Of a stretch of DNA of 64,000 bases, positions 1 to 64,000 are shown in pieces. The notes beneath the pieces were generated by a model. It had not been told where the DNA came from and did not search any database. It saw only the letters and a program-made list of their open reading frames with translations. Where the stretch lies: positions 106,330,001-106,394,000 of the forward strand of contig NC_091982.1 of NCBI RefSeq assembly GCF_044704955.1, written 5' to 3'. This DNA comes from Pristiophorus japonicus (Eukaryota). The position numbers and the translations under genes are program-made. Every line of letters starts with the position of its first letter. The first letter of the stretch is position 1.

Positions 1-659
1 TGAGGGCCTGGTCTTCGAACACTGTTTTCCTCAGGCAGCCAAAGACTGCACTGGCGCACTGGAGGCAGTGTTGAATCGCATCGTCAATGTCTGCTTTTGT
101 TGATAAGAGGCTACCGAGGTATGGGAAATGGTCCACATTGTCCAGGGCTGCACCATGGATCTTGATGACTGGGGGGCAGTGCTGTGAGGCGAGGACAGGC
201 TGGTGGAGGATCTTTAGAGTAAGGCCCATGTTTTCGTATGCCTCAGTAAATACGTCGACTTATGACTTGGAGTTCAGCCTGTGTGTGTGCGCAGATGCAG
301 GCATTGTCCGCGTACTGTAGCTCGACGACAGAGGTTGGGGTAGTCTTGGACCTGGCTTGGAGTCGACGAAGGTTGAACAGTTTCCCACTGGTTCTGTAGT
401 TTAGTTCCACTCCAGCGGGTAGCTTGTTGACTGTGAGGGGGATTGAGGAGAGGGTTGGGGAGATGAAAGAGTCTTTTTTGACCCCGGTCTGGATGTGGAT
501 TGGGTCTGTAATGGATCCGTTGCTATTGATCACAGCCTGCATGTCATCATGGAGCAGGCGAAGGATGGTGACAAACTTTTGGGGGCATCCGAAACAGAGG
601 AGGATGCTCCATAGACCCAGTATCAAAAAGCTTTGTAAGGTTGAAGAAGGCCATGTATG
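1..659 (-). mobile_element. RTE-clade LINE fragment (RT region, degenerate), truncated by window edge
   Basis: ORF 243..671(-) GVELNYRTSGKLFNLRRLQARSKTTPTSVVELQYADNAC resembles RTE RT (YADD-like motif); near-identical sequence at 56760-57020. Confidence 0.85.
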
Positions 660-1015
660 AGGCCTAGACAACAGAAGGTACGGCTACCAATTGTTGAGTA
701 ATTATAATCAGTGATGCTCAAGAGGGCAGTATTAGAGGAGCGCAGATATCTCGGGGGGTTGTGGGGCTGGAGGAGATTACAGAGATTGTCGAGATAGGAA
801 GGGGCGAGGCCATGGTGGGATTTGAAAACAAGGATGATAATTTTAAAATCGAGGTGTTGCTTAACTGGGAGCCAATGTTGGTCTGCGGGCACAGGGATGA
901 TGGGTGAACGGAACTTGGTGCGAATTAGAACACAGGCAGCCGAGTTTTGGATGACATCAAGGATATCATAGGATAGAACATGGAAGGCCAGCCAGCAGTC
1001 CGTTGGAATAGTCAA
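660..1015 (-). mobile_element. L2-clade LINE 3' fragment
   Basis: QNSAACVL..HWLPVKQHLDFKIIILVFK..HGLAPSYL..YLRSS is the typical L2 ORF2 C-terminus; homologous to 53065-53813. Confidence 0.8.
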
Positions 1016-1049
1016 GTATTTGCATACTTGACTATTCCAATACACCAGT

Positions 1050-1306
1050 GTACACTATTTGAAGAAAAGCAGGGGAGCTCTCCCTGGTGTCCTGGCCAAT
1101 ATTTATTCCTCATCAAACATCACTAAAACAGATTATCTGGTCACTATCACATTAATATTTATGGGACCTTGCTGTGTGCAAATTGGCTGCCACATTTTCC
1201 CACATTACAGCAGTGACCACCCATCAAAAATACTTAATTGGTTGTAAACGCTTTGGTACGTTCTGAGATCATGAAAGGTGCTATCTAAATTCCAGTTCTT
1301 TCTTTC
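1050..1306 (+). mobile_element. DeuSINE (SacSINE1/AmnSINE1-like) Deu domain and L2-type tail
   Basis: gaagaaaagcaggggagctctccctggtgtcctggccaatatttat...cagattatctggtc...gtgcaaattggctgcc...aaaggtgctatctaaat; tail matches the L2 tail at 53781-53804. Confidence 0.75.
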
Positions 1307-1635
1307 ATATACATATGTATTCCATTCAGTATCAAAACACCACCTTTTATGCCCACCTCCCTGATTTTATCGTTAACCATTCTGAGTGACATAGACATTG
1401 CTAGAGTTCTCTCCTTCAGGTGTATATCACCTTAAAGAGGCATGCCATGGGATTGTAATGACCTCAGTCAGGTTAACTGTGAAAGGATAAATGTAGCTGA
1501 CATATCAGGTTCACTCCCCTCATAGCTCAGCGTGTCATAACCAAAGGGACTACACAACTCCAGATAAAAATGGTATTTTGTTTTAGTCCCCTGATAGCCT
1601 ATCTTTAAGTTATAGTCTTGAAAACTCAAGCCTAC

Positions 1636-1838
1636 TGTCATGTATGTACATGCTGTTTGTAGCCACCAGATGGTGTCATTGATGGACATCACTGAGCAGC
1701 ACGCACATGTTGCTGCTCTGGTATAAAAGGCCAGCCATTTGGTGAGTCAGACACTTTGGGTCAAAATAAAGCAGAATCAAGGTTGTGCCTTGCTTAGTTA
1801 AACAGTACTCAGTTTGAACCTTTATTACATATATAACA
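1636..1838 (+). repeat. 5' LTR of element A
   Basis: tgtcatgtat...atataaca with TATAAAA and AATAAA; direct repeat of 17701-17902. Confidence 0.95.
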
Positions 1839-1840
1839 TT

Positions 1841-1850
1841 TGGCGACGAG
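1841..1850 (+). promoter_or_regulatory. Primer binding site, tRNA-Ser(GCU)-like
   Basis: TGGCGACGAG 2 nt after the LTR, complementary to a tRNA-Ser 3' end ...CUCGUCGCCA; variants in B, C and D. Confidence 0.8.
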
Positions 1851-1874
1851 AATAAATAGAACCTTTGTTTGCAA

Positions 1875-2917
1875 ATTGAGCATGATTGGATTTTTAGAGC
1901 GATTCATGGAGGGAGAAGATTAGGCAGACTTTGTGAGCCGTTTGAACCAGTGCTTCATGGCCAACAAAATAGAGGGGGTCGACGACTGTGTGCGGTTCAA
2001 AGATCTACGGTCTGATAAAGAATCTACTCATGCCTTGTGATCCAACAGAGAAAACGTACAAGGAGTTGTGTACATTGGTATGGGAGCACCTTAAGCTAGA
2101 CGACGGCATCATCATCTCGAGATACAGGTTTTATACACACGTTCGATCGGAGGGCCAGAGCGCGGCGGAATTCATTGCTGACCTGAGATGTCTAATGGGA
2201 CCGTGCAAGTTTGGGACGGTGTTGGCAGACATGCTGTGGGACTTCTTTGTTATCGGTATCAACCACAAGGTGATCCTGCGCAAACTTCTGGCAGTGGAGG
2301 AGATGGATTTAAAAAAGGCCATCCAGATCGCTCAATCATTTATGACGACGGACAGGAGTCTAAAGCAAATAGTGGTGAAGAACTGAACCTCGGCAAGTAC
2401 TGTAAATGCGATTGATTCGGCGTTCGGCAGAGCGGCACATGGCAGGGCCTATCCGGCTGCGCTCGCGAAACCTTTGGCTGCCGAAAGTCCACCAGTGGGA
2501 ATGTATCCAATTTCTCTGTGTTGGTGTTGTGGGGGAAATCATTGGCACGAGCAGTGCCGATTTAAGCAATATTGTTGCAAAGGCTGTCTGAGAGTGGGGC
2601 ATCTCCAGCGCAAGTGTCCGCAATTGAGCAAGCGTGCTGCGACACACCACGTGGAGGATGATGGCCAGACTAGCGCGGATCCGGATACGCAATCCAAGAT
2701 GCCAGAGGAGGAAGTGTATGGACTGTACTCTTTCATAACCAAGAGTAAACCAATTTTGATTAACGTGAAGTTTAATGGGATACCAATATCAATGGAACTG
2801 GACACAGGGGCGAGTCAATCGATGATGAATGAGAGGGCATTTAATAAGCTGTGGGATACTAAAACTGTGAGGCCCAGGCTGAGCCCTGTTAACACCAAGC
2901 TGCGCACGTACACCACA
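1875..2917 (+). pseudogene. gag: Element A gag and N-terminal protease (frameshifted)
   Basis: ORFs 1988..2386 (RYRFYTHVRSEGQS..FIADLR) and 2474..2941 (CWCCGGNH..C, CKGCLRVGHLQRKC zinc knuckles; protease ELDTGAS); interrupted at KLRTYT by element B. Confidence 0.9.
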
Positions 2918-5178
2918 TGTAGTGTATGTAGGCACCTTTAGTAATGACTCCACGAGGCAGGGTATGATATTTAAACTGTGTCGACCTGTAGTCCTTTATT
3001 TGCAGCTCCTCGAGTGAGGACAACAAGCTGTGAGCTCCTTTTTATGCTGGGTTACCTGCAGTGTGTAGGTAACCCTTAGGTCTCCAGCAGCAGCACCTTC
3101 TGGTGTACAGGTAAGGTGTGTACAGTGTAAAGGTACATTCTGTGTTGCATAACAGTGTTACAGACATCACACAGTAAACAGGCATGCATATACAACAACA
3201 CTCCCCCCTAAGCATTTTTCATATCCTTATTGTCATGACCAGGGGAGGTGGGCTATGGGAGGTTGTGGTGACGGTTGTGTGGTTGCCAGGTGTGACCCCT
3301 GTGCTTGAGGCTGGCCTCATACGTTTCCTCTCCCTCACACACAGACCAAGTGGTTGTCACTGTTGTGGTATCCCTTAGGCGGGGTAGCCACGGCAGCAGT
3401 GGGTGGTGTGTATACACTGTGATGTGGGTAGTTGTGGGGTGGTGGGCAGGGCCACAGGTCTGGGTGGGCTCCTTGTCCACCAATTCGGATGAGGGTCAGC
3501 TCATCCCAGGGAAGCTGGAGGGTATTAGCCTCACGCCCCTGGTATTGGCCCTGGTGGCCAGGGGTTGTAGGGCTGGTCTGGTGCAGGTTGCCATTGGTGG
3601 TGGCTGGGCTGCCCATTGACCACTGTTCCTGTAGTCGGTGTGCTCCCACTGGGTGTGTGTGTGTCCTGCAAGGGGCATCATATTCGTTCCAAAGGTCCAG
3701 GCTACATGGTCAGGTAGCCTGCTGGACCTGGGGGTCTCCCACAGGGGGTTTTCATTTGCATCAGCATGGTCCCTGTAGGACCCAATGTCCTTTGGCAGTG
3801 TCCTACCAGTATACATGACACCTTGGCTCTGATCACACACACATGAGCCTGCATTGTACATTCTATCATTTGCATCACTTTTGGGTGTCCTGGTTTCAAC
3901 AGACATGGTTACATTGGGCATTTCACATTCTCTATCATTATTGTTAAGCATAATAAACTTGTCCTTAACCTTACTGACACCTGTTTCATCTCATCAGTCA
4001 CATTAGTTAAACCAGCATCACAATTCATGGTTACATTGCATACGTTTTCATACTTGCACCCTTTAATTGCATCTTTAGCTTTAAAGTCCTTGTATTCAAA
4101 TAGTTGAAACTTCTCCTTTAAGTTTCTTTGGTTACCAGTCTCCTTTAAGGGAGCCTTCAAATCCGATTGGCCGCTCGGTGTCACGTGATGCTCCTTCAAT
4201 GCTGCCTCTCGTGGTATGGCCGTGGCCATTTTGATTTTAGGTTCTGCTCCTCGTGATGCGACAGCAATCTTCTGGCTCTCCTGCAGGTAGGCTGCGGTGC
4301 TCTTTTCTTCCACAGATTCAACCCTGGACATCGGGAATACATTTCTTTTGTTGATGTTCCTCTTTTAGAGTGCTGCTTCGGCCTGGAAAGTGGAGTTTTG
4401 ATCCTCGGTTCTGGAGATTTCGCCGGGGTGCTATGGAGTCGTCGCCTTGCAGTCGAGCTGGACAGTGGAACCTCCGGATGCAGCGATGGATCCATGTTCG
4501 AGGTCGATTGCCGGAGCCCGGAGGCCTAGGAGCAGCTTCGCTTGGACAGGATGCCGTTGTGGTCGATTGGCGGGATTCATCCAAAGTTCTTCAAAGGTCG
4601 CTTGGCTCATCGCAGACTGGCTCGCCTCTGTGTTGCTCTCCATAGAAACTGGGACTCCGTCGACATCTACTTTCATCGCCCACGGAGACCTTTTGGTGGA
4701 GCAGGTATGAGTTCTGTACTCTTCTCCCAGTGGTTGAGTAACTTCACCTTCATCTGTGTCGGAGCCCCGGTGATCAACCAACTCATCAGAGATACAGTGA
4801 GTACAGCCTTTTTTGCACATCCTTTGAAGGTGCCTTTTCTCTTTGCATGCCTAGTCTTTGTAGTGGCACTGGTGGGCCCTGTGGTTTCCTCCACAGCGCC
4901 AGCACGGGGCCATCTGGTTTGCCCCATGTGGCGGACTCAGGGTTGCGGGACTCGGGGCAGCATTTCTGCCTTTAGAAGTATCTATGCGGTGCATTGCTCT
5001 CATCATGGCAAAAATGATGGCAAAAACGAAGTAGAAAGAAACAGAAAGGTGATGTCACAGCCAAGGGGGTAAGTGATTGACTGGTGATTGGTGAGTAGTT
5101 TTTCTTTTTTCTCTTCTATAACAGTGAGTAAACTTTAGCATTATTGTTGCCAATTTAAGTGCATCGAAGGGTTAAGTC

Positions 5179-6066
5179 ATGGCAGGAGAGCTCGGTCACG
5201 TGATATGCTCCTCCTGTACCATGTGGGAACTCAGGGACACTTCCAGTTGCGGAATTGGAGCTGAGGGTGGATTCACTCTGAAGCATCCACGATGCTGAGA
5301 ATGATGTGAGTAGCACGTGTAACGAGTTGGTCTTACCGCAGGTGAAGGGTCCACAGCCAGCTAGGGAATGGAAGACCAGCAGGAAGAGCAGTGCAAGGAA
5401 GGTAGTGCAGGGGTCCCCTGCGGTCATCCCCCTGCAAAACAGATACATCGCTTTGAGTACTGTTGAGGGGGATGACTCATCAGGGGAGGGCAGCAGCAGC
5501 CAAGTTCATGGCACCGTGGCTGGCTCTGCTGCACAGGAGAGCAGGAAAAAGAGTGGGAGAGCGATAGTAATAGGGGATTCAATCGTAAGGGGAATAGATA
5601 GGCATTTCTGCGGCCGCGACCGAGACTCCAGGATGGTATGTTGCCTCCCTGGTGCAAGGGTCAAGGATGTCTCGGAGCAGGTGCAGGACATTCTGAAAAG
5701 GGAGGGTGAACAGCCAGTTGTCGTGGTGCACATTGGTACCAACGATATAGGTAAAAAAAGGGATAAAGCCCTACGAGACGAATTTAAGGAGCTAGGAGCT
5801 AAATTAAAACGTAGGACCTCAAAAGTAATAATCTCAGGATTGCTACCATGCCACGAGCTAGTCAGAGTAGGAATCGCAGGATAGCTCAGATGAATACGTG
5901 GCTTGAGGAGTGGTGCAGCAGGGAGGGATTCAAATTCCTGGGGCATTGGAACCGGTTCTGGGGGAGGTGGGACCAGCACAAACCGGACGGTCTGCACCTG
6001 GCCAGGACCGGAACCAATGTCCTAGGGGGAGTGTTTGCTAGTGCTGTTAGGGAGGAGTTAAACTAA
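5179..6066 (+). pseudogene. CR1 ORF1 (partly deleted zinc finger plus SGNH esterase domain), frameshifted
   Basis: ATG at 5179 (MAGELGHVICSSCTMWE); motifs IVIGDSIVRG, VHIGTND, DGLHL in ORFs 5306..5884 and 5848..6066. Confidence 0.85.
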
Positions 6067-6242
6067 TATGGCAGGGGGATGGGAACCAATGCAGGGAGGC
6101 AGAGGGAAACAAAATGGAGACAAAAGCGAAAGACAGAAAGGAGATGAGTAAAAGTGGAGGGCAGTGAAACCCAAGGCAAAAAACAAAAAGGGCCACTATA
6201 CAGCAAAATTCTAAAGGATCAAAGTGTAATAAAAAGGCAAGC

Positions 6243-9200
6243 ATGAAAGCTCGGTGCCTCAATGCAAGGAGTATTTGGAATCCAGGAGAGGGCTCTGAGC
6301 CAGTTAGAGTGGGTGAGAGCTCAGATGAACAGGACCCCAAGAAAGAATCCAAAAGGCAGGAGGCAAAAGAGCAGAGTAGCACTGGGGTAAGTGTAAACCA
6401 CAAGATGTCAGGAAGGGACAATATGTATGAATATAAAGGGGCTGCAGGAGGGATCAAAACTAAAAATCATGGTTTAAAAACTAGTATTAAAATACTCGAC
6501 CTAAACGCACGCAGCATTCGAAATAAAGTAAATAAGTTGACGGCACAAATCATTATAAATGGGTATGATTTGGTGGCCATTACAGAAACGTGGTTGCAGG
6601 GTGGCCAAGACTGGGAATTAAACATACAGGGGTATCTGACAATTCGGAAAGATAGACAACAAGGGAAAGGAGGTGGGGTAGCTCTGTTAATAAAGGATGA
6701 TATCAGGGCAGTTGTGAGAGATGATATTGGCTCTAATGAACAAAATATTGAATCATTGTGGGTGGAGATTAGAGATAGTAAGGGGAAAAAGTCACTGGTG
6801 GGCGTAGTTTATAGGCCCCCAAATAATAACTTCATGGTGGGGCGAACAATAATCAAGGCAATAATGGAGGCATGTGAAAAAGGAACGGCAGTAATCATGG
6901 GGGATTTTAACCTACATATCGATTGGTCAAATCAAATCGCACGGGGTAGCCTTGAGGAGGAATTCATAGAATGCATGCGGGATTGTTTCTTAGAACAGTA
7001 TGTTACAAAACCTACAAGGGAGCAAGCTATCTTAGATCTGGTCCTGTGTACTGAGACAGGAATAATAAACGATCTTTTAGTAAAAGATCCTCTCGGGATG
7101 AGTGATCACAGTATGGTTGAATTTGCAATACAGATTGAGGGTGAGGAAGTAGTGTCTCAAACGAGCATACTATGCTTAAACAAAAGGGACTACAGTGGGA
7201 TGAGGGCAGAGTTGGCTAAACTAAACTGGAAACACAGACTAAACGGTGGCACAATTGCAAAATAGTGGAGGACTTTTAAGGAGCTCTTTCATCGTGCTCA
7301 ACAAAAATATATTCCAGTGAAAAAGAAGGGCGGTAAGAGAAGGGATAACCAGCCGTGGATAACCAAGGAAATAAGGGAGAGTATCAAATTAAAAACCAAT
7401 ACGTATAAGGTAGCCAAAGTTAGTGGGAAACTCGAAGATTGGGAAAATTTTAAACGACAGCAAAGAATGACTAAGAAATCAATAAAGATAGGAAAGATAG
7501 ATTACGAAAGTAAACTTGCGCAAAACATAAAAACAGACAGTAAAAGCTTTTACCAATATATAAAACGGAAAAGAGTGACTAAAGTAAATGTTTGTCCCTT
7601 AGAAGATGAGAAGGGGGATTTAATAATGGGAAATGTGGAAATGACTGAGACCTTAAACAATTATATTGCTTCGGTCTTCACAGTGGAAGACACAAAAACC
7701 ATGCCAAAAATTGCTGGTCTCGGGAATGTGGGAAGGGAGGACCTTGAGATAATCACTATCACTAGGGGGGTAGTGCTGGATAGGCTAATGGGACTCAAGG
7801 TCGACAAGTCCCCTGGTCCGGATGAAATGCATCCCAGGGTATTAAAAGAGATGGCGGAAGTTATAACAGATGCATTTGTTAGAATCTACCAAAATTCTCT
7901 GGACTCTGGGGAGGTACCAGCGGATTGGAAAGCAGCTAATGTAACGCCTCTGTTTAAAAAAGGGGGCAGACAAAAGGCAGGTAACGAAAGGCCGGTTAGT
8001 TTAACATCTGTAGTGGGGAAAATGCTTGAAGCTATCATTAAGGAAGAAATAGCGGGACATCTAGATAGGAATAGTGCAATCAAGCAGATGCAACATGGAT
8101 TCATGAAGGGGAAATCATGTTTAACTAATTTACTGGAATTCTTTGAGGATATAACGAGCATGGTGGATAGAGGTGTACCGATGGATGTGGTGTATTTAGA
8201 TTTCCAAAAGGCATTTGATAAGGTGCCACACAAAAGGTTACTGCAGAAGATAAAGGTACGCGGAGTCAGAGGAAATGTATTAGCATGGATCGAGAATTGG
8301 CTGGCTAACAGAAAACAGAGTCGGGATAAATGGGTCCTTTTCGGATTGGAAATCGGTGGTTAGTGGTGTGCCACAGGGATTAGTGCTGGGACCACAACTG
8401 TTTGCAATATGCATAGATGACCTGGACGAGGGGACAGAGTGTAGTGTAACAAAATTTGCAGATGACTCAAAGAATTGTGGGAAAGCGGGTTGTGTAGAAG
8501 ACACAGAGAGGCTGCAAAGAGATTTAGATAGGTTAAACGAATGGGCTAAGGTTTGGCAGATGGAATACAATGTCGGAAAATGTGAGGTCATCCACCTTGG
8601 AAAAAAAACAGTAAAAGGGAATATTATTTGAATGGGGAGAAATTACAACATGCTGCGGTGCAGAGGGACCTGGGGGTCCTTGTGCATGAATCCCAAAAAT
8701 TAGTTTGCAGGTGCAGCAGGTAATCAGGAAGGCGAATGGAATGTTGGCCTTCATTGTGAGAGGGATGGAGTACAAAAGCAGGGAGGTCCTGCTACAACTG
8801 TATAGGGTATTAGTGAGGCCGCACCTGGAGTACTGCGTGCAGTTTTGGTCACCTTACTTAAGGAAGGATATCCTAGCTTTGGAGGGGGTACAGAGATGAT
8901 TCACTAGGCTGATTCCGGAGATGAGAGGGTTACCTTATGATGATAGATTGAGCAGACTGGGTCTTTACTCGTTGCAGTTCAGAAGGATGAGGGGTGATCT
9001 TATAGAAACATTTAAAATAATGAAAGGGATAGACAAGATCGAGGCAGAGAGTTTGTTTCCACTGGTCGGGGAGACTAGAACTAGGGGGCACAGCCTCAAA
9101 ATATGGGGGAGCCAATTTAAAACTAAGTTGAGAAGGAATTTCGTCTCCCAGAGGGTTGTGAATCTGTGGAATTCTCTGCCCAAGGAAGCAGTTGAGGCTA

Positions 9201-9290
9201 GCTCATTGAATGTATTCAAATCACAGATAGATAGATTTTTAACCAATAAGGAATTAAGGGTTAAGGGGAGCGGGCGGGTAAGTGGAGCTG
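6243..9290 (+). pseudogene. CR1 ORF2 (AP endonuclease plus RT), several stops and frameshifts
   Basis: LNARSI, ITETW, GDFN, LDLV, SDH (APE); KSPGPD, YLDFQKAFDKV, GVPQG, FADD (RT); RPHLEYCVQFWSP. Confidence 0.92.
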
Positions 9291-9860
9291 AGTCCACGGC
9301 CAGATCAGCCATTATCTTGTTGAATGGCGGAGCAGGCTCGAGGGGCTAGATGGCCCACTCCTGTTCCTAATTCTTATGTTCTTATGTTCTTATGTCGGTT
9401 TAGAGTCTCTTAGTGCTTCGTTTATGTAGTCGCCAAAGTCGTATGGTGCAGCCAGTCTCCTTAAATGTTCCAATCTTTCTACAGAAGCGTCCCAATCTTC
9501 CCCATCGTAAATTGCTGAAAGATACTGAGATCTGACATGCTGAGCGCGTGATTCGTGACCTCGTATTCTCGTCGCCTGTTGAAGTGTACGTAGGCACCTA
9601 TAGTAATGACTCCACGAGGCAGGGTTATGATACTTAAACTGTGTAGACCCGTAGTTCTTTATTTGCAGCTCCTCGAGTGTGGACAACAAGCTGTGTGTTC
9701 CTTTTTATACTGGGTTACCTGCAGTGTGCAGGTAACCCTTATGTCTCCAGCAGCAGCACCCTCTGGTGTATAGGTAAGGTGTGTACAGTGTAAGGGTACA
9801 TTCAGTATTGCATAACAGTGTTACAGGCATCACACAGTAAACCGGCATGTATATACAACA

Positions 9861-11474
9861 CCAACGAATTGATAAAGATGATTAGCAGTGCACAAATTAA
9901 TGTGCCGTATAACGGTGCGGTTCACGAGTTACCGCTGTGGATTGTTCCATGCAATGGTCCAACACTGCTCGGCAGGAGCTGGTTGGAGTAAATCAGATGC
10001 GACTGGAATGACATAAAGGCATTGTCATCGGAGGAAGATACATATGCCAAGTATTGAGCAAGTTCCCCTCACTGTTCGAACCGGCTTTCGGCAACTTCAG
10101 GGGAGCCAAGCTGCAGATCCACATGGACTCAGATGCAAGACCCGTCCATCATAAAGCTCGGGCAGTGCCATATATGGAGATGGTTGAAATTGAACTGGAC
10201 AGACTCCACCGTGAAGGGATCATATCATCGGTCGAATTTAATGAATGGGCTTGCCCCATTGTTCCTGTGCTGAAAAGTGATGGCACTGTCAGAATCTGTG
10301 GCGACTACAAGGTTATGATCAACAGGGTTTCTAATCAAGATCAGTACCTGTTACCGAAGGCTGATGACTTGTTTGCGACACTAGCCGGAGGGAAGTTGTT
10401 CACAAAACTGGACTTGACGTCGGCCTATATGACGCAGGAGTTGGTCTGGACGTCGAAGAGACTAACGTGTATTAACACGCACAAAGGACTGTTTATTTAC
10501 CACAGGTGCCCATTTGGACTTCGTTCGGCTGCAGCAATATTCCAGAGGAATATGGAAAGTCTACTGAAGTCCGTTCCCAGAACCGTCGTATTCCAAGAAG
10601 ACATCCTGATCACCGGTCGTGATTCCAAGGAACATCTGAACAACCTGGAAGAGGTTCTACTGCGTTTGAACAGAGTGGGACTCAGACTTAAACACCCGAA
10701 GTGCGTCTTCATGGCACCGGAGGTCGAATTCCTCGGGAGGAAAATTGCCGCTGTTGGCATCAGACATACTGACGTGAAAACCAAAGCCATCAAGAATGCA
10801 CCCAAGCCGCAGAATGTGACAGAGCTGTGTTCGTTCCTGGGTCTACTCAACTACTTTGGTAACTTCCAACCTAAATTGAGCACCTTACTTGAATCACTGC
10901 ACATGCTATTGAGAAAAGGCAACAATTGGATGTGGGGCGCATTGCAAGACAGAACCTTCGAGAAAGCCACCAAACTGCTTTGCTCGAACAAACTGCCCGT
11001 ACATTATGACCTATGTAAACATTTAGTTTTGGCCTGTGACGCATCGTCATATGGAATTGGTTACGTGTTACAACAAGCCAATGAGCCGGGGAAACTTCAA
11101 CCTGTCGCGTATGCATCCAAAAGTTTGTCTAAAGCAGAAAGAGCCTACAGTATGGTAGAAAAAGAAGCTTTAGCTTGTGTGTATGGTGTTAAAAAGAAGC
11201 ATCGATACTTGCTCAGTCTGAGATTCAAATTAGAGACCGATCACAAGTTGCTCATTTTGTTGTTTTCCGAGAGTAAAGGTATCAATACCAATGCTTCATT
11301 CCGTATCCAAAGGTGGGCGCTGACATTATCTGCCTATGCCTATGTCATTCGCCACAGAGCTGGCACAGAGAATTGTGCTGATGCTATGAGCTGGTTGCTG
11401 TTGCCCACACTGGAGGTGAAAACGCCATAACCGGCAGATTTAATGTTAATCATAAATGCTTTTGAGAATGAAGG
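9861..11474 (+). pseudogene. pol: Element A pol: protease C-terminus, RT, RNase H
   Basis: ORF 10054..11430: RICGDYK, KLDLTSAY, PFGLRSAAAIFQR, FQED (degenerate YxDD), ACDASSYGIG, EKEALA, ETDHK. Confidence 0.93.
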
Positions 11475-12448
11475 TGTTGTGTCCTCAGATGTTCCAGTAA
11501 TGACTCCACGAGGCAGTGTGTTGTGCTTGAACTGTAGTGACCTTAGTCTTTTATTTGCTAACTCCAGAGTGAGAATCACACCTGGTGGCCTGCCTTTTAT
11601 ACTCGGCCAGGCATACCTGTACAGGTACCCTACAAGTCTCCCACTGCTGTGGCCTCTGGTGGCACACCTTGTGATAGTATAAACAGTAGCCATGTAGGAT
11701 ACATGACATCACTCTCCCCTCAGCCTTTAGTGCAAATCGCCTCTGCATTGATTGTGCTCTGGGCTTAGCTCTATTTGGGCTCTATCTGGTTGACCCTTGG
11801 CAGGTCGTTTCAATCTTGGGTGAGTGGTTAGTGCAGTAGAGTGCTGGTGGTTACTGTTTGTGTGTGTCCCTGACCACTCCATTCTCTCCCCGCCCCCCCC
11901 CCACCACCACATATAGATTATGCCAGAGGCTCATTGAATTCATATACATTCAAGTTCAGAAAAACAAGGTAGTTCTGTTGTGAGACAAGTATGTTAGACT
12001 GGTGAGATACATTATTGATGCGATGACCGGTGCGTAAGGACAAACCAGTTCCAGAACTGCTGGATGGTGTCCCTGCAGTCTAGTGGCGGTGCGGTGCCCA
12101 GTGCTGGCAGTGGGAACCCGGTTGGCTCAAGTTGCCGTGGTTCCTAGCGCGGGCAAGTTTACAGATGTCTGTGAGCTCCCAGTCCTTTCTTTGCACCCTG
12201 GGTCGCTGCTGCTCCCTGAGGAGCTGTCGTCTAGCAGTGCACAAGGGACTGCTGACTTGCTGGTCTGAGCGTTGTTTGGTTTGGGATCCTGGCTGGTCCC
12301 GGTCCCCTTTAGGGGGACTGTAGCAGGTAACCCTTCGTTTACGGGTATGACCTTGGTGGCGATGGGGTCTGGGGGCTGCGCCTTCGCACAGTTTGCTCTT
12401 TCAGGCTCGTGGCAGTTGGTACCATCGGTTGCATGAAGGTGGAGCCGA

Positions 12449-13591
12449 TCAGAGGCAGGGTATCGATACCAGTGCCGTTGCCCTACTGAGGTCGCTTGCT
12501 CTGCAGCTTGTGTGTGTTGGCCACACTCCATGGTGCATAACTCTGGTCCCAGGGATGCAGGCTACAGAATTGGATAGCTTGCTGGACCTGTGTGCTCCCG
12601 ATGGGTGTCTGCCTGCTGCACTGGCTGTGTGCAGTTGAAATCCTACATCGCACAACTTTTCATTACTTATCGTGAATACTCTGTAGCTCCGATCGCGATC
12701 GCGCGACTTTTCCTCGCTGGTTGCATGTACACAATTCTGATCATCAATTACACATTTTACATGATTGCGCGACTTCTTCTTGCTTATTGCAAGTACACAA
12801 CTCTGATCATCACTTAGACATTTTGTCTCTAACTTACAGTTGCTATTACATTGCTTGAATGTATGGAACTGTCCCTTTAATTGTGGTGGGTTGCAGGCCT
12901 CCTTTAAGACAGCCTTGCTTGCTTTACCCCAATCCTCTTCTCTGTTTGGTGCCACGTGTTGCTCCCCCAGCGCTGCATCTCGTGGTTTGGCCGCGGCCAT
13001 CCTTTTCTTCAGCGCCTCACCTCGTGGTTTGGGCACAATCTTTCCTCCATCCACGATGTCGACTGCGGTGATCCTGTTCTCACTAGGTTCTGCCACCGAA
13101 GCTGGGAAGTTGCCTTTTGATCCGATTTTCTTCCTCCGGAGTCCTGCCACTGGAGCCTGGAAAGTGTGTTCGGGTCGTCTCAGCTGGATCATCTCCACGC
13201 AGTCGTGCTGAGCGGTCTGTGCCTCGGGTGCTGTGCTGGTCTGCTCTCTGGTGCCAGATCCGCCCTCAAGTGAGGGCTTGCTTTGCCTCCAAATGCGGAG
13301 GACGTCGATCGCTGGAGGGTTGAAGTCTTCCCACTTCCAATGGATCGTCTTCATCCACCTTCTGCTGAGCAGCGTTGGTCCATCACCTGCAACAATCCAC
13401 AGAGGTAACTTGTGCACCGTGCCATCATGGAGTACCTTTACATTCACACTAGCAATGACTGGGATAATTTCATCAGTGTGCAGCTTTGCCTGAACCGGGA
13501 CCAACTTGGGTTGTTCAGCTTGATTGTCCCATAGCCTCTCAAAGGCTTCTTGATTCATTACTGACTGGCTCGCCCCCATGTCCACTTCCAT
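12449..13591 (-). CDS. Element C protease fused in frame to ~280 aa of unknown sequence (380 aa open frame; function unproven)
   Basis: EVDMGASQS...LPLWIVAGDGPTLLSRRW protease, then an uninterrupted non-RT extension homologous to B ORF 3909..4331. Confidence 0.55.
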   Translation of the reverse strand: MEVDMGASQSVMNQEAFERLWDNQAEQPKLVPVQAKLHTDEIIPVIASVNVKVLHDGTVHKLPLWIVAGDGPTLLSRRWMKTIHWKWEDFNPPAIDVLRIWRQSKPSLEGGSGTREQTSTAPEAQTAQHDCVEMIQLRRPEHTFQAPVAGLRRKKIGSKGNFPASVAEPSENRITAVDIVDGGKIVPKPRGEALKKRMAAAKPRDAALGEQHVAPNREEDWGKASKAVLKEACNPPQLKGQFHTFKQCNSNCKLETKCLSDDQSCVLAISKKKSRNHVKCVIDDQNCVHATSEEKSRDRDRSYRVFTISNEKLCDVGFQLHTASAAGRHPSGAHRSSKLSNSVACIPGTRVMHHGVWPTHTSCRASDLSRATALVSIPCL

Positions 13592-14237
13592 GAAGACTGG
13601 AACGCATCTTCAGTGGGGAACACTCGGTGGTGCAGGTAAACATGCTATTTACCTCATCGTGGTGCTGAGCTACCTCTCTGCCTATAGTTTCATAATCCGC
13701 GCTGGATTCATGGCCAACCTAAGACTCTTCATCGACACAGTGAGTCACATTTCTCTTACACATTCGCTGGAAGTGGCCCTTTGTGCTGCAGCCTTAAAGC
13801 GGCACTGGTGAGCCCTGTGATTCCCTACACAACACCAGCATGGAGCTATTCGATTAGCCTCCCTCGGCGGACTCTGAGTTAAGGAACTCAGGGGCCTGTT
13901 CTTTCTTCTCTGAGAGGGTTCGCGCTCTACTGTCCAGCCTCTAAACGGTGCCACTCTGCGCACAGTACCTGCCGGGTTTGAGTCCTGAGGGTGAGTCATC
14001 TGCCTAGAGCCACAGGTCGAGGTCATGAATGCCTGGCTCACGGAGATGGCCTTCTGCAGTGTGACTGTGTATCCGCCGACAGTAGCTTATGTAGAAGGCC
14101 CTCATGGCCAATTCCAATGACAAAAATGTCCCGCAGCGCTTCATTGAGATGGTTGCCGAACTCGCACGGTGCTGCCAGCCTCCTGAGGTCTGCGGCGTAT
14201 TTCGCGATTTCTTGACCTTTGAGCCGTCGGTGGGTGT

Positions 14238-15746
14238 TGTAAGGGAGTGGTCTCTGAGGGGGGGGGGTCAGGTTCCCTTTTGACCAACTTGAGCGGTTCG
14301 AATCGCTCCCACTCCCTTGGGTTCTAGACTCTGGATTTATTTGGGGGATGTGACAAAGTGCAAAGGACACTGGTTTGATGCAAAAGAACTTTGATTTTTT
14401 TACAGTCAAGAAATTACAAACATAATTACTCTAATAAGAAAGTACAATCTCAAAACTTATTCAAACTTATTAAAGAACAATACCTTACACACTCAGAGGG
14501 GGTTACAATAGCTTATAATGACTCTAATAGAGAACAATACATTATATTCAAAGGGGGTTACAGTAGAATTACACCTCCCACCTCCCAATACCTAATTCTA
14601 GCTAGGTTGGACTCCAGGGCAGGCAGGGACTATGCTTACCAATCCTTTTGACAGTTAACGGTAGATCACGGTTTCGGGTTTCGCTGGATGTGCTAGGGTC
14701 TGCTTGCTGTACCCCGAACGTCGGAGAAGACTTCTTGCTGCGCAATCTTTAGATGGGTTGAGTCCGCTGATGCGGTAAGGTGCGTTTTGGATCTGCGGGG
14801 TAAGTACCCGTTTTCTTTGACTAGGAATAGCTTTCTACAGTCTTTTAGGTAATGTTTTATACATTGGTAAGTCAGGAATAGATTGTAGAGTGGAAACTTT
14901 TCGATTCTTTGGTTTTTTTTCCGTTAGAGTTTTGTTCGAGTTTGGTCGATCGCGGTGGTTTTCCATTGGTACCACATTGGTCGTGGTCGGTGGCTGCTGC
15001 GATGGTGATGTTCTTCCTTCCTTCAGGACTTCAAGGCTGGAGAAGTTAGTTTACAACTGTCGTGTTGGTTTCTCTCCTTGTCTTGATGACATCAGCTTTG
15101 TCTCGGTTGTCTGGCAAAGTGTGTCATGCACTCTGTTGAAAACAGGGGGCCAGCTATATGGTTTGATTGGTTCTAATCTTTGCTCCAAATCAGTTCAAAA
15201 TCCTTTGTTCGAATTTGGCAGGCTTGACTCTTCTTTGTAATATCTTGGCGGGCTCGTTAAAAGTTGATATGTTTTGGGTGGGTTGATGTTCGAAAACTGT
15301 TTCCTGATGGAAATGTTAGCGTGATAATTGCAATGTCCTTTTGTGCTTAGTTTTCAAATACAGGCTGACTTGGGCCTCTTTGTGATGTATATGCTGAAAC
15401 GGTTTTCCAGGTTCAGATTGATGATTAGTTATCTCTGGGTCATGTTTTAATGTTAATGTCTCTTGTGGAGAAAGATTCTCGAATACCCATTTCTCCAGAT
15501 GTTAACTTAGTCTCAACACCCAGACAGTTCCAATAATCAAGTTGTCTTCAGTTAGTTTTTTAGGCCCGTCCACTGCATTGAATTTATCTTTTAAAATCCA
15601 AAATTTGATTAAAGTTCGTAGTTTCTTCCATAAGCATTTTAGGTTTCAAACTTTCTGGTAGATAGTCCCAAATTAAATTTCCTTTCGAATGAGCCCAAAC
15701 ACTGGGGTGGGGGGGGGGAGGTTCTTGTGAATTTTGCATTCTTTCA
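14238..15746 (-). mobile_element. 1.5-kb solo LTR (retrovirus-like) inserted in element C gag
   Basis: Minus strand begins TGAAAGA and ends TTACA; 4-bp TSD gtgt/gtat; splits gag RFYT|HRR; minus-strand CCAAT+TATAAAA at 14855-14867 and AATAAA at 14336-14341. Confidence 0.8.
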
Positions 15747-16300
15747 GTATAGAACCGTTGTCTGGCTGTGAGGATGCTCTCCTTGGGCTTGAGTTGCTCA
15801 TGGATCAGGGTTACGAGCTCCTTGTACGTCTTGGTCATTGTCTTCGCTGGTGCCAACAAGTCCCTGACGAGGCTATAGACAGTGGGCCCACAACTGGTTA
15901 GCAAGATAGCTCTGCGCTTATCAGCCAGTGTGGCCGGGTCGTCTCCTGTCAGGTTGTTTGCTGTGAAGAAATAGTTGAGCCTCTCCACAAAGACGTTCCA
16001 ATCATCATCGGTGAACTGCTGCAACGTACCAAGGGTAGCCATTTTCGCGTGAAAGTTCATAATCTCGTTGCCAATTGTTGTGTCCTTAGATGTTCTAATA
16101 ATGACTCCATGAGGCAGTGTGTTGTACATGAACTGTAGTCCTTATTTGCTAACTTAGAGTGAGGATCACACCTGGTGGCCTGCCTTTTATACTAGGCCAG
16201 GCACACCTGTACAGGTAACCTACAAGTCTCCCACTGTTGTGCCCTCTGGTGGCACACCTTGTGATAGTATCAACAGTAACCATGTAGGATACATGACATC

Positions 16301-17669
16301 GAAGGTACCCCTGTCACGGCTCAACAAGTTAAGACCTGGACCAGCCAGGACCCAATAATATCGGTGGAAAAGGGTTGCATCCTCAAAGGGGATTGGTCTG
16401 CCATACCTAAGCAAATGTGCGAGGAGGCCAAACCGTACATTCGTCGCAAGGACGAACTGTCTAATCAAACAGATTGCATATTTTGTGGGGCAATCGAGTT
16501 GTACTGCCTATGATAGGGAGAACGAAGTTTGTGCATGTGTTACACAGCACAGATCCTGGTATAGTGATGATGCAGGCCATTTCCAGTTCCCACGTATGGT
16601 GACCAGGAATTGAATCTGAGCTGGAAGCATGCGTGCATCAGTGCAACACCTGCATGCAGCTCAGCAAAGCACCAGCGGAACCGCCACTGAGTCTGTGGTC
16701 ATGGCCATCCAAACCTTGGTCCAGGATCCATGTAGATTTTACAGGTCCCTTCCTGGGCAAAATGTTTTTAGTGGTGATGGATGCTTATTCGAAGTGGATA
16801 GAATGCATAATCATGACATCCAGTATGTCTCCCTATCATAGAGAATCTCAATTTCATGTTTGCGACACATGGTCTGCCTGACATAGTGGTGAGCGACAAT
16901 GGGTCGTGCTTCACCAGTCAGGAGTTTGTAAAACTTAACGGCGTAAAACATGTAAGGTCAGCACCATTCAAGCCTGCGTCCAACGGGCAAGCAGAACGTG
17001 CAGTACAAGTTATCAAGCAAAGCATGAGGAGAGTAACTCAAGGGCCACTGCAGGCCCGCTTGTCTTGCATATTGCTAAGTTACAGGACAAGACCCCACAC
17101 ACTCACATGGGTGTCACCTGCTGAACTCATTATGAAAAGAGGTCTTAAGACCAAGTTATCTCTTGTACACCCGGATTTAAGTAATCATGTTGAATACAGA
17201 AGACAAAGCCAACAAGGGTACCACAATCGCGCAACTGTGTCACGCGAGATTTCTGTTAATGACCCTGTATATGTGTTGAATTATGGTCAGGGTCCCAAAT
17301 GGATCACTGGTACGGTCATAGCCAAGGAGGCCAAGTAAGCTCAAGAACGGGCAAACTTGCAGGAAACACATGGATCAAACAAAGCTGAGGCACAGACGAG
17401 CCAGAGCAGTCGGACGAAGAAACCGTCGACGACCAACCAACCTACCAGCTGCCTTCAGTGGGCTCAAGGGTCATCAGTGAACCCGGAATTTCCATCACGG
17501 ATTTGTTCAATAAAAATGGACTTACAATTCCTGACATGGCCACTACCACCCCCAACAATTCAGCTATCCGCCACCAGCCACAACAGACTCCGCACATTCA
17601 CCCAAGGCCGGTATCGAACTGAGACGATCAATCCGGGAGTGTAAAGCACCGGACCATCTCAACCTGTGA
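16301..17669 (+). pseudogene. pol: Element A integrase (frameshifted)
   Basis: CNTC zinc motif, PWSRIHVDFTGP, VVSDNGSCF, PASNGQAERAVQ in ORFs 16633..16881 and 16856..17338. Confidence 0.92.
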
Positions 17670-17700
17670 AAGACTGTGATAAGATCTCAGAGGAGGGTAT

Positions 17701-17902
17701 TGTCATGTATGTATATTCTGTTTGTAGCCACCAGATGGTGTCATTGCCGGAAGCCATTGAGCAGCACGCACATGGTGCTGCTCTGGTATAAAAGGCCAGC
17801 CATTTTGTGAGTCAGGCACTTTGGGCCTAAATAAAGCAGAACAAGGTTGTGCCTTGTTTAGTTAAACAGTACTCAGTTTGAACCTTTATTGCACACATAA
17901 CA
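17701..17902 (+). repeat. 3' LTR of element A
   Basis: Direct repeat of 1636-1838, preceded by PPT and followed by TSD CCTAC. Confidence 0.95.
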
Positions 17903-18099
17903 CCTACTAATCTGTATAAGTGCTTTATTTAATATTAGCATCCATGATTGCTGAAAACTCCATTTTGAGGACACCTCTAGGGATTTTATGCAGCATTTTC
18001 ACTACAAGATTCTTTGGGGCAGTGTCAGCTTCGTTGAAACTGTTTGTCAGCTTTTCTGAGTTTTGTGGGTTGGCATTACGTCATTGCAGTTTGTTATTA

Positions 18100-18350
18100 T
18101 AAGGTGTGACTGCCTCCTATTATCTTGACTGCTCTGGTGAGGCCATTGAGCTTCTTCTGTATTGAGTAGCCATATGGGGGTTGCTATGGTGGCTGCTCCT
18201 TCCACCAGTCCTGGATGACCTTCTATGGGCTTCCTGCTCTCAGGGCTATAAAGCCAGTTCCTCCTTTGCTGGATTTCAGCCAATAACACTTCAACTGAAG
18301 GGCCTATAAATTGGTGCCCTGAAGAGCCATCAGCCTCAAGTTTTGTCATG
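18100..18350 (-). mobile_element. Probable Harbinger Myb/SANT-like gene relic
   Basis: QFIGPSVEVLLAEIQQRRNWLY resembles the N-terminal trihelix motif of Harbinger Myb-like proteins; heavily decayed. Confidence 0.4.
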
Positions 18351-18994
18351 ACCCAAATTGTTTCAGACACAAAAGAGCTGCCATGCCCTTTTAAACTGTT
18401 GCAGCCACTTTAATGCTGCAGCAAGCACCGGATTTCACTGCTCCCCAGCCAGAGATAGGCTCACGATAGACGACACAACAGGGCTGGGTGCCTGCTGGCA
18501 ATATCAAAATGAAATTGACTGAGGAGCATAGGATGGACTCATGGTGAGGTCACACCAGCTGTGTTGTCACACTGGACTACCCACAGTAGACCATCACAGA
18601 GGACAATCTATCCTATGTTGCACTTTGTGACTGTTTTTCCACAGCACGGAATATATAATTTTCGGAGAAAACTAGCAAGTCAGCCTGATGATTGCAAATC
18701 CAGGTTTACTAATAAACAGCTGTTGACTTTTTTGCCTTGGACTGTTGGGTAGCCCTGCTTCCTTTGTATTAGGAGTTCCTACCTTTGCTTGTAGGAGATT
18801 GACGTGTTGAATAAGGCCAGAGAAATATTATTAGTGCTGCGTCAATGTTTTTCAGGTCGGGGATGGAATTCATCTTCCGTGAAGTGAGGGATCAATATGC
18901 GGTGGAGGGAAGTACATGATAGACTAATCAAACATGGGCTGTAAAAGCAGCAGTCTTGTTGGGCCAAATGACCTTTCATTGCTTTCATTGGAGC

Positions 18995-19240
18995 ACAGGA
19001 ACAGGAGAAGACTATTCAGTCCTTTGAATCTGTTTCGCCACTTGATTAGATGATGGCTGATTTAACCTCAACTCCATTTACCTGCCTTTGCTCAGTATCT
19101 CTTGATACCCTTACCTAACATAAATCTATCGATCTCAATCTTGCAAAGTTCAATGGACCTAACACAACATTTTCGGGGAGGGAGTTCCAGATATCCACTA
19201 CACTTTGTACGAAAAAGCACTTCCAGATTTCACACCGAAA
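18995..19240 (-). mobile_element. Old CR1 3' fragment
   Basis: aggaacaggag...gatggctgat..acctcaactcca..ttgataccctta..gagttccagat matches the reverse complement of CR1 3' ends in this window. Confidence 0.65.
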
Positions 19241-20477
19241 TACAATTTTCTTATGATCTTATGATAGGAACATTCAATTATCAATTCTGTCAAACACAAT
19301 TCTGTCCTTTTAGATTGCCTAAAGTACATGATTCATTAAAAAAATGTTCAACAATAAAAGGCCATTTGGCCCATCACGTCGACCCCTTCCAACAGACCAT
19401 GGGTAATTTGCGCACTCATGCACTGTATGCAACCTTATTAAATCTCTTGAAATAAACAACTTTCCAAGAAGCCTAAGCTTTGTCTCCGTCACTCCATTGG
19501 ACAAATTGTTAGGTTTGCAACAAGTCATTGCAATCATTTTCCAACCTTGACTTCTCAAGGTAATTGAGGAGAAACACTTGGCAATCAATTTTACATTATG
19601 ATCATTTTTCAGCCTAGGGTTACTGGCCTCGAAATCTGATGATGCTGTGTCTGTTTTGCAGAGAAAAAACAGGCACAAAAGTGTTCAATATGGCGTGCGG
19701 CGTGCACATTTTGGCCTGGAAGTGTGCCACCCACCATATTGTTACAGAAAGATCCATCTAGGGGTCACGAAAACCAGGTTTACATACGGCCTAAACAGCC
19801 ACCTTTAAAGGGACAGCAGCAGGCCCCCACCAAAAAGGTAAGTCTTGTAAAAAATATTCACTTGAATGTGAAGCCGGGAGATTAATGTGCAAACCAGTGC
19901 AAACCAATTCTTGTGCCAGTGTATTCCAGTAATGATGATTCTATATTTCCAATAGGGCGGGAACCAGTGATTCACAGACTATTTAGTTATCTAGCTATAT
20001 CCTTCTGTCCCTATTTACAGTGAAATCCTTACCCAGCACTTTTAACATATGTCACCAGACCAGCCGTGTGTGCAAGTGCAAACCTAATATAGTGGGTTTC
20101 TATGTGAGGGAAACTAATAACTAAAACAAAGCTATTTCCTACTCGGCAGAAGGTACATTGCTCATTCTTTTCTGTGGCAGGCGGATTCACTGGGTCTGAA
20201 AGTTGTCCCTCAAGATTTTCCTGATTCTGATTATCCCACTGGAATTATTTGTGGCTCCAACCCACCCGGTGGACTGCTCACTTTATCTCTGAAGGCTTTT
20301 AATACACCCACCATGATCACACTTCGACTTGGTGAAGCCTCACTTTCTTACTGCAATATTCAGTATCTACTTGAGCTGGCAGTTGGGAGCAGTGGTCCAT
20401 ATGATTGTGGCTCCCTGCGCGTTCCAGGGAGAGATTTGTTTTTTCTGTCTTTCTTGAAAGACATACAAGGAGATTTT

Positions 20478-20566
20478 GGGCTGGAATTTCCACATCTTGC
20501 CATCCGTTTACTGCCGGAATACTGCCGAAATATGGGCGGTGGCGCTAAAAATGGAAACTCGAGCCC
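20478..20566. mobile_element. Tiny MITE-like element with imperfect TIRs
   Basis: gggctggaatttcca ... tggaaactcgagccc inverted termini, similar to the 54686-55318 termini. Confidence 0.5.
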
Positions 20567-20902
20567 GATGTTTCCCCTCGTGGGCGAATCTAGAACTAGG
20601 GGCCATCGTTTCAGAATAAGGGGTCACTCATTTAAGACAGAGATGAGGAAGAATTTCTTCTCTCATAGGGCTGTGAATCTTTGGAATTCTCTACCCTAGA
20701 GAGCTGTGGAAGCTAAGTCATTGAATATATTCAAGGCTGAGATAGACAGATTCTTGAACTATAAGGGAATCCAAAGTTATGGGGAACAGGCTGGAAAGTG
20801 GAGTTGAGGCCAAGATCAGATCAGCCATGATCTTATTGAATGGCAGAGCAGGCTCGAGGGGCCGTATGGCCTACTCCTGCTCCTATTTCTTATGTTCTTA
20901 TG
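20567..20902 (+). mobile_element. CR1 3' fragment with (TTCTTATG)n tail
   Basis: MFPLVGESRTRGH..RKNFFSHRAVNLWNSLP, 3'UTR and tail. Confidence 0.88.
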
Positions 20903-20996
20903 AGACCACAGGTAGCATGTTACTTAGAAAGGAAACTCTAAACTGGTCCTTCTGGAAGAGGCAGTCTCACTTCATTCCTCTTGGGTTTTGCACATT

Positions 20997-21149
20997 GGGA
21001 TGTAAGTTAGTCCTGGGTCACAGTGCAAAATGGGCGGTAGAGAATTGACAGCTTGTTTTGCACTTGGTATGGTTTCCTTTTCCATTGACTGCACTCAGGT
21101 GGAGTGTAAAGCGGTCTTGCCCTGCAGCCCAAAGACGAATTTATACCCC
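20997..21149. mobile_element. Short MITE-like element
   Basis: gggatgtaagttagtcctggg ... cccaaagacgaatttatacccc imperfect inverted termini. Confidence 0.35.
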
Positions 21150-22863
21150 AATTATGTTATCAGCTAATAGGTATTGAGGAATTTCATTGTGGATCTCATT
21201 CAACACAATCTGAATATGAAAAATGACATCAACATTCAATAGAATAGAATAGCCAAAGTAGCATTTTACAGCAGATTCATTCAAAGCTGCCTTTGAAATT
21301 AAGCTTTAAAGGCAGCAAATTACCACTGTATAATTTTTTTTATTCTTCTGTAAAAGTTCTAATTGTGCGTGTGGCTTGGGGCAACAATAAAGCCCCCTGG
21401 TGGTCTGATTTCATATTGAAATCTTTAACAATGCAAAGCTGAGTATATAATTAATAAATTAGAACATTTTCACTTAAGCTAGTTAAGTCGGTGGCATTCC
21501 TGAAATGTGGTGCCCTGTATTAGTAATGGCACTGGGATACTTTCAGTGAAACATTTTAAAGGAAGGGAAGGAAGTCTTTGAGGGGAGGGAGGGGGCCGAT
21601 TGTAGTGTTTTGTGGAATTGCCCATCAGAGTTGAGATGAAACATTCTATTTTCAGAACTCATTCTCACCTCAATCGTGGTGAATTTTACAACCAATTAAT
21701 TTAACAGCTTTAGACATCGTAAGGAATTGCTGCAGACGAGAATGAACACAGTCAGTGGGCTGTCACCAAGGAGTACCTACCTGACGGTACATTGGCATTT
21801 GGGGAGGACTGTGGAAATAGGTACATCAATAGCCATCACCAACTTGTATGTTATGTAATTCACCAATTTATTTTTAGCCTCTCTTTGCATCTGTTTTTGA
21901 TTATATAGATGTTGTGCCCACGCTGGATTAATGTAATTTGCATAATTAACATATAATCTCGCCATTAATTAGTCGCAAAGGCCTATTATTATCACGTTTA
22001 AATTGAAATAATAGATTTACAAAAAGAATTGTAATCCCAGCCCTGCCTCAGCACAACACGAGACATGACAACACTGAGCTTTATTCTTGCAAATATTTTG
22101 AAATTGAGACCCCAGTGTATGGAAGGAGATTTAACTGTACAAAACTGATGCTGTCGCCTTGTCTACACTGCTGATATCCCTTCTGAATTTTAAGGAGTGG
22201 GAGTAGACTGAGGCAGCGTTTTTAGATTTTAATGAGGTAACTGTAATTAGTACAGGGGTAATCTCAAAGGAATACCAGGGAATGTAGCCACATAAATTCA
22301 AAATGATTAAACTGCTGAACCGTGTACATAGCGCAGTTATGTGGAGTAAAGTTTAGTGGAAAAACAGATTAGGCAAAAATAAATGTTAGCAAAAAATTCT
22401 CCCTCGATGTTCCGACCATTGCTGAGAAAGTGAATGACCCGGATATTTGTTCTGAGTTGTGAAGAGAGTGGGGTTGGGGTGGGAGGAGGATTTCCCAACG
22501 GTAAACCTGGAAGAACGGGTGCCCTGCACGTCTTGCAGGAGTTAACTATAGAACATTTTCCCAGTAGGTTTCCTGCCTGACAGCCAGCCTGCCTGTCGGA
22601 CCGGAAAACAGACGAGGGATGGGTGCTGGGTGAATGATGGCAGGTCACAGGTGGGGGTGGGGGGGTCAGAGATTGCCGGTGGGTTGGGGGGTGGGCAGGG
22701 TTAGGGGGGGTGATGTTCCTGTCCACTGGCTGTGAGCCTGCACGATGTGCTCCATGTAAGCGCCACTCCTCACTGGAAGCACAGTGTCAAGCCTTATATC
22801 GTTATTAAACTGTGTACAGACAAGGGCGGTGTTGGGGTCCCGAGCCAGTTTAAAGCTCCAACA

Positions 22864-23184
22864 AGAGTTGCCAACTCTATCTGGATTTATTCCTGGAGGT
22901 TTCATCACATGACCTCGCGCCTCGAATCAGCCCGCCCCCACACTCCCGCCATTGGTCCATCCTCCAGGCACACTGCCTTCCCATGTCCAATTGGAAAGGG
23001 AACAGACTCTTTCTAATCCCAATTGGATTAACCTTGCCTGTCAGTGAAGTAACCTTTCTTTCCCCATTTCCATAACAAATGAAAATGTTTAATGCCCCTA
23101 TGATTTTTCTCCCGGGTGCTCGCAGCAGTGTCGGGGAGATTGATCTTTAATTCCTGAAGACAATCCTGGAGGATTGGCAACCCT
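22864..23184. mobile_element. MITE-like DNA element with AGGGTTGCCAA-type TIRs
   Basis: agagttgccaa at 22864 and ttggcaaccct ending 23184; internal tcctggagg repeated near both ends; no clean TSD. Confidence 0.5.
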
Positions 23185-23257
23185 CGTCCCGAGACAGCGC
23201 TCCACTCGCAAGTCGTCACCAAGGAGACACACAGCGCTCTACAGCAGTCTCCGACCG

Positions 23258-23366
23258 CAGCACCCGCCATCACCCCCACCCTGCACCCAACCTGCACCCA
23301 TCCCACACCCATCCACCTCGCACCCACGCCACACCCACCCTGCACCCACCCTGCACCCATCCCACA
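23258..23366. repeat. C/A-rich low-complexity repeat
   Basis: Iterated ccctgcaccca/cacc units. Confidence 0.7.
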
Positions 23367-24199
23367 GTCACGGCTAAGGTGGGAGAAGAAGGAGACCAAC
23401 TTCAGTTCTTGCCAACTGTTAGTAAAAATATAGGAGCCTTCAAACGGAGTCTTTGCACAGCCCCCCGCAAGACAAACACCGCTTCTGCATGCAGGGTTTG
23501 AGATTGAAATAAGTGCGAGCACAGGCAACAACTTAATATAGCTGACAGTTGAACTAAACGCCAGGGCTCAGAAATTACATGGTGTGTATTATCGGTTAAT
23601 GTCTTCATCTGCACTGTCTCTCTCTGCCCTTTTAGAAGTGTCAGCTCATTTAAAATAAACTGCTTGACCTGTCTGCTAAAGTAGAGGAGAGAGGAATTTC
23701 AGACCAAAGTGTTAGGTGTTCAGTGCTAGTTTCCTATCGAGCAATTTCAGTGTCCAGTTATTCTATGTCATTTCAATCAAACTGGGGTGATTTGTGAATG
23801 ATGGCGAAAAAAATAGAGACAGATGAAGAGTGGTTGACTGTCAGGGGAAATCATCAACGGATGAGCCGCCTGTGTTTTGCACTGCTCTGAGCATTCCTAC
23901 CCTTCAAAAACAGGACTTCAAAACACTAGAGAAAACTTGGAGAGAAGTCTTCATTTGTGTGTTGTGGCCTAATTAAAGGCCGTTATGGAAGAACTTGTGC
24001 AAAATTCTACAGCTGTGAAGGCACACAAAGAAGTGTGTGTTTATTTAACTCGAGGAGTAAAGTAACTCCCGAACTTAGTGAGCAGGATGAAGGTGATGAA
24101 TACTACAGGAGCTTTCTAACTGAGAGCATAGGTGTGGAGCACTGATGGGCATGTCGTAGAGGAGAGTGAGATCCAAAAGAACACAGGGTATCAGAGGAG

Positions 24200-24690
24200 C
24201 TGGTGTTAGTCAGCTAACAAGTCTACCATGATAGAGTCAGCTACCTGGGCATGAGGGAAGAGCAATATTGAACCAGGCTTCGACTCCCTGGAGAGCCTGT
24301 GACAGGGGCTCCATCTAATCCATACAGATTTGTCAGGGGCCGTCAACGTTCACGCTGCACTGACAACTGCAACAAAGGTCACCGCTGCCTTCAACTTTTA
24401 TGCTACACTGATCTTCCGGGCAGTCACAAAGGATATCTCAACAGTCAGCCACTTTGCTTTGTGTCACTTCATTTTGAAGCTCTATTATCACCATACACCT
24501 CACAATATATACCTGAGCAAGAAGCAACAGAAACAGCTGCAAGGGGTAGCAACACTTTCTTCCAAATTGCTGGCGAGTTTTATTGACTGTGCACATGTAG
24601 CCATTCGTGTGCCCTACACCAACCCCAAGGCACACATATCTAAACAGGAAAGATTACATCCCTTGCGCTGGATCAGAAATGTGTATTGTT
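24200..24690 (+). mobile_element. Harbinger (HARBI1-like) transposase relic, N-terminal and core part
   Basis: ALTTATKVTAAFNFYAT..F...DISTVS and FFQIAG/FIDCAHVAI motifs in ORFs 24330..24764 and 24299..24586. Confidence 0.7.
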
Positions 24691-25799
24691 TCATTGCACA
24701 AAAGACTCAGCAGAGCTGTTTCCATGTTCAGGGGCTTGTTGTGTGCACTGAAATAATTGCATAAGGGGAATGGGGAGCTAACCTTTTTCTGGATTCAGTG
24801 AGGTCAACTCATCTAAATAATTATCTCTGCACATTTTCCACAACTGCAGGGGGCGTTAATGGCTGCAAGCAGGCAGGGAATGGGGAGAGCAGCTCATCTC
24901 AAATCCTGCTGTTCTTTTTCCGTCTGCTGCAATAATGGAATCTTGCCAAGGGCCAGGGGGCAGAATTGCCCCCTTCAACAAGCAGAGCTTGAATGTTCCT
25001 TGGCAGAGGTGAGATGGAGGATGGGAGCCATATCTAGGGCAGAGGGAGCATTCTTCTCATCAGGCTGACAGAATCAATGCTGTCTCCATCATGGAGAAAA
25101 TGAGGAAGAAATTCTCTGGCATGGTACGATTGTCTACAGGTTGAAAACTTAGATTAAACCTATGCTGATAGTATGCTTGCCACCAGCTCTTTGCACCCAA
25201 TACAGTGCAGCATCAGCAATGGAGCTGGCATAACCCTTCACTTCTTTCATGCCCGTAATGCTTTAGCTAAAACTTTGCGGCTTGCATAAAGAAAGGCTTC
25301 TAATATCATATTTAAGTGCTGCCTGATTTGTCACCAAGCCAACATACCACGAGATACTCCTTACATGCTATGCAAATATTCATTTGACGAGATGGAATAT
25401 AGGCTGGGCACTTCTGTGCTACATGTGCTGCCTTTCAGGTTGATGCCCCCTCCGCCAAACCCAGCCATCGCCCTCTGAAGTGGCAGGTGGTGGCAGAAGC
25501 AGCCAGCCCAGTACATGACCCGTCACAAAGCGGTACAGCACCACAGTTGTGGTCAGAAGTTCTCATTGAGGAGTTGCCGGCCAATACCATACTTACTCTT
25601 TTCACTGATGTAGCACTTAGAAGGTGCCCAAGGTTAGATAGAAGACTCCATACACCACATACACCCACCCAGTGCAAGCACTGGGGAGGCAAAAGGTGAA
25701 ACCGTATCCACCAAATAGTGCAGGGCCACATTTACAGAGTTTAACTAAAAGTCCTGTCAATCAGTTATGGATGCTCCATTGTTCCTGGCTGAAAGTTAT

Positions 25800-26050
25800 G
25801 CTCGCTTCCATTGATTCCTCCTATTCCTCGGCCAAGACATCACGCTGTAGGATTACCCCTCTCTGGGTTGGCAAGATTACACAGGGTGCCGTAGACTTTG
25901 ATAATATTGGACACCAAGGATTGTGTTAGCAGCATCCCAACCTGCACAATTGCACTGGGGCCATGAGCAGATCCAAGTAGGTGTGCTTGGTCTGTAGACA
26001 TGGGTTCTGGGCCAAGGCCTGAAGTACAAGTGCACTTGCCTTTATTTCCC
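25800..26050 (-). mobile_element. Possible Harbinger transposase C-terminal relic
   Basis: VSNIIKVYGTLCNLA resembles the conserved V..II..CC.LHN.A motif, followed by an acidic stretch. Confidence 0.35.
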
Positions 26051-26117
26051 CCTGCCTGAACTCCTTGACTTCCTCCAAGTCTATGGAAACTCAATTGGAT
26101 GCCCAACGCTTAACAAC

Positions 26118-27045
26118 AGTGCTGTACACAGATGACGCTTGTGTCTGCGCACACTCGGAGGCCGAACTTCAAGCCATCGTCAACACCTTCACCGAGGCCT
26201 TACACTAAACATCCATAAGACAAAAAGGTCCTCTACCAACCTGACCTTGCCACACAGCACTGCCCCCCCCGGTTATCAAAATCCACGATGAGGCCCCGGA
26301 CAACATGGCACATTTTGCATATCTCGGGAGCCTACTGTCAGCAAGGGCAGACATCGATGACGAGGTCCAACATCACCTTCAGTGCACCAGTGCAGCCTTC
26401 GGTCGCCTGAGGAAGAGAGTGTTTGAAGACCAGCACCTCAAATCTGGCACCAAACTTGTGGTCTACAGGGCTGTAGTGATACCCGCCCTCCTATATGGCT
26501 CAGAGATGTGGATTATATACAGCAGACACCTCAAAGCACTGGAGAAGTACCACCAGTGCTGCCTCCTCAAGATCCTGCAAATCCATTGGCAGGTGAGACG
26601 CACCAACGTCAGTGTTCTCGTTCAGGCCCAACATCCCACGCTCAATCAGCTCCGTTGGGCGGGCCACATCGTCTGCATGCCCGAAACAAGACTCCCAAAG
26701 GAAGCGGTCTACTTGGAGCTTTGACACGGCAAGGTGAGAAGAGGAAATGCTTCAAGGACACCCTCAAAGCCTCCTTGATAAAGTGCAACATCCCCACTGG
26801 CATCTGGAAATCCCTGGCCCAAGACCGCCTGAATTGGAGGAAGAGGGCGCTGAGCACCTCGAGTCTCGTCGCCAAGAGCATGCGTCAACCCAGACTCCCC
26901 ACCCACCCTTTCCTTCAACCACTGTCTGTCCCACCAGTGACAGAGACTGTAATTCCCATATTGGACTCTTCAGTCACCTGAGAACTTACTTTTAGAGTGG
27001 AAGCAAGTCATCCTCGACTCCGAGGGACTGTCTATGATGATGATG
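26118..27045 (+). mobile_element. RTE LINE 3' fragment with (TGA)n tail
   Basis: YLGSLLS..SAAFGRL..LLYGSE..QLRWAGH..RLPK, C-terminal CPT..HIGLFSH, tail tatgatgatgatg. Confidence 0.9.
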
Positions 27046-28399
27046 TAGTGAAGGGTCATAGCAAAGGCATCTTGTAATGCAGAAATGCAGCAGCAAAACT
27101 GCATTGGAAATTAACAGCCCATAGGGAATGGAGAAACTGCTGTATTAAAAAGTCCCAAAAACAAAACAAATCACAACTTGAAAACTGATATTAATTTCAA
27201 AAGGGAAGGTGGGTTTTTAACAGGCAAGCTGTGCAGAGGGAATGGTGAAATAAATATTGTAGAAGTCATTGTGGGACCAATTTATATGGAATGTGTTACA
27301 ATTAGGAGTGTTTATGAAGCCCATACATGTCCCCCTAATCTTGGGTGGTTGGGGGGGTGGGTGGTACTGCGGGGAAGGAAATTGGGACAGTTTAACTTGG
27401 CACCACGAAAATGTGTTGCTTGCGCCTGTTTACTGGATTCATGTGAGGCATGCTGACAGAATGTGTGGATGCATTCGAGTGGACCATCGTGCAATGGATC
27501 CTTCTATCCTTGTGCTGGTGGCTGCGGTCACTTTCATTTCTTCACTGCTCAGGCTGGCTGCTTGGAATACAACTTCTCTGACTCACTGCTATGTAAACAG
27601 GGTGCCTTTGAGTTCCTTTTCATCTCTGGTGTTGTCAATTACTTACAAGGAAATATGTAGACAGGGGCCAGGCAGGTGGAATGGAAGTTTTATTGCCTTA
27701 TTGTTCAGCAAGTGAGAACAGGCTCACTGTTCATCTGGTGTCGAAAATAGTCAATATTGATCACTAGACCATTAAATGGATTTTCTCTATCCATAACCTT
27801 TGAAATCAGCCCGGCAGGGAGTGAAAGGCGGGGCCGGGGAAAGGGGGAAGGGGAGAGGACTTTCATCCTTTGCATCAGAAGTGCTTTGTTTCACGTGGAA
27901 ATATGCTTTTAAGAAAATTAGCAAGGCTGTGCGCTGAACCCTACTTGTGAATGACAGCTTTGTGAACTATGCCATTTTGATCATTTTGTCTTTATGTTTG
28001 GATTTCACAGTGTTTTTGGTCCAATTGCCACCCCCTATCTAGCTCTTCAGTGGATTTCTACGTGCTCAAGCTGGAACTGGTGGGAATAATCCATGAATAT
28101 CCAATTTCACGGAGAAACTCTACAATATGGAAACTGCTTCAAGTTAAGTGTTATTAAGGACAACCTTAAGGACTTCAGACACCTTTATTGTTTTGGAACA
28201 GGATTGAGTTTAAGTAATGTTTTGTATGCCAGTGACATCTGCTGTGTTTGCTCTTGCTTCGGCTAGCTTTACTTTATACTGAACTTAATTTGTGATTTAT
28301 TGCCCAAGAGGTATGGCCTGACAGAATGTTACTCTAGGAGAGTATGAGGTGTCTTGTACTATTTATAGTGAGCTGATCAGCAGCACAAGTGCGTTGGGG

Positions 28400-28790
28400 T
28401 AGGGGGTGGGGGGCATGATCTTGGTCTGGGATGGGGCAGGAACTTAAGCTGGGGGGCATGAACTTGGGCTGCGGGGTGTATGAACTTAGGCTGGGGGTCA
28501 TGAACTTGGGCTGGGGGGAAGAACTTCGGCTGGAGGGGGCATGATCTTTGGCTGGGGGGGTAAGGAACTTAGGCTGGAGGGCATGAAGCTGGGCTGGGGG
28601 ACATAAACTTGGGCAGGGGGGCATGATCTTTGGCTGTGGGGGTAACGAATTTAGGCTGGAGGGCATGAAGTTGGGCTGGGGGGCATGAACTTGGGCTGTG
28701 GGCATGAACTTGGGCTGGGATGGGGCAGGAACTTGGGCTGGGGCATTGGGGGGGAGGTCAGGAACTTGGGCTGGGATGGGGGAGCTTGAT
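28400..28790. repeat. G-rich minisatellite, ~20-bp unit (gaacttgggctggggggcat)
   Basis: Many degenerate head-to-tail copies. Confidence 0.9.
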
Positions 28791-30515
28791 CCTGTCTAGA
28801 GTCCGAAGTCAGAATGGCTCGAATTACACTTTGCTAAGTCATTCAGAACTTGGGCTGGGCGGTTCTAATTACACATTCCAGGGAAACTTCTGGGTGCGTC
28901 TTATCCTCCAAGGGGACCAATCAGCAATCAGGTCACGTGACCAGAGAGAACCTATCAGTGATAATCAGAACATTTTGCTAGTGCAAATAACTATGTCCTT
29001 TATTATTCACTCTGGCCACGCTATCTCCCAGATTACATCACACACAGTCATGTTCATGCGAAGTATCTGCTTGCTTGTGGAAGCAGTATGTGCACTGCGC
29101 ATGAGAAAGAGTATATAGAAAGTACCCAAACCTCAGCATGCAAGTGTTATGCAACCATCTGAAGAAACTAATGGACCTCAATGCACAATCCCGCAGGGGG
29201 TTGCACGATGCCTTTATTCTGAATGAATAAAACGAGACATAGCCTCCTGAAAGAGATGGACGGAAAGACAGCTGTGTTTACCAGCACTTGTGGAGGCTTG
29301 GCACTACTGTTGTTTTAAGATCTGCCCACCATTGTCGACCATGGAAAACTGTCTGGATTCTCGTACTTTCAAAACCGTTATGAGTAAAATTGGTCATATG
29401 CTGCCTCAAATACATGAAAGGATGCTTATTGCAGGGCATCTTTACGATACACACACTCACAATGTGCAATATGACAATGTCGAATCAAATTAGAAAGTAG
29501 CAATTTTCAAGGGCTAAACAAGGAAATATGAAGAATGATAGATATTGTAAATGAAGAAGTGAGGGATAGGCTACATGTGCTGAAAGGGGAGACCGCGTTT
29601 GGCCGAGACTGACTGCACACTAGGATATTTAAGGAAGTGACTAGTGCAAACTGCTGATTATCTCCAGGGAACGAATGACTGTAAAAAGTATGCTGCCTAG
29701 GGAGAGCTAAAATAATGGCCTGACTGCTGCCACATTTTGCCATGAACAAAACTATTTTCTCAGTCACGCTCAACTGTAGATTTTGCAAGTGAAAAATGAA
29801 AACGTTTGGAAAAAACACCACTATTTTCGGAACAGAGAGAAATATCAGCCCTAATATTATATAATAATTGTTCTTTATTTTAAATTGTATAGCTTTATTC
29901 CTTCTTTGATGCATGCCCATTTTACTGCAGACTTCTGCCACTTTTAAAAGTGGGGACAGTTTTCACGTTTCATGAGCACTTTAATTATGTGCTCAGAGAT
30001 TATTCAGCTTGTTAACAGGTGGTTATTGTATTAGCCAAACCTGTGAGCATGGTGGGCTCCTATAAGTTTGTAATGTGTTGTGTATGCAATAACTGAATAG
30101 ACTGAGTACAGTTTAACTGCAAGAGGTATGACCTTAGCTCTGCTTTATTAAGGCCCAAAATGATTAATATACAAAATGGCTGGCCGTTTATACTTGGACT
30201 GCACACACGTGCGTGCAGCCCAATGGGCTCCACCAGTGGCGCCATCTAGTGGCTAGTGATCCCAAAAGTACATACATGACAATAACCCCTCTGAGATATT
30301 AATACAGTCTTTTACAAATTGAGACGGTCTGGTGTTTTACACTCCCGGGTTGACCGTCTCAGTTCAACTCCAGTCTTGGGTGAGTTTTCAGAGTCTGTTG
30401 TGACTGGTGGCTGAGTGGCTGACTTGGTGGGAGTGGCAATGGCCATGTCAGGGATTGAAAGTCCATTTTCATTGAACATGTCAGTGATTGAAAGTCCCAA
30501 TTCACTGATGACCAC

Positions 30516-30874
30516 TGATAGAGTATTCAAACAGGCTCATTTAGACAGACTATGAAAATTCACAGACCCACAAGTCAAGGCTGCTACGTGCTGCTCAGCA
30601 TGTTGCATTAACTCATCAATCAACTTGACATTTTCGGACCTTGGGTAGCGAGCCAATAAAATGTTAAAAGACTTTCAATTGAGCCAATGAGGTCAAAGAA
30701 GGCGAGTTCTTTTCTGTAAATTGATCCAGGCATAAATACAGCCATTTTGACCATGTGTCTCAGTAAGAACAAAGACCTGGCTTGAAGCCAAGCAGTTTGT
30801 TGCTCTCTGCCAGTATTAAAAAGTTAAAACTACCATCGGAGTTCGTATTTCATTGGAAATTAAGAGATCTAACA
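30516..30874 (+). repeat. ERV 5' LTR (359 bp)
   Basis: TG...CA; two gagccaat boxes, cataaata TATA-like at 30731, attaaa at ~30815; about 7 substitutions and one indel versus the 3' LTR by eye. Confidence 0.95.
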
Positions 30875-30878
30875 ATTT

Positions 30879-30896
30879 TGGCGCTGCGAGCAGGGT
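30879..30896 (+). promoter_or_regulatory. ERV primer binding site, tRNA-Ser(CGA/TGA)-like
   Basis: TGGCGCTGCGAGCAGGGT just after the LTR; candidate splice donor gag|gtaagg at 30941-30949. Confidence 0.7.
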
Positions 30897-31165
30897 CGCT
30901 GAGGAAAGAAACTGAATTTTGGACATCGGACCTACATATAGAGGTAAGGATTCCTCTTTTTAAAAAAAGTCCTCGGTCAAAAGTCTAAATTCGCCTCTCC
31001 TACGCAATTCCGAAAGCCTCCGGTTTGCGAACCCTCCAGTTGGTAGTCGGCTCGAGGTCCCATAGACGTCTAAACTTCGGCGGTGTGTTAGTTAATTAAT
31101 CACCGACCTATTGATCGGCTAGCAGGCCTATGACTTGAGACCCCAGTAAAGAACTCAGTAAAGAA

Positions 31166-32716
31166 ATGGCAGCAGGAGAAAAGGGCAAAGAATTGCCTAC
31201 AACTGTTAAAGGTGGGCAGGCACCACCTCAAGTTTCTTTAGATTTAATTGTCGAACAGTTGAAAGAATACATAGAGCAACAATTCAACATATCTAAAACC
31301 TGTATTAAGATCGAACAAAAGTACGGAACCTCCAAAGGACAATAGTCCTTGGACGAGATTAAAAGGGTCTGGGGAAAAACGACCCATATGAAAAATAAAG
31401 AGCGAACTAGATGGTCCCTAGCGGTTATCAGCCAGATCCGAAACTGGAATGAAATTATAATGCGTTCCCAACATGATCGAGAACTGACCAGTACAAAGGA
31501 TCAATTGCAAGCAGTTTGTGCACAGCTGCAACAGAAAAAGCTTGAACTTGAAAAGCTGGAAGCGCAAGTTAAAGATCTTAAAGGTGAAATTAAAGAATGG
31601 AAAAAATCATTAGGTCAAGAGACAGTAATAGGAAAAGGAAAATGTATTGATCAATTCCCAGGGTACCCATGTTTGGATAAATTAAAAGCGCAAACCCGAA
31701 GACACGACCGAGGAATAGATACGGTTTCTGAATCCTCCGACAATACAGTGTCGGAGGATGATGAAGAAATAGGGGTGCGCTTTGCCCCGTTTAAAAAAAG
31801 ACGAGTTGTAGTCAAATCAGAAGAGACTGCGGATGAGGGCGGAACCAAAAAAACAAAGAGAAGGGTGTATGGAGAATACTTAGTTCATGCTCCGGCAGAC
31901 CCAGAGAAAATTGATAAATGGTCCAAGGAATTACCCAATCCAAAGAAAGGGGGAGTAAAAACATGGGACCAATTGGACCACTTAAGAAATATATATCAAC
32001 TTCATCCCTGGGACGGAGTGCAAATTTTGGCCAAATTGGGAAGAAAATTGCACGACAAGGTAGATGAAGCTTTGGGGCAGAATGAGCAAGAATTAGACGC
32101 AGGATGGGAGGCGATTAAACACTGGCTGCAAGCCTTCAGTCCAGCTAAGACAGACTGGGGAAAAATTGCAGCTTGCCAACAGAAAGGAACAGAGGAGGTC
32201 CTGGAGCATGACGAGCGGTTTAGATGCACGTGGCTAGAACATTCGGGTATGAATAATACGGATGAGGAAATGGATGAACAAATGTTTGGACCCCTGAAAG
32301 CAGCTTTCGTGGCAGGTCTAAAGCCAGAACTGTCCAAAATGCTTAAGGTAGTGTTACCGGACTGGGAAGGTAGAGGAATTACCTTTGCAGCATTGGTGGA
32401 TCGATGTAACCAATTAGATCGGGATATGGGAGCTAAAGTCCGAGCTGTACAGGCTATGGGATGGAAATCCCAGGATTCTGATAAACAGTCATTCGGAAAA
32501 TTACCTGGAAAATGTCATTATTGTGGGAAAGAAGGTCACTGGGCCAAGACGTGCAGGGCAAAACAGAAAGGTCGTGGCTGGGGAAGAGGACGCAGCCAGG
32601 GATACAATTCAGCCAACAAACCAGGCTTGTCACAAGATAACGACCTCATAGAAGCATTTAAGCGACTGAAAATACAACAATAGAAGGAGTTACTTGGGAT
32701 AGCAAAAAACGATTAG
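31166..32716 (+). pseudogene. gag: ERV gag (two in-frame TAGs; coiled coil; single CCHC knuckle)
   Basis: ATG 31166 in frame with ORF 31349..32683; CHYCGKEGHWAKTC; frame continues past TAG 32681 to A AAA AAC GAT TAG. Confidence 0.88.
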
Positions 32717-35700
32717 AGCCCACCCTGGCCCCCCTCCTCGCACTAATACAACAAAGGGGAGATGGGCTATATATAACTGTGAGGGTGGGCGATAAGGATG
32801 TGGACTGTCTTTTAGACACAGGGGCGGAATTAACATGCTTACCCCTACAATATGGAGACGTTTTGCCGTTGGATGGTAGGGCACGTACAGCCTATGGAGT
32901 TGGGGGCAATAAAATGGAAATTAAAAGGACAACACCGGTACTTATAGGGCTGGGTCCACATGAACTAATCACGCTGGTCTGAATAGGCCCAGTAGATCAA
33001 TCCCTTTTGGGAATGGACGTTCTAATCCAAATAGATTCATCGTTGCATTTCGAGAATGGTCGGGTGACATGGTCAATTAGAACTTTGAAGAAAGAAGAAT
33101 TGAAGGAACACCCGATATGGGCTAAAGATAAGAACGATTGTGGCCTACTCCAGATGGAGCCTGCGTCATTTACAGGGACCAAGCCTCCATGCACTAAACA
33201 GTATCCCAGCAGTCCAACTGCCATCGCGGGAATCTTACCGGTTATTCAGCAATTGGAGAAACAAGGGATGCTTATTAAAACGCATAGCTCCTCCAATAGC
33301 CACGTGTGGCCGGTACAGAAATCTAATGAGACTTGGCGTTTGACTGTCGATTATAGGAAAGCTAACCAGTGTATTGATCAAAAAGCTCTTTTGGTCGCAG
33401 ATCCCTCCACCATTTTTAATGCCCTCAAACCGGAACATAAATATTTCTCGGTTATAGATATGGCCAACGGATTTTGGTCGGTGCCTCTGGCACCAGAGAT
33501 TCGACAGTGGTTTGCTTTCACTGTCCAAGGACAACAGTATACTTGGACCCGGTTACCGCAGGATTTCCAAAACAGCCCTACGGTATTCCACGTGGCTTTA
33601 CAAAGCCATTTGCGAGAATTACCTCCCCTGTCATCCACAGTCATCCAATATGTAGACGATATCTTGCTAGCTTCAAACATGGAAGAACAGCATGAACAAG
33701 ATTTACGAGCTTTGCTGGATCACCTTCGGCTGAAAGGACATAAAGCCAGCATCGACAAAGCACAAATATTCCAAGAAGAGGTTGTATATCTGGGACAAAA
33801 GATTTCACAAGGAAAGAGAGAACTTACCCAGGATAGAACTGCAGCCATTCGGGCTGCTAAATAACCCACCACTATTCAGGAACTAAGGTCTTTTTTGGGA
33901 TTGTGTAACTTTAACAGAAATTGGATTGACTCCTTCACACAGCTTGCTCAGCCACTGAATGATATTTTAAAGGGGAAACGTGCCTCTAAAGAAGCCATCA
34001 CCCTCAATAAAGAACAGCAAGAGGCCTTCCTGAGTTTGAAAAAGGCTTTGTATTCGGCACCGGCTCTGGGAATCCCCGACAGTGGTAAGCCATTTACCCT
34101 GTTTGTTCATGAGAAAGAAGGATATATGACAGCTATACTGACACAAGAACATGGGGATCGGCAAAGACCTATTGGCTATTATTCGGCAAAACTGGATGCG
34201 GTAGCCCTCGGATGGGGAAGTTGCCTAAGGGCCAAGGAAGCTACATGTCGAGCGGTAATGATCACTGCGGGTCTAGTCCTCGACCAAAAGCTGATTGTCA
34301 AGTGTCCCCACACCGTATACGCTTTGCTGTCTATGAATAGAATGTCTCAGGTGACAGCAGCAAGATGGACCCACTGGACAGCAGTTTTGGAAGCTCCTAA
34401 TCTCCATATCGTCCGGGCCAGCCCAGTTAATCCTGCAACTATGCTCCCGATGTCAGAATCGAGGGAGCAAGAGGGGGGAGAATGTGAAGAGCATGGCTGC
34501 GTGGAGATTTTAAAAGAAACAGAAGAAGCAGCCTTAGCAGCAGAGGAGCCTCTGCACAACCCAGACCTCATCCTGTTTACAGATGGTTCCTCCTTTGTTG
34601 ACAATGGTACCAGAAAAGCAGGATGGGCAGTTACAACCTTATATGAGGTAGTGGCAAAAGGATGTTTACCCTCAGGAACGTCAGCACAACAGGCCGAGTT
34701 ACGGGCCCTGTCAGAAGCATGTCGAATAGCAGAAGGACAGACAGCTAATGTCTACACAGATTCGCGTTATGCTTTTGGAGTCGCTCACGACTTTGGTATG
34801 TTATGGCGGAAAAGAGGATTCCTCACTGCTGCTGGTACACCTATCCGAAATGGAAAAGAAGTCCAAGACTTACTGGAGGCCATGCAATTACATCAGGAAG
34901 TGTCCATCCTGAAGTGTAAGGCCCATACCAAGGAAAATACCACAGAAGCACAAGGAAATGCCCTAGCCGACCAGGCAGCTAAAGATGCCGCCTCACAGGG
35001 CGTTCCTCCAGAAGAACTAACACAGATGTGCAGATTGAAAGCATTCAGGACTCTGACACGAGACCTTCAAACAATGCAAGGAGAGTGCTCCCGAGAGGAA
35101 AAATGGACATGGATTGAGGCAGGAATTAAGCTATGCGAAGATGGTGTCTGGAGATAAAGAGTTACCGACAAGCCAGTCGCGCCACAAGCGTTTATGCCTT
35201 TTTTAGCCCAACAGATCCACTCGTGGGGACACTTGGCCTCACAACAGATGACAGCACAGTTCCAGAAAAGCTGGTGGGGTCGGGGATTTAAAAAACGTGC
35301 CCAGCTGGTAACAGACCGCTGTGTGGTCTGCCAGAAAAATAATTCTGGACCCATCACGGTAATGCCCCAACTGAGGCCCCCTGCCCCTGTCGGACCATTC
35401 CAGCATCTGCAGGTTGATTATATATCTCTTCTTTCATGCCAAGGATACACTAACATTCTTGTCATGATCGACAGATTCTCTAGATGGGTAGAAGCTGTCC
35501 CAACTAAAAGAGCCACAGCCAATCACACTGCAAAGGTCTTGTGTAAGGATTACATTCCCCGATGGGGAGTCCCGAGTAGCATTGACTCAGATCAGGGAAC
35601 ACACTTCACAGGTGCTGATTGCCAAGAAGTCTGTAGGTTACTGAACATTACGTGGGATTTACACTGTCCTTATCATCCACAATCATCAGGACAAGTAGAG

Positions 35701-36187
35701 CGAATGAATCGAACTCTGAAACAACGGTTTGCCAAATATCACCAAGAAGGAACACCATGGCCCCAGGCACTACCAATAGTGTTATTTAGCATTAGGGCAA
35801 CCCCGAACAGAACTACAGGTTAAGCCCATTTGAAATTATAACAGGAAGACCCATGTCACTGCCAGGAACTATCGATTAAATGAAAGCTGATGTTCACTTA
35901 ATGAGTGACACTTTGTTATCATACTGTCAGAACTTAACCAATGCTATTAGTTCTTTTCCCGACAGGTATCGGCAGCTTGGGGTAATCCACCCGAAGGAGG
36001 ACACGACATCATCCCGGGAGTCCGGGTGTATGTGAAAAAGTTGCATAAAGAACCTTTGGGTGCCAAGTGGGAGGGACCTTATCAAGTGTTATTGACCACC
36101 CAGGCAGCTGTTAAAGTCCCAGGAAAGAAAGCCTGGATCCACGCTTCACACGTTAAACGAGCACCCGTAATTGAAGCTGAAATCTAA
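32710..36187 (+). pseudogene. pol: ERV pol: PR, RT, tether, RNase H, IN
   Basis: LLDTGA; WRLTVDYR, LPQ, YVDD; FTDGSS, SAQQAEL, YTDSRYA; HSWGH..CVVC, QVDY, DSDQG, GQVER; WEGPY. One frame with isolated stops to 35823, then one frameshift. Confidence 0.93.
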
Positions 36188-36211
36188 TAAGGACAATTAC
36201 ATTTTGCGAAA

Positions 36212-36630
36212 ATGTATAAATTTACTGTAGTATTGATTGTAGGTATTCTAGGCATAGGCCTACTTCTTACTAGCCGACCCTCTGCACCAAAGGGAAATAG
36301 TAGGGTAGCAAGGGAATTACATGTAAATACCTTTTACTTTTATATTGCTTGTTTATGTTATGCTTAAGGAAAGGTGGTTTACTGGTTGAATTAAGATATT
36401 GATTTGGATTAAATTGGAATAAGGTTAATTAACCTACTAAAACCAGACTTCCATTGTGGCCACGATGGAACTCGGGTTGGTGTAAATTTGTGTGGAAGCT
36501 ACTAGTCCGGACATGCGGCGAAACACATCAACAAATTTTAGAAGGAAACTCTATTAACATGTATGAAATTATTTTGTAGAATGTTTAACCAGTGATACCT
36601 GATGTTTTATGATTCAGTTTGTGAAAGAAT
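36212..36630 (+). pseudogene. env: env remnant (leader with hydrophobic segment; most of gene deleted)
   Basis: MYKFTVVLIVGILGIGLLLTSRPSAPKGNSRVARELHVNTF directly after the pol stop; only ~430 bp to the PPT. Confidence 0.55.
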
Positions 36631-36894
36631 AAAAGGGGGGATTGATAGAGTATTCAAACAGGCTCATTTAGACAGACTGTGAAAATTCACAGACCCCCCC
36701 AAGTCAAGGCTGCTACGTGCTGCTCAGCATGTTGCATTAACTCATAAATCAACTTGACATTTTCGGACTTTGGGTAGCGAGCCAATAAAACGTTAAAAGA
36801 CTTTCAATTGAGCCAATAAGGTCAAAGAAGGCGAGTTCTTTTCTGTAAATTGATCCAGGCATAAATACAGTCATTTTGACCATGTGTCTCAGTA

Positions 36895-39800
36895 TCCACG
36901 ATGCTGAGAATGACGTGAGTATCACGTGTAGCGAGTTGGTCGTACCGCAGGGAAAGGGTCCACAGCCAGATAGGGAATGGAAGACCAACAGGAAGAGCAG
37001 TGCAAGGAAGGTAGTGCAGGGGTCCCCTGTGGTCATCCCCCTGCAAAACAGATACACTGCTTTGGGTAATGTTGAGGGGGATGACTCATCAGGGGAAGGC
37101 AGCAGCAGCCAAGTTCATGGCACCGTGGCTGGCTCTGCTGCACAGGCGGGCAGGAAAAAGAGTGGGAGAGCGATAGTGATAGGGGATTCAATTTTAAGGG
37201 GAATAGATAGGCGTTTCCGCGGCCGCAACCGAGACTCCAGGGTGGTATGTTGCCTCCCTGGTGCAAGGGTCAAGGATGTCTCGGAGCAGGTGCAGGACAT
37301 TCTAAAAAGGGAGGGAGATCAGCCAGTTGTCGTGGTGCACATTGGTACCAATGACATAGGGAAAAAAAGGGATGAGGTCCTACGAAACGAATTTAAGGAG
37401 CTAGGAGCTAAATTAAAAAGTAGGACCTCAAAAGTAGTAATCTCAGGATTGCTACCAGTGCCACGTGCTAGTCAGAGTAGGAATCGCAGGATAGCGCAGA
37501 TGAATACGTGGCTTGAGCAGTGGTGCAGCAGAGAGGGATTCAAATTCCTGGGGCATTGGAACCGGTACTGGGGGAGGTGGGACCAGTACAAACTGGACGG
37601 TCTGCATCTGAGCAGGACCGGAACCAATGTCCTAGGGGGAGTGTTTGCTAGTGCTGTTGGGGAGGAGTTAAACTAATATGGCAGGGGGATGGGAACCAAT
37701 GCAGGGAGACAGAGGGAAACAAAAAGGAGGCAAAAGCAAAAGACAGAAAGGAGATGAGGAAAAGTGGAGGGCAGAGAAAGCCAAGGCAAAGAACAAAAAG
37801 GGCCATTGTACAGCAAAATTCTAAAAGGACAAAGGTTGTTAAAAAAACAAGCCTGAAGGCTTTGTGGCTTAATGCAAGGAGCATCCGCAATAAGGTGGAT
37901 GAATTAACTGTGCAAATAGATGTTAACAAATATGATGTGATTGGGATTACGGAGACGTGGCTCAGGATGATGAGGGCTGGGAACTCAACATGCAGGGGTA
38001 TTCAACATTCAGGAAAGATAGAATAAAAGGAAAAGGAGGTGGGGTAGCATTGCTGGTTAAGGAGGAAATTAAGGCAATAGTTCGGAAGGACATTAGCTTG
38101 GATGATGTGGAATCTATATGGGTAGAGTTGCAGAACACCAAAGGGCAAAAAACGTTAGTGGGAGTTGTATACAGACCTGCAAACAGTAGTAGTGATGTTG
38201 GGGAGAGCATCAAACATGAAATTAGGAGTGCATGCAATAAAGGTGCAGCAGTTATAATGGGTGACTTTAATATGCACATAGATTGGGTTAACCAAGCTGG
38301 AAGCAATACGGTGGAGGAGGATTTCCTGGAGTGCATAAGGGATGGTTTTTTAGACCAATATGTCGAGGAACTAACTAGGGGGGAGGCCATCTTAGACTGG
38401 GTGTTGTGTAATGAGAGAGGATTAATTAGCAATCTCGTTGTGCAAGGCCCCTTGGGGAAGAGTGACCATAATATGGTGGAATTCTGCATTAGGATGGAGA
38501 ATGAAACAGTTAATTCAGAGACCATGGTCCAGAACTTAAAGAAGGCTAACTTTGAAGGTATGAGGCGTGAATTGGCTAGGATAGATTGGCGAATGATACT
38601 TAAGGGGTTGACTGTGGATGGGCAATGGCAGACATTTAGAGACCACATGGATGAACTACAACAATTGTACATTCCTGTCTGGCGTAAAAATAAAAAAGGA
38701 AAGGTGGCTCAACCGTGGCTATCAAGGGAAATCAGGTATAGTATTAAAGCCAAGGAAGTGGCATACAAATTGGCCAGAAATAGCAACGAATCCGGGGACT
38801 GGGAGAAATTTAGAACTCAGCAGAGGAGGACAAAGGGTTTGATTAGGGCAGGGAAAATCGAGTATGAGAGGAAGCTTGCAGGGGAACATTAAGACGGATT
38901 GCAAAAGTTTCTATAGATATGTAAAGAGAAAAAGGTTAGTAAAGATAAACGTAGGTCCCCTGCAGTCAGAATCAGGGGAAGTCATAACGGGGAACAAAGA
39001 AATGGCAGACCAATTGAACAAATACTTTGATTCGGTATTCACTAAGGAGGACACAAACTACCTTCCGGATATAAAAGGGGTCGGAGGGTCTAGTAAGGAG
39101 GAGGAACTGAGGGAAATTCTTATTAATCGGGAAATTGTGTTGGGGAAATTGATGGGATTGAAGGCCGATAAATCCCCAGGGCCTGATGGACTGCATCCCA
39201 GAGTACTTAAGGAGGTGGCCTTGGAAATAGTGGATGCATTGACAGTCATTTTCCAACATTCCATTGATTCTGGATCAGTTCCTATGGAGTGGAGGGTAGC
39301 CAATGTAACCCCACTTTTTAAAAAAGGAGGGAGAGAGATAACAGGGAATTATAGACCGGTCAGCCTGACATCGGTAGTGGGTAAAATGATGGAATCAATT
39401 ATTAAGGATGTCATAGCAGTGCATTTGGAAAGAGGTGACATGATAGATCCAAGTCAGCATGGATTTGTGAAAGGGAAATCATGCTTGACAAATCTTCTGG
39501 AATGTTTTGAGGATGTTTCCAGTAGAGTGGACAAGGGAGAACCAGTTGATGTGATATATTTGGACTTTCAGAAGGCTTTCGACAAGGTCCCACACAAGAG
39601 ATTAATGTGCAAAGTTAAAGCACATGGGATTGGGGGTAGTGTGTTGACATGGATTGAGAACTGGTTGTCAAACAGGAAGCAAAGAGTAGGATTAAATGGA
39701 GACTTTTCAGAATGGCAGGCAGTGACTAGTGGGGTACCGCAAGGTTCTGTGCTGGGGCCCCAGCTGTTTACACTGTACATTAATGATTTAGACGAGGGGA

Positions 39801-40757
39801 TTAAATGTAGTATCTCCAAATTTGCGGATGACACTAAGTTGGGTGGCAGTGTGAGCTGCGAGGAGGATACTATGAGGCTGCAGAGCGACTTGGATAGGTT
39901 AGGTGAGTGGGCAAATGCATGGCAGATGAAGTATAATGTGGATAAATGTGAGGTTATCCACTTTGGTGGTAAAAACAGAGAGACAGACTATTATCTGAAT
40001 GGTGACAGATTAGGAAAAGGGGAGGTGCAACGAGACCTGGGTGTCATGGTACATCAGTCATTGAAGGTTGGCATGCAGGTACAGCAGGCGGTTAAGAAAG
40101 CAAATGGCATGTTGGCCTTCATAGCGAGGGGATTTGAGTACAGGGGCAGGGAGGTGTTGCTACAGTTGTACAGGGCCTTGGTGAGGCCACACCTGGAGTA
40201 TTGTGTACAGTTTTGGTCTCCTAACCTGAAGAAGGACATTCTTGCTATTGAGGGAGTGCAGCGAAGGTTCACTAGACTGATTCCCGGGATGGCGGGACTG
40301 ACCTATCAAGAAAGACTGGATCAACTGGGCTTGTATTCGCTGGAGTTCAGAAGAATGAGAGGGGACCTCATAGAAACGTTTAAAATTCTGATGGGGTTAG
40401 ACAGGTTAGATGCAGGAAGAATGTTCACAATGTTGGGGAAGTCCAGAACCAGGGGACACAGTCTAAGGATAAGGGGTAAGCCATTTAGGACCGAGATGAG
40501 GAGGAATTTCTTCACCCAGAGAGTGGTGAACCTGTGGAATTCTCTACCACAGAAAGTTGTTGAGGCCAATTCACTAAATATATTCAAAAAGGAGTTAGAT
40601 GAAGTCCTTACTACTCGGGGGATCAAGGGGTATGGCGAGAAAGCAGGAATGGGGTTCTGAAGTTGCATGTTCAGCCATGAACTCATTGAATGGCGGTGCA
40701 GGCTAGAAGGGCCGAATGGCCTACTCCTGCACCTATTTTCTTTGTTTCTATGTTTCT
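36895..40757 (+). mobile_element. CR1 LINE (5'-truncated in ORF1; ORF2 nearly intact) inserted in ERV 3' LTR
   Basis: ORF1 esterase to 37676; ORF2 37957..38892 and 38864..40660 (598 aa RT); (TTTCTATG)n tail; LTR ctcagta|agaacaaagacc split at the junctions. Confidence 0.95.
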
Positions 40758-40866
40758 AGAACAAAGACCTGGCTTGAAGCCAAGCAGTTTGTTGCTCTCT
40801 GCCAGTATTAAAAAGTTAAAACTACCATCGGAGTTCGTATTTCATTGGAAATTAAGAGATCTAACA

Positions 40867-42080
40867 ACCACTGAGTCCTCTGATGACTGGGGGTAGGTTG
40901 GTTGGTTGTCGATTTTCTCTTCCTCCGACTGTTCCGGTTCATCTGTGTGCCGCAGCTTTGTCTGATCCATATGTTTTCTGCGTGTTAGCCCATTTTTGAG
41001 CTTGACAATAAATATTCTGTTGCCCTCCTTGGCCATGATAGTACCAGCGATCCACTTGGGACCCTGACCATAATTCAGAACATATACAGGATCATTTACA
41101 GAAATATCGCATGAAGCAGCTGCGTGATCGTGATACCCTTGCTGACTTTGTCTTCTATATTCATCATGATTATTCAAGTCAGGCTGTACAAGAGATAGCT
41201 TGGTCTTAAAACCTCTCTTCATCATTAGTTCAGCAGGCGAGACCACGGTAAGCGTGTGTAGTCTTGTCCTGTAACTAAGCCGTATGCATGACAGGCGGGT
41301 CTGCAGTGACCCTTGGGTTACTCGTTTCATACTCTGCTTTATTATTTGGACAGCACGTTCGGCTTGTCCATTGGATGCAGGTTTGAATGGTGCTGACATT
41401 ATATGTTTGATACCATTGAGTTTCATGAACTTTTGAAACTCCTGATTGGTGAAGCACGATCCGTTGTCGCTAACAACGATGTCAGGCAGACCATGTGTCG
41501 CAAGCATGACACTGAGATTCTCAATGGTAGCTGTGGATGTGCTGGATGACATGATTATACACTCTATCCACTTTGAATATGCACCACAACTAAAAACATC
41601 TTCCCCAGGAAGGGACTTGCAAAATCTATGTGGATCCTGGGCCATGGTTTGGATGGCCATGGCCAGAGACTCAGCGACGATTCCGCTGGTGCTTTGCTGA
41701 GCTGCATGCAAGTGTTGCACTGATGCACACATGATTCCAGCTCCGAGTCAATTCCCGGCCACCATACATGAGACCTGGCGATGGCTTTCATCATTACAAT
41801 GCTGGGATGTGTGCTCAAGTACAAATTTCTGTCTCCCTTTCTTGGGCATAACAACACGATTGCTCCACAGTATACAATCTGACTGAATAAACAGTTCGAC
41901 TTTGCGTCGAATGTAAGGTTTGGTCTCCTCGTACATTTGCTTGGGTATGGCAGACCAATCACCTTTGAGGATGCAACTCTTCACCACCGATAAAATCGGG
42001 TCCTGGCTGGTCCAGGTCTTAACTTGTTAAGCTGTGACAGGGGTTCCTTCACTCTCAAAAGCATCCATAACTAACAATAG
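40867..42080 (-). pseudogene. pol: Element D integrase (frameshifted)
   Basis: ARSHVWWPGID..CNTC, PWPRIHIDFASP, VVSDNGSCF, PASNGQAERAVQ; closely similar to element A IN. Confidence 0.92.
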
Positions 42081-45051
42081 CAAAAACGCAAAAAATAAAA
42101 AGGGCCACATTACAGCAAAATCCTAAAGGGGCAAAGGGTGTAAAAAGACAAGCCTGAAGGCTCTGTGCCTCAATGCGAGGAGTATTCGTAATAAGGTGGA
42201 TGAATTAACTGCGCAGATAGCAGTTAACGGATATGAAGTAATTGGCATCACGGAGACATGGCTCCACTGTGACCAAGACTGGGAACTCAACATCCAGGGG
42301 TATTCAACATTTAGGAAGGATAGACAGAAAAGAAAAGGAGGTGGGGTGGCATTGCTGGTTAAAGAGGAAATTAATGCAAGAGTAAGGAAGGACATTAGCT
42401 TGGATGATGTAGAATCTGTATGGGTGGAGCTACGGAATACCAAAGGGCAGAAAACGCTAGTGGGAGTTGTGTACAAACCACCAAACAGTAGTAATGAGGA
42501 TGGGGACAGCATCAAACAAGAAATTAGGGATGCGTGCAATAAAGGTACAGCAGTTATCATGGGCGACTTCAATCTACATATTGACTGGGCTAACCAAACT
42601 GGTAGCAATGCGGTGGAGGAGGATTTCCTGGAGTGTATTAGGGATTCCAGACCAATATGTCGAGGAACCAACTAGAGGGCTGACCATCCTAGACTGGGTG
42701 ATGTGTAACAAGGAAGGACTAATTAGCAATCTTGTTGTGCGAGGCCCCTTGTGGAAGAATGATCATAAAATGGTAGAATTCCTTATTGAGATGGAGAGTG
42801 ACACAGTTAATTCAGAGTTAGGACTAGGGTCCTGAACTTAAGGAAAGGTAAATTCGATGGTATGAGACGTGAATTGGCTAGAATGGACCGATGATACTTG
42901 AAGGGTTGACGGTGGATAGGCAATGACAAACATTTAAAGATCACATGGATGAACTTCAGCAATTGTACATCCCTGTCTGGAGTAAAAATAAAACGGGGAA
43001 GGTGGCTCAACCGTGGCTAACAAGGAAAATTATGGATAGTCTTAAATCCAAGGAAGAGGCATATAAATTGGCCAGAAAAAGCAACAAACCTGAGGACTGG
43101 GAGAATTTTGTAATACAGCAGAGGAGGACAAAGGGTTTAATTAGGAGGGGGAAAATAGAGTATAAGAGGAAGCTTGCCCGGAACATAAAAAATGACTGCA
43201 AAACCTTCTATAGATGTGTGAAGAGAAAAAGATTAATGAAAACAAACGTAGGTGCCTTGCAGTCAGATTCAGGTGAATTTATAATGGGGAACAAAGAAAT
43301 GGCAGACCAGTTAAAAAAATACTTTGGTTCTGCTTTCACGAAGGAAGACACAAATAACCTTCCGGAAATACTAGGGGACCGAGGGTCTAGTGAGAAGGAG
43401 GAACTGAAGGATATCCTTATAAAGCGCGAAATTGTGTTAGCAAAATTGATGGGATTGAAGCCCGATAAGTCCCCGGAGCCTGATAGTCTGCATCCCAGAG
43501 TACTTAAGGAAGTGGTCCTAGAAATAGTGGATGCATTGGTGATCATTTTCCAACAGTCTATCGACTCTGGATCAGTTCCTATGGACTGGAGGGTAGCTAA
43601 TGTAACACCACTGTTTAAAAAAGGAAGGAGAGAGAAAACGGGTAATTATAGACCGGTTAGCCTGACATTAGTAGTGGGGAAAATGTTGGAATCAATTATT
43701 AAAGATGAAATAGCAGCGCATTTGGAAAGCAGTGACAGGATCGGTCCAAGTCAGTATGGATTTATGAAAGGGAAATCATGCTTGACAAATCTTCTCGAAT
43801 TTTTTGAGGATGTAACTAGTAGAATGGACAAGGGAGAACCAATGGATGTGGTGTATTTGGACTTTCAAAAAGCTTTTGACAAGGTCCCACACAAGAGATT
43901 GTTGTGCAAAATCAAAGCACATAGTATTGGTGGTAATGTACTGACATGGATAGAGAACTGGTTGGCAGACAGGAAGCAGAGAGTCGGGATAAACGGGTCC
44001 TTTTCAGAATGGCAGGCAGTGACTAGTGGGGTGCCGCAGGGCTCAGTGCTGGGACCTCAGCTCTTTACAATATACATTAATGATTTAGATGAAGGAATTG
44101 AGTGTAATATCTCCAAGTTTGCAGATGACACTAAACTGAGTGGCGGTGTGAGCTGTGAGGAGGACACTAAGAGGCTGCAGGTTGACTTGGACAGGTTAGG
44201 TGAGTGGGCAAATGCATGGCAGATGCAGTATAATGTGGATAAATGTGAGGTTATCCACTTTGGTAGCAAAAACACGAAGGAGAATATTATCTGAATGGCG
44301 GCAGATTAGGAAAGGCGGAGGTGCAACGAGACCTGGGTGTCATGGTTCATCAGTCATTGAAAGTTGACATGCAGGTACAGCAGGCGGTGAAGAAGACAAA
44401 TGGTATGTTGGCCTTCATAGCTGGGGGATTTGAGTATAGGAGCAGGGAGGTCTTACTGCAGTTGTACAGGGCCTTGGTGAGGCCTCACCTGGAATATTGT
44501 GTTCAGTTTTGGTCTCCTAATCTGAGGAAGGACATTCTTGCTATTGAGGGAGTGCAGCGAAGGTTTATCAGACTGATTCCCCGGATAGCGTGACTGACAT
44601 ATGAGGAGAGACTGGATCAACTGGGCCTTTATACACTGGAGTTTAGAAGGATTAGAGGGAATCTCATAGAAACTTATAAGATTTTGACGGGACTGGACAG
44701 GTTTGATGTGGGAAGAATGTTCCCGATAATGAGGAAGTCCAGAACCAGGGGACACAGTTTTAGGATAAGGGGTAGGCCATTTAGGACTGAGATGAGGAGA
44801 AACGTCTTCACTCAGAGAGTTGTTAACCTGTTGAATTCCCTACTGCAGAGAGTTGTTGATGCCAGTTGATTGGCTATATTCAAGAGGGAGTTAGATATGG
44901 CCCTTACGGCTAAAGGGATCAAGGGGTATGGAGTGAAAGCAGGAAAGGGGTAATGAGGGAATGATCAGCCATGATCTTATTGAATGGTGGTGCAGGCTTG
45001 AGGGACAGAATGGCCTACTCCTGCACCTATTTTCTATGTTTCTATGTTTCT
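42081..45051 (+). mobile_element. CR1 LINE (ORF2 only, decayed) inserted in element D RH-IN linker
   Basis: APE and RT ORFs 42196..44869; (TTTCTATG)n tail; TSD AATAG (42076-42080, 45052-45056). Confidence 0.93.
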
Positions 45052-46412
45052 AATAGGTCCACCGGTTGTGGCGTTTCCACTTCCGGTGTGGGCAACGGCA
45101 GACGGCTCAAGGGATCGGCACAACTCTTGGTGCCAGGTCTATGGCGAATGACATAATCATAAGCGGATAATGTCAGCGCCCACCTCTGGATGTGGGATGA
45201 AGCATTGGTATTGATACCTTTGTTCTGAGAGAATAGTGAAATGAACGGCTTGTGATCTGTCTCCAGTTCAAATCGAAGACGAAACAGCTACTGATGGTCC
45301 TTTTAACCCCATACACACAGGCTAGTGCTCACAAAGTCTGCTGAATCTTCTCCTTCCACAAATCGCTCCAACAATCCAAATGTGCTCATTTTTGCATGCA
45401 AAGGTTCTTATTGCCTCGTCACCAAATGTTGTGTATGCAATAACTGTTCGACTGAGTACTGTTTAACTCCAAGAGGTATGACCTTGGCTCTGCTTTATTA
45501 TAGCCCAAAGTGACGAATATACAAAATGGCTGGCCTTTTATACTTGGGCTCCAACAGTGATGCCATCTCGTGGCTAGTGATCCAAAAAGTATATACATGA
45601 CATAATGGAACAATGTTTTCAAAAAAATGAGCTGTTTAGAATTATGTGTGTTTGATCCATCATATATTATGCAGACTTCTCACTGAGCACTTTAGTTTAT
45701 TACTGTTCGGTTGTCAATTAGTTTCACTGAAAGAGCTGTATTATATCATACAAGTGCATTTTTGGGGCAAACTAAGCTCAGACAATAAGTTGAATTGTAC
45801 TTATCTGAATCCAAAGTTGAGCCTTTGTTAAGATTAGAACAAGACACATGGCTCCGAGTGGGTCAGAAGAGTTGGTCTCACGACTCTATGGGACAGGATA
45901 GATGGATCAGTTGTTTGTGTTCCTGTCCGATATTTTTGTATATTTGTATAACAGCCCTGGTTGCTGATCTCTGCTCAAGGCACTGAAGTTAATAATTGCG
46001 TTCCTACTCTCTGGCACAGCTAGGAAGTAGAAACATTGGCCAGGGTTTCTGAGATTGTTCACTATTGTGTGCATATGTGGAATCGAGCTCAGCTGTGATG
46101 CCTTACCTAGTGCAATCTCCTGCCTAGGCTGACACATCAGCAATGGCCTCCCTGGTGACATATGAGAGGATGGCAGTGACCATGGAACTGTATCCCATCC
46201 TGGCTCAGCACCTTCAGGAGTAGAGGAAAGAGAGGAGAGGGGAACAAAAATCAAATGAGCTAATTTGCTCTTTACTCTGCTAATTATCTATTTATTTATG
46301 TTTTTAAACATTACTTTTGCCTGATGCGGTATGACTTAGGCTTCCCCCTGAAACTGGTCCTGGCCTAATCCCGGAAGTGCCACTATGAAGCTTCCCTGAG
46401 CGCGCTTGTGTT

Positions 46413-46606
46413 AGGTGTCAACCTTAGCTCAGTCGGTAGCTCGATCATCTCTGTCAGGAGTTTGTGGGTTCAAGTACCACTTCTGAGACTGGAGCACACA
46501 ATCCAGACCGACACTCCAGTGTAGTCCTGAGGGAGCGCTGCACTGTTGGAGGTACCGTCTTTCGGCTGAGGTATCGAACCACGGCCCCAGCTATGTTCAT
46601 CCTCTC
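46413..46606 (+). mobile_element. tRNA-derived SINE 5' part (SacSINE1-like)
   Basis: aggtgtcaaccttagctcagtcggtagc (A box) ... gggttcaagtaccac (B box); homologous to the 5' end of the 59905-60323 copy. Confidence 0.7.
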
Positions 46607-48475
46607 GAATGTTTATTTTGCCAATATTGAATGGCGACGATAAAGTCCATCCAATATCCTTAGCAATGAATGTGCTCATTTCAGCTAACTGAACTTGGGA
46701 TAATCCCAATATAAATAACCACATTAACTTGCAACTTTGCTAATGTGTCTAGGGTTGAGCTGCTGTGTGCTCCCCATAAAAAACCTTGGGTGACATAGAA
46801 ACATAGAAACATAGAAAATAGGTGCAGGAGTAGGCCATTCGGCCCTTCGAGCCTGCACCACCATTCAATATGATCATGGCTGATCATTCACCTCAGTACC
46901 CCTTTCCTGCTTCCTCTCCCTATCCCTTGATCCCTTTAGCCGTAAGGGCCATATCTAACTCCCTCTTGAATATATCCAATGAACTGGCATCTACAACTCT
47001 CTGCGGTAGGGAATTCCACAGGTTAACAACTCTCTGGATGAAGAAGTTTCTCCTCATCTCAGTTCTAAATGGCTTACCCCTTATCCTTAGACTATGTCCC
47101 CTGGTACTGGACTTCCCCAACATCGGGAACATTCTTCCTGCATCTAACATGTCCAGTCCCGTCAGAATCTTATAAGTTTCTATGAGATCCCCTCTCATCC
47201 TTCTAAACTCCAGTGAATGCAGGCCTAGTCGATCCAGTCTCTTCTCATATATCAGTCATGTCATCCCGGGAATCAGTCTGGTGAACCTTCGCTGCACTCC
47301 CTCAATAGCAAGAACATCCTTCTTCACATTAGGAGACCAAAACTGAACACAATATTCCAGGTGAGGCCTCACTAAGGCCCTGTACAATTGCAGTAAGACC
47401 TCCCTGCTCCTATACTCAAATCCCCTAGCTATGAAGGCCAACATACCATTTGCCTTCTTCACCGCCTGCTGAACCTGCATGCCAACTTTCAATGACTGAT
47501 GTACCATGACATCCAGGTCTCGCTGCACCTCCCCTTTTCCTAATCTACCACCATTCAGATAATATTCTGCCTTCGTGTTTTTGCCACCAAAGTGAATAAC
47601 CTCACATTTATCCACATTATACTGCATCCGCCACGCGTTTGCCCACTCACCTAACCTCTGCAGCCTCTTAGCGTCCACCTCACAGCTCACACTGCCAACC
47701 AGCTTAGTGTCATCTGCAAACTTGGAGATATTACACTCAATTCCCTCATCCAAATCATTAATGTATTTTATAAATAGCTGGGGTCCAAGCACTGAGCCCT
47801 GCGTTACCCCACTAGTCACTGCCTGCCATTCTGAAAAGGACCCGTTTATCCCGACTCTGCTTCCTGTCTGCCAACCAGTTCTCTATCCACGTCAGTACAT
47901 TATCCCCAATACCATGTGCTTTGATTTTGCACACCTATCTCTTGTGTGGGACCTTGTCAAAAGCCATTTGAAAGTCCAAATACACCACATCCACTGGTTC
48001 TCCCTTGTCCACTCTACCATTACATACTCAAAAAATTCTACAAGATTTGTCAAGCAGGATTTCCCTTTCATAAATCCATGCTGACTTGGACCAATCCTGT
48101 CACTGCTTTCCAAATGCACTGCTATTTCATCTTTAATAATTGATTCCAACATTTTCCCCACTACTGATGTCAGGCTAACCGGTCTATAATTGCCCGTTTT
48201 CTCTCTTCCTCCTTTTTAAAAAAGTCGTGTTACATCAGCTACCTTCCAGTCCATAGGAACCGATCCATAGTCGATAGACTGTTGGAAAATGATCACCAAT
48301 GCAACCACTATTTCTAGGGCTACCTCCTTAAGTACTCTGGGATGCAGACTATCAGGCCCAGGGGATTTATCGGCCTTCAATCCCATCAATTTCCCGAACA
48401 CAATTTTCCGCCTAATAAGGATTTCCTGCAGTTCCTCCTTCTCACAAGACTTTCGGTTCCCGAGTATTTACGGAA

Positions 48476-49027
48476 ATTTCCGGATCCTGCAAATCCCCTG
48501 GGAGGACAGATGCATAAGCATTAGCATCCTCGTGCAGGCCAACATCCCCAGCATTGAAGCACTGACCACACTTGATCAGCTCTGCTGGGCAGGCCACGTA
48601 GTTCGCATGCCAGACACGAGACTCCCAAAGCAAGCGCTCTACTCGGAACTCGTCCACAGCAAACGAGCCGAAGGCGGGCAGAGGAAACGTTACAAGGACA
48701 CCCTCAAAGAATCCCTGATAAAGTGCGATATCTCCACTGACACCTGGGAGTCCTTGACCATAGACCGCACTAAGTGGAGGAAGTGCATTCGGGAGAGCGC
48801 TGAGCTCCTCGAGTATCATCGCCGAGAGCATTCAGAAATCAAGCGCAGGCAGCGGAAGGAGCATGCGGCAAACTAGGCTCCCTGCCCACCCTTTCCCTCA
48901 ACAACTATCTGTCCCACCTGTGACAGAAACTGTGGTTCTCATATTGGACTGTACAGCCACCTAAGAACTCATGCTAAGAGTGGAAGCAAGTCTTCCTCGA
49001 TCCCGAGGGACTGCCTATGATGATGAT
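48476..49027 (+). mobile_element. RTE LINE 3' fragment nested in CR1
   Basis: ILQIPWED..QLCWAGHVVRMPDTRLPK; (TGA)n tail; ~14-bp TSD gagtatttacggaa/gagtatttcccgaa. Confidence 0.92.
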
Positions 49028-49433
49028 GAGTATTTCCCGAAGGTTATTTGTGTCTTCCTTCATGAAGACAGAACCAAAGTATTTTTTTAACTGATCCGCC
49101 ATTTCTTTGTTCCCCATTATAAATTCACCTGAATCTGACTGCAAGGGACCTACGTTTGTTTTCACTAATCTTTTTCTCTTCACATATCTATAGAAGCTTT
49201 TGCAGTCAGTTTTTATGTTCCGGGCAAGCTTCCTCTCATACTCTATTTTCCCCCTCCTAATTAAATCCTTTGTCCTCCTCTGCTGTATTACAAAATTCTT
49301 CCAGTCCTCAGGTTTGCTGCTTTTTCTGGCCAAATTATATATGCCTCTTTCTTGAATTTAGCTCTATCCTTAATTTCCCTTGGTTGAGCCACCTTCCCCG
49401 TTTTATTTTTACTCCAGACAGGCATGTACAATT

Positions 49434-49680
49434 TGTAAAGTCCTTACTCTACAGCATGAAACCACATGAGGCACATTCCAGGGACAAGGCCACTCTGTGA
49501 CTTTAGCTCTTTATTACAAAACTCCAGAAGTGATGACTCTGCGTGGGACCTCCCTTTATATACCTGTGTGATCAGGTAAGGAGTATCTCCCACAAGTTCA
49601 CCTCCTGTGGTCAAGGTGTGCATTTAAGTTGAGTGTTTACAGTAATACAATGGTGTTACATTGTAGTTACAAACATGACA
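49434..49680 (-). mobile_element. Gypsy-type solo LTR (247 bp) nested in CR1
   Basis: tgtaaag...acatgaca; TSD CAATT (49429-49433, 49681-49685); minus-strand TATA and AATAAA; terminus shared with the A, C and D LTRs. Confidence 0.9.
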
Positions 49681-51581
49681 CAATTGTTGAAGTTCATCCA
49701 TGTGATCTTTAAATGTTTGCCATTGCCTATCCACCATCAACCCTTTAAGTATCACTCGCCAGTCTAGTCTACCAATTCACGTCTCATACCATTGAAGTTA
49801 CCTTTCCTTAGGTTCAGAACCCTAGTCTCTGAATTAACTGTGTCACTCTCCATCTTAATAACGAATTCTACTATATTATGGTCACTTTTCCCCAAGGGGC
49901 CTCGCACAACAAGATTGCTAATTAGTCCTTTCTCATTACACATCACCCAGTCTAGGATGGCCAGCCCTCTAGTTGGTTCCTCGACATATTGGTCGAGAAA
50001 ACCATCCCTAATACACTCCAGGAAATCTTCCTCCACCGCATTGCTACCAGGTTGGTTAGCCCAATCAATATGTAGATTAAAGTCACCCATGATAACTGCA
50101 GTATCTTTATTACACGCATCCCTAATTTCTTGTTTGATGCTGTCCCCAACCTCACTACTACTGTTTGGTGGTCTGTACACAACTCCCACTAGCATTTTCT
50201 GCCCTTTGGTATTTCATATCGATTCTATATCATCCAAGCTAATGTCCTTCCTTACTATTGCATTAATTCCCTCTTTAACCAGCAATGCCACCCCACCTCC
50301 TTTTCCTTTCTGTCTATCCTTCCTAAATGTTGAATACCCCTAGATGTTGAGTTCCCAGTCTTGGTCACCCTGGAGCCATGTCTCCGTGATGCCAATTACT
50401 TCATATCCGTTAACTGCTATCTGCGCAGTTAATTCTTCCACCTTATTACGAATACTCCTCACATTGAGGCACAGAGCCTTCAGGCTTGCCTTTTTACACA
50501 CTTTGCCCCTTTAGGATTTTGCTGTAATGTGGCCCTATTTGCTTTTTGCCTTGGGTTTCTCTGCCCTCCACTTTTACTTTTCTTCTTTCTATCTTTTGTT
50601 TCTGCCCCCATTGTACTTCCCTCTGTCTCCCTGCATAGGTTCCAAGCCCCCTGCCATATTAGTTTAACCCTTATTGTGCTGATCCTAGCAATACAGAAAT
50701 ATTATACATTTTTAAAAAATCAACTCAGGTAAAATCCAATTTGCCTCCTAGCTCACAGCATTCAGCATTTTCTACACCAGATTTGTGTGGGGAAATCCTG
50801 AGCATGATTGGTCATTTAGGACGAAAGTTTGTCACTTTATTGGTGATATGCTGTGGACCCCAGGAACTTCATCACTGACAAACCTAAGAAGACAAAAGAA
50901 TGGGCAGGACTAGAAGAGACTATAATGGTTGATCTGGCCAAGCTTAGAACCCAGGGCTTAATTCACGATCTCTCTGACCCTGCAATCTCCTTCTGTGTCA
51001 AATATCCAGTTCTCTCTTGAATTTCCTGACACTATCCTTCCTCATTACTGCCTCAGTCAGTCTGTTCTGTAGATTCACCATTCTTTGTAAGTCTAAGCTG
51101 CCCGTTCTCTTCCCTTTCTGAGCTTGAGCCTGCTTCTCCTTGCTGGAATTTATATTATTGTCAAACATATTAGTCAGGTTTAATTTATTTGTACAGTCTT
51201 CAATACCTCAGCACGATCTCTCCCGAGCTGACCTTTAGTTGGGCGTAAACATTTTCAGTTCCAGTTGCTTCTCTTCATAGTGGCTTGATCCAAGATGTTA
51301 CTTTAGTCTTTGGTTCACCTGCCCCAACATCAGCTTGTCCCCCAATGTGGTATAATGACTAGAACTGCACACGGCAAAGGCGCACCCACATATGGAGTTG
51401 TGAGGGAATTTGGGGATTTGCAAAGGGATCTAACATGCAAAGAAAACAATTGGGGAGGGAAGTCACACCCTTCATTCTCCTCAATGGGTTCACCTATGGT
51501 AGATAGCATTGCCGGTGAGACAGGACCTGTGCTTTGTAGACTTCCTGGGATTTCTATCTCACTGGCTATATACCCTAAAAT

Positions 51582-51815
51582 AACAACAACTGGCATTTAT
51601 ATATAGCGCCTTTAAAGTAGTAAAACATCCCAAGGTGCTTCACAGGAGAGTTATCAAACAAAATGTGACACCGAGCCACATAACGAGATATTAAGACAGG
51701 GAGCTTGGTCAAAGAGGTATGTTATAGGATGTCTTAAAGGAGGAGAGAGAGGTAAAGATACTGAGAGGTTTAAGGAGGGAATCCGAGAGCACAAGGCCGA
51801 GGCAACTGAAGGCAT
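51582..51815 (-). mobile_element. L2 3' end fragment
   Basis: aacaacaactggcatttatatatagcgccttt tail; reverse complement of 53590-53813. Confidence 0.75.
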
Positions 51816-51840
51816 GTTGTTTGCTTTCTTTACTACTTCT

Positions 51841-52062
51841 GCACACTATGCTGTTGGTTTCAGTGAGCTATCCAGGATTACCCTTGGATCTTCCTGCACA
51901 CTATGCTATTGGTTTCAGTGAGCTATCCAGGATTACCCTTGGATCTTCCTGAACTCTATGCTGTTGGTTTCAATGAGCTATCCAGGATTACCCTTGGATC
52001 TTCCTGCACACTATGCTGTTGGTTTCAGTGAGCTATCCAGGAGTATCCTTGGATCTTCCTGC
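51841..52062. repeat. Tandem repeat, 4 x 55 bp, inside an old CR1-like RT fragment (-)
   Basis: Units start at 51841, 51896, 51951 and 52006; flank encodes DRLGSWAERWQILFSVNK. Confidence 0.92.
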
Positions 52063-52689
52063 GGTGCTTTGCCTTCTGGACTAATACCATTTAGATTATT
52101 TTCTGATTTCTTGGTCCATTTCCCCAGACTCATTGGTTTGTATTTATTCACACTAAACAAGATCTGCCACCTCTCGGCCCAACTCCCTAATCTGTCCAAA
52201 TTGGCCGAATGTGCCTGTGCCAGCTCTTTGAAAGAGCTATCCAGTTAGTCCCATTCCCTTTCCCTTTCCTCACTGCTCTGCAAATTTCTCCTTTACAATG
52301 ATCTCTTCAATTCCCTTTTGAAAGTTACTACGAAATCTGCTTCCACCACCCTTTCAGACAGTGCATTTCAGATCATAGCAACAAGCTACATTAAAAAAAA
52401 ATCTCCTTATCGCCCTCTCTGTGTCCTCTGGGTACTGACCCTTCTGTCACTAGAAACAATTTTTCCTCATCTACTCTATCAAAATGATCTGATTGACATT
52501 CATGCAGATATATCTCACTGTTTCTGTTCCATACACCTTTAAATTTGAAATGAATTGTATCATTTTTGTCATCAGTGTAACTCAGTATTCCAGGTAGCTG
52601 TTATTGTGTAAAAAAAACTGCTACCTTCAACGATTTATGTATATCAAAGCCCAGGTCTTTCTGTTCCTGCATCCCCTTTAAAATGTGTC

Positions 52690-52995
52690 TTGGGGGAAAT
52701 CAAGAATGAGAGGGATATAATTTTAACATTAGAACTAGGTAATTTAGGAGGGAAATCAGGAATCACTTCTTCGCACAAAGGAGAGTAGAAATCTGGAATT
52801 CTCTCCCCCAAATGGTTGTGCATGCTGAGACAACTGGAACTTCTAAGACTGAGATTGATCGGTGTTTGTTAGGTAAATGCATCAAACGACATGGAGCAAT
52901 GGTGGGAAAATAAAGTTGAGGTAGAGATCAGGCATGTTCTAACTGGATATCAGAGCAGACTTGAAGGGCTGAATGGCTTACTCCTGTTCCTGTGT
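52690..52995 (+). mobile_element. Old CR1 3' fragment
   Basis: ggggaaatcaagaatgagaggg...tggaattctctcccc...gaagggctgaatggcttactcctgttcct. Confidence 0.7.
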
Positions 52996-53064
52996 TGAGC
53001 ATCCAGTACTGGATGAGCAGAAAATTCCTCCAACCAAATATTGGAAAGACGGCAGGCATTATCG

Positions 53065-53813
53065 AGCAACTGTCTGATGCTGAACCAGACTGCTCACAAC
53101 CTTGGTGTTGTATTTGACCCTGAGATGAGCTTCCGATGACATATCCGCGCAATCACTAAAACCACTTATTTTCACCTCCTGCACATCGCCCGTCTCCATC
53201 TCTGCCTCAGCTCATCTGCTGCTGAAACCCTCATCCATGACTCTGCTAGCTCTAAACTTGACTGTTCCAATGCACGCCTGTCCGGCCTCCCACGTTCTAC
53301 CCTCCGTAAACTTGAGGTCATCAAGAACTCTGCTGCCCATGTCCTGGCTTGCAACGGGTCCCATCCACCCACCACCTCGGTGCTCGCTGACCTACCTCGG
53401 CTCCCGCTTAAGCACCGACCTCAATTTTAAAATCCTCATCCTTGTTTTCAAATTCCTCCATGGCCTCGCACCTCCTTATCTCTGTAATCTCCTCTAGCCC
53501 CATGACCCTCCAAGATATCTGCGCTCCTCTAATTCTGGCCTTTTGAACATCCCCAATTTTAATCGCTCCACCATTGGTGGCCGTGTCTTCAGCTGCCTCG
53601 GCCCTAAGCTCTGGAAGTCACTCCCTAAAACCCTCCACCTCTCAATCTCTTTTTCCTCCCTTAAGAAGCTCCTGAAAAACCTACCTCTTGGTCATCTGCC
53701 CTAATATCTCCTTATGTGGCTCATGTCAAATTTTGTTTTATAACACTCATGTGAAGATCCTTGGGACATTTTACTAAGTTAAAGGCGCTATATAAATACA
53801 AGTTTTTGTTGTT
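53065..53813 (+). mobile_element. L2 LINE 3' fragment
   Basis: aaccttggtgttgtatttgaccc..FKILILVFKFLHGLAPPYL; tail aaaggcgctatataaatacaagtt..gttgtt. Confidence 0.85.
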
Positions 53814-55352
53814 ACATAAGAACATAAGAAATAGGAGCAGGAGTAGGCCATACGACCTCTCGAACCTGCTCCGCCATTCATTAAGATCATGGCTAATCTG
53901 ATCTTGGCCTCAACTCCACTTTCCGGCCTGTTCCCATAACCCTTGACTCTCCTATAGTTCAAGAACCTGTCTATCTCAGTCTTAAATGACTCAGCTTGCA
54001 CAGCTCTCTGGGGTAGAGAATTCCAAAGATTCACAACTCTTTGAGAGAAGAAATTCTTCCTCATCTGTCCAAAGTGTACGACTCTTTATTCTGAAACTAT
54101 GTCCGGTAGTTCTAGATTCCCCCAGAAGGGGAAACATTCTCCCAGCATCTACCTTGTCAAGCCCCCTCAGAATCTTATCCGTTTCAATAAGACCACCTCT
54201 CATTCTTCTAAACTCCAATGAGTATAGGCCCGACCTGCTCAACCTTTCTTCATAAGACAACCCCTTCATCCCAGGAATCAACCTTGTGACCCTTCTCTGA
54301 ACTGCCTCCAATGCAAGTATATCCCTCCTTAAATAAGGAGACCAAAACTGTATGCAGTATTCCAGGTGTGGTCTCACCAATGCCCTGTACAGTTGTAGCA
54401 GGACTTCCCTACTTTTACACGCCATCCCCCTTGCAATAAAGGTCAACATTTAATTTACCTTCCTAATTAATTGTTGTATCTGCATGCTAACTTTTTGTGT
54501 TTCATATACAAGGACCCCCAGATCCCTCTGTAACCCAGCATTCTATAGTCTCTCTCCATTTAAATAATATTTTGCTTTTCTATTCTTCCTACCAAAGCGG
54601 ATAACCTCACACTTTCCCACATTATACTCCATCTGCCAAATGTTTGCCCACTCACTTAAGCTGTCTATATCCCTTTGCAGACTCTGGCTGGATTTTAGGC
54701 TTTTCTGTTTTTGGTGCAAAAACGGAGGCGGGCAGGAACGTTACCGGCTGGGAATAGTTTGCGCTTAGGTAAGGAAGTTTTGGCATCTAGGCCTTGCGTC
54801 AGGGGGCACAGCGCGAAGGGGAGGCGTTGTACACTTTTTGTGGCACAAGGATGGGAAACTCACAAAATAAACTGCTGGGCCATGTGTGCTCTGCGAGAAA
54901 CCTGGGGGGGGTGGGAGCATTGGGGGGGGGCCTTAAAATAAACACAAAAACATTCCCAAAACATTGCACAAGCTACCATTACAGAAATCGCTAAAAAAAT
55001 TAAAAGAACAAAAGCTTGCACTTACCTTCGGAGTACCTTACCTTCCTCTCTGCCGCTGGCTATGCTGGACCGTTCTGATTTCCCAGGCGGTCATTGCGGG
55101 CGCACTTCCGGGTGGACAGATCGGGCAAAAGTCCAAAGTACTGCCGGAATCGCAACGAGAGGCGTTGCACACCCGGCGCAGCGCTTCCCGACGGTGCTGC
55201 TCAGCGCCGCCGCAAAACCAGACCGGACGACCGCGACGGAGCGCAGGAGATCGGAACGCCGCCTTTCCCACCGCTCCGGGGCGAAACCTGGAGCGCAAAG
55301 GACTGGAAAATCCAGCCCTTGCGTCCGCCTCACAACTTGCTTTCCCACCTAT
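53814..55352 (-). mobile_element. CR1 3' fragment ((TTCTTATG)n family) interrupted by a MITE
   Basis: acataagaacataagaa tail; ORF 53991..54449 RPHLEYCIQFWSP; CR1 resumes at 55319. Confidence 0.88.
54686..55318. mobile_element. CpG-rich MITE with TIRs (possibly Harbinger-type)
   Basis: ggctggatttt ... aaaatccagccc inverted termini splitting CR1 sequence gcagactct|ttgcgtcc. Confidence 0.75.
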
Positions 55353-55848
55353 GTTGTTGTTTGTTGAGCAATGGAGAAGCACATTTTATTAATTCAGCAG
55401 GTCTGCAAAACTGGTCTTTCATATAGATACAGAATATTTAAATCTACATATGAGGGAAGCATCGCGGCCAGGGTCATCTGACAGTCCGTCAACTTTGTGA
55501 TGTTAGGGACCGAACCTCTTTGTTACAGCTTTCACTGCACTGTCCAGCCCAATTCATGAGTGTAAGGTTTGCTGCCGCTATTTCTAAACAATTATACCCC
55601 ACAGCAACAATCAATGCTAAAAAAGAAAGAGTTTAAATAAAACATAAAAAGAATTCTTAATAACAGATTTTTATTGACATGATGGTTTATGAACATGTCT
55701 ACCAACAAATCCCAATCAGCAAACACTTTAGCACATCATTTAAAGGCAATCGGAGAATGAGTTTGCAGTCAATAAACCACGTTGCTGCCAGGCCCCAGAG
55801 CCATTGGTTTTCAGTCTAAATGGCAGCGCCCAGAAAACTGCCTTAAAT

Positions 55849-57022
55849 GTCATCATCAGGCAGTCCCTCGGAATCGAGGAAGACTTGCTTCCACTCCTGA
55901 AGAGAGTTCTTTGGTGGTTGAACAGTCCAATACGAGAGCCACAGACTCTGTCACAGGTGGGACAGATAGTCGTTGAGAGAAGGGGTGGGTGGGACTGGTT
56001 TGCCGCACGCTCTTTCTGCTGTCTGCGCTTGATTTCTGCATGCTCTCGGCGATGAGACTCGAGGTGCTCAGCATCCTCTCGGATGCATTTCCTCCACTTA
56101 GGGCGGTCTTGGGCCAGGGACTCCCAGGTGTCAATGGGGATGTCGCATTTTATCAGGGAGGCTTTGAGGGTGTCCTTGTAACGTGTCCGCTGCCCATCTT
56201 TGGCTCATTTGCCGTGAAGGAGCTCTGAGTAGAGCACTTGCTTTGAGAGTCTCGTGTCTGGCATGCGAACTATGTGGCCTGCCCAGCAGAGCTGATCAAG
56301 TGTAGTCAGTGCTTCAATGCTGGGGATGTTAGCCTGAATGAGAACGCTGATGTTGGTGCCCCTGACTTCCATGGGGATTTGTAGGATTTTGTGGAGACAT
56401 CGTTGGTGGTATTTCTCCAGCAACTTGAGGTGTCTGCTGCACATGGTCCATGTCTCTGAGCCATACAGGAGGGCAGGTATTACTACAGCCCTGTAGACCA
56501 TGAGCTTAGTGGCAGTTTTGAGGTCTTCAAACACTTTTTTCCTCAGGTGGCTGAAGGCTGCACTGGCGCACTGGAGGCGGTGTTGGATCTCGTCGTTGAT
56601 GCCTGCTCTTGTTGATAGGAAGCTCCCGAGATGTGGGAAGTGGTCCATGGTGTGCAGGGCTGCGCTTTGGATCTTGATGACTGTGCAGTGAGGACAGGCT
56701 GGTGGAAGACCTTTGTCTTACAGATGTTTGGCATAAGGCCTATGCCTCAGTAAATATGTTGACTATGTCCTGGAGTTCAGCCTCTGTACGTGCACAGACG
56801 CAGGCTTTGTCCGCGTACTATAGCTCGACGACAGAGGTTGGGTGGTCTTGGATCTGGCCTGGAGACGGCGAAGGTTGAACAGGTTCCCACTGGTTCTGTA
56901 GTTTAGTTCCACTCCAGCGGGGAACTTCTTGACTGTGAAGTGGAGCATGGCGGCGAGAAAGATTGAGAAGAGGGTTGGGGCAAAGACGCAGCCCTGTTTG
57001 ACCCCGGTCCAGACATGGATTA
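55849..57022 (-). mobile_element. RTE LINE 3' fragment
   Basis: (cat)n tail at 55849; ORFs 56205..56648 and 56763..57134 (TGVKQGCVFAPTLF). Confidence 0.9.
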
Positions 57023-59904
57023 AGTGTAAGAAAATGGCGATGACCATTGCTTTCAATGGTGGGGCGGAGCTATGATAATTACCATCTAACTGTCCTCGGT
57101 GAGGGTACTGGCGGAGCGGTGCAAAATCCTGCAAAATTAATGACAGAAATCACTGACTCCATAATCTCTGGTATGTTTTCTGCCGCGCAAGTCCCCAGGA
57201 AAATCTGGAGCGGATATAGCTACGAACTGCATCGTATTTCTGCGATGGCACCTGGACAGCTGCCAGTTGAAATAACCAATTCATTAAACCCAGTGGCTGT
57301 TAGATCAGGCGCTCGAGTTTAGTCCCTTGAGAATGGAAGTACAACCCACTCCTGAATACGTCCATCAGTAGAAGTCAGTGTATGGAAGCTCATTAATGGG
57401 AGCTTGCAACTGGGTAAAGCTTATGGAGGGAAATGTTCCTTCCTCTCCCCTCCACACGTGTGCTCACTGGTGGGGATTTTAAACTTAGCTTTACCTTATG
57501 AAGACTCCTTCTATGTTGGTGACCTTGATCTCTGGTTAAAGATACGCGGCAGGTTTAGGGAAAGATAACACTTTTTTTCATTGTTTTTTTATTATTGAGC
57601 TCAAATATTTGATGCATATTTTGTCAGAATTGGTCAAATATTTATCTAATACCCTACAAAATACTTCAGATACCCATATATAACAGGGCCAAGTTTAACC
57701 GGCAGATTTTGAGCGACCTCAAAATGGGGTCGATAGACTTACCGAAAACACTGACGTCTGGCCACAGGGGCCTACCGCCGGGCGGCCAAAGCACTTGCCT
57801 GTTTCAGGTGGTAGGCCCCTTTTAATATACAAATCAGGGTCCTATGACATGCATAGGCTGCTGCTTGGCACTTTAGGACAGATCTGGTTGGAGTGCACAC
57901 TGTGTAGTCTCTCCAACCGGTTTCACTGGCAAGAGAGCCGAAGAGGTCCAGAAAAAGTAAGTTTAAAATTATTTTTAGGCGTCTCTTCCAAGAACAATCT
58001 GGGCCATGACAACAGTCTGTCATGTGCAAAGATATTTTATAATCTTTTGTTATCGATAATTTGAAAACTTAATGAATGAATCCATCAGCAGAGGCCACAA
58101 CTTTAATAAAACAGCAAAAAACATACAAGTGATATCTTTTAAAGTGCGTTTGCTGAAGTAAGACTATGATAAATATTCTTACTGTATTTGAACTTAATGC
58201 ATTTTGAAGATTTGCTATTCGGTATGCTTTTAAACTATAGGGGATGGTGTTGTATAGGAATATTTAGATGAATGGAGGAATAACACATTAATGAGATATG
58301 AATCCTGAGTGTAACAGTTACTGAAGTCACGAGCTCTGCTGTAATAATTACACTTGGATATTGTCACACCATGGCCGACATGCACTGTCGAGGATATTCC
58401 AAAATCTTTTGCAGATGGACAGAGAGAAACAAATCCCTATGCCAATAATAGGGAATGCACAATTTAAATGGATCTTCGAAAGTCATTTACTGAATATATT
58501 GAACTGAGAATATTGAAGTGAGTGTGGCTTATCCTTATAAAGAACATGACTGAGAAGGCAAAAGGTCTGGGCTCTTTTACATATATGTGTTTGAAATGTA
58601 TTAATTCGGCAGGATCTCTGGATCAGTTTAGGCAATGGATGCCCTTCAGCCCATTGGCCATATCATCCTTCCACAATATCAACCCCATCATCTTCCCATT
58701 CCGTATCCTGGCTTCAACTGCTCATCCTGGCAACCTGTTCTAGCTCTTGATCACCCTCTGTGTGAAGAAATACTTTGTGACATCTGCCCTAAACTTGCCC
58801 TTCAGAACCCTGACCCTGTGGCCTCTTGTCCTGCGACCCTGGGCTACCTGGAAGTACTTTTTTCAATAATGGATAAATATTTTTTTTCCAAATTAAACTT
58901 GGTTACAACTTTAAGAACATAGCAGAAAAAGAACTGTTGCACAGATAGAAATTATAAACTTAAGCCTCTGTTTTAAAATAACCACATCCTCATTCTATCT
59001 CAATTAGTTTTCCCCACTGTTAATCGAAGGCTACAAGAAATCCATAAACAAAACATTCTTGTATCTATCAAAGTATGTAGCAAGACCAATAGACACACTT
59101 TTCCTGGCTTCATGTCTCTTGTTGCTCTTCAGTGAGCCCCTCAATGACGTGCTGTTAAAACTCTAGTAAATGTTATGCACCGGATCCCAACTCTGTGGAC
59201 AGCTAACGAGGATAACTATTTGACAAGCTGATTCATGTTGTCTCCTTGAATGTTGAATTCACAGTATCATGCTTCTGAGGCTGTTGAGTACAATTTTAAC
59301 CAATAACCCAATTACTGCTTTTTTTGTGTTTGGGACATCACTGATTTATAACTCCAGGTAATCAGTCCTTGGTTTTCTGGGTTCTTCAATCAAAGGCGCT
59401 TAAGAAACTGGGTGACACAGTGGGTTGGCACATTGTTGATGAACACTTGGTGCTGTTGTCTGCTCCGTCTGATGGTGTGAAGATCTTTCTTCTGCCTATA
59501 AGAAGACTATGTGAAATGAGTTTGGTTCCCAGTGAGCAAAGGCCAGCAGCACAAAACTATCCACAAAAAGGCCACAATGACAGCTGATGTGGGAAATGGA
59601 GAAGTTCCGATTGATGGAGTCGAGGAAGCTGCTCTCAGGTTGAGACCAAACCACATTGTTGGAATTTTGCTTTTAGAAAATGGCTGCACATTATTTGCTG
59701 CTGACACTGGGATCCCAGCTCATTTTATGCCCCAGCACGTAGCTCTCACTTTGATGAGGCTACCCATGGCTTTCAGGATTCTCAAATTCTACTTTGCAGC
59801 ACTTATCTTTAAAAAATTCTCTCTTGACTTTGACACACTGGTTATCATTACTGCAGCGGCCCCTCATTTCTGACCTCAAGCAGCAGCTGGACATTCTTCA
59901 AAGA

Positions 59905-60323
59905 ACTTGAGAAAGAACTTGCATTTATATAGCAGCTTTCACAACCTTGGAATGTCCCAAAGCACTTTACAGCCAATTAAGTACTTTCTTTGAAGTGAAG
60001 TCACTGTTGTAATATCGGAAACGCAGCAGTCAATTTGTGTGCAACATGATTCCACAAACAGCTAGAACCAGATCATCTGTTGATTGAAGGGATAAATGTT
60101 GGACTCCCCTGCTCTTCTTCAAATCTTTTATGTCCACCTAAGAGGGCCGAGGTTTAATGTCTCATTCAGAATACAGCACCTCCGGCAGTGCAGCACTCCA
60201 TCAGTACTGCACAGGATTTTGTGGTCAAGACTCTGAAGTGGGACTTGAACCCACTTACGCAGGTAAACAGAGTTTTGCTAACTCAGATGAAAGTGTGCAA
60301 CCAACTGAGCCACGGCTGACACC
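59905..60323 (-). mobile_element. DeuSINE (SacSINE1-like), near full length
   Basis: tRNA-like head aggtgtcagccgtggctcagttgg...gggttcaagtcccac on the minus strand, Deu domain, and tail gctatataaatgcaagttctttc. Confidence 0.78.
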
Positions 60324-62169
60324 TATTTCAGATATCCATTCATGTGTTGGACAGGACTGAACCAGAATGTAGAATGACACATGTTGGAGATAGAAGACAT
60401 TTTCTCTGCTTCTCATGCATATGGGAGTAAATTGCCAATATTAAAATTGGCTCACTTTCCAAAAGAATTTAAGGCAGCAGCAGCAACAGCAGCAGCCTTG
60501 GCTGCCTCCATATTCTCCACAACCTTGTCTGCAACATTAGATTAGATCAAAAAGGGATTTGCCAGAATAGTATGACATTTCCTATCAATTGAGATTTATT
60601 TCCATTGTAATCATGGATGTGTAGAATGGTGTTGTGCCTAATTCACTTGTTTTTGACTCTTTTGCTCACCACCCCCACCCACCCTTTCCAGATTAAACTG
60701 TCCCTGAACAAAGCATTTAATATAATCAGCCAGCCTGTGCTGGTTTGATTCAAGGTACCTTGGGGGCCTTCAAATGGGCCTGCTTGAATGGGTGCAGAGA
60801 ATGATCCCTCTGCCAGAATGAGTAGGCCTAAGACATACCCGATATTTGGCCTCAGGCCCCAATAACAGCAGAACTGCGAGCTGCAGACACCTGCTGAATT
60901 TTGGGCCATTGCACCATCGGCAGTGGCTCTCAGGTAGGCCTTGGAAAAGGGGCGCGGGGGGGGAAGGGGGTAAGCGATCAGGAGGGAGGCGACTGGAAGG
61001 GGAAGGTAAGAGATTACAAGGGAGGGTGTGACCAGGAGTGGGGGTGAGGCAGCAATAGGGAGAATAGGGAGAAGGGAGACAGAAACCTGTCGTCTGGAGG
61101 GTCGACAGTAGCGAAAGCGGCCTGTGATTTTAATTTGGAGCCAGGAGGAACACTCCTGCACCTCCTGGCTCCGCATTCAGGTAAGAATGTTATTTTAATT
61201 TACCGTTTTGGTGGCAGCCTCCAGCGCTCCCTTTAAGACGTTAGGCCGCATGTAGACCTGGTTTTCCTGCAAACAGATGGCCTGGCACCAGCTGTGTTCA
61301 GGCTAAACCATTATGGTAAAAGAGGCATCAATGAGGCTTCAGGTGCCTTATTTGCATGTACCAATGGCCTAATGCCTGTTTCTGGTCTGGGCCCTGGCGC
61401 CTCTTTTAATGCCTATACCAATATGGCGGGCGGTCGATTTCCGGCTGAGAATGTGCACACCATCTGTCATATTGGATGACTTTGCACCCGCTTTACTTAT
61501 GTACAATGGGAGTAGCATCAGCGAATTTCGATGCCGCAATCTTTTGAGATTTGTTGAAATAGGAACAACCAATTTTAGCTGTTTAGGGCATGTCTTAGCT
61601 TTCTTTGATGAACGTGGGCATTATTATAAAATGGCTTGATGTTCTATGTTTTTCTATACAGCAGCTGTGTTTTTTTTTATTGTGATATATTCTTGCCCAT
61701 AAATGCTGCTTATTATGTTTCTGAAAGGGATTTTAATAAAACAAGCAGAGTTCAGTTGACAAATCAACTCCTGTTGTTGAAATCCCATCGGAACGACAAC
61801 CCCAGGGCAAAACTGAAGTCAATCTAATCTTTTTAATCTTGCCAGATGTCAAATTGAAGAAAACAAAAATGTTTCCAGGGAATATTTCACATAAAACTTA
61901 TCTGGGCTATAAATTTAAATGATTACTCACCAAGTGTGAGGTTATTAGAAAGAAGTTAATGTAATGGACCTAAAATTGCTCAAAGCTTCACTAACTAATA
62001 TATTGTACAGCCATCTTCTCTCATTTACACCCTTGTTACCTTACATTGACAATTAGGAAGTGACATTGTGGTGGTCTGCAAAAGAAATAAAAAGACTGCT
62101 TAAAAGCGACTCTCAAACATAGGGCAAAATAAACATCTGTAAGTGGGAACAATGTGCTTAGGATAAGAA

Positions 62170-62420
62170 AGCCTGTAGAGAAACCATCCTTGAAGGCATC
62201 TCCTACTATGAAGCCCGTGGCATTGCTGATGCTGAATGTAAACAGCCCCTGAGCACATCTCTCTCAAATTCAAGATCCCGCACCTGGTGTCTCTGGGATT
62301 CACCGTTCAATCTGTGGACAAAAATAGGTCTCATCAATCACCAAAGAAGTCCCTGCAAGAAATGAAATGCTATTTTGGCCATCGCATTCGATAGCGAAGG
62401 ACAAACAATGAACAACGACA
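62170..62420 (+). mobile_element. Old RTE-like 3' end
   Basis: Decayed C-terminal zinc-finger region (tgtggac..ataggtctcatcaatcaccaaaga) followed by an aac-type tail. Confidence 0.4.
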
Positions 62421-63031
62421 CCCTCACTACCATTCAGAAATAGTTATTCTGACACATCTGATAGACGGAGAAAAATACCAACAGAAAGCCCCATGCACAA
62501 TGTGGAACGTACTGTTCGAACCAACATTTTGAAAGTTGAATTTCCAAAGCTGTGCATTCAAAGAGTTTCAACTAGATTCTGGTGTGAGACTGGAAGGGAC
62601 CGAGGGGAACAATTTTAATTTAGTGAGAAACACAATAGTATCTTAAACACAGAGCATGTTGCACAGGGCAGTATGTACTGCTTGCATTACCAATATCAAC
62701 ACTTTGGCCAAGCTTAAATAATTGATCTTTTTTCAAAATTTTTCAAAATTTTAACTGCTTCATTTTTAATTTCTTAATTATTTTCAAAAGGATGAAAGGG
62801 TATTGTTTGCTTGTTTATCAATATGCTATTGTTTTTCATAAATTTCTATTATTTCTGCAATCCTGAGTGACTGTTGAGGCTTGATTGAAAGCAGAATGAG
62901 AATTATTAACTGATGGCCATCAGACATCGTGAGGTCAACGGCCTACTTCACGAATGGATAATTATCAGGCTGTTGATGTCATTGTGTTTTCTTTGGAGGG
63001 AATGGAAGCCTTGGTGAGCTATTTATATTCT

Positions 63032-63261
63032 CACCCCTTTCCTGACAACCTCTTCCCTTTGTTGACTCTCTCTCCCTTTCCTGACTCTCTCTCCCTTTCC
63101 TGACTCTCTCTCCCTTCCCTGATTCTCTCTCCCTTTCCTGACTCTCTCTCCCTTTCCTGACTCTCTCTTCCCTTCGTTGACTCTCTTCCTTTCTTTGACT
63201 CTCTCCTCTTCCCTGACTTTCTCTTCCCTTCCCTGACTCTCTCCCCTCTCTGACTCTCTCT
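63032..63261. repeat. Pyrimidine-rich tandem repeat, ~20-bp unit (ctctctctccctttcctga)
   Basis: Repeated degenerate units; source of spurious RE-rich ORFs. Confidence 0.9.
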
Positions 63262-64000
63262 TGTAATATAGAGCTCCGCCTAGTAGATGATTGTGGTAAA
63301 GCAGCCACTGCTGTTTATACAATAAAGTGAAGTTCCAGATTGAAGCCATCTTGAGTGTGTGTGCTTTAGTGATGTCATAAGAATATATCACATTTGGCGA
63401 ACACATTAGGTTAATCAGATTCCCTAGCTGAAATTTGTGTTGGTGGATGATTCAACCAACCGACAGAGATACTTTGAGAAGTTCTTTGTTTTGAATAACA
63501 GCTAAAAATCCAAGGAAAATTACAAGCACACTTGGCTGAACTGTCCAGAAGAGTCCAGATGGCTGTGCCTATGGGAATAATAGGACACTTGGATGAGTTC
63601 CATCATGACTGAGAGACTTTTGGAGTGGCTAGAAATGTTTTTCACCACAAATAGTATCATCGAAGTCCCCGATGATGAAAACCGTAACCGGGAGGTGTTA
63701 GAAAGAAAACAGACTATTTTCCTGACTGAAGCAGGCCCCCAGGTGTATGAAACCCTGAAAATTGTGCTTGTTCCCGTCAAGCCAAAGGACATGTCACTGG
63801 CGCAGATTCTAACCAAGTTAGAACAGCACTACAGTCCTGAACCACCGGAAATGCTGAAAGTTATCATTTTGGAAACAAAATCAGTTGAATGATGAGTGTC
63901 AGTGAGTACATCCATTCACTGTAATTTCGGAAACTTTCAGGACCGTGCATTGCGTGAATGCTTTGTTTGTGGGATGAAACATGAAGCAATCAGAAGAAAG
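63262..64000 (+). mobile_element. Gypsy element E, short 5' LTR and decayed gag, runs off window
   Basis: tgtaata...atatcaca (63262-63392) with AATAAA; PBS-like TGGCGAAC at 63395; gag from 63559 (FFTTNSI..IFLTEAGPQVYETLK..KLEQHYSP). Confidence 0.75.

What the first reader, a model, noticed from the sequence alone, without database searches (positions are those of the whole stretch)
11475..16300. Gag-protease LTR elements that replace RT/RH/IN with a shared unknown ORF (elements C and B)
Seen: B (2918-9860) and C have distinct LTRs, PBS, PPT and TSDs, so each integrated as a unit, yet neither has RT, RNase H or integrase motifs. After the protease both pass through PAID(L/V) into homologous non-pol sequence: C KIVPKPRGEALKKRMAAAKPRDAALGEQHVAP...KAVLKEA versus B KIAVASRGAEPKIKMATAIPREAALKEHHVTP...KAPLKET. 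In C this is one 380-aa frame continuous with the protease. Established: Mag-like Gypsy elements normally carry RT-RH-IN here, and gag-only non-autonomous elements (TR-GAG) are known in plants. Inference: a diversified satellite retrotransposon lineage that makes its own Gag-PR-X particle protein and borrows RT/IN from A/D-like helpers sharing the tRNA-Ser PBS.
Basis: partly seen in the sequence, partly recalled or inferred. Interest (0 to 1): 0.7.

Follow-up and report, generated by a model that had tools for sequence, protein, structure and literature searches.

The report
Retrotransposons keeping a ghost pol frame
The 'unknown gene' in these high-copy jumping genes (host likely a shark) is the eroded, gutted remnant of their own pol gene, still readable as one unbroken frame in eight families, likely because the RNA must be translated to its end to be copied by borrowed enzymes, possibly those of a sister family that lost its capsid instead.

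Summary
The architecture is real. C (3.4 kb) and B (2.55 kb) are repeated LTR elements with PBS, PPT and 5-bp TSDs and no RT or integrase hit. But X is not a new gene. DNA and protein profiles map it, collinearly and in frame, onto the RT end, RNase H and RH-IN linker of Gypsy pol from the same genome (E to 5e-17); family N is a half-eroded intermediate. Eight pol-less families each keep one frame from Gag to near the 3' LTR. Capsid and protease are under purifying selection (K0/K4 0.09-0.30), X is not (0.7-1.9), yet it carries no inherited stop where 7-10 stops and 12-16 frameshifts per family pair were expected. Best reading: semi-autonomous Gag-PR elements whose dead pol is kept translatable in cis, as reported for IAP 1-delta-1. 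Their nearest sampled relative, family K, is the mirror image (capsid eroded, omega 0.93; pol intact, omega 0.06), hinting at a split two-component retrotransposon, but complete relatives (M, A) also exist. The scan earlier noted a similar 'translatable filler' on other DNA (e1-8576812, unchecked). New variant of a known kind.

The parts
11470..11474 (.). Target-site duplication GAAGG (second copy 16301-16305)
   Evidence: sequence
11475..11708 (-). Element C 3' LTR
11709..11722 (-). C polypurine tract
11723..12044 (-). C 3' untranslated stretch; its distal part resembles the integrase C-terminal tail DNA of family K (E 0.035 for the C profile, 1e-8 for sister family F)
12045..13321 (-). X = eroded pol in frame with the protease: RT end/thumb trace about 13148-13016, RNase H trace about 12649-12531, RH-IN linker/IN start about 12382-12229; family stop near 12047
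   Evidence: window positions computed from profile positions
13322..13620 (-). C aspartic protease (D-T-G motif in many family copies; reads DMG in this copy)
13621..14237 (-). C Gag: capsid C-terminal part, zinc knuckles, linker (frameshifted in this copy)
14238..15746 (.). Secondary 1.5-kb insert of another repeat, absent from other C copies
15747..16042 (-). C Gag start and capsid N-terminal part (ATG at 16042)
16064..16073 (-). C primer-binding site (tRNA-Ser type: label recalled)
16076..16300 (-). C 5' LTR (two extra bases between TSD and TG)
2918..3200 (-). Element B 3' LTR
3255..4530 (-). B version of X (homologous to C/E X; no direct hit to pol); family stop near 3255
4533..5004 (-). 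B truncated protease (first half only) and zinc-knuckle Gag remnant
5005..9389 (+). LINE inserted in B (CR1/L2-like: label recalled)
9390..9577 (-). B Gag start (capsid mostly deleted) and PBS
9580..9860 (-). B 5' LTR
1633..17902 (+). Host element A: Gypsy with PR-RT-RH-IN order, LTRs 1633-1838 and 17698-17902

Best explanation
B and C are dead copies of non-autonomous Gypsy families whose single frame encodes conserved Gag and protease followed by X, the deleted and eroded remains of pol, and X was likely kept free of stops because the RNA has to be translated to near its 3' end in cis to survive or be packaged, while RT and integrase would be borrowed from relatives. Shown: one origin of pol inactivation (N plus G, C, E form a clade), loss of the RT catalytic core, RNase H active-site motif and integrase core, relaxed amino-acid selection in X, an open frame in all eight families. 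Inferred: particle formation from the elements' own Gag-PR; the helper (K and/or M); the reason for the open frame (avoiding decay of an RNA with a 1.5-2 kb untranslated tail, or translation-coupled packaging). B-short has also lost most of capsid and protease by in-frame deletions and would be a second-order parasite.
For: X = pol: DNA profiles of families C, F, E, G hit pol collinearly, frame offset 0 in the large majority of aligned positions (best E 5e-17 G, 2e-9 F, 6e-7 C, 2e-5 E; reversed controls E >= 2). Protein profiles agree (E 3e-11 G, 6e-9 CFEG, 1e-3 C; reversed >= 0.5). Family N shows the intermediate state and shares deletions with G/C/E; N+X clade 100/100 on the pol remnant, 91/91 on PR. 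Open frame: one frame without majority-shared stops before the terminal one in C (852 codons, 19 copies), B-short (634, 19), E (782, 16), F (830, 19), G (758, 12), H (685, 20), B-long (828, 13); N (998 codons, 20 copies; one CGA/TGA hotspot, 10 TGA and 8 CGA). Selection: net K0/K4 capsid 0.09-0.24, PR 0.10-0.30, X 0.71-1.88; third-position excess about 2-3x in capsid/PR but about 1.0-1.3x in X, like dead copies; N pol branch omega 1.31 [1.01-1.78] versus 0.08 on M and K. Dead copies gain 6.3 non-CGA stops and 10.2 frameshifting indels per 100 codons per unit distance, so 7-10 stops and 12-16 frameshifts per family pair were expected; none inherited. Between-family offset changes are triplets in 33 of 45 cases in X, 5 of 14 in the 3' UTR, against 43 of 244 indels in dead copies. 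Precedent: IAP 1-delta-1 fusion frame acts in cis (PMC6466679, passage).
Against: No expression, translation or decay data. NG86 net omega for the first 180 columns of X was 0.47-0.68 with several intervals below 1, though dead copies give 0.57-0.78 by the same method. X diverges at about half the third-position rate of capsid/PR, so some nucleotide- or protein-level constraint is not excluded. B/B-long and H profiles do not hit pol directly: B is linked through C/E, H is not linked. The expected-stop calibration uses genomic decay, which may differ from mutation in replicating lineages; family pairs are not independent. Simple deletion of X would also shorten the tail, so the model does not explain why X was kept at all. 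The CpG-free repeat of the K0/K4 test crashed and was not redone.
Confidence: 0.68

Rival explanations
1. X DNA is kept as an RNA-level element (packaging, dimerisation or promoter signal inside old pol); the frame stays open only because stops upstream of it are harmful.
For: All three codon positions of X-N diverge equally and at about half the third-position rate of capsid/PR (C-E 0.24/0.19/0.26 versus 0.47-0.53); the same pol pieces survive in several families.
Against: Only well-aligned blocks were measured, which biases distance down; large indels (54-240 nt) cross X; family H replaced X by tandem repeats and still spread. No structure or covariation test was run.
Confidence: 0.2
2. X became a new, low-complexity protein domain of the particle.
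For: Open for 270-430 codons in all families; NG86 omega below 1 in some pairs; compensated frameshifts are short.
Against: K0/K4 about 1 or above, no third-position excess, locally shifted frames tolerated, lengths and C-termini differ, H tail unrelated; no Pfam hit, no homologue beyond two shark records; Atlas model pLDDT 0.34.
Confidence: 0.1
3. On the helper: the pol-less families and the capsid-less family K are two halves of one split retrotransposon that complement each other.
For: K lacks the capsid N-terminal part in 20 of 20 fetched copies yet keeps one 1247-codon frame with PR-RT-RH-IN; K gag omega 0.93 [0.59-1.43], K pol 0.06; K+N+X form a clade at 98-100 support in three regions; similar LTR ages; no capsid-bearing K among 33 RT-bearing rows or by one pattern search.
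Against: Complete families exist at high copy and similar age: M (35 of 35 capsid-positive rows, LTR identity 0.93, LTR as close to X families as K's), A and at least three more. Both defective groups could simply parasitise these. RT-bearing families were sampled only by three targeted searches and chance neighbours; long-branch attraction may affect the trees.
Confidence: 0.25

Closest known systems
TR-GAG elements of plants (Chaparro et al. 2015, PMC4350172; abstract and Discussion read) and GAG/PROT-only families of sugar beet (PMC13570524; passages)
   Same: Under 4 kb, LTR/PBS/PPT/5-bp TSD, one frame with Gag (and protease), no working RT/IN, mobilised in trans; the beet paper also lists families with partly decayed POL domains.
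   Different: Animal host; a 270-570-codon pol remnant is kept in frame across deeply diverged families, with a graded erosion series and measured loss of amino-acid selection.
Mouse IAP 1-delta-1 (PMC6466679, passage citing Saito et al. 2008; the primary paper was not held)
   Same: Non-autonomous deletion derivative whose in-frame gag-pol fusion acts in cis on retrotransposition.
   Different: Betaretrovirus-like ERV, one recent 1.9-kb deletion that removes part of gag; here Gypsy, Gag-PR intact, remnant eroded to about 20% identity.
Pol-less Athila families of Arabidopsis (Marco and Marin 2008, PMC2410132; abstract and passages)
   Same: Whole families without pol, Gag under purifying selection, cooperation proposed.
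   Different: pol absent rather than retained as a neutral open frame; no capsid-less sister family described in the passages read.
BARE-2 and Tos17 (PMC3977881, part 1 of 2 read; BARE-2 via PMC4350172 Discussion)
   Same: Model for family K: Gag-defective, pol-intact, needs Gag in trans. The TR-GAG paper speculates that TR-GAG Gag could serve such elements.
   Different: Copia elements paired with complete helpers; here the Gag-defective family is the nearest sampled relative of the pol-defective ones.

Membership tests
Ty3/Gypsy LTR retrotransposon (derived from) | LTRs TG..CA, PBS, PPT, short TSD | tested here: met
   5-bp TSD with <=1 mismatch in 19 of 23 C and 22 of 25 B complete copies, best of 7 offsets
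Ty3/Gypsy LTR retrotransposon (derived from) | Pol order PR-RT-RH-IN | tested here: met
   element A by Pfam; remnants in X and N keep the order
Autonomous Gypsy | Functional RT, RNase H, integrase | tested here: not met
   no RT/IN hit in 48 of 48 complete copies; catalytic cores deleted
Mag clade | RT phylogeny with Mag references; tRNA-Ser PBS; single gag-pol frame | not tested
   single frame shown for A, K, M; clade name and tRNA identity are recalled, no reference set was available
TR-GAG | Under 4 kb with LTR features | tested here: met
   2.5-3.6 kb
TR-GAG | Single frame coding only the Gag precursor, no polyprotein domain | tested here: not met
   frame continues through protease into a pol remnant
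IAP 1-delta-1-like cis-acting fusion frame | In-frame deletion fusion of gag and pol | tested here: met
IAP 1-delta-1-like cis-acting fusion frame | Translation of the frame promotes retrotransposition in cis | not testable with these tools
   only evolutionary evidence
Two-component system (BARE-1/BARE-2 type) with family K | Gag-defective partner with pol under purifying selection | tested here: met
Two-component system (BARE-1/BARE-2 type) with family K | Partners actually complement each other; no complete helper needed | tested here: inconclusive
   complete families M and A exist
Novel captured ORF | No homology to pol; purifying selection on the protein | tested here: not met

The most novel reading that the evidence does not exclude
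One Gypsy ancestor split into two complementary lineages that spread together: Gag-protease elements trailing a translated ghost of pol, and family K carrying a full pol behind a ghost of capsid. This would be a naturally bipartite LTR retrotransposon in a vertebrate, each half keeping its dead part in frame because translation of the whole RNA is required in cis.
Probability: 0.22. Interest if true: 0.78.

Novelty: new variant of a known kind. Interest (0 to 1): 0.52.

Why it matters
It separates selection on a reading frame from selection on the protein: hundreds of codons evolved neutrally in amino acids over deep family splits, yet never gained a stop. That is population-scale support for a cis requirement for translation in LTR retrotransposition, so far resting on few lab cases. 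The A/M/K to N to G to C/E series shows step by step how an enzyme gene turns into an unrecognisable 'orphan ORF', a warning for annotation (UniRef already holds such frames as uncharacterised proteins). If K and the pol-less families complement each other, it is a route to segmented retroelements.

Tried and rejected
Pairwise blastn/tblastx of single C and B copies against six A-type elements found nothing convincing after the protease; only profiles revealed the pol origin. Protein search with X: 0 hits among 902 candidates, lengths 184-587 only; 3 hits among 1.84 billion representatives, two shark records and one unrelated repeat protein. Phage collection: no match. Atlas: best score 0.79, below its lead bar. 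Single-sequence AlphaFold of the window frame: pLDDT 32.7, uninformative since even the protease failed; no fold search run. Sequencing runs: no RNA holder listed; contigs of two runs of unrecorded kind cover 29 and 30 of 30 bins, nothing on expression. An idea that family H shares an AAGATGGCGG motif in another frame was not supported by DNA alignment and dropped. K+X recombination suggested by one tree was rejected: N+X is not rejected in Gag-PR (p-AU 0.28). A pattern for a capsid-intact K found 0 matches, a weak test as it assumes K's exact N-terminus. CpG-free K0/K4 crashed. Ten literature searches listed no paper on these families or on a sister pair of capsid-less and pol-less Gypsy families; Repbase, Dfam and most subscription journals could not be searched, and no supplements were read.
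Full report
Observation. The window holds a Gypsy element A (LTRs 1633-1838 and 17698-17902; Pfam protease, RVT_1, RNase H, rve in Gypsy order) interrupted by two minus-strand LTR elements, B (2918-9860) and C (11475-16300). C has a perfect GAAGG duplication, B an imperfect one. B carries a LINE of about 4.4 kb and C a 1.5-kb insert missing from other C copies. The B/C homology after the protease and the 385-aa frame are as described. The host is inferred to be a shark: the closest named proteins are UniRef records of a sawshark.

Copies. Searches of the 5.9-Gb genome with the X regions gave 6001 and 4006 first-look candidates, of which 40 each were scored, at 87-92% identity (candidates are not copy numbers). 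I fetched 39 of each; 23 C and 25 B stretches held both LTRs (median LTR identity 0.93), C about 3.4 kb and most B about 2.55 kb, with PBS and PPT. A 5-bp TSD with at most one mismatch was found in 19 of 23 and 22 of 25 (best of seven offsets), and none of the 48 had an RT or integrase hit. Flanks revealed more families, which I sampled: E, F, G, H, B-long and later N. B-short is a deletion derivative of B-long lacking most of the capsid and half of the protease, in frame.

One open frame. Counting stops shared by at least half of the copies, each family has one frame open from the ATG after the PBS to a stop 64-549 nt before the 3' LTR (B, B-long, C, E, F, G, N), while the other frames hold 22-45 shared stops: C 852 codons (19 of 23 complete copies used), B-short 634 (19 of 25), E 782 (16 of 30 loci), F 830 (19 of 30), G 758 (12 of 25), H 685 (20 of 25), B-long 828 (13 of 25). 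N has 998 codons (20 of 29) with one CpG hotspot codon, TGA in 10 and CGA in 8. Rows left out were incomplete or of atypical length.

X is pol. Single-copy BLAST against A-type elements stops at the protease end. DNA profiles of the post-protease region hit pol of RT-bearing elements in the same genome, on the same strand, collinearly and mostly at frame offset 0: RT end (reference residues 234-282), RNase H (355-436), RH-IN linker and integrase start; best E 5e-17 (G), 2e-9 (F), 6e-7 (C), 2e-5 (E); reversed targets gave E of 2 or more. Protein profiles agree, and a natural G-like protein aligns to pol with score 105 against a maximum of 61 in 300 shuffles. Family N keeps recognisable RT, RNase H and integrase pieces with the catalytic cores deleted or changed, and shares deletions and derived motifs with G, C and E. 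B/B-long profiles did not hit pol directly and are linked through their homology to C and E; H is not linked.

Selection. I used pairwise distances between natural copies, minus within-family distance. K0/K4 is 0.09-0.24 in capsid, 0.10-0.30 in protease and 0.71-1.88 in X (seven pairs, two capsid/PR values saturated). NG86 gave 0.47-0.68 for the start of X in pairs with enough divergence, against 0.57-0.78 in dead copies. DNA-only alignments show a two- to threefold third-position excess in capsid and protease and almost none in X. On three-way branches N's pol remnant has omega 1.31 [1.01-1.78], M and K 0.08. Yet the frame is protected: dead copies gain 6.3 non-CGA stops and 10.2 frameshifting indels per 100 codons per unit distance, and 201 of 244 indels shift the frame, predicting 7-10 stops and 12-16 frameshifts per family pair. 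Between families, 33 of 45 offset changes in X are triplets and most others come in compensating pairs, against 5 of 14 in the 3' UTR (p 0.02; pairs not independent). Against a purely neutral X: it diverges at about half the third-position rate of Gag-PR, which may be RNA-level constraint or alignment bias.

Origin and helper. All sampled C, F, E, G, B, B-long and H rows form one clade, 100/100 (96 rows). With N added: (A,(M,(K,(N,(G,(C,E)))))) on the pol remnant and on the protease, K+N+X at 98-100 support in all three regions (14 rows). K is a surprise: 20 of 20 fetched copies lack the capsid N-terminal part, while one 1247-codon frame carries PR-RT-RH-IN; its gag remnant is neutral (0.93) and its pol conserved (0.06). 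The capsid identity rests on a weak match to Drosophila Arc1 structures (E 0.0015). LTRs of the pol-less families resemble K and M far more than A. M is complete, abundant and of similar age, so complementation between K and the pol-less families is possible but not required.

Mechanism. Shown: structure, copy families, pol origin, selection pattern, tree. Inferred: the elements made Gag and protease, were packaged with Pol from K and/or M, and needed ribosomes to run to near the 3' end. A stop after the protease would leave a 1.5-2 kb tail, which in vertebrates can trigger decay (own knowledge); translation-linked particle nucleation is described for Ty1 (PMC3945221, abstract only), and a cis role of a fusion frame for IAP 1-delta-1 (PMC6466679, passage). 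B-short, with no capsid and no whole protease but an open frame, and K's ghost capsid fit a frame-only requirement.

Known kinds and verdict. It works like TR-GAG and pol-less Athila families (PMC4350172 abstract and Discussion; PMC2410132 passages; PMC13570524 passages) but fails the TR-GAG definition by carrying a pol remnant; K works like BARE-2 and Tos17 (PMC3977881, part 1 of 2). Ten searches listed no description of these families; Repbase and Dfam could not be checked. The Mag and tRNA-Ser labels are recalled.

Noticed in passing
L253-L272, L032/L117 (family K): High-copy Gypsy family with the capsid eroded by several in-frame deletions but a whole PR-RT-RH-IN frame under strong purifying selection; nearest sampled relative of the pol-less families.
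   Followed up: yes
L309-L337, L274 (family N): Gag-PR family with a half-eroded pol spanning RT to integrase in one 998-codon frame; the intermediate that makes X readable.
   Followed up: yes
L203-L227 (family H): Youngest pol-less family (median LTR identity 0.96); tail is a variable tandem repeat of about 17 residues with no detectable link to pol, frame still open.
   Followed up: partly
window 14238-15746: 1.5-kb unidentified repeat with G-runs near both ends and no long frame; similar stretches in L018, L061, L187.
   Followed up: partly
P0003, P0023, P0026-P0028: Shark gene models (tetraspanin-4-like, TRIM25-like, sialyltransferase-like, FSIP1, S-arrestin-like) contain pieces of these elements' Gag-PR or X frame: exonisation or annotation artefact.
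   Followed up: no
window 16299-16300: Two extra bases between the TSD and the TG of C's 5' LTR, equal to the two bases next to the 3' LTR: possibly an unprocessed cDNA end.
   Followed up: no
L055 (B copy), after the 5' LTR: PBS extends differently from other copies (TGGCGACGAGGATGGGAT), as expected if the primer tRNA was copied; match to tRNA-Ser(GCT) is recalled, not tested.
   Followed up: no
L338-L357 (family M), RT region: A G-run in RT is length-variable in most copies.
   Followed up: no
L013-L090 flanks: B and C copies often lie inside or beside other Gypsy elements; not tested against chance.
   Followed up: no
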